Source: Octopus vulgaris
Lineage: Eukaryota
Assembly: GCA_951406725.2 (NCBI GenBank)
Contig: OX597815.1
Coordinates: 50,592,001 to 50,656,000 of the forward strand
DNA: 64,000 nt
Direction of reading: 5' to 3'
In this document: one piece after another, positions 1 through 64,000 of the stretch
Numbering within the stretch: the first letter of the stretch is position 1
Layout: every line of letters begins with the position of its first letter
Made by a program: the position numbers and the translations under genes
The notes under the pieces: generated by a model
What the model was told of the DNA's origin: nothing
The model's input: the letters and a program-made list of their open reading frames with translations, nothing else
Database searches by the model: none

Positions 1-28
1 ATATATATATATATATATATATATATAC

Positions 29-161
29 ATGCTACCAGAGTTAACTTTGCCTTTCATTCTTTTAGAGTCAATATAACAGGTATCAGTTGAATACTGATAT
101 CGATGTAATTGACTTATCCCCTCTCCCGAAATTGCTGGCTTTGTGCTAACATTTCAAACCA
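29..161 (+). mobile_element. SINE family A fragment (tRNA-derived head remnant plus core GTCGACTTTGCCTTTCATCCTTTCGGGGTCGAT-like)
   Basis: Matches the repeat core seen more than 10 times in the window; follows a (TA)n tract. Confidence 0.8.
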
Positions 162-169
162 ATATATAT

Positions 170-430
170 ATATGTATGTATTTATGTATGTTTGTGCGTG
201 TGTGAGAGACAGAGGGAGAGACAGAGGGAGAGAGAGAGTGAGTGTGTGTGTGTGTGTGTGTCTTTGGGTTTTTATTTATTCCTTTACTACTTGACAACTA
301 GAGTTAGTTTGTTAACATTTCCGTAAATTAGCAGTTCAGCAAGGGAGAGTGATAGAATAGGTACAAGAATTGAAAATATGCACTAGGATCTAATGACAGA
401 ACAAAGTAGAATAAAATATAAAAGATAAAA
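170..430 (+). mobile_element. SINE family B, old 3' half with internal (TG)/(GA) microsatellite
   Basis: Degenerate ...ttgacaac...gtaa.ttagcagttcagcaa...gatagaatag.tac matches the family B body. Confidence 0.6.
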
Positions 431-954
431 CTGTGGAAGAGAAATAAACTAGGATGCCTTAAATAACTTACATAGTGTCTTTTATCATTAGCCAACAACA
501 AAGCTTCCATATGTCTTGTTTGTTTGTTTTTGATCTTTTAGACAAGTGGAAAGGCATTACCTATAACCTTTTATAGAATTCTTGAGATTGATAGAAGGTA
601 GGAAGAAGGTATCCACAGACTGGAGATCTGACCAGTAAATGCTTATAACAGATTTATCTTTCCTAATGGTACCCAAGGCTCCAGGTAGTGGTGCTAAACC
701 AGGCAACAAATTTAAATCTACCAATTTTGTAGGCTATGGTATAGAAAGCCAGAACGAATGCAACAAGGTATCTGATATACCAGTCTACTATCCTAAATTG
801 GAACTATATTAGTGACCCTGAAATGATGAATGGTAAAGGTTGGCCTCGGTGAGACTTGAACCGAGAAGATAGATGGTGGGAACAAATGCTACAAGACAAT
901 TCATGTAATGCTTTAATGAGTTTGTGAACTCACCACCCTCATCTTGCCAAAGAA

Positions 955-1130
955 GAAAAAGTTAAATTTTCCTCAAATCATATTCTGTCATCTTGGTAAG
1001 AAATACCTACTGGATGTTGTGGTCCTTCATAAAATGTGCTTGGAGAGAAATGAGGTTATTAATGGCTGGAATGTCTGTTATCATATGTCTGCTCAATCAG
1101 AGCTAACCTTTGGCTGAACATTTACAACAA
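955..1130 (+). mobile_element. Old SINE-like family F fragment
   Basis: ...ctcaaatca...ggctggaatg.ct.t.atcat..gtctgctcaatcagagctaacct..ggct.aaca matches copies at 10870-11015 and 33170-33390. Confidence 0.5.
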
Positions 1131-2518
1131 TTACATCAAATCGATGTCTTCAAGTGTTACACCAATAAATTCCCTGTAGCAAGGTTAAACCTCTGGCATA
1201 AAGAACAATACTCAGAATTTCAGATGTGAAATTTAGTTTGAGATTAATGTTTTACCTTATTACTAGTAAAATGTAAAATGATACCAGTAATATACTTGAT
1301 ATAAATACATAATTAATTAAATTCAGGTGACATGAGTGGAAAATTTACCACTTTCCACTCATGCCACATGAGTATAACTCATTTATATACTTGCATGAGT
1401 AGAATTCTTATGAGTATAATTGACATCATTGGCAAAGTTTACCCAAAATATATCATGAAATTTATATATATTTTATGAAATATATTTATAAACCCTAAAT
1501 AATAATTTATCAAATTATCAAAATATTTTTCTGGTTATTTTCTAAGAGAATAACTCAAACATTATCTTTTCAAGTCCTGTCATGCCTCAGAGACATTAAC
1601 ATTCACTGATTTATCTTAAATCTAACACAATAGTGCAAGCTGAAATAGTTTTTCTTTGTTATCCATATGTGCAATATTAAGTATCTGGTATTGTTCAAAT
1701 GATCTGATAAAACAGTGCATAAATGATAGTACTCAATAAAATACAATAAAATATAATATGATATAATATAGAATGTATATAATATTATACTATAATTCAG
1801 ATAGGTTATTTATATTGTCAAGTGTAAAAGGGATCTGAGCTTTCAGCAACATCCTTTCAACTGAAGGTGATATTTTTTTCAGCTGATATTTATATTGTCA
1901 TATTTCAATGTACTAAAATAGGCTGTATTTAAAAAACGGTCAACCATGCAATATTATACCAAGCTGAACTATATTATAGCTCTGCTAATAATTGAATTGT
2001 TGCATCTTCTTAACAATCATATGTCTACTAAGTAGGTTCTTTCAGTGAAAAGTCCATAGTCCAATGTCCTTTAGTTTTCAAGGAACTGGAAGTATGAACT
2101 GTCATACTCCTAAGTAATTTCTGAAAAAGTGGTAAGTGGAAGTTAAAATGATTTTAAAAAAAACCATTTTACCAAATTTCGTGATATTCAGGAATAAACT
2201 GTTCATGAATATTATAAAATTTGGTGAAATTTTGCAGGCTTGTTCTTCTGGATTTTGAATTCTGACACTGCATGAAAGCATCAATCGTTTTTGTTTTGTT
2301 TTTTTGTTTTTTTTTTTTCAGCTCTCACATTCAGAATGACAGCATACATATTATGATTATAGACAAATCGAAAAATATTAAAATTTTCACTCCAGATCTG
2401 TGGTAAACCATCATTTGTAGTGCTGGACCAAGCTGTGATTTTTGTCATCACAAAACTTTCCTATGACACTACAAAAAAGAAGGTATGAGTCAAAATATCA
2501 AAGTCATAACCTATAAAA

Positions 2519-2776
2519 AATTTTTTTTTCTACTCTAGGCACAAGGCCCAAAATTTTGGGAGAGGGGGCCAGTCGATTACATTGACCTCAGTACACAACT
2601 GGGGTCGATTACATCGACCCCAGTTGATTACATTGGGGTCGCCCCCCCCCCACCCCCGAAAGGATGAAAGGCAAAGTTGACCTCAGCAGAATTTGAACTC
2701 AGAACATATAGACAGACGAAATATTGCTAAGCATTTCACCCAGCATGCTAATGTTTCTGCTAGATTGCTGCCTTAC
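2519..2776 (-). mobile_element. SINE family A, near full length
   Basis: Minus-strand B box GAGTTCAAATTC followed by the family core; target-site duplication AACCTATAAAA at 2508-2518 and 2777-2787. Confidence 0.85.
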
Positions 2777-3519
2777 AACCTATAAAACTTATGACGGAAC
2801 TGTAACTTGACAAGTAAATTTATTTTGATAGAACCAAGAAAACAAGACACCAGAGTAATGAAGAAGGCAAAGAAAATAGTTTTACAGCAACTGGTCAGAT
2901 TAGAATTTCAAAAGTGATGAAAAGAGATCTTGTAGCACCTTGGCAAAAGCTACCATATTTTCTACAAAGTTGGTGGTAAACATGCAAGCTATAGAAACTA
3001 TAGTCCTAAAATCATATAACCTGATATTTTTTTCAATGAATTGGAATTGCACCTTAATTAGATTTAACTATTGTGTAACTTGATATATACAATATTTTAT
3101 ACACTGAAATAGTTGTATGTGGATTTTGAAAATCACAGTTCAGGTAAGAGCAGTGACCCTAAATGAAAACTAATTCAGCATTGAGGAAATACTTCAACCC
3201 TGTTAGACAAGGGCCTCCAGCAAACAGAAGTAAAAAACACACTAAAAATCCATGATGAAAATCTCTATATAAAAATGCTTGCATACACAGAGCTCCATAT
3301 GATTTAAAATATATATGATGCTAGTGATGAGTACTGACACACGCACACATTAGGAGTGAATAGACAAACGAAAGAAAGTGGTACTCAACACATTTGGCAG
3401 AGTTACATTTATTTTTAATAATTGTTTGATTTAGCTCCGTATGACTTAAAGTTTTCCAGGCATGTAGGACAATACAATCTCTTCAGATATGGTTGACTCA
3501 AACTGTAATTAAGATATAT

Positions 3520-3727
3520 CAACAAGCTCACAGAGTCGTTACTGGGAAAAAATACTTAGCGTTATTCCTTCAGATTTCATGTTCTGCATTCAAATGCTAC
3601 CAGAGTTAATTTTGCCTTTCATTCTTTCATGGTCAATATAATAGGTATCAGTTGAATACTGGGATCTATGCAATTGACTTATCCCCGCTCCCGAAATTGC
3701 TGGCTTTGTGCTAACATTTGAAACCAT
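3520..3727 (+). mobile_element. SINE family A
   Basis: Degenerate head plus family core. Confidence 0.75.
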
Positions 3728-3806
3728 GGCCTGGTGCAGCCTTCGAGCTTGCCAGACCCCAGTTGAACTGTCCAACCCATGCTAGCATGGAAAGCGGACG
3801 TTAAAC

Positions 3807-3838
<32 letters not shown>
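3728..3838 (+). mobile_element. SINE family C 3' end with (GAT)n tail
   Basis: ...tccaacccatgctagcatggaaagcggacgttaaacgatgatgat shared with 32320-32588, 44400-44815 and others. Confidence 0.8.
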
Positions 3839-6387
3839 GTAGTGGTACAACAAGGCACCAATGTTTACTGGAAATGGTAGTCGATGCATTTATGACACTA
3901 TAGTAAAGGTTCAATGTATATATATACTGGCAAAGATGTGTGAGGGCAGTAAACATGAAAAATTTTGTCTTACCTCTAGGGTAAGATAAATGGACAACCC
4001 AGAATCAGATAATCCAGTACCTAGGTTTTGGACACATCAAATACGTTTGTCATTGTAAATTTCATTAGTCTTCATCAGCTGGATTTACCTGGATAATATT
4101 TCAAATGTTGCTACATCAATGCCAGTAAACTCACCTGCGAGTGGTATTATTGTGTGTGTGTGTGTGTGTGTGTATGTGTGTGTGTTTGTATGCATGATGT
4201 TGTTTATGTTTTTCAAATTATGAATTACTTTTATCTTGGATAAAATGTTAAGTTGCCTTTTGGTTAAGAAGAAAATGAACTCCTTTAATTCTCAAAATTT
4301 ATCTAAGTTTCCAGAAGTGCAGAACTGGTGGTCATACTTAACTATTCTTGTAAGTGCAAAATCACACAACCTGAAATAACCACCACGAGAGGGATACCTG
4401 TGTGTGTATATGTGTGTGTGTGTGGTGTGGTTGGAGGGTGTATGTATATATATATATATATATAATAATTTATGTATATATATATAGTTCACATTTACAG
4501 AAAACAAAAGACGAAGGCAGGTAAGAGAACAACATACTGGATTTATGGATGGAGCGTTCGTATAAATCACACGTGTATAGTCCCATGTTAAGAAAATAAA
4601 CATCCAACTTTTTAGCATTTAAACTTTTGAACATAAACATATAATGCACAACACTGCATAAGGTTTTCTGATTTTGCTAACAGACCAAAACATAATTAAC
4701 TGTCCACTGAATCTGAGAATTTTTTTTAAATGTTTAATAGACCTCGGTTTCCTTATGTGTAGGTTTCCTTCTCTGTATTCTTTATTCTAATTTGACAATA
4801 AATTAAGATATAAATTTTGTAAATTCTTGTTGTTTGAAATGACCTCTCTATTTCTACTGCAATATAATTTGCTTTATAAATCAGAAATCTCATTGAAAAT
4901 TAATAAAAGCCAATATTTATTATTTTATTGTTTGAAATGTTATAAAAAATTTAGTTTCTTAGAACTAAGTTAAACAAAAAAAAAATTAAATATAGAAATG
5001 ATACAAATGTCCAAAGACAGCAATTTGCACAAATGAAAAAAATCTTCAAATTATTATCAAAAAGGTTTTAATTTGATGGTATTAATTTGAAAGACATTAA
5101 TTTATCTGATTTCGTAATGATAAATCATAAACTGAAAAACAGAATGGAACAAAATAAATGAACAGCAGAATAAAAACTACTATAAGCAGACTAATAGCTT
5201 TCCAAAACTATAAGGTGTTTAGACTTCATATGAAGAGAAAAACTGATCACTTAAGAGTAGATTCTGCATGCTTGTGAATATGAAGTATGAAAATCTACAT
5301 AAAGCTAACCACATGATAGATAATGTGACATAAAGCAAAAGATGAGATTAAATATAACATTTTTGTAAAAGTAACAGAGATTTGACAGATATCAACTATA
5401 CTTAGTTCATCATATAAAAAGTAGAAAAATGAAATAAATCTCATTAATAACAAAGCAAGCATTGATATCAATAGGGTAAGCATTAGACTAAGGTTGGGCA
5501 AGTTTTGAACATGAGGGAAATTCTTTCCAAATAGAAGAAGTGAATAGACAAAATATATATTAAATAATACAGATAAAAAAAATATTAAAAACTTCGAAAA
5601 GAGTTTCCAAAAAGAAAGAAATAGAATATTGTACATCAACAGATAAGATTAAAAAAAAAGTATGATTGCTTTGCTCTTCTAGCAGATAAAAAAAAATGCA
5701 TGGATCTGCCTGTTCTTAAAAATCATCTATCATGAATGGGGGAAACAAGAAAACAATAAAATTTTCATAAATAAACTAGACTATAACAACTAAGAACAAC
5801 AGTTTGCATTTGGATAGTGGTAGTCTTTCTCCCTTGTTCTGGCTGTGAGGTCAATTGCCAAAGTTAATGTTGATTGTATTTTCAAAAGGCTTTCTTAGTA
5901 GATTGATTTTCATCCAATGTACATCAGAACAGTCAGCATTTTTTTTCATTTTTTTATGCACAAAACCATGAGCACAAAGAGAAAACGAGGTTTAAAAAGA
6001 TTAAAGAAAATGCTTTCCACTTTCTTTTCAGATATTACCCTAAGAGAAGGCAAACTAAAACAAAACAAAAAAATATTAAAAATGTAAAAAATGTAAACGT
6101 TAGCCAAAAGAAAAAACTTTCCTCAGTGATGACATTTCTTGTCAATTCTTTTCATACATGTATCCATCTTGTCATACCTCACTTCTCCAGTCTCACATAG
6201 AAAATTGTTACATCAGGGACGGAACAAAGAATTCCTTCAATTTTTCCTCTCTAACGACATTTTATGGTATTAATGATGTTGTATCTACCTTCAATTGGAG
6301 TTAAAAGCTTTCTCTTGGTTATCTTTTAGGGGGTTCTTTTATGTATGTATGTATGTATGTATGTATGTATGTATGTATGTATGTATG

Positions 6388-6419
<32 letters not shown>

Positions 6420-6975
6420 TGTATATATATGTACATATATACAAATATATAATTGTTTTGTTTTGTTTTTTTACAAATAAGATATTAATAATGAAAATAG
6501 TAATTAAAATAAGAAGATAGCAAAATAACTAAATGAATTTATATCATCAAATGTTTAATATCAAAACATCAAATATTTAGCCAGGCTAAATTGATGGTCT
6601 TAAGAAAATAGATATTTATTAGAAAGTATACGCTAATTCCTATATTGTTCTTTGTTGAATGTTCCTTTATTTTGAGAGACTTGGAAATGAAACATCATGA
6701 CATTCATCCTTTTCTAACTAAAGAAAATTAAAATCAATTTACAGCACTCACACTCTAGGATCAAATTTTTATTCTTACTAATTCTGTAATAAATTCAGCA
6801 ATTGTTAAAATGAAACAAATATTTGCTTTTCTTGTTAAAATTTTCTATACTTTTTAAGTGCAAGATTTCAATTTGCATTCCTCATTTTATGATTACTGCA
6901 CCTTGATACAAAAATAAATTTTCCTATTATCAAAGACATTGCTACTTTGTTTTTTTTTTTTCTGTCAATACTCAC

Positions 6976-7026
6976 CTTTTCCAAGCCATTCTTATACCTT
7001 GTTTATGAGAGGAACCTTTTGCTGTA
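6976..7026 (-). other. Candidate orphan 51-nt exon
   Basis: TTTAG acceptor, AAG/GTGAGT donor, one open frame TAKGSSHKQGIRMAWK. Confidence 0.2.
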
Positions 7027-7164
7027 CTAAATAGAATCTTCCAACAAAAGCTTAACTACTAGATTGAGTTCTATGTTTTGAGTTTTGACTTAAGTGATAA
7101 TTAAATTTCTTTATTCATAACATTATTTCATTCTAGAACATTCTTATATCATCGTGAAAATAGT

Positions 7165-7182
7165 ATTATTATTATTATCATC

Positions 7183-7229
<47 letters not shown>

Positions 7230-7265
7230 TATCATCATCATCATCATCATCAACATCATCATCGT
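7165..7265. repeat. (ATT)n/(CAT)n microsatellite
   Basis: Direct reading. Confidence 0.95.
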
Positions 7266-7266
7266 C

Positions 7267-7860
7267 ATTGAGTGAGATAGAACATGCCATCAAAGTGACA
7301 CTGGGGTAAAATATACAAAGCCCATGACTACTCATCTGATAAGGGTACACCATGACTACTTATCATGACTACTCATCTGATAAGGGTACACCAGGTACAT
7401 GCATCACAACCATATATACGCAACACAGTGATTTCATATCAAGATAAACAGTGCATGACCTTGCAGGTGGGGTCCAGTTAGAATTTTCTTCAGGTTGAGT
7501 AGCCCATCCTGCTCAAAATGTCCCTGAATGAGGGTTGTTTAAGGATGATGTACAAAACAACCATGTTTCCAGCGGTGAATTATTCAAACCACAGAGAATT
7601 CCTCTCAACACATGGCTATGATGCTCCTCCACTACTTCTGTTTGTGATCAGAGATGCACATATCGTCAGCCACCAAGAGACACGCTCAACTGGTTAAAGT
7701 CAAACAACTGACAAGCAAATCTGTGGTAATGAGCAGAATACTTGCTGTAGCCCATCTTTTACACCAAGGCAAAACAATGTAGATGATAACACTTCCAATT
7801 AGTGCTTCTGATTATTCAGAAGCTATGAGATTCAGTGCCTGGTACTGCATCAGGGCATTT
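7267..7860 (-). mobile_element. ~590-bp non-autonomous repeat, family D
   Basis: Collinear second copy at 49362-49925; no ORF; (TAA)n-type tract at its right edge; internal tandem duplication of catgactactcatctgataagggtacacc. Strand is inferred. Confidence 0.8.
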
Positions 7861-7906
7861 ATTACTATTATTATTATCATTATTATCATCATCATCATCA
7901 TCATCA

Positions 7907-7964
<58 letters not shown>

Positions 7965-7990
7965 CATTATTATTATTATTATTATTATTA
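7861..7990. repeat. (ATT)n microsatellite, including the LINE tail
   Basis: Direct reading. Confidence 0.95.
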
Positions 7991-9210
7991 TATGAAAACT
8001 CACAGCTTATTTTGTTAGGTATGATGGAAAGTGTCAGCTGTCCACAGCCAACAGACTAATGTGACACTTGTTTACTGGTCATGCTTCAAGAACCCTGCAA
8101 AGAATTCTTGTAGTTCCAAGCAACGTTGAATTTTATAGGTGTTCTACCTTCACACTTGCACCAAACTTTTTCAGTCATGTTGGTAGTTGAGTGCTGATAC
8201 TTCCAAGTGCAACAAATACTATTGGTATCATGTCTACCCACATCATTGACCACAATCTTCGTATTTTCCTCCTCAAATCATCATAGCTGTTTATTTTTCG
8301 TCTTCTTTCACTTTGAGCCTGTTGTCACCAGGGCATGCTATGTCGATTATCATACATGTTCTTTCTTTTTTAATCACCACAACAATGTCTGGTCAGTTGA
8401 TTACACTAGGTCATTGCATCCCACAGGATTATGCAGTTCTCCTTTTCAGTGACTCCTTCTGGAATTTGCTCATACCATGTCTTTGCTCTTTGTAGGCCAT
8501 GATTTCCACAGAGCTCCCAACGTATCATTCTTACCACATTGTCATGGTGTCTTTTGTATTCGTGTTGTGCCATTTTCAGGAATTCACTATGTGCCATACT
8601 GTTTTGCCTCTCTCACTACACATTCTGCATTTGTCATTATCAGTAGTGTTGTCTATTCTGCACTTCATATAGTTGGTCCTTAATGCTTGTTCTTTAGCTG
8701 CACATATGAGTGCTTCTGTCTCTATCTTCAGGTCACTCTGCCTCATCCATTGCCACTGGTCCTCTGTATCTGTCTTGGTGTTCACATCTCTTGCAAACTG
8801 ACCATACATTTTCTTCTCCTTCCATGCTTTTTCTTTCTTGTTTTTTTTTTGTTCATTTCTTGTTTAAATTTTTCTTTCATTACACAATTTTCAGTTTTGA
8901 TGACACCAGCCATCTTCATGTGTTTAAACAGTGGCTCCCTGGCATTTTTTATATACCCCTCTAGGCTATTTTCCTCTGCCTTTTTCAGTCCTGGCAACTG
9001 ATCAAACCTCTCCCGCACTTTCTTGTGGACAAGTACAGCCTATTGGTGTCACTCATAGGGTGGAAGGCTCTATGTACTCTCAACATTTTTCTGGTCTTAT
9101 TATCCATTTTCTTCACTTTTCTCTTTTGCCATTTTATAATTCCCACTCCATAACAAAGTGATGCTATCACCTATGTATCAACTGCTTGGATTTTATTCCA
9201 TCCAATCAAT
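7991..9210 (-). mobile_element. 5'-truncated R4/Dong-clade non-LTR retrotransposon (RT thumb, zinc knuckle, restriction-like endonuclease), frameshifted
   Basis: Fragments RLYLSTRKCGRGL, MYGQF...ETEALICAAKEQALRTNY, CRMC...HIV, EYKRHHDNV, ILWD, PDIVV...IIDIACP and LLGTTRIL; 3' end runs into (TAA)n. Confidence 0.9.
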
Positions 9211-9212
9211 TT

Positions 9213-9245
9213 TATTATTATTATTGTTGTTGTTGTTGTTGTTAA

Positions 9246-9341
<96 letters not shown>

Positions 9342-9343
9342 CA
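9213..9343. repeat. (ATT)n/(GTT)n microsatellite
   Basis: Direct reading. Confidence 0.95.
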
Positions 9344-10014
9344 TAAATATTATTTCAGTTTCATTTATTTCAACACTCATCAAAATTTAAAATCCAGCCT
9401 AGACCTACGAAATGGCTTTGAATATTACTTTCCCTGCCATTAGATCCTCAATCTATATTTTCTCCCTATTTTCTGTATTACTACAACATGAATGCTATCA
9501 GTAACCAAAAAAAAGTTACACTATCAAAGAATAATTTCAATAGGAAAAAAAACAACCTTTTGCAAAATACCCAAATAAATTACATGCTTGGAAGATATTC
9601 AGCCTTTTGTTCAGTTATTGTTTCATAATGTCAATAAAATTTCTTGTAAAGAAGTGAAATAACCAATTTACTTAGTGTGATGCACAAACTGAACCTAAAT
9701 AATAACGCGTTAACTTTTAACCAAATAGGTTCTGTACCAAACATTGCTTCACAAATGAGGCGAAAACTAGAAGATGTGTAAAATTCTAATGTTTTCAGAT
9801 GTGAAAATTTCCATTGAAATGAATGCAACATTAACAAAAGGTGAACATTTTAAATCTGAATTTATCTATGTAGAAGAAAAGCTGAAAAATTTATTATACA
9901 AAAAGTTTTATTGTATTAAATTCTAATATATACACATATAATAAAGCAACATAGATATTCAAAGTAATTTATTTATTCATTTAAATCTAAATGTTATAAA
10001 CTACTGGAATATTT

Positions 10015-10270
10015 CACTGAAAAATGTAGACAAGTTTTGTTACCTAGGTGACCTAAAGAGTGTTGGGGTGAAGCCTTAACATTCTTTAATATGACATCAG
10101 AAGAATACACGTGATTGGAAGAAACTGAGGGAATTTTTCAGTTAACAAAGAGCTTCTATTTCCATTAAATGTATAATTTCTTCATTAGAAATATGAGGTT
10201 GTCTGTCTGTGAACCGTGGATAGTGAAGAAGAACCATTACAAGGTAATACTGCTGTGGATAGAAAACAAC
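10015..10270 (+). mobile_element. Degenerate RTE-clade LINE RT fragment
   Basis: aatgtagacaagttttgttacctaggtgac translates NVDKFCYLGD (FxYLG motif). Confidence 0.55.
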
Positions 10271-10365
10271 AGGTTAAACATACAAAGAAAACTTGATTGT
10301 AAAGTTGATAAGACTGCAACATATAAAAAAGTTTTGATGTTTAGGTAAAAGGTGACACTGTTGAT

Positions 10366-10500
10366 CTATACATATGTACGTATATACACATACATACATA
10401 AATACATACATACACACATACATACACATACATAGATACATGCATACATACATATATACATACCTACATACATACATACATACATACATACATACATACA

Positions 10501-10534
<34 letters not shown>

Positions 10535-10562
10535 CACATACATATATATGTATGTGTATATG

Positions 10563-10594
<32 letters not shown>

Positions 10595-10628
10595 CACACA
10601 CACATGTATAAACACATGCACACACATA
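10366..10628. repeat. (TACA)n/(TA)n compound microsatellite
   Basis: Direct reading. Confidence 0.95.
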
Positions 10629-11024
10629 AAAATAAATGTGTTTCTCAATGTTTTGGGCTTGTTTAATTAGTTAGAGGAGGAAGGAGGTTTATGAGTTTCT
10701 GTTATGGCACCACAGAAACCATTGATATTGTAAATATGAAAAAAAATTGATAGAAATAGCCAATAATACTACTAATATTTAGATAAATTTATCAAATTTA
10801 TTTTGTTTATCATCAATAAGTAACTTAACAAAAATACACTAGTGTGGTGACAAGTATTCTTGTTACTACAAAAAAATCCAACCTACAAAAATGCAGGACA
10901 CTTTTGGTAATGTAGAACTGAACTTGTTGCTTGAAAATATGATGGGATAGTCAAGGCTGGAGTGCCTTTATAATATGTTTGCTTAAAGAGTGTTGTTCTA
11001 GAGTTGGACAATGACAACTTCTCA

Positions 11025-11238
11025 TAATGGTTTCAAATTTTGGCACAAGGCCAGTTATTTTGTGGGAGGGTGTAAATCAATTACATCAACCCCAGTGCTC
11101 AACATGAACTTATTTTATCAACAAGGATGAAAGACAAAGTCAGCTTCAACAGAATTTTGATTCAGAAGGTAAAAATAGACGAAATACGGTTAAGCATTTG
11201 GTCTGGCATGCTCATGATTATGCCAGCTCACTGCCTTA
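11025..11238 (-). mobile_element. SINE family A
   Basis: Family core; TSD ACAACTTCTCA at 11014-11024 and 11239-11249. Confidence 0.8.
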
Positions 11239-11302
11239 ACAACTTCTCAAAGTAAGAGATATTGTTATTGCTTGAGAAATAAAGATAATAGAAAGGCAAA
11301 TA

Positions 11303-12204
11303 CGAGGGAGTACCCAAAAGAAACTAGAATTTTGCAATATTAGTTCATTTACTTAGTTTTACATCTTTACACTTTTACTACCTTCAAAGTATTCTTCATT
11401 TGAAGCACTGCATTGGTCCAGACACATTTTCCACTGTTTGAAGCAATCCTGGAACTCTTGCAAAGTAATACCTTTTAATGCTTCCGTTGGTTTTTTCGTC
11501 ACCTATTCCACATTTGCAAATTCCATAGCACCAACTTTCATCACCAGTGATGACCTTTAGAAAAAGGTCTGGATCAACTTCCAACTGTTCTTTCAGTTCA
11601 TGACATGCATTCAGCTTTTGATTTCTATGAGCAAGCAAGGCACAAATTTTGCTGCAATTCTTTTCATTCACAATTCCTCACTCAAAATTCGTTGGCAGGA
11701 GTTCCAAAACACACTAATCATATCAACAAGTTCATCAGTTGTTCAGCGACAGTCCTCCAAGATCAGTTCATGAATTTTCATGATGCTTTCATTCATTCAG
11801 GAGGTCAACAGTCACCCTGAATGAGGTGGGACTTCAAGTGACAAGAAACCATTCCTAAAGTGTGAAAATCACTTGTAAACTTGTATTTTGCTTGTGGTGA
11901 TGTCATTGTAAGCTACTTGAAGCATAGCAACTGTCTTAGCTGCCGTTTTCCCCAGCAGTAAACAGAATTTCATGGAAGCACACTGTTCCTTTGTTTCAAC
12001 CATTACAAAAAAACAAAAAAACAAACAAGAGAGAAGCACTATAAAACAAAGATGCACTACATGGCAGTATGACTTCACTCAATGCTGCCAGTTGGCTGAC
12101 TGATGCCTGAGGGTCGCATCAAGTAGATTCTACTGGCAGAAATCTGAACTACAACGGTCTTGTACCACAGAGAACGTTTCTGGTTACTTTTGGGTACCTT
12201 GTCA
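11303..12204 (-). mobile_element. Internally deleted mariner (DD34D-type) transposon
   Basis: ~28-bp imperfect TIRs (cgagggagtacccaaaagaaactagaa / ttctggttacttttgggtaccttgtca) flanked by TA; translated KFCLLLGKTAAKTVAML, KVITGDESWCYG and C-terminal CFKQW...EEYFEG. Confidence 0.9.
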
Positions 12205-12749
12205 TACACCTGTTTATAACAAAAGGTCGAATTTGAATATTAATTAATTGCTTTGGAATTATTAACAATAATTTCAATTTTGACATATAAATTCATAAAA
12301 CTGAATCTCTGAAGAAAAGTGATCATATTGTAGGCCTAAGCAAATGAGTGAGATCAATACAATATCTACAGGACAAATATGAACAGAAAGAAAATTTCAG
12401 AAGGCTGCAGTTGTAAAGAAAATGATTGATCAAAGTAATTACTGCAGGATTTGAGTGGTGATGTATAATGAAAGTAACGATAGAGTATACTGGGTGGCCT
12501 TGTATGAATAAGTTTTACAGTTAGCTATTTCAGAGATGCACAGGTTATTAAAGGTAGAGAGAAGAAACAATGATTGATCAAAGTTTGTAACATCTTAGCC
12601 TGTAGATGTGTTTGTAGCTTATGCATATATGGCTGTATTATACTAGTTAACCCATAGTTTTAGTATGTTAGTAAACTTGTGTTTGTAGTATGTTATTAAT
12701 CCAGTGGTTGTCATATATTAGTTACTTTGTGGCCTTAATATGTTAGTGA

Positions 12750-12962
12750 GCTTTAAAGGTGACCAACAGGCAGAATTGTTAGCGCTCCAAGCTCAGTGGC
12801 ATTTCGTCCATCTTCACATTCTGAGTTCTAATTCTACCAAGGCCAACTCTGCCTGTCATCCTTTCAGGATCGATAAAATAAGTACCAGCTGAGTACTGGG
12901 GTTGATGTAATCAAATTAACCCATCTCTCAGAATTGCTGGCCTTTTGCCAAAATTTCAAATC
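12750..12962 (+). mobile_element. SINE family A
   Basis: Head and core present; flanking AATATGTTAG duplication. Confidence 0.8.
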
Positions 12963-14667
12963 AATATGTTAGCAAGTTTTTGACAACCTTCTTTTTGTTT
13001 TTAATGTTGTTTGGTGTTACTGCAACACTTCTGTGTTGCAGTAACACCACCCTCAGTTCTGTATAACAGAGCAGTGTTTGAATGTATCTGCAGCTGCTCA
13101 ATGCTGAAGTATTTTTTTGCTTTGGAAAGAAAACTAAATATTTGGAATGCAGTTTTGTCAATATGAAATATCATACTATATTTTATACCACTTTGCTGCA
13201 GTTATGATTTACTTAACATATTATCTAGATTACCTTAGAGAGGCTGTCTTTATTTATCTCCTTAACTTTTTAATGTTGTGAAATTTATTTATTTCAATAA
13301 AACATTATATTTGATTATTCATTAATGAATCAGTTATTTGGATTAAACACGCACCTAAATTTGTCACAAGAAAACTTCATGATTTTAAACAGAATTATAG
13401 TAGTATTAAGCATTATTCATCAGTTATCAACAACCAAATTTCATCTCTGATAATTTTGAAATACAATTTATATATGCAGGAGTTGGACAGGTTTGCAAAT
13501 AAAAGAATTTTCATAAATAATTAAAACTAGTGCTTTATGACAGGATCCCCTTGTTGATGCTAATGTATTTGCCATATTTTAAGATACTGTGAATTAACTC
13601 TTCTCAAAGCATAGTGTTGAGATTTTGGGTAAGGTCAGCAGCTTTTTCTGTTTGTAGTAAAGGATTGCATTTTTTTGTTTGCGGGACATATTGTGATATT
13701 ATAAATATTAACATGGAATAATGATGAAATTCTCATGGAATAATGATGAGATACTCATTATCATAACTATTTTCACATTCTTTTTGCTGACAACAATTAC
13801 AAGTCCAAATGCCATCAGTCTCTTACACTCAGGGTGTCTATCCCTAATAATGGTAAATGAAGGCAACTAGCTATCCACAGTCCATAAAGAACTCTCAGTT
13901 TCTTTCTTTTACATTATATCTACTGATAGATTAGAATTCGGCTAATACAAATTGTAGTCAAGAATACCCATGGAAACCACCAAATAAATATTTGACATTT
14001 GCTGTGCAATTCATAAACAGCATATGCAGCATAGATATTATTAGCTGCACGTGTATAACAAACTTACAAACAGAAGTCTTCCAGATAATCCCTGGAAAAA
14101 AACTAACAGAGCTCATTGCTAACAAAGAAGTTGGCAATGGTGCAGAAAAAGATGCTAATACCCTGTAAATTCCCTGTGCTTTTGGAAGTGTAATGAATGA
14201 AGGCAGCTACTAGAATGATGAATAAATACTGTATCTGCTCAGAAAATTCATCTGCAGAAACTGAGTAGCTTTCAGGTTTGGATCAATGATCTTAGGAGAC
14301 ATTTTTAACAATTTTGTTACTTCATTACAGAATCCTATTAATGAAATCCATAAAATAGTTAAAACTATACAGGAATTCATATTATTTTTATTATACTGAC
14401 ATTACATAACTTGAACATCAAATCAAATAGACAAATTCCTGGATTATTCATTAATATGCTGAAAGATGGTTTTGATACAGTTGTAAAAAGGTATATTATA
14501 ATTGTTTCAATTAATACATTTTAAAATATTTTCAAGCCAATATTCTTCTCCGAATATCTTTAAGGAAAATATTTTTCTCTTGTGCCATGTGTCATAACTC
14601 CCAGAAATATTGCCCAAGAATGAACCAAGTTAAGATATCATTATTTGTGAACAAAAATATGTAGTCA

Positions 14668-14786
14668 AGTGTGTGTGTGTGTGTGTGTACATGCATGTGT
14701 GTGTGTGTATAAATAGATAGATAGGTAGATAGATATAGATATATGTGTGCATGTGTATGTATGTATGTGTGTGTACATGTATAAAC

Positions 14787-14838
<52 letters not shown>

Positions 14839-15010
14839 ACATACATATACATCATATACATATATATATGTATATATATATATACAAATGTATATATACA
14901 TATATATATATGTATATGTATATATACATACATATATGTATATATACATACATATATGTATATGCATGTATGTGTAATGTGTGTGTGAGTATACACACAC
15001 ACACATATAT
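14668..15010. repeat. (TG)n/(TA)n compound microsatellite
   Basis: Direct reading. Confidence 0.95.
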
Positions 15011-16218
15011 GGAATTCAGAAAATCCCCAAACGTTTTTACTGTTCATGATGTCAGTTAAAGGCATTGCTTACTGAAAGGTCATGTAAGTGCTGCTGTTTG
15101 TCACCTCAGGCAATGATCTGAGGTTGCTATTACAGTTACCAACTTCTTCATCGTATGTTGCCATCACGTAGAATTGTTAACTTTCTCAACTGTTAAAACT
15201 CACTCCTTAATTGATCAGCCTGCTGACATCTCTGTGTACAGTAATGGCTTAATATGAAATACTTCAGAATTTCTTTTGGAGTGTGGTAGGAAATAACCTG
15301 ACTAAATATAATAATAATTAAATAGTTTTAAAAATCAAGGATTTCTTGTTTTTGTTTATGCTCTTAGCAGAGGAAAGATGGAAATTAAAACAAAAAAAAA
15401 ATTAAATTGAGGAAAATATATTGAATCAAAATTAGGATTTAGTATAAAAAAACTTTCATATATGTATATAGCAGGATGTCATATATATAAAATTGTCAGT
15501 TGAAAAACTTCTGTTAACTGAGATTATCTGTGCAATTAGTAGATAAAATCTCTCTCTGAGATGGGTGCTCCAACTCTAAAACCAACTAGTAAAACAGATC
15601 CAATTAAATCACTATTCCCTAAACCATGTTATATGCACATTCACATATATTTATGTATATAACTATAAATAATCTTATGTTTTCATCCATATGAATTAAA
15701 TGTGTGTGTGTGTGTGTGTGCATGTGTATGTGTGTGTTTGCAAGTATTATATATATTTACAACACAGAGACATTCTCAAATTTTTCTTTATACTCTGAAA
15801 GTATAGGAATTTCTAATAATTTTAAAAAGCTTATGTTTGTAGATTAGAGATTAGGATAATATTGAATAAGACTTTAAGGTAACATGTAGATGATGTTGTT
15901 TACCCCTAGTTCTTAAAACAGCTTTGGTATGTCCATAGATCTGGTAACATTTTAAGCCAACTTTTTTAATTCTCCTTTTGGACAGCACTACTTATTCCCT
16001 TATACTGTTTGGTTATATGGAATCATCATCCAGAGTACCTTAGCCATCAAGAACTGCTTACATCTTATGCTTGCAAGATTTTTTAACTAAAATTCTGCAA
16101 GATACTGCTCTGCAGCTAACACAAATACCTTTTCATTTGGGTGGACTAGAATAACATGAAATAAAGGCTTTGCACAACGAATACAATCCACTGTTTGATC
16201 TGACAATCATTACCTTAA

Positions 16219-16424
16219 CTCTTTAGCATTTAAACCAGTTGTATCCAGCCCAAATATTCTACCTGTTTCATGTTCAAAATGGTCAGATCCGGCCTCTCAC
16301 ACCAACTCTACAATATCATTCTCAGAATTAACAGTTACCTCATCAAAAATGCAAAGCTACAAGATAGTACATAATTCTAAACAATATGAATAAATAAGCA
16401 TGACTTTTGACAGAAGGTAATCTT
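16219..16424. mobile_element. TTAA-type MITE (family E), one end lost
   Basis: TTAA+CTCTTTAGCATT terminus; body is the reverse complement of 44549-44771. Confidence 0.7.
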
Positions 16425-16589
16425 TGGAGAACTGATTAGGTCATAGAGATAAGAAAGTATACTGAACATTACAGAACTTTGAGGTCTTGTTTGGAAAAAA
16501 AATTTTAAATGTATAATTGATGTGTGGACAACCAAGGTTTGACTGTATTAAAGACTGGTTATGTAGACTCAATAGGCAAAACTTTTATT

Positions 16590-16910
16590 TAAGCTTTTCC
16601 TTCCTATGGAGCATTGATCATCAACAACTTTTCTCCACTGTCCTCAACTCTGGTCTGTCTTTTCCTCTCCCAGGTCTTCTTGATTTTTAGATGCCATTGA
16701 TGCTGCTGTAACTTTGCTTTTTCCTAAACATGGGTGTTGGCCTTATGCAAACCCATTTTTATCTCTGTGAAGAGGTCATCCATATTAGCCTGCATCTATC
16801 CTTTGACCAATCTAACGTGGAAGGCCCTACCTGGAGCTTGTGCCCTGAAGGTATAGCTCTCAAAGTCACGGAGACACACCAACAACCATGTTGCAACAAG
16901 AACTGGATCT
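16590..16910 (-). mobile_element. Old RTE-derived non-autonomous retroposon fragment
   Basis: Resembles fused RTE 5' and 3' ends; related piece at 28705-28800. Confidence 0.4.
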
Positions 16911-17619
16911 TGCAGCAGCAATGCAAACTCTGGGGATTTATTCCAAGGATGTTGCAATAAGTATTAATTCTGTATTAAAAGGCATTCATTTTAATATGTA
17001 TTTCTTTTTAGTGTTTTGTCTTTTTTTGTGTGAGGTGGATTATTCATGTTAGATGAAGGTAAAACAAATTTTAAGATGGTTTTGCAACAGGATTAAGATG
17101 TATTACTAATTTTTCTTTATATTTTATTTAAACTTGACTATAGGCTGCAAGGACAGTGCCAATTAAACTGACAAGTATTCCAGAAATATTCTGGATTATC
17201 ACTCCGAGTCTATGGATTTGCAATATTGACAGTTTATAAGGACAATGCATAGAGTGTATTACTATATATGATTGTTATTCCATTTATCTCCTTTAACTGG
17301 TTTAAAATATCATTCCCATTTAATCAGTATGTATCAGAGATAAGTAATATTTCACTGAAGCACAAAACAACTATATAATATTCATAGCTGTAAGAATAAT
17401 CTAATATTTATTAACATGAAACTATAAATTTTAAAATAACCATGTTTTTTAGAGAAAAAAAAATGCCCTTGCATTCATTATTTATTTTATTTTTGTCTGT
17501 AAAGATAAAGAAGGTTCTTGTTAACGCAACACAAAAGCTTGACAGATCAGTGAAAACTGAAGAATTTCACATGGTCAGTTACTTATACCTGCAAGAGTTG
17601 CCATTGTAATTCATCATAT

Positions 17620-18290
17620 CATCATCATCATTTACAGTCTCTCATATTTGTTGACATGGATTGAACAGTTTTACAAGATCCGACAAGCCAATGGACTGTG
17701 TCAAGCTCCAATGTCTGCTTTGACATAGTTCCACTTTTCAGAGTGCACTGGGTATTTTTATGCAGGGCAACCTGTCTTAAATTCCTTTGCATAGCCATGA
17801 GGATTATGAGGAATGGAAGGAGACTAAGAAGCAAGTGCTGGCAAACTCCTGTCTGTACACTAAATTCAGTGCTGTGCTCAGTGGTCTCACCTGATTGACA
17901 ACACCCCTGTACATGGATTGCATGAATCTCACAAGTCATTCATCTACTCCTAGCTTCGTCAGAGACTACTAGATTACAGAGCAAGGGTCCCTGTCAAAAG
18001 CTTTCTCCATGTCAGTAAATGCATAGTACAATGTTTTACTTTTAGGTAAAAGCTTCTGCAGTTGTCTTATTAGAAAGAGAAAATTAGTAGTCCTCTTCCC
18101 AAGCACAACCTGAAATGCATCTCATCTAGACTAATTCCCTTCTTGATTAGTTAAGCTACATCTTTTTCTGTAACTTTCATGACTTGGTCCAGTAATATGA
18201 CATCCCTGTTGTTACTTCTCTCCAATGCATCTGACACTGGGCATTACACCTTCTTCAATGCCCTGGTTAACTATATGGGTAACTAAGCAT
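17620..18290 (-). mobile_element. RTE-clade LINE RT fragment joined to a family C 3' end
   Basis: STEFSVQTGVCQHLLLSLLPFLIIL resembles the RT GVxQGxxLSPxLF motif; family C tail at 17620-17760. Confidence 0.65.
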
Positions 18291-18404
18291 GGCATTTGTT
18301 GTGTGATATAAATAAAGGAAAGGAAATAATTGCAAAACAAGTTTTCTTATGACATACTAACAAGCATAATTTCTATTTACATTTAGAAGGCATGATATTA
18401 AAAT

Positions 18405-18610
18405 ACTGGCTTCAAATTTTGACATAAGACTAAAAGGGTAAGTTGATTACAACAGCCCTAGTGTTCAACTTGTATTTATTTTATTGACATCAAAAGGATG
18501 AAAAGCAAAGTCAACCTGGGTATAACTTGAACTCAGAGCATGATGATAGATGAAATGCCACTAAGTATTTTGCCTGATGTGCTAACGAATCTGCCAGCTC
18601 GCCACTGCTA
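18405..18610 (-). mobile_element. SINE family A
   Basis: Family core; flanking ATGA(T/C)ATTAAAATA duplication. Confidence 0.75.
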
Positions 18611-18669
18611 TGACATTAAAATATTAAAAACTTAAAATAGTTTACAAATCATCTACAAATAGTGTATAT

Positions 18670-18834
18670 AGTTGCAGGTGTGGCTATGTGATAAGAAGTT
18701 TGTTTCCCAAAGAACAAGGTTGCAGATTCAGTCCCACTGTGTGGCACCTTGGGCAAATGTCTCCTACTATAGCCACAGGCTGACCAAAGTCTTGTGAGTG
18801 AATTTGGTAGACAGCAACTGAAATAAGTACAACA

Positions 18835-18885
<51 letters not shown>

Positions 18886-19070
18886 AGACCACTGCTTGAC
18901 ATTCAGTGTTGGTGTGTTTATGTCTCAGCAATAGAGACCAACAGAATAAGTACCAGGCTTAAAAGTTAAGTGCTAGGGTCAATTTGTTTGCCTAAAAGTG
19001 TTCCGTGTAGTGACCTAGCAAGGCCACAGTCTAATAACTGAAACATATAAAATAGTAAAAAAGTAAAAGA
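18670..19070 (+). mobile_element. SINE family B (tRNA-like head, CORE-like GGCACCTTGGGCAAGTGTC segment, internal (TG)n)
   Basis: Collinear with 28922-29325. Confidence 0.85.
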
Positions 19071-19129
19071 AAGTATTAAAACTGAAAAGAAAAAGAAAAT
19101 TCAGAAATAGATAATTGCACAAGTTGATA

Positions 19130-19405
19130 ATTGTAAATGTGAAATGGCACCAAGATGTGGTAACTATATGGTCGCTGCTTGTGCCAACCTGAACTGGAAG
19201 CATCCAAATTAGTTTTATGGAAACCACTTCATGTTGATGTAAGAAGAGGAAAACGTCGTTACACTTACATTGACAACTTGATTGGAATGTATCCTGGCCT
19301 GGAATGTATCCAGGACCTCAAGGCAATGATGATGGGCCAAGAAGTGTGGTGGGTAGACTTTGTTGTTGCAGCTCAGGTTGGAACCTGGCTATAATGATAA
19401 TGATA
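19130..19405 (+). mobile_element. RTE/RTE-X LINE 3' end fragment
   Basis: ASKLVLWKPLHVDVRRGKRRYTYIDNL...DLKAMM...VWW resembles the RTE C-terminal RxRGRP...W region; short ATAATG-repeat tail. Confidence 0.65.
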
Positions 19406-20869
19406 TGAGTTTATTTTTCCCTGTAGCAGTAAGAAACTCTAGGGAGAGCTGAACAGCAGGAGGTCTTCAGAGAAGATGAATACAAGTGATATAACCCTTA
19501 ACTCCTTACACTCAAAGGGCTCCAGGCTTCATCCATATCATGATTCCTGGACACCCTTCTGCTGCCATGATCTGTTCTACTTGCCTGCATTGTAACTTGC
19601 ACCTTCCTGAGTAATCAAAGTATTCCAGAGCTGAGTACTTTGCATGTTGTAACTCCTTCAGTCCAAGATACCTTTGAATGTAGGGTATATTATGCCCTCT
19701 GAAATTCGCTTTCATTCCTCCTTGACTAAAGCCAGTTGGAACTTTCTCAACTGCTTCTGCCTTTGCCTTAAGAGTTCTGGTTCTCTTCATTGATTTACCA
19801 GGAATCTTTTAATTAGAATCAAATGTTTTGTACATTGTAAAATAAGAATGGATATCAGATTAAAGGTCACAAGTGAATCTTCATAATTTTTTTTTCTTAA
19901 TTGTGCTATTTTGAACAGACTGATCAAGTTGGGAAACACTTATATGAAATGCCTAATAGAATAATATCTTCTAAAACTAGTACTACTAAATACTAGCTCT
20001 TATTGTCATCGGAAGTACCCTGCTGCAGGCTGTATTTTCATCTTCTACCAAGTAACTGTTTTTGTCATCATACAGATCATTAATTTTGTACAAAATATAC
20101 AGCTAATATTACGTTTCGAAAAAGTGTGTAATCCATATCTTTTTGTCTTATAAAATCTTTCTTCAAAATACCTTTACTAAAACATCTGAAGTTGACAAAT
20201 GTACATCTAATATGATAGATTTGACAACATGAGAAAACAATCTATTGCACAGACTTCCCTTGTATTAGTTAATAGTCTGTAAACACAGGTCACTTATGAT
20301 ATAATGATGACTAAAACATTTGCCATGTGTCAAGTCAAGGTTTTCTAGTATTTCAATAAAACATGTAGAACAAAACATGTTTGAATGCACAAAGCAAATA
20401 AATAAGACAGTTGAAAGAAATGTGAGATTTGAAATGTAATCTCTGTAAATGCTAACCAATGTAGAGCTTTGTATATTAACAGTTTAAGATCTATATAGCA
20501 CCAGCTTCCTACTGAATTTAGGACATAAGGCTAATTGCAATGTTATCTATAGCACTAAAAAATTTTAGAAACATATAGCTTCTTGTTGTAACCTTAAGAA
20601 TACTTTTGTTTTCTTTTCACAATCAAGGATTTGTGTTTCTAATAAATAAATGATACCCATATTATGATTATGTATACCGGAATAATTGACAAGTTGTTTA
20701 GAAAATGTCATAAATGATCCAATTAATGCTCTTTACATAAAAACTAAAATTTAAAAATAAATAGAAGACTACAGATATGGTGAGACATAAGATATTGCAA
20801 TGTTTACTAATATGATATTTACTAAAAGACAATCAGAAAATATTTCCTAATAAATACTTCATGGCTGTG

Positions 20870-21030
20870 TAGGTGCAGGCCTGGTTGTATGATAACAAAG
20901 CTTATTTTTCAACCATGTATTTTCAGGTTCAGTCCTTCTGCATGGTAGTTTGGGTAAATGTCTTCTTCTCTAGCCCCTGACCTTGTGAGTAAATTGAGTT
21001 CACAAACTGAGTGGAGGCCCATGCTACGTA
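20870..21030 (+). mobile_element. SINE family B 5' half, old
   Basis: Degenerate head and CORE-like segment. Confidence 0.65.
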
Positions 21031-21084
21031 TGTATATATATATGTATTTATGTATGTGTGAGTGTGTGTGTATACGTATGTATA

Positions 21085-21450
21085 TATAGTAGCTGAATTA
21101 CCTGATAATACCCAGAAAAGTGGGGGTTATTTTCAGTTCCCGTTCCCATTACACTGGAATATCACCATATATTAGAGAATTTACTATTTTATTCCAGTAG
21201 TTCCCATGGTTTTGTGGTTATATAAGCAAAAAGCATGTAAATAAATCAGAGCAGCACTTTAAAATCACAAGTAAGAAACCCTTTATATCAGCAAGTTCTC
21301 CTTGGCTGAAGCTCAGCCCTGAGTTAAAAGGATCCTTCAACTAGGATAGTCCTTCAACTAGAATGGTCAATGCATCATTCTTGCCTTTCATGTCATGCTA
21401 ATCCTTTTTGTTAGTAATGTTATTACAAACTATAATCACCTATAGCACAT
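21085..21450. mobile_element. Possible Helitron/Helentron-type relic
   Basis: Starts TAGTAGCTGAATTACCTG...ATACCCAG next to (TA)n, like ACTAG-terminated rolling-circle elements; the rest is too decayed to confirm. Confidence 0.3.
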
Positions 21451-22631
21451 CATTTTACCCAACTGAAAAGCTACAATTAAAATTTTATGTATTGTAATAA
21501 ACTTTGATAAAAATGCTATTTTGACAACATTCAAAGTTGGTCTATTATAGGACAACACACAGCTAAACTTCATACCAATCAATAAATATACATCCAACCA
21601 GCCTAACACTATTATTAGAAAATTACAAAAGACAATTCTGTTGATGCCTAAGAGTTTTAACTGATAATTAGTTCTTTTACTAATTAACTGATAGTTAACT
21701 ATCCAAGAATCTGGCTATGCATAAGGTTTTAAATAGTTTTAGAACTTTAGAAAGAAAAAAATGTTTTTCAATATACATATAGTTATGCTCAGGCTGATAT
21801 TTTCAGCAAATATATCTGATAAACTCCTTCCTTACACAGATATGGAGAAAGAATATTGGCAGTTGTTCATATATCTTCTAGTAAATTTAAAATTAAAATT
21901 GTTCAGTAGCTAAGCGTTATGTTTTCAGTACTTTGAGTTCATGAGTTCAAGATAAAAGCTTATCTGCTAAAAAAGAAAAGTACTAAAGAAAATGCTTTGA
22001 ATAGAGATATGAAGAAAATTTCAATTTATTACGAATTTCATGTGAATGTCATTCAGTACATCTCTGCATAGTTGATTTACCTCCACATACACCACTAGGT
22101 TGGTTTATGTCAATGATTTGCTTTAACTCAGTTTTATTTTTAATTATGCAAATTACTACTCACCAAAGATTATTTGTAACTCTTTTTCTATATGTAAAGG
22201 TCTATGTTTATTGATCAAACAAGTTTGTGCTGAATATGCTTCACTAATGAGGTTCAATAAAACTGAAACTCCTGTTTCTGTCACAATTCCGGCTAACCAT
22301 GACTAAATTATATCTTAAATATAACAAGTAACTTTTTTTTAATTAATTCTTAATTTATTGAAATTACATATTTTCTTTTCTTCATGAGTCACTGATGGAT
22401 ACCTAGGCATTTTTTGTTTTCTTTCTCCAAATAAATGGAAAATTTCAATACATCAAGAATGTTATGACATATATCATTCAGTACAACCATACATATTTTA
22501 TTTATCTTAATACATGTCATTGGTTTATTTGAATTATTTGTCCGTTAAGTCAGTTTTATTTTATGCTTTTGTTGTTTTTTTATGTTGAATATTACCAATC
22601 AAGGAACGTTTTCTATTGATTGCTTCACCAA

Positions 22632-22666
<35 letters not shown>

Positions 22667-22959
22667 TTAATCGATTAATCTTTTCACTCATTGACAGATA
22701 CTTCAGATTATAAGAAATTCAAACAATTGGCTATTTATCACACTTCATGAGATCTATAATATATTGACTGCTAGATTTTAATCATAATATAAAAATATTT
22801 GGTATATAAATATCCCTTTAAACTATCCCCATGCCACAATAATTATCTACATGGAATTTAAAATCCCACACGCTCTATCATCTAAATCTAAGCATCTGCA
22901 GGTAAATATATATTTGGAAAAGGAAAATTATTCCATGTAGACAATGGTTTGTAGCCTCT

Positions 22960-23260
22960 TATAGAAGTTCATTTCTCTGGTAGAGTGGAGACAAATGTAG
23001 ATAATAGTAACCCCCACCTGACTTCATCAAATGTCTCTTCTTTGTACATTGCACCTGTCAAAGTGTTGTTCTGCATGACATTAGGGTCATCTGCACCAGG
23101 GATGCTAATGCCAGTTCTGTTCAGTATAGATATCATATTCAGTGATGCTGTCAGCATGAAATCTCTGTATTTCATCATCATTTCTTATTGCTGTCAAAGG
23201 ATTTTGGTTTGAACCTTGATTTGTCCATAAAGAATGCTGAAGTCCAGTCTAGCATTGTCA
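22960..23260 (-). pseudogene. Possible ancient reverse-transcriptase remnant
   Basis: GADDPNVM...FDEVRWGLLLST resembles YADD...GLxIxxxK; weak. Confidence 0.3.
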
Positions 23261-24039
23261 AGTACTCCGTCTGCTAAGTTATGCTATTCTTACTTACATA
23301 AATAGCTTTTTGAATGCCAATATCTATATATCAATGCAACCTATTCTCCTGAACACAGCTAAGAACAGTTTGGTCAGAATTCTCACCTTTATGTCATGAA
23401 GATAACCTGAAGAGAATAGAGAAAGTCTTTGGAACCACTGTTGGTTGGTTGTGCAGCATTAGAAATCTGTCATATAACTAATTTGGATGGAGTCTTTTCT
23501 GTATTTTCACACTACTATAGTTTACTTTCTGACTTTCTATTTTCAAAGATGACATCTTGGCCAATTTCAGGGTCAAATGTGATGTGTTCTTACGTAGTCT
23601 TATTCTATATATTATTCTGAAGCAATGACAGCTTTTTGGAATGTTTAATATATCTTTTACAATTTGGATCATAGCCTGAACATTTAGATATTTCATAAGT
23701 GTAAAATAATTGTGTGAATTAAATAATTAATAAAATATCTATCGTGCTTCAGATAAAAATAAAAATAAGCAATTATTTTCATATAAATTATTCACGCAAA
23801 TTTTTCTTTTCCCAACAGCATTTTTGTTAAGATAGTTTTCAACTTTATTCTTCTAATATTTTTAAAAACAATTATGGATATAAAAACATATTGCATTTTT
23901 ATATTGTGAGAAAATAAAGCAAAAGGCAGACTTTTTATATTTATAGTTTTTTTTTACTTTTATTTAATCCTCTATTGTTGTATTTTTGTGTTTGTTTGCT
24001 GTTAATGAAAGGATGTTCTTTTGTAACCACTTGAATCTT

Positions 24040-24230
24040 TCATCTTTTATCACTTATTTGTTTCAGTTATTAGACTGTGGACATGCTGGGGCACCACCTT
24101 GAAGAAATTTTAGTTAAATGAACTAATCCCAGCACCTACAATTTTTTAAAACTTGGTACTTATTCTATTGGTCTGAACCACTAAGTTAAGGGGATGTAAA
24201 CACACCGACACCAATTTTCAAGTCATGTAT
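24040..24230 (-). mobile_element. SINE family B 3' half
   Basis: Family tail ttgtttcagt...gactgtgg.catgctggggcacc. Confidence 0.7.
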
Positions 24231-24651
24231 ACATATACCCATTAAGGTCCTATGTACTAGTGTGTGTGTGTTTGAGTATGTGTGTAGGTATTTTATGCAT
24301 ATGTCTGTGTACATAACTTTCTATATATATGTTTATGCGTGGGTGTATGTATATGTGTGTAGTGGTGGGGGCAGTGGTATTTGTATATGTGTATGCTTGT
24401 AATTAAACACTCTCTAAGCAGTGAATAAACTCTAAATTATCAGTCTGAAGATGTTTTTATGCATGAAGCTTCTATCAGTCACCATTTGTAAATTTATAAA
24501 CATCTAATTATTAAAGTGGGAAAATTATCAGAAAAACCATTTCTATTTATTTTTTTCAAATATATAATGCTGTACCAAGGACTTTCTGTTTCTTATTCTA
24601 CTGTATATATATATATATATATACATACATAATACTTACATATATATATAC

Positions 24652-24716
<65 letters not shown>

Positions 24717-24740
24717 CATAATACTTACATATATATATAC

Positions 24741-24800
<60 letters not shown>

Positions 24801-24859
24801 ATATGTATATGTATATACACACATACACACACACACACACACAGAACACACGCATACAC

Positions 24860-25290
24860 ACGATGGGCTTCTTTTGGTTTAAGTCTAGCAAATCCATTCA
24901 CAAGACTTTGGTCGATTCCAAACTTGTAGAGGTTACTTGCCATAGGTGCCACACATTGGGACTGAACCCAGAACTATCTGGTTGGAAAGCAAGCTTCTTA
25001 CCACATAATTTCAGACGGTAATATATTTTCTTTGAATAGTTTTTTCATAGATTCTTTTTATCATTTATCTTTAATCTGTTTCATCTACTGACAGCAGCCA
25101 TGCAGTGGTATTCCTTTAAAGGGTTTCAGTGAATCACATTGACTCCAGTACTTATATTTTTTGAAGTCCGTTACTTATTCAATTTGTTTCTTTGCTAAAC
25201 CACTAAGTTATGGAGAGGTAAACAAACCACATTAGTTGTCAAGAAGTGTAGGGTGGGGACTAAACACAGATACACACACACGCACACACT
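24860..25290 (-). mobile_element. Two SINE family B fragments
   Basis: Head half at 24860-25010, tail half at 25060-25290. Confidence 0.65.
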
Positions 25291-25543
25291 TAAATATATA
25301 CATATATACATATATACTTGTGTATATATGTATATATATATATATATATATTATATATTATATAATTAGGGCTTAGTAAAATAAATTACTTTGCCACATA
25401 CTGAACTTTCTAGAAATATCAGCCAAAACGTTTTTAGCCATTTCCACTACTTTAAGAAAAATTCTCCCAGATAGTGTTTACTCAAAAATAACTCACGAAG
25501 ATATGGAGGTAAAACAGTAAAATATCACAAGTACAAAGATCAT

Positions 25544-25605
25544 TTGAGAACGTCACGTTTCTAGATTAGCCGAAATAAAACTCAGCATTTCCTTCGTCAG
25601 CTCAA
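25544..25605 (-). ncRNA. Type I hammerhead ribozyme motif
   Basis: TTGAG-CTGACGA-[imperfect 32-nt stem II]-GAAAC-GTGAC-GTT-CTCAA; stem I TTGAG/CTCAA, stem III ACG/CGT. Confidence 0.65.
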
Positions 25606-25911
25606 CATTTCTTAATTTTGGATTTGAAAGCACTAAAAGAATGAACATACCCATCCGGCAATGTATCACCTCAGACAAACACCCTCAAACTGCCAGTACT
25701 AGCAAATTCAAAATGTACAAGCGAAGATTCATGTTCTTTCCTCTTCCACCCACGTGAGTTATCTAGTAAACATACTATAACGGTGAGAACCGTAGTAACA
25801 GAACAGGGAGAAAGGAATTATAATATCAATAATTGAGGGTAAAATTAATTAGTTATTAATCAATTTCATCAAGTAGTGTTCAGTATGTAAAAGGACCATT
25901 TAAGGCGTATT

Positions 25912-25978
25912 ACGCTTTACGCTTTTATGCTTTTACTTGTTTCAGTCATTTGACTGTGGCCATGCTGGAGCACCTATT
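25912..25978 (-). mobile_element. 5'-truncated SINE family B tail inserted in the hammerhead element
   Basis: Family tail; TATT duplicated at 25908-25911 and 25975-25978; the uninterrupted site is visible in the inverted copy near 26455-26470. Confidence 0.85.
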
Positions 25979-26198
25979 CAAAATATTATATTATATAATT
26001 AGGGCTTAGTAAAATAAATTACTTTGCCACATACTGAACTTTCTAGAAATAGCAGCCAAAAAGTTTTTTAGGAATCTTCGCTTGTACATTTTGAATTTGC
26101 TAGTACTGGCAGTTTGAGGGTGTTTGTCTGAGGTGATATACATTGCCGGACGGGTATGTTCATTCTTTTAGTGCTTTCAAATCCAAAATTAAGAAATG

Positions 26199-26260
26199 TT
26201 GAGCTGACGAAGGAAATGCTGAGTTTTATTTCGGCTAATCTAGAAATGTGACGTTCTCAA
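26199..26260 (+). ncRNA. Inverted copy of the hammerhead motif
   Basis: Same as 25544-25605 except GAAAC changed to GAAAT. Confidence 0.6.
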
Positions 26261-26706
26261 ATGATCTTTGTACTTGTGATATTTTACTGTTTTACCTCCA
26301 TATCTTCGTGAGTTATTTTTGAGTAAACACTATCTGGGAGAACTTTTCTTAAAGTAGTGGAAATGGCTAAAAAACTTTTTGGCTGCTATTTCTAGAAAGT
26401 TCAGTATGTGGCAAAGTAATTTATTTTACTAAGCCCTAATTATATAATATAATATTTTGAATACGCCTTAAATGGTGCTTTTACATACTGAACACTACTT
26501 GGTGAAATTGATTAATAACTAATTAATTTTACCCTCAATTATTGATATATATATATATATATATAGAAAGATGAATAATCTTGTTGCAGATTAATCAAAA
26601 GTTTAACCGATACCTTGGTAGCAAAAATCACAGCAGAAGAAAGCACGGTTGGAGGTACAACCATATGGTGTTGCAACCGTGCGTTGGTGCGGATAATTGA
26701 ATTTTA

Positions 26707-26856
26707 ATATTATTAGTGAATTGAAGAAATGGAGTTGAACGAAGATTGAACAGAAATCCTTTTATTGCATTCTACACGTGTTTCGAAAGCCACGTGTAGA
26801 ATGCAATAAAAGGATTTCTGTTCAATCTTCGTTCAACTCCATTTCTTCAATTCACT

Positions 26857-26864
<8 letters not shown>
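26707..26864. repeat. Perfect 74-bp inverted repeat with 10-nt loop, ending a ~300-bp insert in (TA)n
   Basis: 26707-26780 is the exact reverse complement of 26791-26864. Confidence 0.95.
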
Positions 26865-26902
<38 letters not shown>

Positions 26903-26906
<4 letters not shown>

Positions 26907-27130
26907 TCATCATCATCACTTAATGTACATTTTCCATGCTGGCATAGGTTAGACAGCTTGATAGGAGACAACCAGCTGAAGGGTTGTTCAGGCTTCCTAT
27001 CTGTTTTGGCACGGTTTTTATGGTTGGATACCCTTCCTAATGCCAACCACTTTACATAGTGTATTGGGTGCTTTTACACAGCTCTGATATGAGTGTCTTT
27101 TACATGGCACCAGCGCTTATGAGCCTGCAA
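26903..27130 (-). mobile_element. SINE family C
   Basis: (CAT)n tail and cccttcctaatgccaaccac, i.e. GTGGTTGGCATTAGGAAGGG(C/T)ATCC, a Meta/MESC-like core. Confidence 0.8.
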
Positions 27131-27199
27131 GGTCAGCAATGCTCAGCTGGAGAGGGTTGCAGGGGAATAAGCCTGTATGTAAGGGCAATGACACTAAGC

Positions 27200-27710
27200 A
27201 CAGTAAAAGGCTTCTACACAGTCTCTGTCTACTAAATTTACTTAGAAGGCATTAGATTATGCATAGCTATAATAGAAGACACTTGCCCAACGTGCTGCAC
27301 AGTGGGAATGAACCTGAAACCATGTAGTAGCAAATCAAGCTTCTTACCCACACACCAAAGCCTTTGCTTGCATTTTATTTGAGTTCTTCTATTAACTATA
27401 AGATTTGCAAAAAATTTGATTTGCATCTGACATGTTACACTTCTAGACCTGTCAAAGAGTTGGTTGGTTTGGGAATGGTTTTCTGACAAATATTTAACAT
27501 GATCAGTGTCATCATATTTTTGAAGTTGTTCTGATGATCTTTAATTAGATGCCGGCATGGTGGTGTGGTAAGGAGTTTGCTTCCCAACCATATGGTTCCA
27601 GGTTCATTCCTACTACCTTGGGCATGTGTCTTCTACTATAATACCTTGGGTTAACTAAAGCCTGGTGAATGGATAAGGTAGACAGAAATGGAAAGAAACC
27701 TGTCACATAT
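27200..27710. mobile_element. Two divergently oriented SINE family B heads (27200-27360 minus, 27550-27710 plus)
   Basis: Family head and CORE-like segment on opposite strands. Confidence 0.7.
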
Positions 27711-27729
27711 AAATATATATAAATATATA

Positions 27730-28047
27730 TAATAAATATTAGGGAATAAATCCAAATTTACAGGGAAAAATCAGATTTAGGATTAAATCTAATTTTATAG
27801 TAAAATATTATATAATATAATTCGAGACAAAACCACTATTTTGCAAAACAAACAAGGAAAGACTTAATCAATACATAAAATTTTTAATATAAAGAAATAA
27901 ACCGCCACAACAATCGTTTCATGTCTTCAATGACATTCGTCAGGTGGATTTTCGATCTCCTAATCTATTAAAAATTTTATGTATTGATTAAGTCTTTCCT
28001 TGTTTGTTTTGCAAAATAGTGGTTTTGTCTCGAATTATATTATATAA
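27730..28047. mobile_element. Short element in (TA)n with a perfect 82-bp inverted repeat enclosing a hammerhead
   Basis: 27808-27889 is the reverse complement of 27966-28047; the left end recurs inverted at 40989-41066. Confidence 0.85.
27905..27947 (-). ncRNA. Minimal type I hammerhead ribozyme
   Basis: CCAC-CTGACGA-ATGTC-ATTGAA-GACAT-GAAAC-GATT-GTT-GTGG: all core nucleotides present, stems I and II perfect, short quasi-palindromic stem III. Confidence 0.85.
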
Positions 28048-28084
28048 ATATATATATATATACTTTATTTAAAAGCAGCAGAAA

Positions 28085-28143
28085 TTTAACAAAAGCTGTT
28101 ACTGGGAGTTTCACGTTCCTGTTCATCAGACAGTTTTGTTAAA
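28085..28143 (-). ncRNA. Type I hammerhead ribozyme with long stem I
   Basis: TTTAACAAAACTGT-CTGATGA-ACAGGAACGT-GAAACT-CCC-AGTA-ACAGCTTTTGTTAAA; lies in a ~175-bp insert (28061-28235) between (TA)n tracts. Confidence 0.8.
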
Positions 28144-28245
28144 ATAGAACTGAGATGACAATTTGATCAAAACTAGCATAAACGATACACCTTTAAAAAT
28201 GGATTTGTTTCACATTTATGTGTTTATTCCGGCATATATATATAT

Positions 28246-28530
28246 GAGTTAGACGGCTTGATAGGAGACAACCAGCTGAAGGGTTGTTCAGGCTCCATCT
28301 GTTTTGACATGGTTTTTGTGGCTGGATACCCTTCCTAATGCCAACCACTTGACAACCTGTGTTGGTGTGTTTACATCCCTGTAACTTAGCAGTTCAGTAA
28401 AACAGACCAATAGAATAAGTTACCAGGTTTAAAAAAAGTAATTACTAGGATTGACTTATTTGACTAAAAGTTCTTCAAGGCAGTGCCCCAACATGGCCAC
28501 AGTCTGAAACAAGTAAAAAGATGAAAAAGG
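28246..28530. mobile_element. Family C fragment (minus, 28246-28350) fused to a family B 3' half (plus)
   Basis: Junction at ccacttgacaac. Confidence 0.75.
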
Positions 28531-28892
28531 TAAAAAGCAATCAACTTGGCAGTTATTTTTCAATTGCAGAAGAATAAATGTTAAATTAACCCAAACCAGA
28601 TTTTTAATTTAGCACCTGTATGTAACCACTTAACCTGCTAAAAACCAACATCTAAATCCCTCTTGAATTCTGAAGGATACATTGACCAATGTACTTACTG
28701 CTTATTTAAGCCCTTTGCTCTTTATGGAGCATAGGCAATCAGCCATTTTTTTGCACTTGACAAGTCCTTTCTGCTTCCTCTCCCAGATCTTGTTGGTTTG
28801 AATTGTCATAAGTGTTTGTCTCTTATCTTCTATCTTCTGCTTGTTTCAGCCATAAGACTGTGGCCATGATAAGACATCAGCTTCAAGAATAC

Positions 28893-28921
<29 letters not shown>

Positions 28922-28926
<5 letters not shown>

Positions 28927-29325
28927 GTGCAGGTGTGGCTGTGTGGTAAGAAGTTTACTTCCAAACCACATAGTTCCAGGTTCAGTGGCACTGCGTGGCA
29001 CCTTGGGCAAGTGTCTTCTACTATAGACTCAGGCCAACCAAAGCCTTGTGAGTGGATTTGGTAGACAGAAACTGAAAGAAGCCTATCATGTATGTGTGTG
29101 TGTGTATGTTTGTATGTCTGTGCTTGTCACCCCGCCATCGCTTGACAATTGATGTTGGCGTGTTTACGTCCCCGTAACTTAGCAGTTCAGCAAAAGAGAC
29201 CAATAGAATAAGTACTAGGCTTACAAAGAATTAGTCCTGGAGGTTGATTTGTTCACCTAAAGGGAGTGCTCCAGCATGGCCACAGTCATATAACTGAAAC
29301 AAGTAAAAGATTACAACAAAAGAAT
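28922..29325 (+). mobile_element. SINE family B, full length
   Basis: tRNA-like head (TGGCTGTGTGGTAAG...GGTTCAGT), CORE-like segment, internal microsatellite, tail ...CTGAAACAAGTAAAAGA. Confidence 0.9.
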
Positions 29326-29395
<70 letters not shown>

Positions 29396-30820
29396 TATGC
29401 ATACATAGCACATTCATGCATTATATATATGTGCATTCAACCACTCGCAAGACACACAAACAGAATAATAGCTGAAGGACTTTATAGCAAACTATAGAAT
29501 GCCATTAATTACTACCATTTTATGTCAAAGCCATTGTTTTTGCAAAGACTAGAATAATGAATTAGCAGAGATGACAGAGTGCCAGGCAAAATATCTTGTG
29601 GTATATATTTATATACCTTTATGTTCTGAGCTCAAATTGTACCACCATTAATTTTGCTTTACATCTAGTCATGATAAGCTAAGTAGTCATTATACTTGGG
29701 CCAATTTAATTGACTACACCCATCCTACAAATGTTTGGCAATTTAACAAATTATCTTTTTCATAAAAAGCATGAATGTAGTTTAGTTGCTTGTGCACTAG
29801 ACAATAAACAGAAGACTGACACTGTCACCAGCACTCTGGCATGTCCACAAACTAGACAATTAACTCCCATGGCCCATTCTCTTTTATATTAAGTAGTCAC
29901 TTATATTGCTGACTACCATCAATTAACAGCCTTGTTCTGATTGAATAAAGCATGCCTACAAAAATGAATGTCCTACACATGCAGTGATTATGAAGCAAAG
30001 CGTTTTTCCATTCACTACTACAACCTTAAGCTGTACTAAGGAATTGAAGAACAATTCATTCACTGGCAGTACTAAATTCAATTCCTTCGACAGGAAAATA
30101 CACCTATAATGGACTTCCAGTTTAAAAGGAGAGTTATGTAACATTTACTGAATTCTTTGGAAACCTGAGATAAAAACTACTTCAATGAATCCTTGGGATT
30201 CAGTAATGAAATTAGCCCAGCCATTTATTGCTACTATTCAGTAAACAACTCCATAAGCTGACATTTCCTTTATCTATTTAGCTATTGGTTACCTGTTGTT
30301 TTTTTTTAATTTTTACAACTTCAGTTTTCAGAGATCATTCTATGCTATTCTAAAGTCCATAAATGATTGATTCCTTAAAATTCATAAACATGTTTTAACA
30401 CTTCACATTTAAAGATAAATGAATTTCTTAATAATTCAGATTTTAATCTATACTATGTGTATCAACCTAGTAATGTATTTAAAAATTTCTAAATAGTAAA
30501 GGAATATTAAATTACATGTGAAAATGACGATAATAAATTACCTAATAATTTAAAACCTACTCACATTAATGACAAATTTTTCAACTCATAGAAAAATAAC
30601 AAAAGTAATTATTTAAAATTATTTCTTTTCTCATGACAGATATATCAAATCTTGAACATTATATGTATCAGTTTAAGAAGCAAAACACAAAACAAACTGT
30701 CTTGCTATTTATTACTGTGCAATTCTCATTAAAAATAAAAATACAAAAATATTTATGTCTTTGGGAATTTAAAGCAAAATTGTTTAGAAATAAAAAACAA
30801 AACAACATTGATAAACTCAC

Positions 30821-30888
30821 TATTTGTTCTTTCTTATCTGTCAACAACCGATATATCTACCCCAAATCTCTCCAAGAATGCAACTTTT
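30821..30888 (-). other. Candidate orphan 68-nt exon
   Basis: T-rich tract plus CTGCAG acceptor and GTGAGT donor; stops in all frames (best KVAFLERFGVDISVVDR-stop). Confidence 0.25.
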
Positions 30889-31386
30889 CTGCAGATAAAT
30901 AATAATAGTTAAAAAAAAAAAAGCAATAGCAAGACATAAAAGATTCCCCTCAAAAATAATAAAAGGGTGGGGAGAAAAATATTTCAAATCTACTATAAGA
31001 AGTGAAATATGTAATGGAATAGGTGAAGCATTGAAGCAATATTGTTTCATTGTACATCTATTTCATACATATTTTTCAATAGGCAGTTACTCAATAAATC
31101 AGAATATTCCTTTAATCCATCAAATAGCTGAAGTATCTTTATAACCACCAATAATTCTAAAGAAAATAAACACACTTATTTTTTTAATTGAAATTGATAC
31201 TCTGTATCTTTATAAAATTATATTGTTTTAATATTTTAATCCACCCTTTCCAACTTTTTTGTTCTCAGCTAATATGGGCTGAATGGAGATAAAGGTATTT
31301 GATATTTACTTATAAGTAGATGGGACAATGGTTTCCCTGACCTCTATTTCAATTACACATATGTAAATTTAGAGATTTCACACATA

Positions 31387-31600
31387 AGCATTTAAACTGG
31401 CATATCTGGCCCATATATTCTATCTGTTTTATGTTCAAACCAGCCAGATCTGGCTTCCCAAATCTAATTTACGATATCATTCTAAAATTTAAAAAAATCC
31501 CATCATTAAAATCTCAAAGATATGAAATAATATGTGATTAATTCAAAACAATGTGAATAAATAAACATTACTTTTGACAGAGAATCTGAATGCTGAAGGG
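31387..31600. mobile_element. TTAA-type MITE (family E)
   Basis: Ends AATGCTGAAGGG+TTAA; collinear with the 16219 copy. Confidence 0.75.
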
Positions 31601-31706
31601 TTAAGCCTATCTATACTGAAATTAGAAATGGTATTTGTTTTAACTAATAGGGTAGATGGTTTGCAATGGAATGATAAATAAAGTCTGATATATTAGATAA
31701 GCTTCT

Positions 31707-31850
31707 ATAGGTGCAGGAGTGGCTGTGTGGTAGGAAGCTTGCTTCCCATCCACATGGTTCCAGGTTCAGTCCCACTGCATGGTACCTTGGGCAAATGTCT
31801 TCTACCAAAGCCTTGTGAGTGGATTTGGGAGATGGAAACTGAAAGAAGCC

Positions 31851-31898
<48 letters not shown>

Positions 31899-32110
31899 GT
31901 ATTTGTGTGTCTGTGTTTGCCCCCACCATTTCTTGACAACTGATGTCGGTGTGTCTACATTCTCATAACTTAGCAGTTTGACAAAAGAGACTGATAGAAT
32001 AAGTACTCGATTTACAAAGAATAAGTCCTGAGGTCTATTTGTTCAAGTAAAGGTAGTGCTCCAGAATAGCCTCAGTCAAATGACTGAAACAAGTAAAAGA
32101 ATAAAAGAAT
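31707..32110 (+). mobile_element. SINE family B, full length
   Basis: Collinear with 28922-29325. Confidence 0.9.
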
Positions 32111-32319
32111 ACCATGTTCCAACACTTTGAGTAGGAACATTTTGAAGGAAAATAATCGAAAGGTTTGTATTAGCAAACAGATTTGTATTTGTGCAACCAG
32201 AAGAGAAAGGATAGTACCCAAGACACTTAAGCACGTTCATTACCATATTTCTTTTTGCTCTAATTGCTCTTATTTCTGTTAGATTATAAAATAATAAATA
32301 ATATCCCCACTCCCCCTCC

Positions 32320-32588
32320 CAGCTGAGTGGTCTTTATCTTGTAGATGTTGGTGCCACATAAAATGCATTTGTGCTGGTGCCATGTAAAAGCACCCATGCC
32401 AGTAGCATGTAAAAACTACCCAGCACTTTCTGTATAGTGGTTGGCATTAGGAAGGGCATCCAATCATAAAAACCATGTCAAAACAGACAAAAGGAGCTTG
32501 GACACCTCTCCAGTTGGCCAGCTCCTGTGAAACTGTCCAACCCATGCCAGAACGGAATACAAACACTAAACGATGATGATGATGATGA
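32320..32588 (+). mobile_element. SINE family C
   Basis: GTGGTTGGCATTAGGAAGGGCATCC core and (GAT)n tail. Confidence 0.8.
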
Positions 32589-33169
32589 ATCTAGTAAAAT
32601 CACTGTGTTTCTAATATAAAGTTAGTGTTAGGAAAATGAATTAGCATGAGATCATGATAGGGGATTTTAATTTATAATTTTTTAAGACATGAATTTCATA
32701 TCATGGAACTAGTGGCAGTGTTAAGCAGATTGATATCAAAAGGGCTAAAGGGCCTCCAAGAGAGTGGAAAGAAATTATCCCCAGATCACAGACCTTTCAA
32801 AATGCTTGTAACAGTGCATTCTGCTAAGGTCTCCCAAGACCCAGGTGGCAATGTTTACAATCAAGTGACATACTTAGTCTGCCACTCAAGAATAGGAGCA
32901 ATACTTCTGATATGCTGCCACAGTTTCTGGTAACCAAATTTCACTCATAAAGATTTTGTTGACCTGAAACTATGGTAAAATACATTTGGCCAATATACCA
33001 CATAACAGAATTGAACCTGAAGCCAATTATGTGTGACTTAAACTTCTCAACCGTACAGCTATACTTGTACCCATTATGATCGCATTGCACAAACAAGCCT
33101 GAAATTTCATTTTCTTTCCGCTTTAACTTCACAGTCAATCTGCTCTAGAATACAAGGTGCCCATAAACC

Positions 33170-33390
33170 AGCAAGGATGCTTCTACATAGTCACTCAACT
33201 TACTAGTAATAGACACTAAATTGCCCTCAAAACCACACCCTCTCATCTTAAAAAAGAGAAGTACACATTGAGTTGTGTGTCCTAGATATTCTATGTTTAG
33301 AAAACTGAACTGGTTCATCAATGACAAGAATACCTTTGATCATAAGGTCGACTGAATCAGGGATGAACTTGGCCTAAACATCAATAACAA
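33170..33390 (+). mobile_element. Old SINE-like family F
   Basis: Shared with 955-1130, 10870-11015 and 38110-38260 (minus). Confidence 0.55.
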
Positions 33391-33854
33391 GAGAATATAG
33401 AAAATTCTTAATTATTTTAAAACAATTAGAATGTGTTGAGATTAATTAATTAATTAATTTTATTTTATTTCTTTATTTTTAATGAGATAGGAGAGGAGGG
33501 CAGTGTCTCATTTAAGTTAATAACAAAAACTTCTCAACCAATGTTATATAACAGAACCTCATTGCTAACATTTGGTTCCTAACTACCTCTAATCAATTCT
33601 AGACAGTTTGGTAGTATATACTTCATAGTATATATACACTATAGACTAACTATAAAAGCAAACCAATATATTATTTATGTTAATTTAGAAACCAACAATA
33701 CCAATGATATGTGTATATATGTAAGTGCATATGTGGGCATATGCACAAATGTGCAAGCAGTGACATTAATCACTATGTGTATGCATGTCTACATTTGTAT
33801 ATGTACCAAAGATAATAACAATAACTGAATATGTTTGCATAGGAATGTGCGTGT

Positions 33855-33891
<37 letters not shown>

Positions 33892-34037
33892 TGTCAGATT
33901 TAGGGCATAAGCTAACTTGAAAAACAACACCACATAAAAGTGAGAGAGATCAATAGCAAAGAAAAGCAACAGAATTCAATTTCTTTTTAATCAATAACAG
34001 GCAATCAAACAGCTGAAAATATGTTTAATTAAAAGAT

Positions 34038-34039
<2 letters not shown>

Positions 34040-34111
<72 letters not shown>
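34040..34111. repeat. (CT)n microsatellite
   Basis: Direct reading. Confidence 0.97.
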
Positions 34112-34116
<5 letters not shown>

Positions 34117-34395
34117 CTTTCCTCTGTCTATCTATCTGTCTGTCTTCTGTCTCTATCTTTCAACATCTCTTCATGTCAGCTCCTCCACCCCTTTTGTATT
34201 GTCGCTTCATCAAATTGTTGCCAAATCTGTCTGTATGCTTATATCATTTAACAGTTTAAAAATCTCAGTGTGCATGTGCCTCTGAAGAAATGTATAAATA
34301 TATTTATACACATATATGTGTGTGTATGTCTGTGTGAATGTATGTACATTATGCACATACACACAGACACACATGTCTGCATTACATACATACAT

Positions 34396-34479
<84 letters not shown>

Positions 34480-34588
34480 TATATATTATATATATATATA
34501 CTTACACACACACATATATATGTAGTCAGATAGATAGACAAATAGATAGATTATACATATATAAAGATACATGTATTATTGATGATAT

Positions 34589-34621
<33 letters not shown>

Positions 34622-34769
34622 TATACACATATACACATACACACACACACACGTGTTTGCATATATGTCTGTATTCAGAACAAATATATCATTTTCTTAA
34701 TGTAAATTTCTATATATGAAAACGATAAATGAACTTAAAATCAATTCATGTAACAATTACCTTCATTGC

Positions 34770-35770
34770 TTTGATCATCATATGTCATCGACAATATATT
34801 CATCATCAACTTCATCGTCATTATGATAATGATGATGATGATCATCATCATCATTGTTGTTGTTGTTGTCATAGTCAATATTGTCATCATCATCATCCTC
34901 ATCAGCAGCTGCAGCAGCATTATTTTCAATTTTGTCATCAGTACTCCCCCCATCATCATTGTCTTCATTATTTTCTTTATCATTACTACCAACATCATAA
35001 TCATCATTATCATAATCTTCATCATAATCATCATCATCACCATAACGATTGACATGATCAAAATCAGTGTCATCATTAGCAATACATATTTCTTTATTAC
35101 TCACAAGGGGCTAAACATAGAGGGGACAAACAAGGACAGACATAGGTATTAAGTCAATTACATCGACCCCAGTGCGTAACTGGTACTTAATTTATTGACC
35201 CCGAAAGGATGAAAGGCAAAGTCGACCCCAGCGGAATTTGAACTCACAACGTAACGCAGACGAAATACCGCTACGCATTTCGCCCGGCGTGCTAACGTTT
35301 CTGCCAGCTCGTAGCAATACAACCATCACCACACCACCATCACTACCACTATCTCCATCTTCCCCTTGATTTCCAACATCACCAGCATGATCATCATCCT
35401 AAACATCATCATCATCTTCAATACCACTATTACAACTGCTACCCTCACCACAATCACCTTGATCAACACCACCACTGATACACCATCTCCACCCCCGTCA
35501 TTGCTGTCATCTTCATTGTTGATGTCATCGTCGTCGTCATCGTCGTCGTCCTCATCATCATCATCACCATCACTGCTATCATTGTCAATATCATTGAATC
35601 ATCTTTATCATAATAACCATCAATATAGTTCCTGTCAAAAATATTTACCATTGCTCTTTTGCTATTGTTATCAATATACATTTATTGTTACTGCAACTGA
35701 CATTGTCATCATTATCTTCTCACAACTCATCATCATCGTCGCCATTATTATGCTCATCAACCATTCATCT
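34770..35770. repeat. Degenerate (CAT)n/(CAC)n low-complexity region
   Basis: Direct reading; source of the His/Asp/Ile-rich ORFs. Confidence 0.9.
35087..35311 (-). mobile_element. Young SINE family A variant
   Basis: CpG-rich, intact B box GAGTTCAAATTCC; TSD TAGCAATACA at 35077-35086 and 35312-35321. Confidence 0.9.
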
Positions 35771-36039
35771 AAGAACACTATACAAATAGAATCAAAGTCA
35801 ATGTTTATATACATATATATATATGCATGCATGTATGTATGAATGTATGCATACACAAACACACTCACACATACTTGTGTGTGTATGTGTTCGTGCATGT
35901 GTGCATGTGTGAGTGTTTGTGTGAGATGTGTGTGTGTTATGTTATAATGAAGCTTTTGAATTATACATATACATATAAACAGGCACATATACATATACAG
36001 ACATACTTACATAAAGAAGAGAATATATATGCATACAGA

Positions 36040-36190
36040 ACTTCAGGTGTGGTTATGTAGAAAGAAATTTTCTTCCTAACCACATGGTTTCAGGTTCAGT
36101 CTCACTGTGTAGCATCTTCTACTGTAACCCTGGGCCAACAAAAATCTTGTGAGTGGAATTGGTAGAAAGAAACAAAGAATCTTGTCGCAT
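36040..36190 (+). mobile_element. SINE family B head, old
   Basis: Family similarity. Confidence 0.65.
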
Positions 36191-36199
36191 GTATGCATA

Positions 36200-36231
<32 letters not shown>

Positions 36232-36362
36232 AATATATGATCGGAATCAATTCAGGGATAACTATATTTTTATGAATTTCTGTTAGCTTACTTTCCTCAT
36301 TTCGACACGTGGTGTAATAATATAAGTGAAAATATTTTATGTGGTTAGATAATTTAGCATCT

Positions 36363-36399
<37 letters not shown>

Positions 36400-36401
<2 letters not shown>

Positions 36402-36657
36402 ACTCTTTACTCTTTTACTCTTTTACTTGTTTCAGTCATTTGACTGCGGCCATGCTGGAGCACCGCCTTTAGTCGAGCAAATCGACCCCAGGACTTATTC
36501 TTTGTAAGCCTAGTACTTATTCTGTCGGTCAGTTTTGCCAAACCGCTAAGTTACGGGGACGTAAACACACCAGCATTGGTTGCCAAGCAATGCTAGGGGG
36601 ACAAACAGACACACAAACATACATATATATACATATATACGACAGGCTTCCTTCAGT
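36400..36657 (-). mobile_element. Young SINE family B 3' half
   Basis: CpG-rich, (TACTCTTT)n tail, nearly identical to 41707-41960. Confidence 0.9.
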
Positions 36658-36665
36658 ATATGTAT

Positions 36666-37007
36666 ATCTGTTATATAAAATCCGTTCTGTCTGTATGTGA
36701 GTGTGTCTTCTAGGATCTCGGGCATCCTCCATCCAATTGTGCTCAAATTTGATATTTAGATACCAACGGTATCAGAGCATGTATAAATTTTGAAAAAATT
36801 ATAAAAATCGCTTCCAGGTGAGAATGCGATCGATAAAGTCGTGGGAACGTGCATTTGTGTGCACAAGTACATCAGCTGTTGCGATCGATACTACACATAC
36901 GCAAGAAAAATGCACGTGCAGTGTGCGCAAAAGAAACAGCTGGCTTGAAATAGTGCCACAAAATGCACTATATTTAAGCACCATCCATTGGACAGGGGCG
37001 TTTTGCT

Positions 37008-37010
<3 letters not shown>
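36666..37010 (+). mobile_element. Helitron-like non-autonomous element 5' portion
   Basis: Begins TCTGTTATATAAAATCCGTTCTGTCTGT...CCAATTGTGCTCAAATTTG, like rolling-circle element termini; CpG-rich relative to background. Confidence 0.5.
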
Positions 37011-37048
<38 letters not shown>

Positions 37049-37485
37049 ATATATACCCTTAAACCAATTTCAGATCAAATCAATGTGGTACAGTGTGATA
37101 ATGCTGAATTTTTCAATTACAGTCAAAATGAGTTACTATATATACACTGAGTTACTAAATAGATTATTTTTGTCAACCCAGTTTCACTCACAAACCTTAA
37201 GTTGACCTCAATATTATAATAAAAGACATTTGTCAAAGTTCCACTCAGTGACATTGAACCAGGAACCTTGCAAAAGCAAACCAAACTTTTTAATCATATG
37301 GTCATAACAGTGTTATAACGAGAGTGTGTGAGGCTAGGGAGGACCCATAAGTTTACCACCCACTACCACTATAAAGGTTTATACAGCAAACTCAAAAGTG
37401 CTGCCCCACCCCCATAACAGCATCACCTAGGACAGATTGCCCTTTCCATATCCACTCTCGCTATGCTACTGGGCTATGTTCCATC

Positions 37486-37603
<118 letters not shown>

Positions 37604-38006
37604 ATATACCCAAAGTCCAGCAAAGAGCATAGTGAAGCACCTTGCTAATTAAGTGAAAACTTTGACTTCTATACATGTGTGAGAATGTGTGTATATGTGT
37701 ATGTGTGAGTGTGTGTGTATTCATGATAATGTGTATGTGTGAGACAGAGAGAATTCAAGTGCATTATTGTGTGTGTTAGTAAAATTGGAAGATCATAAAA
37801 CCATAAGAACAACATTACCTAATAAAATATAAAGAAGAACTGATATTTAAATCACTGCCAATTGTGTTTACAGGGGTAACACATGCCAGTAGACGGTGAT
37901 GCAAATTGTGAATGCTCACATACTGTTATTATACTGGACTCAAGTAGTGTTAATGGAGGAATAATGGGGAGTTCTTATGTTACAGAAGGAATAATAGAAA
38001 TGCTAC

Positions 38007-38007
<1 letters not shown>

Positions 38008-38090
<83 letters not shown>

Positions 38091-38105
38091 CAGCAGCAGC
38101 AGTAG
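38008..38105. repeat. (GTA)n(GCA)n microsatellite
   Basis: Direct reading. Confidence 0.97.
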
Positions 38106-38479
38106 TTGCTGTTGTTTGGCCTCTGGTTATCTCAAATCAAGCACACTTATTATTAAAGGAGTTGTAGCTATGACTATTTCCCCATCTTTTTATAAGGCAA
38201 TTGGCTGTGATTTAAGGGTAGGTTTGGCTGCTTTTTCTATCATTCAATCAAGTGAAAACAGTGTAATGTAAAGATTCGCCATCATTGGATCAGTATATAT
38301 TATTGTTGTTTTGCATAAGGTCAGTCATAATTGGGCAGACTTATGATCAAAAGTCTTACGATCGCATTTTCTGCACACCTATATAGTGTGCAACTAGCAC
38401 TACTTTATCCACATTGGCATAGGAACAATGGATGCAGGAGATGCAAGCAAACCCCTAACATTTTGGTGGGACAGGGCAG

Positions 38480-38647
38480 TGCAAAGTGGCTGTGTGGTAA
38501 GAAGCTTGCTTCCCAGCCACACGGTTCTGGGTTCAGTCCCACTGTGTGGCACCTTCTACTGTGTGGAAAGTGTCTTCTACTATAGCCTCAGGCCAACCAA
38601 AGCGTTGTGAGTGGATTTGGTAAGTGGAAACTGAAAGAAGCTTCTCA

Positions 38648-38678
<31 letters not shown>

Positions 38679-38910
38679 AAGTGAGCATGTCTTTGTGTCT
38701 GTTTGTCCCCTATCACTGGATGACAGTCGGTGTAGGTGTGTTTACATCCCAGTAACTTAGTGGTTTGGCCAAATGTACTGATAGGGTAAGTACTAGGCTT
38801 AAAAAATAAGTCTTGGGGTTGATTTGTTTGACTAAAATCCTTCAAGGTGATGCTCCATCATGGCCTCAATCAAATGACTGAAACAAGTAAAAGAATAAAA
38901 GAATAAAAGA
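38480..38910 (+). mobile_element. SINE family B, full length
   Basis: Collinear with other copies; (GAATAAAA)n tail. Confidence 0.9.
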
Positions 38911-39037
38911 AATCATCATCATCATAAAAGAATAAAAGAAATCCTCCTGAAAAATATCATTGCCAAAAAGAATGAACATAGAAACATTTTTGGACTAATT
39001 TAAGTCATTACTTTTCCATCATTGCACTTTTAGAAGT

Positions 39038-39486
39038 TGGCGAGCTGGCAGAGTCATTAGCATGCCAGGCAAAATGTATTTCATCTGTCATCAAGTTCTG
39101 AGTTCAAATGCTGCTGGGATCAACTTTGCCTTTGATCCTTTTGGAGTCAATAAATTAAGTACCAGTTACGCTCTTGGGTCGATGTAATTGACTGGGCCCC
39201 TCTCCAAAAATGTCATAGTAGAAAGAATTATTGTATTTTTATGATTTGATTGATATACAAATATAATAATAGCTTCATATTTTGGTACAAGGCCAGCAAT
39301 TTCAGGGGAGAGGTAAGTTGATTACATCAACCCCAGTATTCTACAGGTACCTATTTTATCAACCCTGAAATGATAAAAGGCAAAGTCAACTTTGGTGGAA
39401 TTTGAACTCAGAATGTAGAGACAGATGAAATGCCACAAAGCATTTTGTCCAACATGCTAATGATTTTGCAAGCTCACCACCTTATA
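39038..39486. mobile_element. Tail-to-tail pair of SINE family A (39038-39230 plus, 39272-39486 minus)
   Basis: Family core on both strands; the second copy has TSD TATACAAATATAATAATA. Confidence 0.85.
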
Positions 39487-39505
39487 TATACAAATATAAT
39501 AATAA

Positions 39506-39879
39506 TTATTACCTCTGCCTTTGCGAAGGTAGAGGTATTGCTTTCAGTCTGTTTGTTTGTTTGTGGACAAAATATCTCAAGAACTGCTGGATGGATCTGG
39601 ATGGATCTAGGTGAAACTTTTAGGGATGTTTGGCCTCATGACTGGCACAAACTGATTAGATTTGGGGATTGATCTGGTACCAGACAAGGATTCTGGATTA
39701 TTTTTCCCGTTTTTTTTTTGCTTAATTTTTGAGAGCGGTCAGGTTCATTTTTAGTATTCTCCTTTATGAGAGCAGTCGAGTTTATTTCAAATATTCTCAT
39801 ATTAAAAATCATCTCTAGCTAATTGTTGAGAGGACATTGGTGTTGCCTTGGTGGAGGTTTGTACTCTCTGAGTGCTCTT
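39506..39879 (+). mobile_element. Helentron-associated non-autonomous element (HINE/DINE-1-like)
   Basis: TTATTACCTCTGCC...GGTAGAGGTA 5' hairpin, short (GTTT)n, subterminal inverted GGTGGAGGT, 3' hairpin GTACTCTCTGAGTGC. Confidence 0.8.
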
Positions 39880-39892
39880 ATTATTATTATTA

Positions 39893-39953
<61 letters not shown>

Positions 39954-39985
39954 CATCATTATTATTATTATTATCATTATTATTA

Positions 39986-40050
<65 letters not shown>
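39880..40050. repeat. (ATT)n microsatellite
   Basis: Direct reading. Confidence 0.97.
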
Positions 40051-40059
40051 CTTGTGTTT

Positions 40060-40220
40060 AAGATGGCAAGCTGGCAGGATCATTAGGAAGCCAGGTGACA
40101 TAGTTAGTAGTATTTCGTCTGTCTTTATGTTCTGAGTTCAAATTACACAGAGATTGACTTTTCTTTACATCCATTCAGGCTCAATAAATTAAGTACCAGT
40201 GAAACACTGGAGTTGATTGC
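40060..40220 (+). mobile_element. SINE family A
   Basis: Head plus core. Confidence 0.75.
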
Positions 40221-40399
40221 ACTCCTTAAGCAAATTTAATTCCCACACTTATGTTTATCCAATATATTTTTGTTTTTTTTAATTGTAGGGCATGAATCAA
40301 AGGAGATTCCACTGGTATGTCTAGCAAAATGAATTGTACTGCAGAGCTTGAAATATGTACTGATCATACCTATTATCAAAGGCAGTCAAGCTGTTAATA

Positions 40400-40580
40400 A
40401 GTGATGGATTTAAACCAAACAAGCTACAGCTTAGGGCATCATTATCTTTAAAGGCCTGAAAATAATTAAAAGACCTGTATGTTTTCTATTCTTGGACGAT
40501 GTTCTTGTATGGATATTTTTTTAAATGTGGTCCATGATATTTCTATAGTTTAGGGCCTTACCAAGTCTAAATCTGACACT
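40400..40580. mobile_element. Possible old MITE
   Basis: Imperfect TIRs AGTGATGGATTTA / TAAATCTGACACT, internal TAGGGC repeats. Confidence 0.35.
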
Positions 40581-41061
40581 ACTACAAACACTTATGTTTT
40601 CATTTATTCTTACTTCAGGTATTACGTATTTAGAGTTAAATTATTCAATATTGTTCACCAGACTTTTATGATAGTTGAATAGGATTTAAGGGAAATTTTG
40701 CTGTCATTCCTAACCGGTCAAGCAGCCTTAAGGAAACACTTCTCTTGAATACCAGCAGTAATATCGAGGAATGCATGAGATGGAAAACTGGCAGGGTCAC
40801 CAAGTAACTTGCAAGATGAAGATACTTTGAGAGGACAGAGAGCATTGGAAGAGGTGATCTTGTGTCAGATGATGAAAGGTTTGAGTATGATGGAGAGACA
40901 GAAGCAGAAACTGGTGTTTTGCTGTAGAGGAGGTACATGATTACTTGGCCAGAGAGAAAGAGAGAGAGAGTGATATATATATATATATATAAAATTGGAT
41001 TTAATCCTAAATCTGATTTTTCCCTGTAAGTTTGGATTTATTCCCTAATATTTTATTATTA

Positions 41062-41101
<40 letters not shown>

Positions 41102-41103
<2 letters not shown>

Positions 41104-41325
41104 CAGTTCTATATTTAAGAGATAAGGAATTATGTACATTATTTACATTATTTACATTAGACAAATATTTGTCCTCAAGTTGTTTATTGTTAACGCAATG
41201 TTTTGACTGATATACCATCCAGCCTTCATCAAGTGTCTTGGGGAAATTTCAAACCTGGATTCTCATTCCTAAGGTATTTTTCGATGCTATTCTTCTTCTT
41301 CTTCTCCTTCTTCTTCTTCTTCTTC

Positions 41326-41363
<38 letters not shown>

Positions 41364-41622
41364 ATTATTACACAGGTCACTGTCTGGAATCAAACTCAGA
41401 ATTTTGGGGTTAGCAGCCCGTGCTCTTAACCTCAGTGCCATATGTCTGTGGGCATATGTAACCTGAATAATAATGATAATAACATCGAAAAATACCTTAG
41501 GAATGAGAACCCAGGTTCGAAATTTCCCCAAGACACCTGAAGAAGGCTGGAGGGTATATCAGCCAAAACGTGTTAACAAAAAACAAGATGAGGACAAATA
41601 TCTGTCAACTGTAAATAATGTA
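41102..41622. mobile_element. Head-to-head inverted dimer of a tRNA-headed element carrying a hammerhead motif
   Basis: 41143-41290 is the reverse complement of 41478-41622; tRNA-like A/B boxes on the minus strand at 41375-41443; decayed hammerhead cores at 41193-41236 (minus) and 41533-41574 (plus). Confidence 0.8.
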
Positions 41623-41648
41623 TACACACACACACACTCACACACATA

Positions 41649-41684
<36 letters not shown>

Positions 41685-41706
41685 TTAATATATATATATA
41701 TATATA

Positions 41707-42100
41707 TACTCTTTTACTCTTTTACTTGTTTCAGTCATTTGACTGCGGCCATGCTGGAGCACCACCTTTAGTCGAGCAAATCAACCCCAGGACTTATTCT
41801 TTGTAAGCCTAGTACTTATTCTATTGGTCTCTTTGCCGAACCGCTAAGTGACGGGGACATAAACACACCAGCATCGGTTGTCAAGCAATGCTAGGGGGAC
41901 AAACACAGACACACAAACACACACACACATACATATATACGACAGGCTTCTTTCAGTTTCCGTCTACCAAATCCACTCACAAGGCATTGGTCAGCCCGGG
42001 GCTATAGCAGAAGACACTTGCCCAAGATGCCACGCAGTGGGACTGAACCCGGAACCATGTGGTTGGTTAGCAAGCTACTTACCACACAGCCACTCCTGCT
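41707..42100 (-). mobile_element. Young full-length SINE family B
   Basis: Complete head to tail, CpG-rich. Confidence 0.92.
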
Positions 42101-42239
42101 ATATAACATCTAATATAGAATAGAATTTTTCGAAAAAAATTCTGTCAATGGCCAGCATATTAAAAAATACCTTTAAAGGTTAAATTTATAAACAATTTAC
42201 TTACTTATAAATTGTATATATATATATACATATATATAT

Positions 42240-42445
42240 ATTATTTTACTTGTTTCGGTCATTTTAACTGTGGCCATGCTGGAGCACTGCCTTTAGTCAA
42301 ACAAATCGACCCCAGGACGTATTTTTGCAAACCTAGTACTTATTCCATTGGTCTCTTGCTGAACTGCTAAGTTACAGGGACATAAGTGCACCAACATCAG
42401 TTGTCAAGTGATGGTCGGTTTGACAAATACAGATGCACAAACATA
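42240..42445 (-). mobile_element. SINE family B 3' half
   Basis: Family tail. Confidence 0.8.
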
Positions 42446-42715
42446 TATATATATATATATATATACATATGCATATATATATGTATATGTATGTATGGTT
42501 CATCACAATTCTATATTGTAAATCCGTGGATGGGCTTCAGATAAACTGGTTTTTACAGAGTGATATATAAGAGACAAGCTAAAATAATGGTCATAACATA
42601 TAATTCCTTTATTATTGCAAATTTGGCTTACAGCTGTTTCCAGTAATCATTATAGATAGGTTTACTCAATTGGTCTCTTGAAAGATCTAGTATGTATGTA
42701 CATTCGTGTGTATGT

Positions 42716-42808
<93 letters not shown>

Positions 42809-44399
42809 AGTGCTGGTAAATAGTTAGCTAAGTTTGGCCATTTGATAAGCAAATATGGCAAATCAAAACGTGTGATTTTCAATACAGAAATATTGGTGCA
42901 AAAGTTGTTAACCCATTTCTAGGTATAAAACAAAATTATAAACTAAAACAACTGTTTTAGATGTATTGAAATATTGTGCAATAAAATGACAATAGGATGT
43001 TAATAGTTGAAACATTTAAAAAATAAATAAATAAATAAATAAATACAAACAATGCCACTTCGTTTCTGAAACAGAGAACACTATATCAGTTCCATTGTAA
43101 AATATGAGTGTATCATTGGACAGTAGGTTTTGTATTTTGTTTTATTTTTGTAATTTCTGAATGTTAATAAATTGTAAAATAGAGGTCTTACATGGAACAA
43201 ATATATTATAGACAAGATAGATGTCCAAGTGCTAGCTTGCACAAAAGTGGCTTGAAATGTATTCATTAAAGAATGCTTTCAGTTTATAAAGAAATAAGTT
43301 CATATCTTTCACATAGTGAATGGGGCTTAATTTTGGCAACCTATAATAATTCTAGCTCATAAATAATGACTTACTTTTCAAGAATAAAGTAATTTCAGTT
43401 ATACCCTGTGTGATTGATAAGGCCAGTTTGCAGTTATATTCAGCTTAATTGTTATCTTTGTGGAACACCTCGCAATACAATTTATGCAAGGAAAGAAAGA
43501 AAAAAATTCTTTAGAAATACGTTTTTATAAAGAGTTTTGACCAGTTTGGACAAAGTTACAATATATTACAGAACAATCTAAGATTTAAGCAAAACTATTA
43601 AATTTTGGTTGCGAAAACTTGAACAACCATCTGTGTATATTCTTACATATATTTATGCTTCCATATTTATTTTCAAAGATATAGATTTGAGTGTTAAATG
43701 CATGCACACACACACACATTTATATAGATTGATTCATTAGTTTCATACCTGGTTTTTTCACAGTAGTATAGATAAAACAAGTTTGCAAAATAAGTCTTCT
43801 ACACATCTCAGCCATGAATATCATACTACCAGTGTAACATATAAAGGGTCTGTTGATGCATTTATATTTTTCTTGTGCTTCATTAGTTGTATTTTGGGTA
43901 GTATTTTTATACCTTGGTACCTTTGTTATTAGCAACCAGAAAACACAAGTTCATACATATTCCATTATTTAAAAAAAAGAAAAGAGAAAGCTTCCTTCAG
44001 AAGGGATGAGATGGCCTGAATTTTTTGCATCTGCTGCTGAAGACATCTGGCTGGGGTGATGACACATGTTAGTCAACTACATGTCACATAGTCATCATGG
44101 AAGAGAAAGTAATTCACAGCGAATGGTCACTGATTGGGACACTGTTCAGCAGGTATTTGACCAGTATTGCATCCATGAACATTATTTGTTTTTACCCATT
44201 TTGGATTCAGTATTACATTATACAGTGCTGAGAGTGATTTGTGAGTGATTTTGTTGTTAGTTCTAGAAGTTCAAACAATTGTACAGAACTTTCTCAACCA
44301 TTTTAAACCAACAAGTCATATGTGATAATTCCATTCAGAGTTGAACTGAGTGTAAGTAACAACAAAATTTCATATCATTTTAAAGCATGAAGCTACTTC

Positions 44400-44815
44400 C
44401 TCCTGTTGAATTACTTGGTGACCTCACCCATGCCTCAGTGGCATGAAAAATGTACCCAATACATGATATAAAGTGGTTGGCATTAGAAATCATGCCAAAG
44501 CTGACATTAGAGCTTGATGCAGTCCTGCGGTTTGCCAGATCCTATTAACCCTTTAGCATTCAGATTACTCTGTCAGATGTTATGCTTATTTATTCACATT
44601 GTCTTGAATTAATCATGAATTGTCTCGTAGCTTTGAGATTTTGAAGATGTGACTGTATATATGCAGAATGTCATTGTAAGGTAGAAATGAGAGGCCAAAT
44701 TTGGTCAGCTTGATCATAATACAGGCAGAATATTTTAGCCAGATGACATGGCCAGTTTAAATGCTAAAGGGTTAAACTGTCCAACCCATACCATCATAGA
44801 AAGCTGAGGATGATC
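44400..44815 (+). mobile_element. SINE family C interrupted by a MITE
   Basis: Core before 44545, tail resumes at 44776 (actgtccaaccca). Confidence 0.75.
44549..44771. mobile_element. Complete TTAA-type (piggyBac-like) MITE, family E
   Basis: TIRs CCCTTTAGCATT / AATGCTAAAGGG with TTAA duplicated on both sides. Confidence 0.9.
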
Positions 44816-44827
44816 ATATATTGCTGC

Positions 44828-44868
<41 letters not shown>

Positions 44869-44904
44869 AGGAGGAGAAAGAGAAGATCATCATGATGATT
44901 GATA

Positions 44905-45062
44905 GTGGCAGTGGTGGTAGTGGTGGCGGTGGTGGCGGTGGTGGCGGTGGTGGTGGTGGTGGTGGTGGTGGTGGTGGTGGTGGTGGTGGTGGTGGTGGTG
45001 GTGGTGATGGTGTTGGTGGTGGTGGCAGTGGTGGTGGCGGCGGTGGTGGTGGTGGTGGTGGT
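44905..45062. repeat. (GGT)n microsatellite
   Basis: Direct reading. Confidence 0.97.
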
Positions 45063-45249
45063 ATCTATATCAAATTATTCTCTTTACCAACTGGGTTCTG
45101 TTGTTAAATAAGTGAATCGATGAGATATGATTTAGTAACTAGTGATAGGAGACACATTCAGAATTCTTCATCATATAATCCAACACCCTATCTACTTTAC
45201 TTTTGGTATATCACAATATTTAGAGTATATAACAACGTTCAGATCTATA

Positions 45250-45600
45250 TGTATTTATGGTGAATGATGCTGTCTTCTCAATATAATGACATGCAAGTTT
45301 GTATGCTCCTACTATAACAAAATATAATAATGTGCAAACATGGTGAGTTCATGATGAAATGCATGTCATGTGTCCCCAATATATAGATCTGCAAAATGTT
45401 TGTTTTAAGTGAATGCATGTCTTTTTTCCATATAGCATTGTGCAAGGGTTTGTGCTTGTGGTGAATATGTATCCATGTTCAATGAAACAATGTAGAAATG
45501 TGTGTATTTATGGTGAATGTATGTGTGTTCCCATTGAAGCATTATGAAACCCTATGTGTTTATAGTGGATGTATGAGGCTTCTTAATGTATTTTATGTTT
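45250..45600. repeat. Degenerate 52-bp tandem repeat
   Basis: GTG(A/G)AT anchor at 45409, 45461, 45513 and 45565. Confidence 0.7.
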
Positions 45601-48192
45601 TAACAATAAACACAGTTCTTGCTATTTATTCATATTCAAAACATGGAAAAAGATCTTGATTTTACTGCAAGAAAATATATTAATTTCACAGTTTTTTTCG
45701 AAATATGAGAGTAATGTAAGAAAGTAGAGTACAATATTATTAACAGGAACAAACTGATTGAAGGGACATAATGAAGCTATGAATCTGAAAAATATTTTGA
45801 CTAATAAATCAAGATTTAAAATGGCTTCTGTTGACATCCCAAAAGAGACCAGTTAAAATAAAATATCAAATAAATAACAAGAAACATTTTTGGTGACTAA
45901 TGGAAATGTACCCATGATGACATGTTTATTCTGATAAGAACTATTCAAAAGACAGATTTTCATATTAAGATCATTTTCAAAGGGGAAAAAAATAACCAAT
46001 TTAGCTGTTTGGGAAGAAATCAAGATAATGGTCCATTGTGTAACTTCCTTTTAACCCTAGAGATAATTGATCAAGTTAATAGAACAATCTTATTAACTTA
46101 TCAGGGCTGTCTTTTCTTTTATAGAAATGTAATTATTTTTCTTCATAAATCATAGAAATGCACTGTAGTCCCTCACTACCAAAATGGCTTCATAAGTAGA
46201 TAATTTAGAGAGAATTTTATATTTTAGGCATTCTATTGGATGCATTGTCTGAACTTACAACTTTTATGGTTTATTATGACACTAGGATTTTTTTAATATC
46301 AGGGTTATCCATGGTATTTCTAATATCAAGGTTATGAATGAAATAGTGTAACTGTGTACTGACAGGAAATGAGTTTTCAGGAACATCCAAATTCTGCTAG
46401 CATGAAAAATTATACAATGCTGTTTAAAAAGAAAAACTGCTAGATATATTTATTAATTTTCCCTAAATAGCAAATACATTTCTTTCAATATAAATTTCTG
46501 TTCAGCTTTTACTTTAATGAAGCAATAATCTTCTCAGTTTTGTTTTTCAAATAATCAACTTCTTAACCCTTACTTGTCACTTTTCAGTTTAGTGAAGCAT
46601 TTCCCACGGGTGCTCTTGCTGTTAGAGACCAAAACTATAGAAAATTATGTGGTTTGTCATCATCTGCATAACATACTAAATCTATATACACTGTTAGAAG
46701 GCATGTATTTATGGAATTTTCTGAGAAGAAATCTCTTCATACACTTGCTGTGTTACAAATACAATGTGTATCACAGTGAGATAAATATCATTGTTGCAAT
46801 GATTCATAAGAATAAAAGATGCATTTCACCAATCTTGATGTTTGTCAATGCCGTGCTCCTGATTGTCACCTGCTCAAACAAAATTGGTGGATGACAGTGA
46901 ACTCAAATGACAGATGTATGTGTAACCAGAAGCATAATAAGTTTCAGTGATTAAATGTCTGAAATTTTTTGAAAGCTATGCTTAAGAAGTCAACTACATA
47001 ACACTCCAGGTTACGATCTAACAAATGAAAAATATATCTGTCACCAATAAGGTAAACTATGTGTTGAAAATATTAATTACCATAATTACCAAGATTCAAA
47101 TTTAGCTAATCAGCCAACAGCTAAATGCTTTCTTTCCTGGTCATAACTAGGTATCCTTCTAATATAAAACAAAATGAAATGCAAATCTTTTGGGAATTTC
47201 ACAAGATTAACAGCTTCATTTTGAACTATAAATTTAGGGTTTGCTAAAAGTTTCAATGTCTTATCTAAAAAAAAATCCAATAAATAATCAAAATTCTTTG
47301 AAATTCATTTCTATATATATTTAATAAAATCAAGCATTATTTTTAATATATATATGTTTTAATAAATTTATTTCATTGATGACATATTTAATTAAAAAAG
47401 AAAAAGAAAAAAAAATTAGTTCATATGAATTCTAATACTTACTTTTTCAATAATTTCTTTCATCAGAATAATTTTTCTCTGAATTCAAAACACGAATAAT
47501 AAAAAGAATCACTCTGTAAAGAATTGACAAACAGAATGTACTGGGCCAATTTCTTTAGATAAAAAAAAATGTGTTAGCAATTTTTATGCTTTCAAATTTA
47601 AAAAGGAATACTCATTTTTAAGCTGAATTATTTATATAAAAAAAAAATCATTTCAACAGATGAAAGCAAGAATTTCTGCATTCTATTTAGCCAGGTTAGA
47701 AACCATGATTCAGCTTTATTTATATTTAACCACATATTCTTTCATGTTAGTGATTGTGTTCTGAAGATAAACAGTTTTGAATCATATATTGTAGGAAGCT
47801 GTATCAATATTTCCTCTTATATGATCACAAACTATCTTCTAAAAATCTGACTTCAAATATTCCAAAGACATGCTTAGAATGATCAAATCATCTTTCTTTT
47901 ACATTTATTCCTTTAAACAAGGTCTTCTTTTTAAAAAGACAGTGTGTGTATGAGTCAGTGGCTGATAGGACGTGATTCCTTATATATGTTCATAGGGTGT
48001 TACAGAAAGATAATATTGTTTTGACAGCAGTTTATTCCAGCTGGTATATCCCTTCATCAGTTATTGGTGTCATACAGCAGAGACATGGTCACTTCTGTGC
48101 CATGCTAGCCAAATGCTTGCTTGTACAGATCAGCAGTTACACACACAAACACACACACACGCACACATATAAACCTACACACACACACATCC

Positions 48193-48440
48193 ATATTGGG
48201 TCATCCCATAAATAATGCAGCTTTTTTAAACTTCTTATATTTTTCAAATTTAAGATAAATAAAGTTCATTTTTAATCTAAAATAAACTCTATCTCATTTT
48301 CTACAATGCTTTTCCATCTATCTAGTAGACTTGCAAGGCCCCTGTTCCAAAATTCACTTGTCCATGAAAAATACTCCTCCATTACTGTACTGACCTCGTC
48401 TACAGAATTCATTTTTTTTCCGCCAAATGATTTTGAAGGC
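48193..48440 (-). mobile_element. mariner 3' end fragment
   Basis: TA+TTGGGTCATCCCATAAATAATGC terminus; minus-strand LQNHL...SEFWNRGLASLLDRWKSIVENEIEF. Confidence 0.8.
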
Positions 48441-49356
48441 TGCAGAATAACTTATAACCTCCCCTTAGCTATGAGAACTGTTCCCCACTCAGATCATTTC
48501 CTTGTCCCTATACCCCCGGCAAATGAGGATCTTCTTCTTTCATCGGCTGAAGAAATGCCTTCAGGTGAAGATTCTGCCAAGTCGATTTCTTCTGAAGACA
48601 ATGCTTCTGTTTATTCAGGAGCAAGTGGCTATGAGCCCCATTGGATCACACAGGAAGACCTGAATAAACTTGCCTGTGATTTATATCTGTCTAAGCAGCA
48701 GTCAGAGCTCCTAGCATCCCACCTTGTGCTGTGGAACCTGGTCAAGGCAGATGTAAGGTCTCATAGCTCAGGGAAGGTTGGGATATTTGAACTTTTTTCT
48801 AGAAGAAGCATTGAAACCTGTTATATTTGTTAGACAAAAATGACAATCATCTGTATGGCTTCATAGCTCTCTCCAGACCATTGGGACAGTGAAGTTGAAG
48901 GTTGCTTTCTTACTGTTAAACCATGCACTTAGTCCATTGTTGCAGGCTTTACAATAGATGTGTGGGACCCAAGATTTGTCCTGATCTCCAATTTTACAGT
49001 CAAAATAATGAAAGTAAGCTGTTCTCAGGATGGAAGTAATTGTTCAGCACTGCACAACTGTTGTGAAATCCCCATACATGTATCACAATGAATTTGCCTT
49101 GTTGATGCATCCTCAGTATTTTGAAGTTCCTGAAGCCATTGTAGTGATATGTATCATATGTAGCACAAAAATCTGGAAAACAAAATAAAAATTGATCATA
49201 TATATGGTTACATAAATTGTCACATAATCATAGTAATGTATATCTCAAAAACTAGAGGTGATGAGTAAAAACTGGTTTTGTATCTGAAGTCAGCACCCCA
49301 AAATAAGGCTAGAACAACCATTTTTATGCTTGTCTCAATTTCTCTGTGAACCAGTG
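48441..49356. mobile_element. Rearranged Chapaev3-type (CMC) DNA transposon relic
   Basis: Plus 48450-48756: YNLPLAMRTVPHS...EPHWITQEDLNKLACDLYLSKQQSELLASHL; minus 49139-48757: YFDCKIGDQDKSWVPHI...VPMVWRE..SHTDDCHFC...KYPNLP; terminus ...CAGTG at 49356. Family name from recalled motifs. Confidence 0.75.
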
Positions 49357-49361
49357 TTATT

Positions 49362-49925
49362 ATTGAGTAAGAAAACAGTGAGTGACACTGGAATACAAAT
49401 GTTGAAGCCCAACATACCCATCATGACAACCCGTCTGATAAGGGTACACCACTCATCTGCATCACAACCATATGTGCACGATATGGTGGTTTCATATAAA
49501 GATAAATAGTGCATGGCCATACAGGTGGAGCCCAGTTAGAATTTTCTTCATGGACCCTAATAAAGGACCCTGAATAAGGGTTGTTTAAAGGACTCTAAAT
49601 AAGGGTTGTTTAAGGGTGATGAACAAAACATCCAGGTTTCCAGAGGTGAATTATTAAAACCCCAAAGAATTCCTCTCAACACACGGCTATGATGCTCCCC
49701 AGCTACTTCTGCTCATGATCAGAGATGCACATATCATCAGCCAATAAGAGACATGCTCAACTGGTTATGGTCAAGCAACTGACAAGCAAATCTGTGGTAT
49801 TGAGCAGAATATTTGTTGTAGCCCATCTTTTTATAGCAAGACAAAACAATGTACATGATAACACTTCCAATCAGTTAAGATCAGAAGCCATGTGAGTCAG
49901 TGCTTGGTACTGCATCATGGCATTT
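49362..49925 (-). mobile_element. Family D repeat, second copy
   Basis: Collinear with 7267-7860; short TTA repeats on both sides. Confidence 0.85.
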
Positions 49926-49929
49926 ATTA

Positions 49930-50090
49930 TTATTTCTTTTTATCACAGGTTTTGTTGGAACTCCTTCAGTCCTGCATATAGCGGGCTTGCTGCATGCAGC
50001 CTATGATAACATACTATCCGTTCTTTTCAACTATCTAATACTTGCCTGATTATTTTGGCCATGCCAAGGAGGCAAAATTTTATTATCATA
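49930..50090 (-). mobile_element. R4/Dong-like LINE extreme 3' fragment
   Basis: KFCLLGMAKIIRQVLDS-stop parallels LLGTTRILCRVLEA-stop of the 7991-9210 element; ends in AATAATAA. Confidence 0.55.
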
Positions 50091-50149
50091 GTTGTTATCA
50101 TCATTAGTGTTGTTGTGGTTGTTTTATATATGTATATATATATTATAGT

Positions 50150-50720
50150 TATGTTGAAACAGGTGATACAGGAAAGTGCAGCATTGATGACAAAACATTT
50201 GTGGAGTAAATGATGGTCTAATTCAACTAAGTGACATGTAATACATCTGTTTGAAGGATCCCAGGCCCTAACCAATCATGGAAAAATGGGAGTGGTCGGG
50301 CATGTAATTTTTGAACCCACCATAAAGCTCTCAGTGGATATACTCATCTTTGAGGCAGTCAGCACTGCATCTAACATGACCCATCAAATGGTTGACAGCC
50401 AAATGAAAGGAGGTGTGATGGAGATATTGTACATAAATGGGTACATTTGGGAAATGGGCTGCAATGGGAGATGGCAATGGGGAAGTGAACTGTTGAAATG
50501 TTGCAGAAGGTGAAGGGTTGACATTGGATTGCTGGTGTGGCTGTAGAATAAGAAACATAAAGTGAGCCTATGCAGTCCCATGAGAATATGTAGTAATGAA
50601 TTACTTGAAAAAAATAAGGCATAATGGGTTACCGCATGGTATGTATAGAGTATGTCTGTATTTTTGAATGCAGTGTAAATTAACAAAATATAAGCATATG
50701 AACAAAATAGAAGCACATGC
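50150..50720 (-). pseudogene. Degenerate Penelope-like element ORF (RT C-terminus and linker before GIY-YIG)
   Basis: FKNTDILYTYH...NSLL...LHRL resembles YRKPTD..YLH...SIP..Q.LRL; HD/LVRA...NRCITC...INAALSC resembles the PLE linker. Confidence 0.4.
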
Positions 50721-50775
50721 AAGGAACTGCTAATTTAATGGTAAATGCCACAATAATTATTACAGAGAGACAAAG

Positions 50776-50807
<32 letters not shown>

Positions 50808-50812
<5 letters not shown>

Positions 50813-51109
50813 TTATTCAAGGGAATAAAATCCAAACTTACAAGGAAAAAGAATTCAATTTAGAAATACTAAATCAAATTCCACACAATATAATATATAT
50901 ATAAAATATTAGAAAAAAACCATCTTTTATCAATTCAAAATAAATAATTAAATTACACCGTCTAGAAAATTACATATAATAGAAAAGTTAAAATTAAAAT
51001 AACAATTAAGAAGTAAAGATTAAGTAAATTACAAAAATAATATAATGTATTTTCTAGATGGTGTAATTTAATTATTCCTTTTGAATTGATAAAAGGTGGT
51101 TTTTTTCCC

Positions 51110-51115
<6 letters not shown>
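50808..51115. mobile_element. Short element in (TA)n with ~70-bp inverted repeat
   Basis: 50905-50975 pairs with 51045-51115; left end AGGGAATAAAATCCAAACTTACA is related to 27741-27770. Confidence 0.75.
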
Positions 51116-51160
<45 letters not shown>

Positions 51161-51339
51161 CATAGGATAAATTTCTTAATGTCATAGTAAATATGTAATT
51201 GTACATACCTTGCAACCTTGCAACTGCTGCGATAATTATTACCTGGAAATGGAATAGTAAATGTGTATTTTTATATATACCTTGGACCTTGCCAACTCAT
51301 TGTTTTTTTTTTCAAGAGTTTCACCTCTAACACTTACAT

Positions 51340-52596
51340 ACATACATTCAGGCATGTCAGTCGTCACATATGTATAGGTATGTGTAGATGAGGTGTATGT
51401 GTTTAATAACATACGTAACACAGAAACTCACTCACTCACTTGCAGATGCATACACACTCATACACTCACAAACAGATATACTCTCATAAACAAAATGTGA
51501 CGTTGTTGTCATTGTTGTGGTATAAAATGTTCTTGATATACACTCACATACATATACTAAAATAGCCACACAGAGACATACATTCACACATGTCAGTCAT
51601 TACATATGTATATGTATCTGTGGATGTGTGTGTGTTAAATAACATACCTAATGCAGAAAGACACACATGCTATGAGACGTATACACACTTACACATATAC
51701 AATCACAGACAGATACACAGTCATATACAAAATGTGACGTTGTCATCAGTCATCACTTATGTATATGTATGTGTAGATGTGTATGTATGTGTGTGTGTGT
51801 TTAATAACATACCATTACATACATATGTGTATGAGTAGACGTATGTATGTTTAATAATGTACCTAATGAAGAAAGACACATACACTATGAGATATATACA
51901 CACTCATACACTTACGCACATGCACTCACAAGCAGATACACAGTCATATACAAAATGTGATGTCATTGTCATCGTGGTATAAAATGTCCTGTTGACAATA
52001 GAAAGATTATCTCTATGAAATGTTATATTCTTTTAATGGAAATGAAAATAATTGAAATGAAAGTGAAATTTCATGACCAGCTCTCACATACATATAGTGT
52101 GTTTAATAACGTACCTAATGCAGAAAGACATACACATTATGAGACATATACACACTCATACACTCACACACATACATTCACAGACAGATACACAGTCATA
52201 CAAAATGTGACATCATTGTCGTCACCATGGTTAGAATTAAAAGTAAAAGTATAAAAATGGAACAATATATCACATTACAATATAGATCTTATTCTTTGAC
52301 TTTTGATATATAATACTGAACTAGTGCCAATGCTGGATTGTTTTAATCCAAATGACAAGAAAGTTACATGTTGACACTCACGGGATCTCATAGTATTACC
52401 ATGTAAAATTTGATTTGATTTGGTTGAGCTGTTTGAGAATGCATTGGGAACAGCCAGACAGAGAGACAATTCCAAATGACAAAAAAAATTACATGTTGAC
52501 ATTCATGGGATCTGATAGTATCACCATGTAAAATTTGATTTGATTTGGTGAACCATTTGAGAATGCATTGGGAACAGAGAGACAAAGAGACAAAGG

Positions 52597-52600
<4 letters not shown>
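51340..52600 (+). mobile_element. Rolling-circle-like element with internal degenerate tandem units and a duplicated terminus
   Basis: About four copies of ...aataac.tacctaatg.agaaagacac...cagatacacagtcatatacaaaatgtga; 124-bp duplication at 52347 and 52471 ending gggaacag..agaca. Confidence 0.6.
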
Positions 52601-52627
<27 letters not shown>

Positions 52628-53799
52628 GTAGATTATTATCATTACTATTATTATTATCATTAGGTTTTCTTCTTGTTTCAGTTTTGCTTCCATTTCTTGT
52701 TAAGTATCTTCCCAGCTCCTTGGGCAAAGAAACACACTACATACATTAATAGGCCATTGAAATAAACACACCAGATTGTTCATTTGCAAAATGAAGTAAA
52801 GTTATGTGGAAAAAAATTAAAATACGTCATTAGCAGTTGTTCTCACATCGACAATGCTCTTCTCAATATGTGTGATCACCACCATCAATATCACCGTCAC
52901 CATCATCATCATTATTATTATTTGTAGACACATAAAATATATAGTCTTTGAGATAATAGATTTTCTATAATGTAAGACATTATAGATGCTCATTGTCTAT
53001 AAATACTTGATTTTTGTCCCAACAGTTGTTCTGTTGCTCCTTTGCCATCTCAAATTGATGCTTATAATATCTAATATCAATTACATTGAAATCTTAACAG
53101 TTTATCCATAGTAGATTTTCCTACTTTAACAATCAGATCACCATATGAAATTGAAATATTGCCATGATGTTAAGAATAAAAGTCTTGTTACTGATATGGT
53201 TTGTTCTTGTCACTGTCATGATTAAAAAGCTTCGAATAGGATTAACCTTGAAATGGGTAATTACTTGAAAGAAAAAAGCCATCTTGTTTTCTTTTATAAA
53301 TATTAAGAAACAATGTTTTTCCACTTACTTAAAAACTATAGTTTTTCTCCATTCAAAATTTTAAAATATCCAATTTGGAACATAGTAAAAGATGAGAGCT
53401 ACTTACTTTATGTAAACAGGTTTATTTTTTAGTTGCAGGCTGAAAAGGTGGAGAAAAAGGGAAATGTGGATAATGATGATGATTATGTCTGCTGCAATGA
53501 TGATAACAAACATAACAAGTTAAATAATGGTAAGGAAGAGAAAATTTATTCTCCAAAAATGCAAAAGTATACAATTAAAAGAATTTAATTGTTACTGCAT
53601 TTATTTTGCAAGATTCTTGATGTGAAATCGTGTGTTGAAACAAATATTGTTGTGCTCGGGGATGGTCATCTTTTACTAATTGAACACATGCACTGGTACC
53701 ACAGAAGGATGACACATGAGACAAAGAGCCACTGAAGAGGTCACAGAATATGTGAGGCAAGAACTTTGACAGACAAAGAAACTAAAAATAATAATAATA

Positions 53800-54015
53800 A
53801 TCCTTCCTGTAATAAGCACAAGGCCTGAAATTGTGTTGGTGGGTGGGTCAAATCGATTACATCAACTCCAGTACATAGCTGGTAGTTATTTCATCAACCC
53901 CGAAAAAATGAAAGGCAAAGTCGACCTCTGCAGAATTTGAACTCAGAATGCTGCGGCAGGCAAAATACTGGTAAACATTTTGTCCAGCATGCTAATGATT
54001 CTACAAGCTCACTGA
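53800..54015 (-). mobile_element. SINE family A
   Basis: Family core. Confidence 0.8.
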
Positions 54016-54420
54016 CATTATAATAGTAATAATAACAATAATAATAATGATAATAAAAATAATGATAAAACTAAAGTGAATATCAAATAAATAGTATATG
54101 TGTTCAATTGGCAAAAGATAACCATCTACAAGTATATACAACAATAAATTTAATTTCTTTCTATTGAAATTAAAATTAATACATATACATACATGCACGC
54201 ACACACAAACACATACATGTGAACCCGTTATAGTGTTACACTCTATAAACAATAGCTAACTGGGCAAAAAAGAAGGAACCTAGCCACAACAAATGGCTGC
54301 AGTAGTTGCACAAATGAAAACACAAATATATGAAAATTTACAAGCATGCATTCTTAGATATCCATTTAAAATGAAATACTTTAACAGACCAGTAAGATAT
54401 TATCTGTAAACACACATGTA

Positions 54421-56302
54421 CAGTACCGTGAAAAAGTCTTCAGCCACTTTAGAATATTGTAAATTTTTATTAATTGCCAACTTATAAGTGGATGTTTCAC
54501 ATTGCATTTTTTACATTGGCTCTGTTGGAGTAATTTCCATACCTAATCATTATATTTTGTGGTTGGGATTCTGAATAAGATGGGAAGATTAAGATGACCA
54601 CCAAAAATGGCTGTGCAAAAGTTTTCAGTCACCTCATATAAAGCAAGCAAGATACAGTGTTTTAAAATAGAAAAATATATATAATGAAAATTTATTTCAC
54701 AATGTTAATTTCAAGAAGTTATTGTACATTGTTAATATTTTGTGTGGCATCCCTTTGCTTGATAATTGCTTCAATGTGCCTTGGAAGAGATGCATGCAAA
54801 TCCTCCACCATCTTCACAGGTATGAGATGCCATTTTCTGTGGCTGAGCTTCTACAACTCTTCATGGATTCTTCTATTTAGTTCTGTCCACATTTGCTGGA
54901 TGATATTTAAGTCAGGGCTCTGAGCTACCCAATCTTTCAATGTGGTAACACTTTCATCAGCCAGACTGTTGTGTTGCATGCAATCTGTCACATGGAGGCT
55001 TTGTCATAGTGAAAACCCTCACCTTCATCCAAGTCTAGTATCAAATTGCCCTTCAGCAAATTGATGTATTTGGTACTATTCAAATTACGATCAATTTTAA
55101 CCAACTTTCTTGAACCATCATTTTTTATGTGTCTCCAAAACATCAGACTCTTACCCCCAGACTTCACTGTTTTTGTCGTGTAATGTGGGTCATTTCTCTT
55201 TCCTGGAGGTCATCTGACAAATTCTCACTTATTAGAAAGTGAAACAGCCCACATGAGGATACATAGAAAGAGATGGTTCAAGGAAGTTGGTTAAAATTGA
55301 CAGTAACTTGAATAGTGCCAAATACATCCAGTTGCTGAAGGACAATTTGATACTAGACTTGGATGAAGATGAGATTTTTCAGCATGTCAGAGTTCCATTC
55401 CACAGATTACATGCATCACAACAGAGTCTGGACGATGAAGGTGTTACCATCTTGAAAGATTGGCTAGCTCTTAAATATCATTGAGTAAATGTGGACAGAA
55501 CTAAAGAGAAGAGTTCATCAGAAGAATCCATGCAATCTTGAAGAGTTGTGGGAGCTCAGCCACAGAGAATGGCATTTCATACCTGTGAAGATGTTGAAGG
55601 ATTTCTACACATCTCTTCCCAGGTGCACTGAAGCAATTATTCAAGCTAATGGAAGCCACAGAAAATGTTAACAATGTGCATTAACTTCTTGAAATTAACA
55701 TTATGGAATAAATTTTCATTATAGACATTTTTAAAATACTGTATCTTTATTGCATTATGTGAGGTGGCTGAAAACTTTTGCACAGCCACTTTTGGTGGTC
55801 ATCTTGCATCTTCCCATCTCTTTCAGAACCCCAACTACAAAATATAATGATTAGGTATGGAAATGACTCCAACAGGGTCAATGTTTCATCTGTTGAGGCA
55901 CATGGCCTAATGGTTAGAGCAGCAGACTCATGGTCGAAGGATCACAGGTTCAAATCTCAGACCGGGTAATGTGTGTGTTTATGGGTAAAACACCTAAGCT
56001 CCACGCGGCTCTGGCAGAAACTAGTGGCGATCTTCTGCTAACTCTTTGACCACAACATTCTCTCACTCTTTCCTCCTGCATCTTGCAGCTCACCTGCAAC
56101 AGACCGGCGTCCCGTCCAGGTGGGGAACCTATATGCCAAGGAAACTGGGAAACCGGCCCTTATGAGCTAGGCATGGCTCAAGAAGGAACAAAACAAAATG
56201 TTTCATCTGTAAAAAACGCAAAGTGAAACATCCACTTATAAGTTGGCAATTAGAAGAAATTTACAATGTTTTAAAGTGGCCGAAGACTTTTTCACAGCAC
56301 TA
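54421..56302. mobile_element. Fold-back Tc1-like element made of two inverted 3' halves of a DD34E-type transposon
   Basis: TA-flanked CAGT... termini; minus arm TVKSGGKSLMFW...LVKID; plus arm LVKIDSNLNSAKYIQLL...FQH...MWTELKRRV...EAIIQANG; inner direct repeat of the terminal motif at 54611-54634 (IR/DR). Confidence 0.9.
55894..56196 (+). mobile_element. tRNA-derived SINE (family G) with a V-domain-like segment
   Basis: A box TGGCCTAATGG, B box GGTTCAAATCT, CCTGCAACAGACCGGCGTCCCGTCCAGG, ACAAA tail; 14-bp TSD AATGTTTCATCTGT at 55880-55893 and 56197-56210. Confidence 0.9.
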
Positions 56303-56449
56303 TATACACCTATTTATTCATGTACAGTAACTTGCATGCAATACTCACACACTGACAAACAACTTAACACATGCATTCCAATCTAGCAACTCAATATATT
56401 ACCCACTATGTGCATATGATGTTCCACGAATATGAATATATGTATACAA

Positions 56450-56850
56450 GTCTTTTACCTTTTACTTGTACCTTTAGACTGCAGCCCATTCTGAGGCTTC
56501 ACCTGAAAGAATTTTAGTCAAATGAATCTACCCAAGTACTTATTTTTAAAGCCTGGTACTTATTCTAGCATTTACATTTATATATATATATATTTGGAAG
56601 TGGGATGGACTGCTGAATTACTGGTTGTCAAGCACTGGTGGGGGACAAGCACACCCCGCCACACACACACACACAGACATACATACATATATATATACAA
56701 TGGGCTTCTTTCAGTTTCCATCTACCAAATCCACTCATGAGACTTTGGTCAACCCAAGACACTTGCCCAAGGTGCTACACAGTGGGACTGAACCTGGAGT
56801 CATGTGGTTGAGAAGCAAGCTTTTTATCATATAACCATGCCTGTGTCTAC
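56450..56850 (-). mobile_element. SINE family B
   Basis: Family similarity. Confidence 0.8.
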
Positions 56851-57249
56851 GCTATTTCAGTACAAATATTCAGACGGTATATCAATTATCAATTGCATAG
56901 CTGTATAATATTTTATGTATTATATATACAAATATTCATATATTATATATTAACTCTGTCAAAAACGTCTCTGGTTAGAACCAATATACAATACAAGGAA
57001 GTTAATCAACATTACAGTCCCCAAATGATTGCTTCCTCTTACTCACTTATCCAGCTTATTTGTCTTTGTATCTTCTATCACCACTAAATCCTATTTGAAT
57101 TCTTTTCTAGCTAGATGACTATGTTGCCACTATTATTTAGACTATGATTGAATAACTGCAAAAATATTCACCTGAAATCATTGGCATCATATAAGCAGCA
57201 CTCTGCTATTACAAGATGTGTGGGTGTATGTATATAGGTCTATGTATAT

Positions 57250-57487
57250 ATTTTGTTGTGTCTAGGGAGAGTTGTTATACCAATATTAATAACATGTGCA
57301 CTGTTGACGAATAAATCAAAAAGCAAAACAAATGACCAGCTGTTTAATCAAAAAGTTAAACCAACAAATAATCAATTAGTTAGTTGGATAGATATTTAAC
57401 CCCCTGACTAATAATAAAGGAGAGGACTTGAACCAGTGCATGTGTTTTTAATATTGGTGTATTGACTCTCTCTAGATACAACAAAAT
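57250..57487. repeat. Imperfect 54-bp inverted repeat with 130-bp spacer
   Basis: 57250-57303 pairs with 57434-57487. Confidence 0.75.
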
Positions 57488-58479
57488 TTGTTTCAAATCA
57501 CAAATTCGCATAAAGAATTTTGAAAACCAAATGCAAAAACAAAGTATATGTATATAGTTGAGTACGATTCGAGTAATAACTTTGTAGATTGCTATGGTAA
57601 TAAATTAATTTTAAGTAGTTCTAGAATGGGGCAGTTATTTTGATGTGGGATGGAGGGCAAGGTAATTTGAGTTCCTAAAAGAGACTAGAAACAGTTGATA
57701 GGTACTAAAATGGTCAGTCTTAACCATCTTATCACTTTCTTATCTCTAAACACATTGTTTTATTTTATTCTTCATTTTATTCTTAAGTCTATCTTCCTTA
57801 TAATCTGATCTTTAGATAGAATGAAAAATTCATAGTTAACCGGACCCCTTTATTTTCTTGTCTACTTTTTTTTATCAATGTATTTTGTATTTTGATTGTA
57901 ATTGTATCTTTCTGTCATTATATCTATGGTTTTAGTTTTGTCCATAAACTGCTGGGAATGATGTATCAATCTGGATGTACATATCAAACTGAGTGAAATG
58001 GCAAAAAGATCTAACAAAGAACTTATTTAAACAATCACCTGAGAAGGTACATTCTATACCTTTGATGTTAGATAATAATTGCTTCTTTTGATCACTGCAT
58101 AAAAAGTATTAAGAAAGAATGTTATTTAGATATACTATTATTTTAGTTGTTTAAACTATTTTATACTTTTATATATTCAAAGTTCATAAATTTTCTTAAT
58201 TAAATTATGAATCATATTCCTTTCGATAATATCAGTATGATTACAAAACTTCTTTGCAGACGATATTTTTTTTTTTTTTTTGGTTGACACTCATTTTCAA
58301 ATTACTGGAGCCCTTTACCTTACTCATAGTGACGTATAACTGGCCATATGTAAACATTGGAACAGGTAAAAATACACCTATACGATCTAAAATCTGGCCC
58401 TGTGCCTTGTTTGCTGTGAATGTACAAGCAGAATCTTTATAGTTGCAAAAAATTTAACTAAGACTTACTTCTCACTGTC

Positions 58480-59230
58480 CTATGCAAATAATGCCTGGAT
58501 GTTCTGGCACCATGGGTTATTTTGATTGACAAAACTGAGATGTAAACAACAGCTGCTTCGATTAGCCATTTTGAATCCTGCTAGAGACTGACACACTTCA
58601 ATAACCACTAAATAATCACACAAACTATATACTGACACACACTTTTTCCATTTTATTAATCATCCTCATGAACCTCTTCGTATCTACGATGGAGTCACAA
58701 ACTATATGATGAAAACCCAGTTGCTCGTGATCAGTGAATTTTTAATAAAAATGTGAAGGTTGTTTATTAATTCAAAATCCGATATCCACAAAATAATCAT
58801 ACTTTCTGATTTTTTTTAATCTTTGTAATCCTGAAAATTATCATAACCATTGGTCCAGCCATCTGGCCATGAAGAGGGAACAGACAAAGAGAGGGGCAGA
58901 CGGACATAATGCCCATTATAGTAAGATAGCAAATCTGCCCGTCTGTGATGGGAATTAATGAGATAGTATTGCAAATCTAAACCCTCTAAGTTCACTGACT
59001 ATATGGGGTTAATCCTCATTGCCGGAATTTTAACAAAAAAAATCAAAAGTGATTTATTAATACAAAACTCAATATCCACTAAATAATCATGCTTTTTCAC
59101 ATTTTTTTCACTAAAACCTTCCTCATTACCTCCTTCATAATCCAAAGAAACATTATGACCATTGGTCCAGTGTTTGACCGTGAATAGGGAACAGCCAGAC
59201 AGACGGACGTAATGTCCATTATAGTAAGAC
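58480..59230 (+). mobile_element. Helitron-like non-autonomous element with tandem ~300-bp terminal units
   Basis: accattggtccag...gggaacag.ca...cagacggac.taatg.ccattatagtaaga occurs twice (ends near 58926 and 59229). Confidence 0.65.
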
Positions 59231-59565
59231 GTGTATATGTGTCACAAGTCCACTATAACTTACTAACAGGTCTAATGCAATAATTATGCCACTAAAATCC
59301 TGCTATACTCTTGCTAATAGACAAACAAAAAACTACCATTCAGTCTAGTATAAGATCATAAAATAAAATGAACATAAAATGAAACAACAAAAAGAACACT
59401 AAATTTGGGCCCATTCCAATACCAACCAACAAAGTAACTCTTAAAACACTAGGACAACAAAAGGGAATTTTATCAATCCAGTGAAGGACATGCACCAGAT
59501 CATACCGGAAAAGGAACACATGTAACTACAAACATATTACAAGTAAAAAAGAAAAAGAGTAGAGT

Positions 59566-59603
<38 letters not shown>

Positions 59604-59760
59604 TTAATGTCCCTTTTTCCATGCTGGCATGAGTTGGACATTTCAAAGAGTCAGTGGACTATGTGGCCTAGATTCTGCAGCTGGTTACCCTTCCTAATGC
59701 CAAACACTCTAATGTGTGCACTGGGTACATTTCTCATGGCACCAGCATTAGTGAGGTCAT
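59566..59760 (-). mobile_element. SINE family C
   Basis: (CAT)n tail and core. Confidence 0.75.
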
Positions 59761-59845
59761 CAAAACCCTTCAAATGAGTGAGTATGGTAATGAAGGATTT
59801 GAAAGTATGATAGTAGAACAAGAACAAAATGGTGATTGTCACATA

Positions 59846-60220
59846 CAGTCGGTGTCAGTTTTTTGCGGATCATTTGTATGAATTTAGAAAAAAGACCATA
59901 GCCCATCAAAGAAAAGCTGTAATTGTAAACAAATTGGTACAAATAATCTTGAGAGTCTTTTATCACACTTATCCAATGAATCTACTATTAACATCAACGA
60001 CTGCTTCAATATTGTGTTGGAAGCATTATCATACCTGAATCAGCTGATCTTTATCAACTTTGGACACAGTGCTGGTTATGGTGGACTTGAGAGATTGTAT
60101 GATGTTATTGGAGTGTTCATTGACCTCTCTCTTGACTACACCCCATATATAATAACTCACTGGATTGAGGTTTTGTGAGCTAGAAGGTCATATGTCTGAG
60201 AGAACATGATCATGAAGGAG
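59846..60220 (-). mobile_element. Tc1/mariner (DD37D/maT-like) 3' fragment
   Basis: PSSSQNLNPVSYYIWGVVKREVN...IEAVVDVNSRFIG-stop; TA+CAGTCGG terminus. Confidence 0.75.
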
Positions 60221-60626
60221 CTAATACACTAATTAATTGAAATAAGTTACATATAGCATGAATTTGACATAAATATTTCATTGCAGTTATTTTTGATAAC
60301 AACACAAGATTTATACTAAAATCAAATCTGTTATTTGTATTCATTATATCTTTCTTGGGTATGTAGTACATGCCTTGCATTCATATAGGAAACATCATTA
60401 GTCAAGTTCTTCATTCTTAAATTGGCATAAGGGATCAACTTTGAAATGGTATGCAACTAACTAAATTGCTTACAGTAGGGTTTGATAATGGGATGTACAA
60501 AACATAAGGTAAGCTGTGTATAACATTTAGTTTAATATTTCTGTCATTTCTAACATTTGACTACCCTAATAGCATCAATAATAATGATAATCAGTATGAT
60601 TAATAGAAAAGAAAAATGAAAAAGTG

Positions 60627-60666
<40 letters not shown>

Positions 60667-60735
60667 GTACTTGCATATATATGTATGTATATATGTGTGT
60701 ATGTATGTGTGTATGTGTTTGTGTGTGTGTGTGTG

Positions 60736-60789
<54 letters not shown>

Positions 60790-60812
60790 CATATATATAT
60801 ATATAGGTATAT
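60627..60812. repeat. (TA)n/(TG)n compound microsatellite
   Basis: Direct reading. Confidence 0.95.
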
Positions 60813-61614
60813 AAAGTATTAGATACTATAATTCAGAGTCCATATGAGAACATTTGTATTTTACATTCAAAGAATTTAATTATAACATTAAAAAACACAA
60901 TTATTTCTTTTTGATATGAGCAAGTTCTGTATTTAATGGTCTATATTATCATATAGGCTTACCAGCAAAGAGAAAAAGAAATTAAATTCCAAATTAATCT
61001 AGCATTCAAACAAACAAAAAAATTACTATAAGCTGGCTTCAAAAATATGTAACATACAGTAAAAACCAACAAAACTCTACATTTAAAAGCAGCAAAATAT
61101 GGAGGTAGAGAAAAAAATAATCTTGTAATAGAAAAAAGAAAAAGAAAGCAATAATTGGGTTTTTTTAATGCATTTTTTTTTAACTCCATAGCACTTGTGT
61201 TTATAAATCTTGTTAATATGTTAATGTAAAAAGAGAAAGTTGTATAAACAGCAAAATTAAATAACAACAATGATTACAATGCCTCCCCATCCCCCCATAT
61301 CACCATCACCACCACCATCACTTACAACAACACCAACTAATAAAAAGTTCCTGTGAGCTTTTTCTTATATAGCTTGACAACCAGCCCAGTAAAAGAGATT
61401 TTTTTTAATGCTAGGCAACACTCATCTGTGAACTTGAGTTTTCTAAATTTGGAAACCTTGTACACACAACACAAATGGGCTACCTATTAATATTTATATT
61501 AATTAAACTTCAAAAGTTTTATATAAAGCTTTAATAAAAGTACATATTTTACTTTTAAGACTATTCTAGTCTTCAAAATTTTACTGTACTGTTTTTGCTC
61601 CAGACCATTGATAA

Positions 61615-61814
61615 GATATATATTACATACACACACAAACACACACATATACATTAATCATATATCATATATATATATATGTATATATATATATGTATAT
61701 ATATATATCATATGTATATATATATATATCATATATGTAGACATACATATATATATAAATATATATACATACATATACATATTATATGTATGTATAAATA
61801 TATACATATAAATG

Positions 61815-61884
<70 letters not shown>

Positions 61885-61975
61885 TATATGCTAACAGATG
61901 TATCTATATATACACACTGCTTTATGTGTGTGTGTGTGTACATACAAATATGCACGTGAGCACACATACATATAT
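61615..61975. repeat. (TA)n/(CA)n compound microsatellite
   Basis: Direct reading. Confidence 0.95.
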
Positions 61976-62099
61976 CATCATCATCTTATGTGCACTTTTC
62001 CATTCTTGCATAGGTTGGAGGCAGATTTTCCTGTCGCTGGATGCACTTCCTATCACTAACCTTTACCTGAGTAATACCTCATAAGGTAATATATATATG

Positions 62100-62316
62100 T
62101 TCTTTTATTCTTTTATTTGTTTCAGTCATTTCACTGCAGCCATGCTGGAGCACCACCTTTAGTCGAACAAATCGACCCTAAGACTAATTCTTTGCAAGCT
62201 TAGTACTTATTCTATCAGTCTTTTTTGGCAAACCACTAAGTTTTGCCAAACCACCAACATCAGTTGTCAAGCTATGGTGGGGGGACAAACACAGACACAC
62301 AGACATATACATATAC

Positions 62317-62348
<32 letters not shown>

Positions 62349-62515
62349 GCGACGAGCTTCTTTCAGTTTCCATCTACCAAATGCACTCACAAGGTTTTCG
62401 ATGGCCCAAGGCTATAGTAGAAACACTTGCCCAAGGTGCCATGCAGTTGGACTGACCCTGGAACCATGTGGTTGATAAGCAAGCTACTTACCACACAGCC
62501 ATTCCTGTGCCTATA
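62100..62515 (-). mobile_element. SINE family B, full length
   Basis: Collinear with 41707-42100. Confidence 0.9.
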
Positions 62516-62537
62516 TATACACACACACACACATATA

Positions 62538-63076
62538 GAGGGTGTCCGTAAAGTTACTATACAGTTAGGCCGAAAATAACTCTATGATATGCTTGCTGAG
62601 ACATATGTAAGAAGACCAAAGAAATCAATTCGCCGTGGTAGCTCAGAAATTGTTATCAAATGAACATCACTCCATAAAATACTTACAAAATGCAATATGA
62701 AACCTCGCATTCTGCACCTAATTCACAGACTTCTGGAGGTTGATCCTGATCACAGGTCTCAATTTTGCAAACAGACTGTAAGTCAAGGAAGCCAAGAAGT
62801 ATTGAAGATATTCAGCAGTTCATTATTGATGCATTTGCTAACCTTGATCCAGACCTGCGCACCAAAGTTTGTCACAATGTGCTTGCATATTGTCGAAAAT
62901 ACATTGAAGCTAATGGCTCTCAATTTGAACATTTATCATAACTGTAGTAAATGAAATTGAATGCCTATATTGCTACAGTATCTTCTAATGTAATACACAT
63001 ATTTTCTAAAAACCTGTTTAATCTAACCATATTTCTTTATTACAAGTAACTGTACTGTAACTTTACAGACACCCTG
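62538..63076 (+). mobile_element. Internally deleted Tc1/mariner (rosa/maT-like)
   Basis: ~30-bp TIRs (G/C)AGGGTGTC.GTAAAGTTAC...ACAGTTA flanked by TA; KPRILHLIHRLLEVDPDHRSQFC and IEANGSQFEHL. Confidence 0.85.
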
Positions 63077-63422
63077 TATGTATGTATGTACAAATGAGTG
63101 AGTAATTGAAAGAAAAAGGCACACAACATATTTAGTAAGAGTTGCATGTAATACTTAAAACAGTTGATTTGGTTTCATGTGACTTGAAGTTTCCCAGGCC
63201 TCTAACAGAAGCCCATCTTTATCAGGTTTTAGATCACTGAATTTGATTCTAATTACAATTCAGTAATATAATGCATGAAAGAGATGAACTTCTATTAGAG
63301 GCCTGCAAAACATTAAGCCACTTGGAACCAAATTAAACTGTTTAATAATATATATATATATATATAAATATATATATTTTTATTCGTTTCAGCCAAGTGG
63401 CTGCAGTCATGCAGGTGCACCA

Positions 63423-63515
63423 CATGAGGGGGTTGCTGAAAAGATCCTGGCTTTGGGTAAAATAAAATACAGGGGATCAGTTAATTATAATTTTATTCAA
63501 TATATCCCCTTCAAA
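63423..63515 (-). mobile_element. mariner terminal fragment
   Basis: TGAGGGGGTTGCTGAAAAG TIR-like start; minus strand ends ...EGD. Confidence 0.5.
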
Positions 63516-63519
63516 CATA

Positions 63520-64000
63520 GGATGATGCTCTGAGGGATTAATTCATTATGAGTTAATTCCAGATGATTGAAGTGTTGATGTCAACTTGTTCTTCGAAGAG
63601 CTGGAGTAGATAATAATAATAATAATACTGGTTAATAGAAAGTGAACGCTTGTGCAACAAGACAATGCAAGACCTTATGCTGCTTGAACGGCCTGGCAAA
63701 GTCTAGGAACTTGAGGGAATTGAACTGGTGCCACACCCAGCCTATAGTCTAGATTTAACTTCCACAGATTATTGCTTCTTCCAATCCATGGCTTCCTTTC
63801 AACACTCATGAAGCTTCCTCAACCAAGATGGGGTGGAAGATCCAATGAAGGAATTTATTACCTCAAAGGACAAAAGCTGGCATCAGTATAGGGTCAAAGG
63901 ACTGGCAGAAAGGTAGCTTCAAACAGTGCAACATGATGGCCTCTACTTTGAATGCTAGGCTGCTTTTGTTGTAACTTGACAAATAAACCAAATAATTTAC
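63520..64000 (+). mobile_element. mariner transposase C-terminal relic
   Basis: QQDNARPY, LVPHPAYSLDLTSTDYCFFQSM, QHDGLYFEC-stop. Confidence 0.85.

What the first reader, a model, noticed from the sequence alone, without database searches (positions are those of the whole stretch)
25352..26548. ~566-bp hammerhead monomer as a permuted partial tandem followed by an inverted copy
Seen: order A-Y-Z-A(partial) on the plus strand (period 633 minus a 67-bp SINE insert = 566), then an abrupt switch at 26071/26072 to the reverse complement of Z-A. There is one hammerhead per monomer (stem I TTGAG/CTCAA) and no ORF. Arms differ at only a few bases, so it is young. Inference: reverse transcription of a circular or concatemeric self-cleaved RNA followed by a template switch.
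Basis: partly seen in the sequence, partly recalled or inferred. Interest (0 to 1): 0.8.

Follow-up and report, generated by a model that had tools for sequence, protein, structure and literature searches.

The report
Non-coding Penelope-type insertion with hammerhead
This is an ordinary, already described kind of jumping-gene footprint: a short non-coding repeat carrying a self-cutting RNA motif, pasted twice head-to-head into an AT microsatellite in the pattern that Penelope-like retrotransposons are known to leave.

Summary
The anatomy is real: a 566-nt non-coding unit in partial tandem (period 633 minus a 67-nt repeat insert), joined bluntly at 26071/26072 to an inverted 5'-truncated copy, one type I hammerhead motif per arm, both outer ends in (TA)n. 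This is the published signature of Penelope-like elements (PLEs): partial tandem, head-to-head inverted copy, one-sided tail, minimal hammerhead. Contigs of four public runs show a repeat family with a fixed 3' end (summed depth falls 113-196-fold at about 25820) and 5' truncation, not freely permuted ends, and show the monomer junction without the insert. A simple fold-back template switch is excluded, since each arm holds sequence the other lacks; priming from both target strands at two start sites fits better. The two hammerheads lie on opposite strands, so this locus cannot excise a circle. Whether the source RNA was circular or a linear multimer is untested. Three more PLE-like hammerhead insertions lie within 1.7 kb to the right. 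Verdict: new member of a known kind (non-autonomous PLE derivative, retrozyme-like); only the ~100-nt tail is unusual.

The parts
25331..25351 (.). (TA)n target, left flank
25352..26071 (-). Left arm, sense on minus: 97-nt 5'-truncated upstream copy, insert, Z, U, Y, hammerhead, A; 653 nt without the insert; 3' end at the proximal start site, no tail
25544..25605 (-). Type I hammerhead motif: 5-bp stem I, CUGACGA, long interrupted helix II, GAAA, short near-palindromic helix III, GUU; predicted cut between 25549 and 25548
   Evidence: no listed family variant in the 14 core positions, 7 listed places among the other 48 (tables truncated)
25731..25818 (-). U segment, present only in the left arm; rarest part of the family
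25819..25907 (-). Z segment: most of the ~100-nt tail; its low-coordinate end is the family's main 3' end
   Evidence: depth step of 113-196-fold in 4 of 4 runs
25908..25974 (-). Secondary insert: 63-nt end of an abundant dispersed repeat (SINE-like; label recalled) with a TATT duplication
   Evidence: 11 other matches in the window; absent from the right arm and from unit junctions in 4 of 4 runs
25975..26071 (-). 5'-truncated upstream copy forming the partial tandem (pseudo-LTR-like)
   Evidence: identical to the right arm over 97 of 97 nt
26071..26072 (.). Head-to-head inversion junction, blunt, no palindrome
   Evidence: not among the joints listed for the four runs
26072..26553 (+). Right arm, sense on plus: 5'-truncated Y, hammerhead, A, ~100-nt tail ending at the distal start site
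26199..26260 (+). Second hammerhead motif; one change turns a helix III C-G pair into U-G
26545..26565 (.). (TA)n target, right flank, shared with the next palindromic insertion

Best explanation
A dead-end genomic insertion of a non-autonomous, hammerhead-bearing Penelope-like element whose repeat unit is 566 nt. Steps: (1) a tandem source array, or a circle made from one, gave a more-than-unit RNA with uncut or re-ligated hammerheads (more-than-unit length shown; linear or circular not shown); (2) a PLE RT/GIY-YIG protein supplied in trans nicked both strands of a (TA)n run (target shown; enzyme inferred from the family); (3) reverse transcription began at two fixed internal sites about 197 and 298 nt downstream of the hammerhead cut, one on each target strand, which leaves a ~100-nt tail on one arm only (ends shown; priming inferred from the Anolis PLE in vitro); (4) the two 5'-truncated cDNAs were joined head-to-head (junction shown; repair step inferred); (5) later a SINE-like fragment inserted and about 2% difference built up between the arms (shown). 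The locus has one hammerhead per strand and cannot excise a monomer.
For: Anatomy matches the PLE description: partial tandems, adjacent inverted 5'-truncated copy, tail at one end, (TA)n bias (Craig 2021 passages); head-to-head is the most frequent arrangement (Arkhipova 2013 passages); hammerhead pairs 100-700 bp apart on opposite strands, long helix II, 4-5-bp helix I, palindromic helix III (Cervera 2014; cores here are about 600 bp apart). A PLE protein cuts and extends both strands of AT-rich DNA, starts at two internal sites that delimit the tail, and uses uncleaved RNA (Frangieh 2024). Public contigs: depth gradient falling from the 3' end towards U; 113-196-fold step at the Z/U boundary in 4 of 4 runs; Z-A junction without the insert in 3 of 4 runs in the joint table and 4 of 4 in the letters-between table; Z-U bridged with 31 or more letters on both sides by 1 of 32 listed records, and with 30 letters on the Z side by 2 more. 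Non-coding: stops in all three sense frames, frameshifting indels among family variants, 19 listed substitutions in 25605-25817 spread 4/7/8 over codon phases (p=0.5), no PLE protein match. Two neighbouring unrelated palindromes also have a one-sided extension (76 and 141 nt) and hammerhead motifs or half-motifs.
Against: No autonomous partner was found, so PLE mobilisation rests on architecture, not on sequence homology. The tail (~100 nt) is longer than the published 30-40 nt. The inversion junction is not among the joints listed for the four runs. Depths are sums over overlapping short contigs, not copy numbers, and no contig spans the unit. Depth falls 3-21-fold just upstream of the hammerhead, so most hammerhead-bearing copies end or diverge there and may belong to another (possibly coding) relative. 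Helix II closes non-canonically (an A opposite an A, no G10.1-C11.1), Rfam does not score the motif and the hammerhead fold is 4.9 kcal/mol above the minimum.
Confidence: 0.82

Rival explanations
1. One reading: a hammerhead-excised, ligated ~566-nt circular RNA (non-LTR retrozyme) was the template and was copied for more than one turn. This is a sub-case of the best explanation as to the enzyme, and differs in the template.
For: Left arm is 1.15 units long and crosses an intact hammerhead; the unit is cyclically closed in other samples, piecewise; a family variant has a perfectly palindromic helix III, as for dimeric hammerheads (loose end; duplex -11.6 versus -9.2 kcal/mol); animal retrozymes are expressed as circles (Cervera 2020); a circular template was proposed for PLE tandems (Cervera 2014).
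Against: An uncleaved linear multimer of 2.3 units explains both arms equally. In the one reconstituted PLE, hammerhead cleavage was dispensable and unprocessed RNA was the main substrate; 1 of 9 Xenopus dimers cleaved in vitro. Ends are fixed, so permutation is no sign of a circle. This locus lacks two tandem hammerheads.
Confidence: 0.3
2. The unit is not an independent family: it is the pseudo-LTR and adjacent sequence of a coding PLE, and the 566-nt period comes from a deletion or truncation inherited by a few copies.
For: U and upstream Y are two to three orders of magnitude rarer than A and Z, and depth drops just upstream of the hammerhead; a sense frame ends with TGA inside hammerhead stem I; in the Anolis PLE the sequence after the hammerhead is the start of the ORF.
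Against: The Z-U junction occurs in other samples in sequence variants differing by 0 to 9 letters from the window (records 7, 8, 14, 22, 23, 32); no coding signal in U/Y. Even if true in origin, the element here is non-coding.
Confidence: 0.2
3. The inversion is an assembly or library chimera joining two unrelated copies of a common repeat.
For: Blunt junction, not listed among joints in four runs; such repeats are known to trouble assemblies.
Against: Head-to-head orientation with a one-sided tail and (TA)n at both ends is the expected biological form and recurs twice within 1.5 kb in unrelated families; the arms differ by substitutions and an insert, so they are not a read fold-back.
Confidence: 0.05

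Closest known systems
Endonuclease-bearing Penelope-like elements with minimal type I hammerheads in pseudo-LTRs (Penelope/Poseidon, Neptune, Nematis; Cervera 2014 PMC4209133; Arkhipova 2013 PMC3846280; Craig 2021 PMC8557442; Frangieh 2024 PMC11167929)
   Same: Partial tandem, head-to-head inverted 5'-truncated copy, tail on one end only, AT-rich/(TA)n target, hammerhead with long helix II, 5-bp helix I and short near-palindromic helix III, opposite-strand hammerhead pair a few hundred bp apart.
   Different: No RT/GIY-YIG ORF; tail about 100 nt rather than 30-40; helix II not closed by G10.1-C11.1; no palindrome at the inversion junction; clade of the partner unknown.
Non-LTR retrozymes of animals (Cervera 2020 PMC7229834; Li, Clavereau and Pollet 2026, 10.64898/2026.07.22.740005)
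   Same: Non-coding, low-GC unit with one type I hammerhead; unit length within the reported 51-972 bp range; proposed to be non-autonomous PLE derivatives.
   Different: This locus has no two tandem hammerheads (the preprint's criterion for an active retrozyme); unit longer than the typical ~300 bp; most family copies look like short 3' fragments; circles and cleavage not shown.
Non-autonomous Chlamys PLEs such as MRC1 (Craig 2021)
   Same: ORF-less elements that form pseudo-LTRs and head-to-tail copies.
   Different: Green algal, N-terminal EN clade, mostly without hammerheads.

Membership tests
Autonomous Penelope-like element | ORF with RT and GIY-YIG endonuclease | tested here: not met
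   No frame of 100 aa or more; stops in all sense frames; no relevant protein match
Non-autonomous PLE derivative | Partial tandem forming a pseudo-LTR | tested here: met
Non-autonomous PLE derivative | Adjacent inverted 5'-truncated copy, head-to-head | tested here: met
   junction not seen in the four runs
Non-autonomous PLE derivative | Tail on one end only (30-40 nt in print) | tested here: met
   One-sided extension present but about 100 nt; far end is the family's main end
Non-autonomous PLE derivative | Type I minimal hammerhead near the 3' end | tested here: met
   Core, stem I and helix III present, above chance; helix II closing pair atypical; no Rfam score
Non-autonomous PLE derivative | Insertion into AT-rich or (TA)n DNA | tested here: met
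Non-autonomous PLE derivative | Sequence homology to the pseudo-LTR of an autonomous PLE in the same genome | not testable with these tools
   No whole genome is held for this window; contig pieces too short
Non-LTR retrozyme | At least two consecutive units each with a complete hammerhead | tested here: not met
   One hammerhead per strand at this locus; arrays elsewhere not determined, no contig spans a unit
Non-LTR retrozyme | Non-coding, low-GC short unit with a type I hammerhead | tested here: met
   566 nt, 33% GC; no codon phase in variants
Non-LTR retrozyme | Self-cleavage and accumulation of circular monomer RNA | not testable with these tools
   Only assembled contigs were offered, which cannot show ends, strand or circles

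The most novel reading that the evidence does not exclude
The family is mobilised from a true 566-nt circular RNA, and this host's hammerhead PLE families use unusually far-apart reverse-transcription start sites (one-sided tails of 76, ~100 and 141 nt in three unrelated neighbours) marked by a CCCT(C)AA motif just inside the ends, which resembles one unit of the animal telomere template. Each inverted insertion would then record dual priming on both target strands, giving a genome-wide read-out of the unresolved PLE integration step.
Probability: 0.12. Interest if true: 0.55.

Novelty: new member of a known kind. Interest (0 to 1): 0.24.

Why it matters
Modestly. It is a clean example linking ORF-less hammerhead repeats (retrozymes) to PLE integration, a link argued in a 2026 preprint from vertebrate genomes. 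The locus anatomy rules out simple fold-back and favours two-strand priming at the two tail-delimiting sites, which fits the only in vitro PLE system I read about. A high-copy family with long tails would be convenient material for testing how PLE inversions and tails form, and whether circles are real intermediates. It is not a new kind of system.

Tried and rejected
Whole genome: none is held for this window, so copy-by-copy end mapping was not possible. Rfam: no match at gathering score in the window; 51 matches at E<=10 in 24000-29000 were chance hairpin and microsatellite hits, none a hammerhead. Vestigial PLE ORF: the 71-residue sense frame ending in stem I gave 0 Pfam families, 0 of 30 longer candidates at E<=1 (weak evidence), and 7 weak multi-stretch hits among representatives, none with an RT or GIY-YIG family; rejected. 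Pattern scans: 3 metagenome loci, all 61% GC with only the 21-nt seed matching, so chance; 0 viral loci. Expression: no RNA holder listed; one laid run is only guessed to be RNA and is used as a fourth sample, not as evidence of transcription. Depth near the predicted cut site was not consistent across runs and was not used. Earlier findings: nothing by sequence, place or relatives. Literature: five answered searches listed no paper on this family; 'Octopus, Penelope, hammerhead' listed 4 of 5 papers, none on such elements by title or abstract start. The one supplement of PMC13282606 was listed but not read, and repeat libraries such as Repbase or Dfam could not be searched, so the family may already be catalogued. 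Fold-back template switch rejected on anatomy. Free permutation rejected on the fixed end.

Full report
Setting. The window is AT-rich eukaryotic-looking DNA (26-39% GC in 2-kb bins) full of microsatellites and dispersed repeats, with no credible long ORF. The inserted repeat end looks to me like an octopus SINE; that label and the host guess are recalled and come from no call. No whole genome is held.

Observation. The direct repeat 25354-25435 / 25987-26068 has period 633. Alignment of the arms shows a 67-nt insert at 25908-25974 that the inverted arm lacks; it is 63 nt of a dispersed repeat with 11 other matches in the window plus a TATT duplication. The unit is therefore 566 nt, 33% GC. 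The inverted arm 26072-26553 is the reverse complement of Z, A and Y up to the equivalent of 25730. The junction is blunt. Arms differ in 2 of 85 (Z) and 8 of 380 (A-Y) columns; the upstream partial A equals the right arm in 97 of 97. At four of the differing places the four runs mostly carry the right arm's letter, so these are private changes of the left arm. Both outer ends lie in 21-nt (TA)n runs.

Hammerhead. Each arm has stem I (5 bp), CUGACGA, a long interrupted helix II, GAAA, a short near-palindromic helix III and GUU: 25605-25544 on minus and 26199-26260 on plus. A strict scan gave 2 motifs in the window against a mean of 0.01 in 100 local shuffles (thresholds set after seeing the motif). 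In the four runs no listed variant falls in the 14 core positions, while 7 listed places fall in the other 48; the tables were cut (9 substitution and 4 indel rows not shown), and variants are not phased. One loose-end consensus has a fully palindromic helix III. Against activity as a monomer: Rfam scores nothing, folding z is -0.37, the hammerhead fold is -8.7 versus -13.6 kcal/mol for the minimum, and helix II lacks the G10.1-C11.1 pair. Cervera and de la Pena 2014 (PMC4209133, parts 1-2 of 4 read) describe just such PLE motifs: long helix II, 4-5-bp helix I, palindromic helix III, low activity, dimer dependence, and pairs 100-700 bp apart on opposite strands.

Orientation. Taking the hammerhead strand as sense, the arms point away from each other: both 5' ends are truncated at the junction and both 3' ends face (TA)n. 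The left arm stops 197 nt after the cut site; the right arm goes on about 100 nt further. Craig 2021 (PMC8557442, passages) gives this as the typical PLE arrangement: partial tandem, adjacent inverted 5'-truncated copy, a 30-40-bp tail often on one end only. Arkhipova 2013 (PMC3846280, passages) notes head-to-head as the most frequent form.

Family evidence. Twenty of 24 listed runs from 10 studies hold part of the unit, 8 with half of the words or more. I laid 4 of them on 25354-25911 at 88% likeness. Summed contig depth is about 10^6 over A and Z in the three large runs, 10^4-10^5 over Y and the hammerhead, and 10^3 over U. It falls 113-196-fold across the Z/U boundary in 4 of 4 runs and 3-21-fold just upstream of the hammerhead. 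These are sums over overlapping short contigs and not copy numbers, but the shape is that of a fixed 3' end with 5' truncation. The Z-A junction without the insert appears in 3 of 4 runs in the joint table and in 4 of 4 in the letters-between table. Z-U is bridged with at least 31 letters on both sides by 1 of 32 listed records (5,802 not shown), by two more with 30 letters on the Z side, and touched by variants with 8-9 differences. No contig spans a unit. The inversion junction is not among the three joints listed, so it is not independently confirmed.

Coding. All three sense frames carry stops. One frame ends with TGA inside stem I, so I tested it as a vestige of a PLE C-terminus with X at its internal stop: no Pfam family, 0 of 30 longer candidates, 7 weak unrelated hits. 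Nineteen listed substitutions in that stretch fall 4/7/8 on the three phases (p=0.5) and frameshifting indels occur. The unit is non-coding now; an origin by deletion from a coding PLE is not excluded.

Mechanism. The left arm is 653 nt without the insert, more than one unit, so the template was a multimer or a circle; a linear RNA of 2.3 units would hold both arms with 188 nt unused between them. Neither arm can be a fold-back copy of the other: the right arm has Z beyond A, where the left arm runs into (TA)n, and the left arm has U, which the right lacks. Frangieh 2024 (PMC11167929, parts 1-2 of 4 read) showed that an Anolis PLE protein cuts and extends both strands of AT-rich DNA, starts at two internal sites that delimit the tail, and does not need hammerhead cleavage. 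I infer that one cDNA was primed on each target strand, at the proximal and distal sites, and that the truncated products were joined head-to-head. That step is inference. Because the hammerheads are on opposite strands, no transcript of this locus can release a monomer; a read-through RNA would instead form a long hairpin (inference from the arms).

Circle or not. Animal retrozymes do form circles (Cervera 2020, PMC7229834, passages and Discussion), and Li, Clavereau and Pollet 2026 (parts 1-3 of 5 read) argue that they are non-autonomous PLE derivatives, with units of 51-972 bp; 1 of their 9 dimers cleaved in vitro. The unit here could have a retrozyme-type source array, but the locus fails the two-tandem-hammerhead test and the tools gave only contigs. 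I put the circular template at about 0.3.

Ordinariness. To the right lie a palindrome at 26707-26864 with a hammerhead 3' half and a 141-nt one-sided extension, a palindrome at 27808-28047 with a full motif (27947-27905) and a 76-nt extension, and a fragment with a motif at 28133-28096 between (TA)n runs. The 76-nt extension recurs alone at about 40976-41071 between (TA)n runs (92 of 101 columns). An octopus repeat annotation counts 31 recently active Penelope-like families and does not mention ribozymes (PMC13282606, passages; supplement listed, not read); it bears on this window only if my host guess is right. An earlier AI note on another genome (e1-7810660) describes a similar ORF-less unit in TA microsatellites; it is a lead, not support.

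Verdict. Observation confirmed with corrections; interpretation partly supported. It works like a non-autonomous PLE; it is not an autonomous PLE, and this locus is not an active retrozyme. New member of a known kind; interest 0.24.

Noticed in passing
window 26566-26864: Palindrome (74-nt arms) with the 3' half of a hammerhead (GAAA, palindromic helix III, GUA) near its centre on the minus strand and a 141-nt extension on one side only, between (TA)n runs; shares the (TA)n run with the finding.
   Followed up: partly
window 27732-28047 and 40976-41071: Unrelated palindromic insertion (82-nt arms) with a full type I hammerhead motif at 27947-27905 (-), GUU site and a 76-nt one-sided tail; the tail recurs as a solo copy between (TA)n runs near 41000.
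   Followed up: partly
window 28063-28233: 170-nt fragment between (TA)n runs with a hammerhead-like motif at 28133-28096 (-), GUA site.
   Followed up: partly
window 25371, 25839, 26004, 26434, 26532, 27744, 41043: CCCTAA or CCCTCAA lies 10-25 nt inside both end sites of this family and the tail end of the neighbouring family; CCCTAA is one unit of the animal telomere complement (recalled).
   Followed up: partly
window 25570 and 25585: Family variants at both partners of one helix II pair would turn C-G into U-G or U-A; not phased in the tables.
   Followed up: no
window 25620-25640: Summed contig depth falls 3-21-fold just upstream of the hammerhead: a second subfamily or an autonomous partner may share only the hammerhead-A-Z part.
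   Followed up: no
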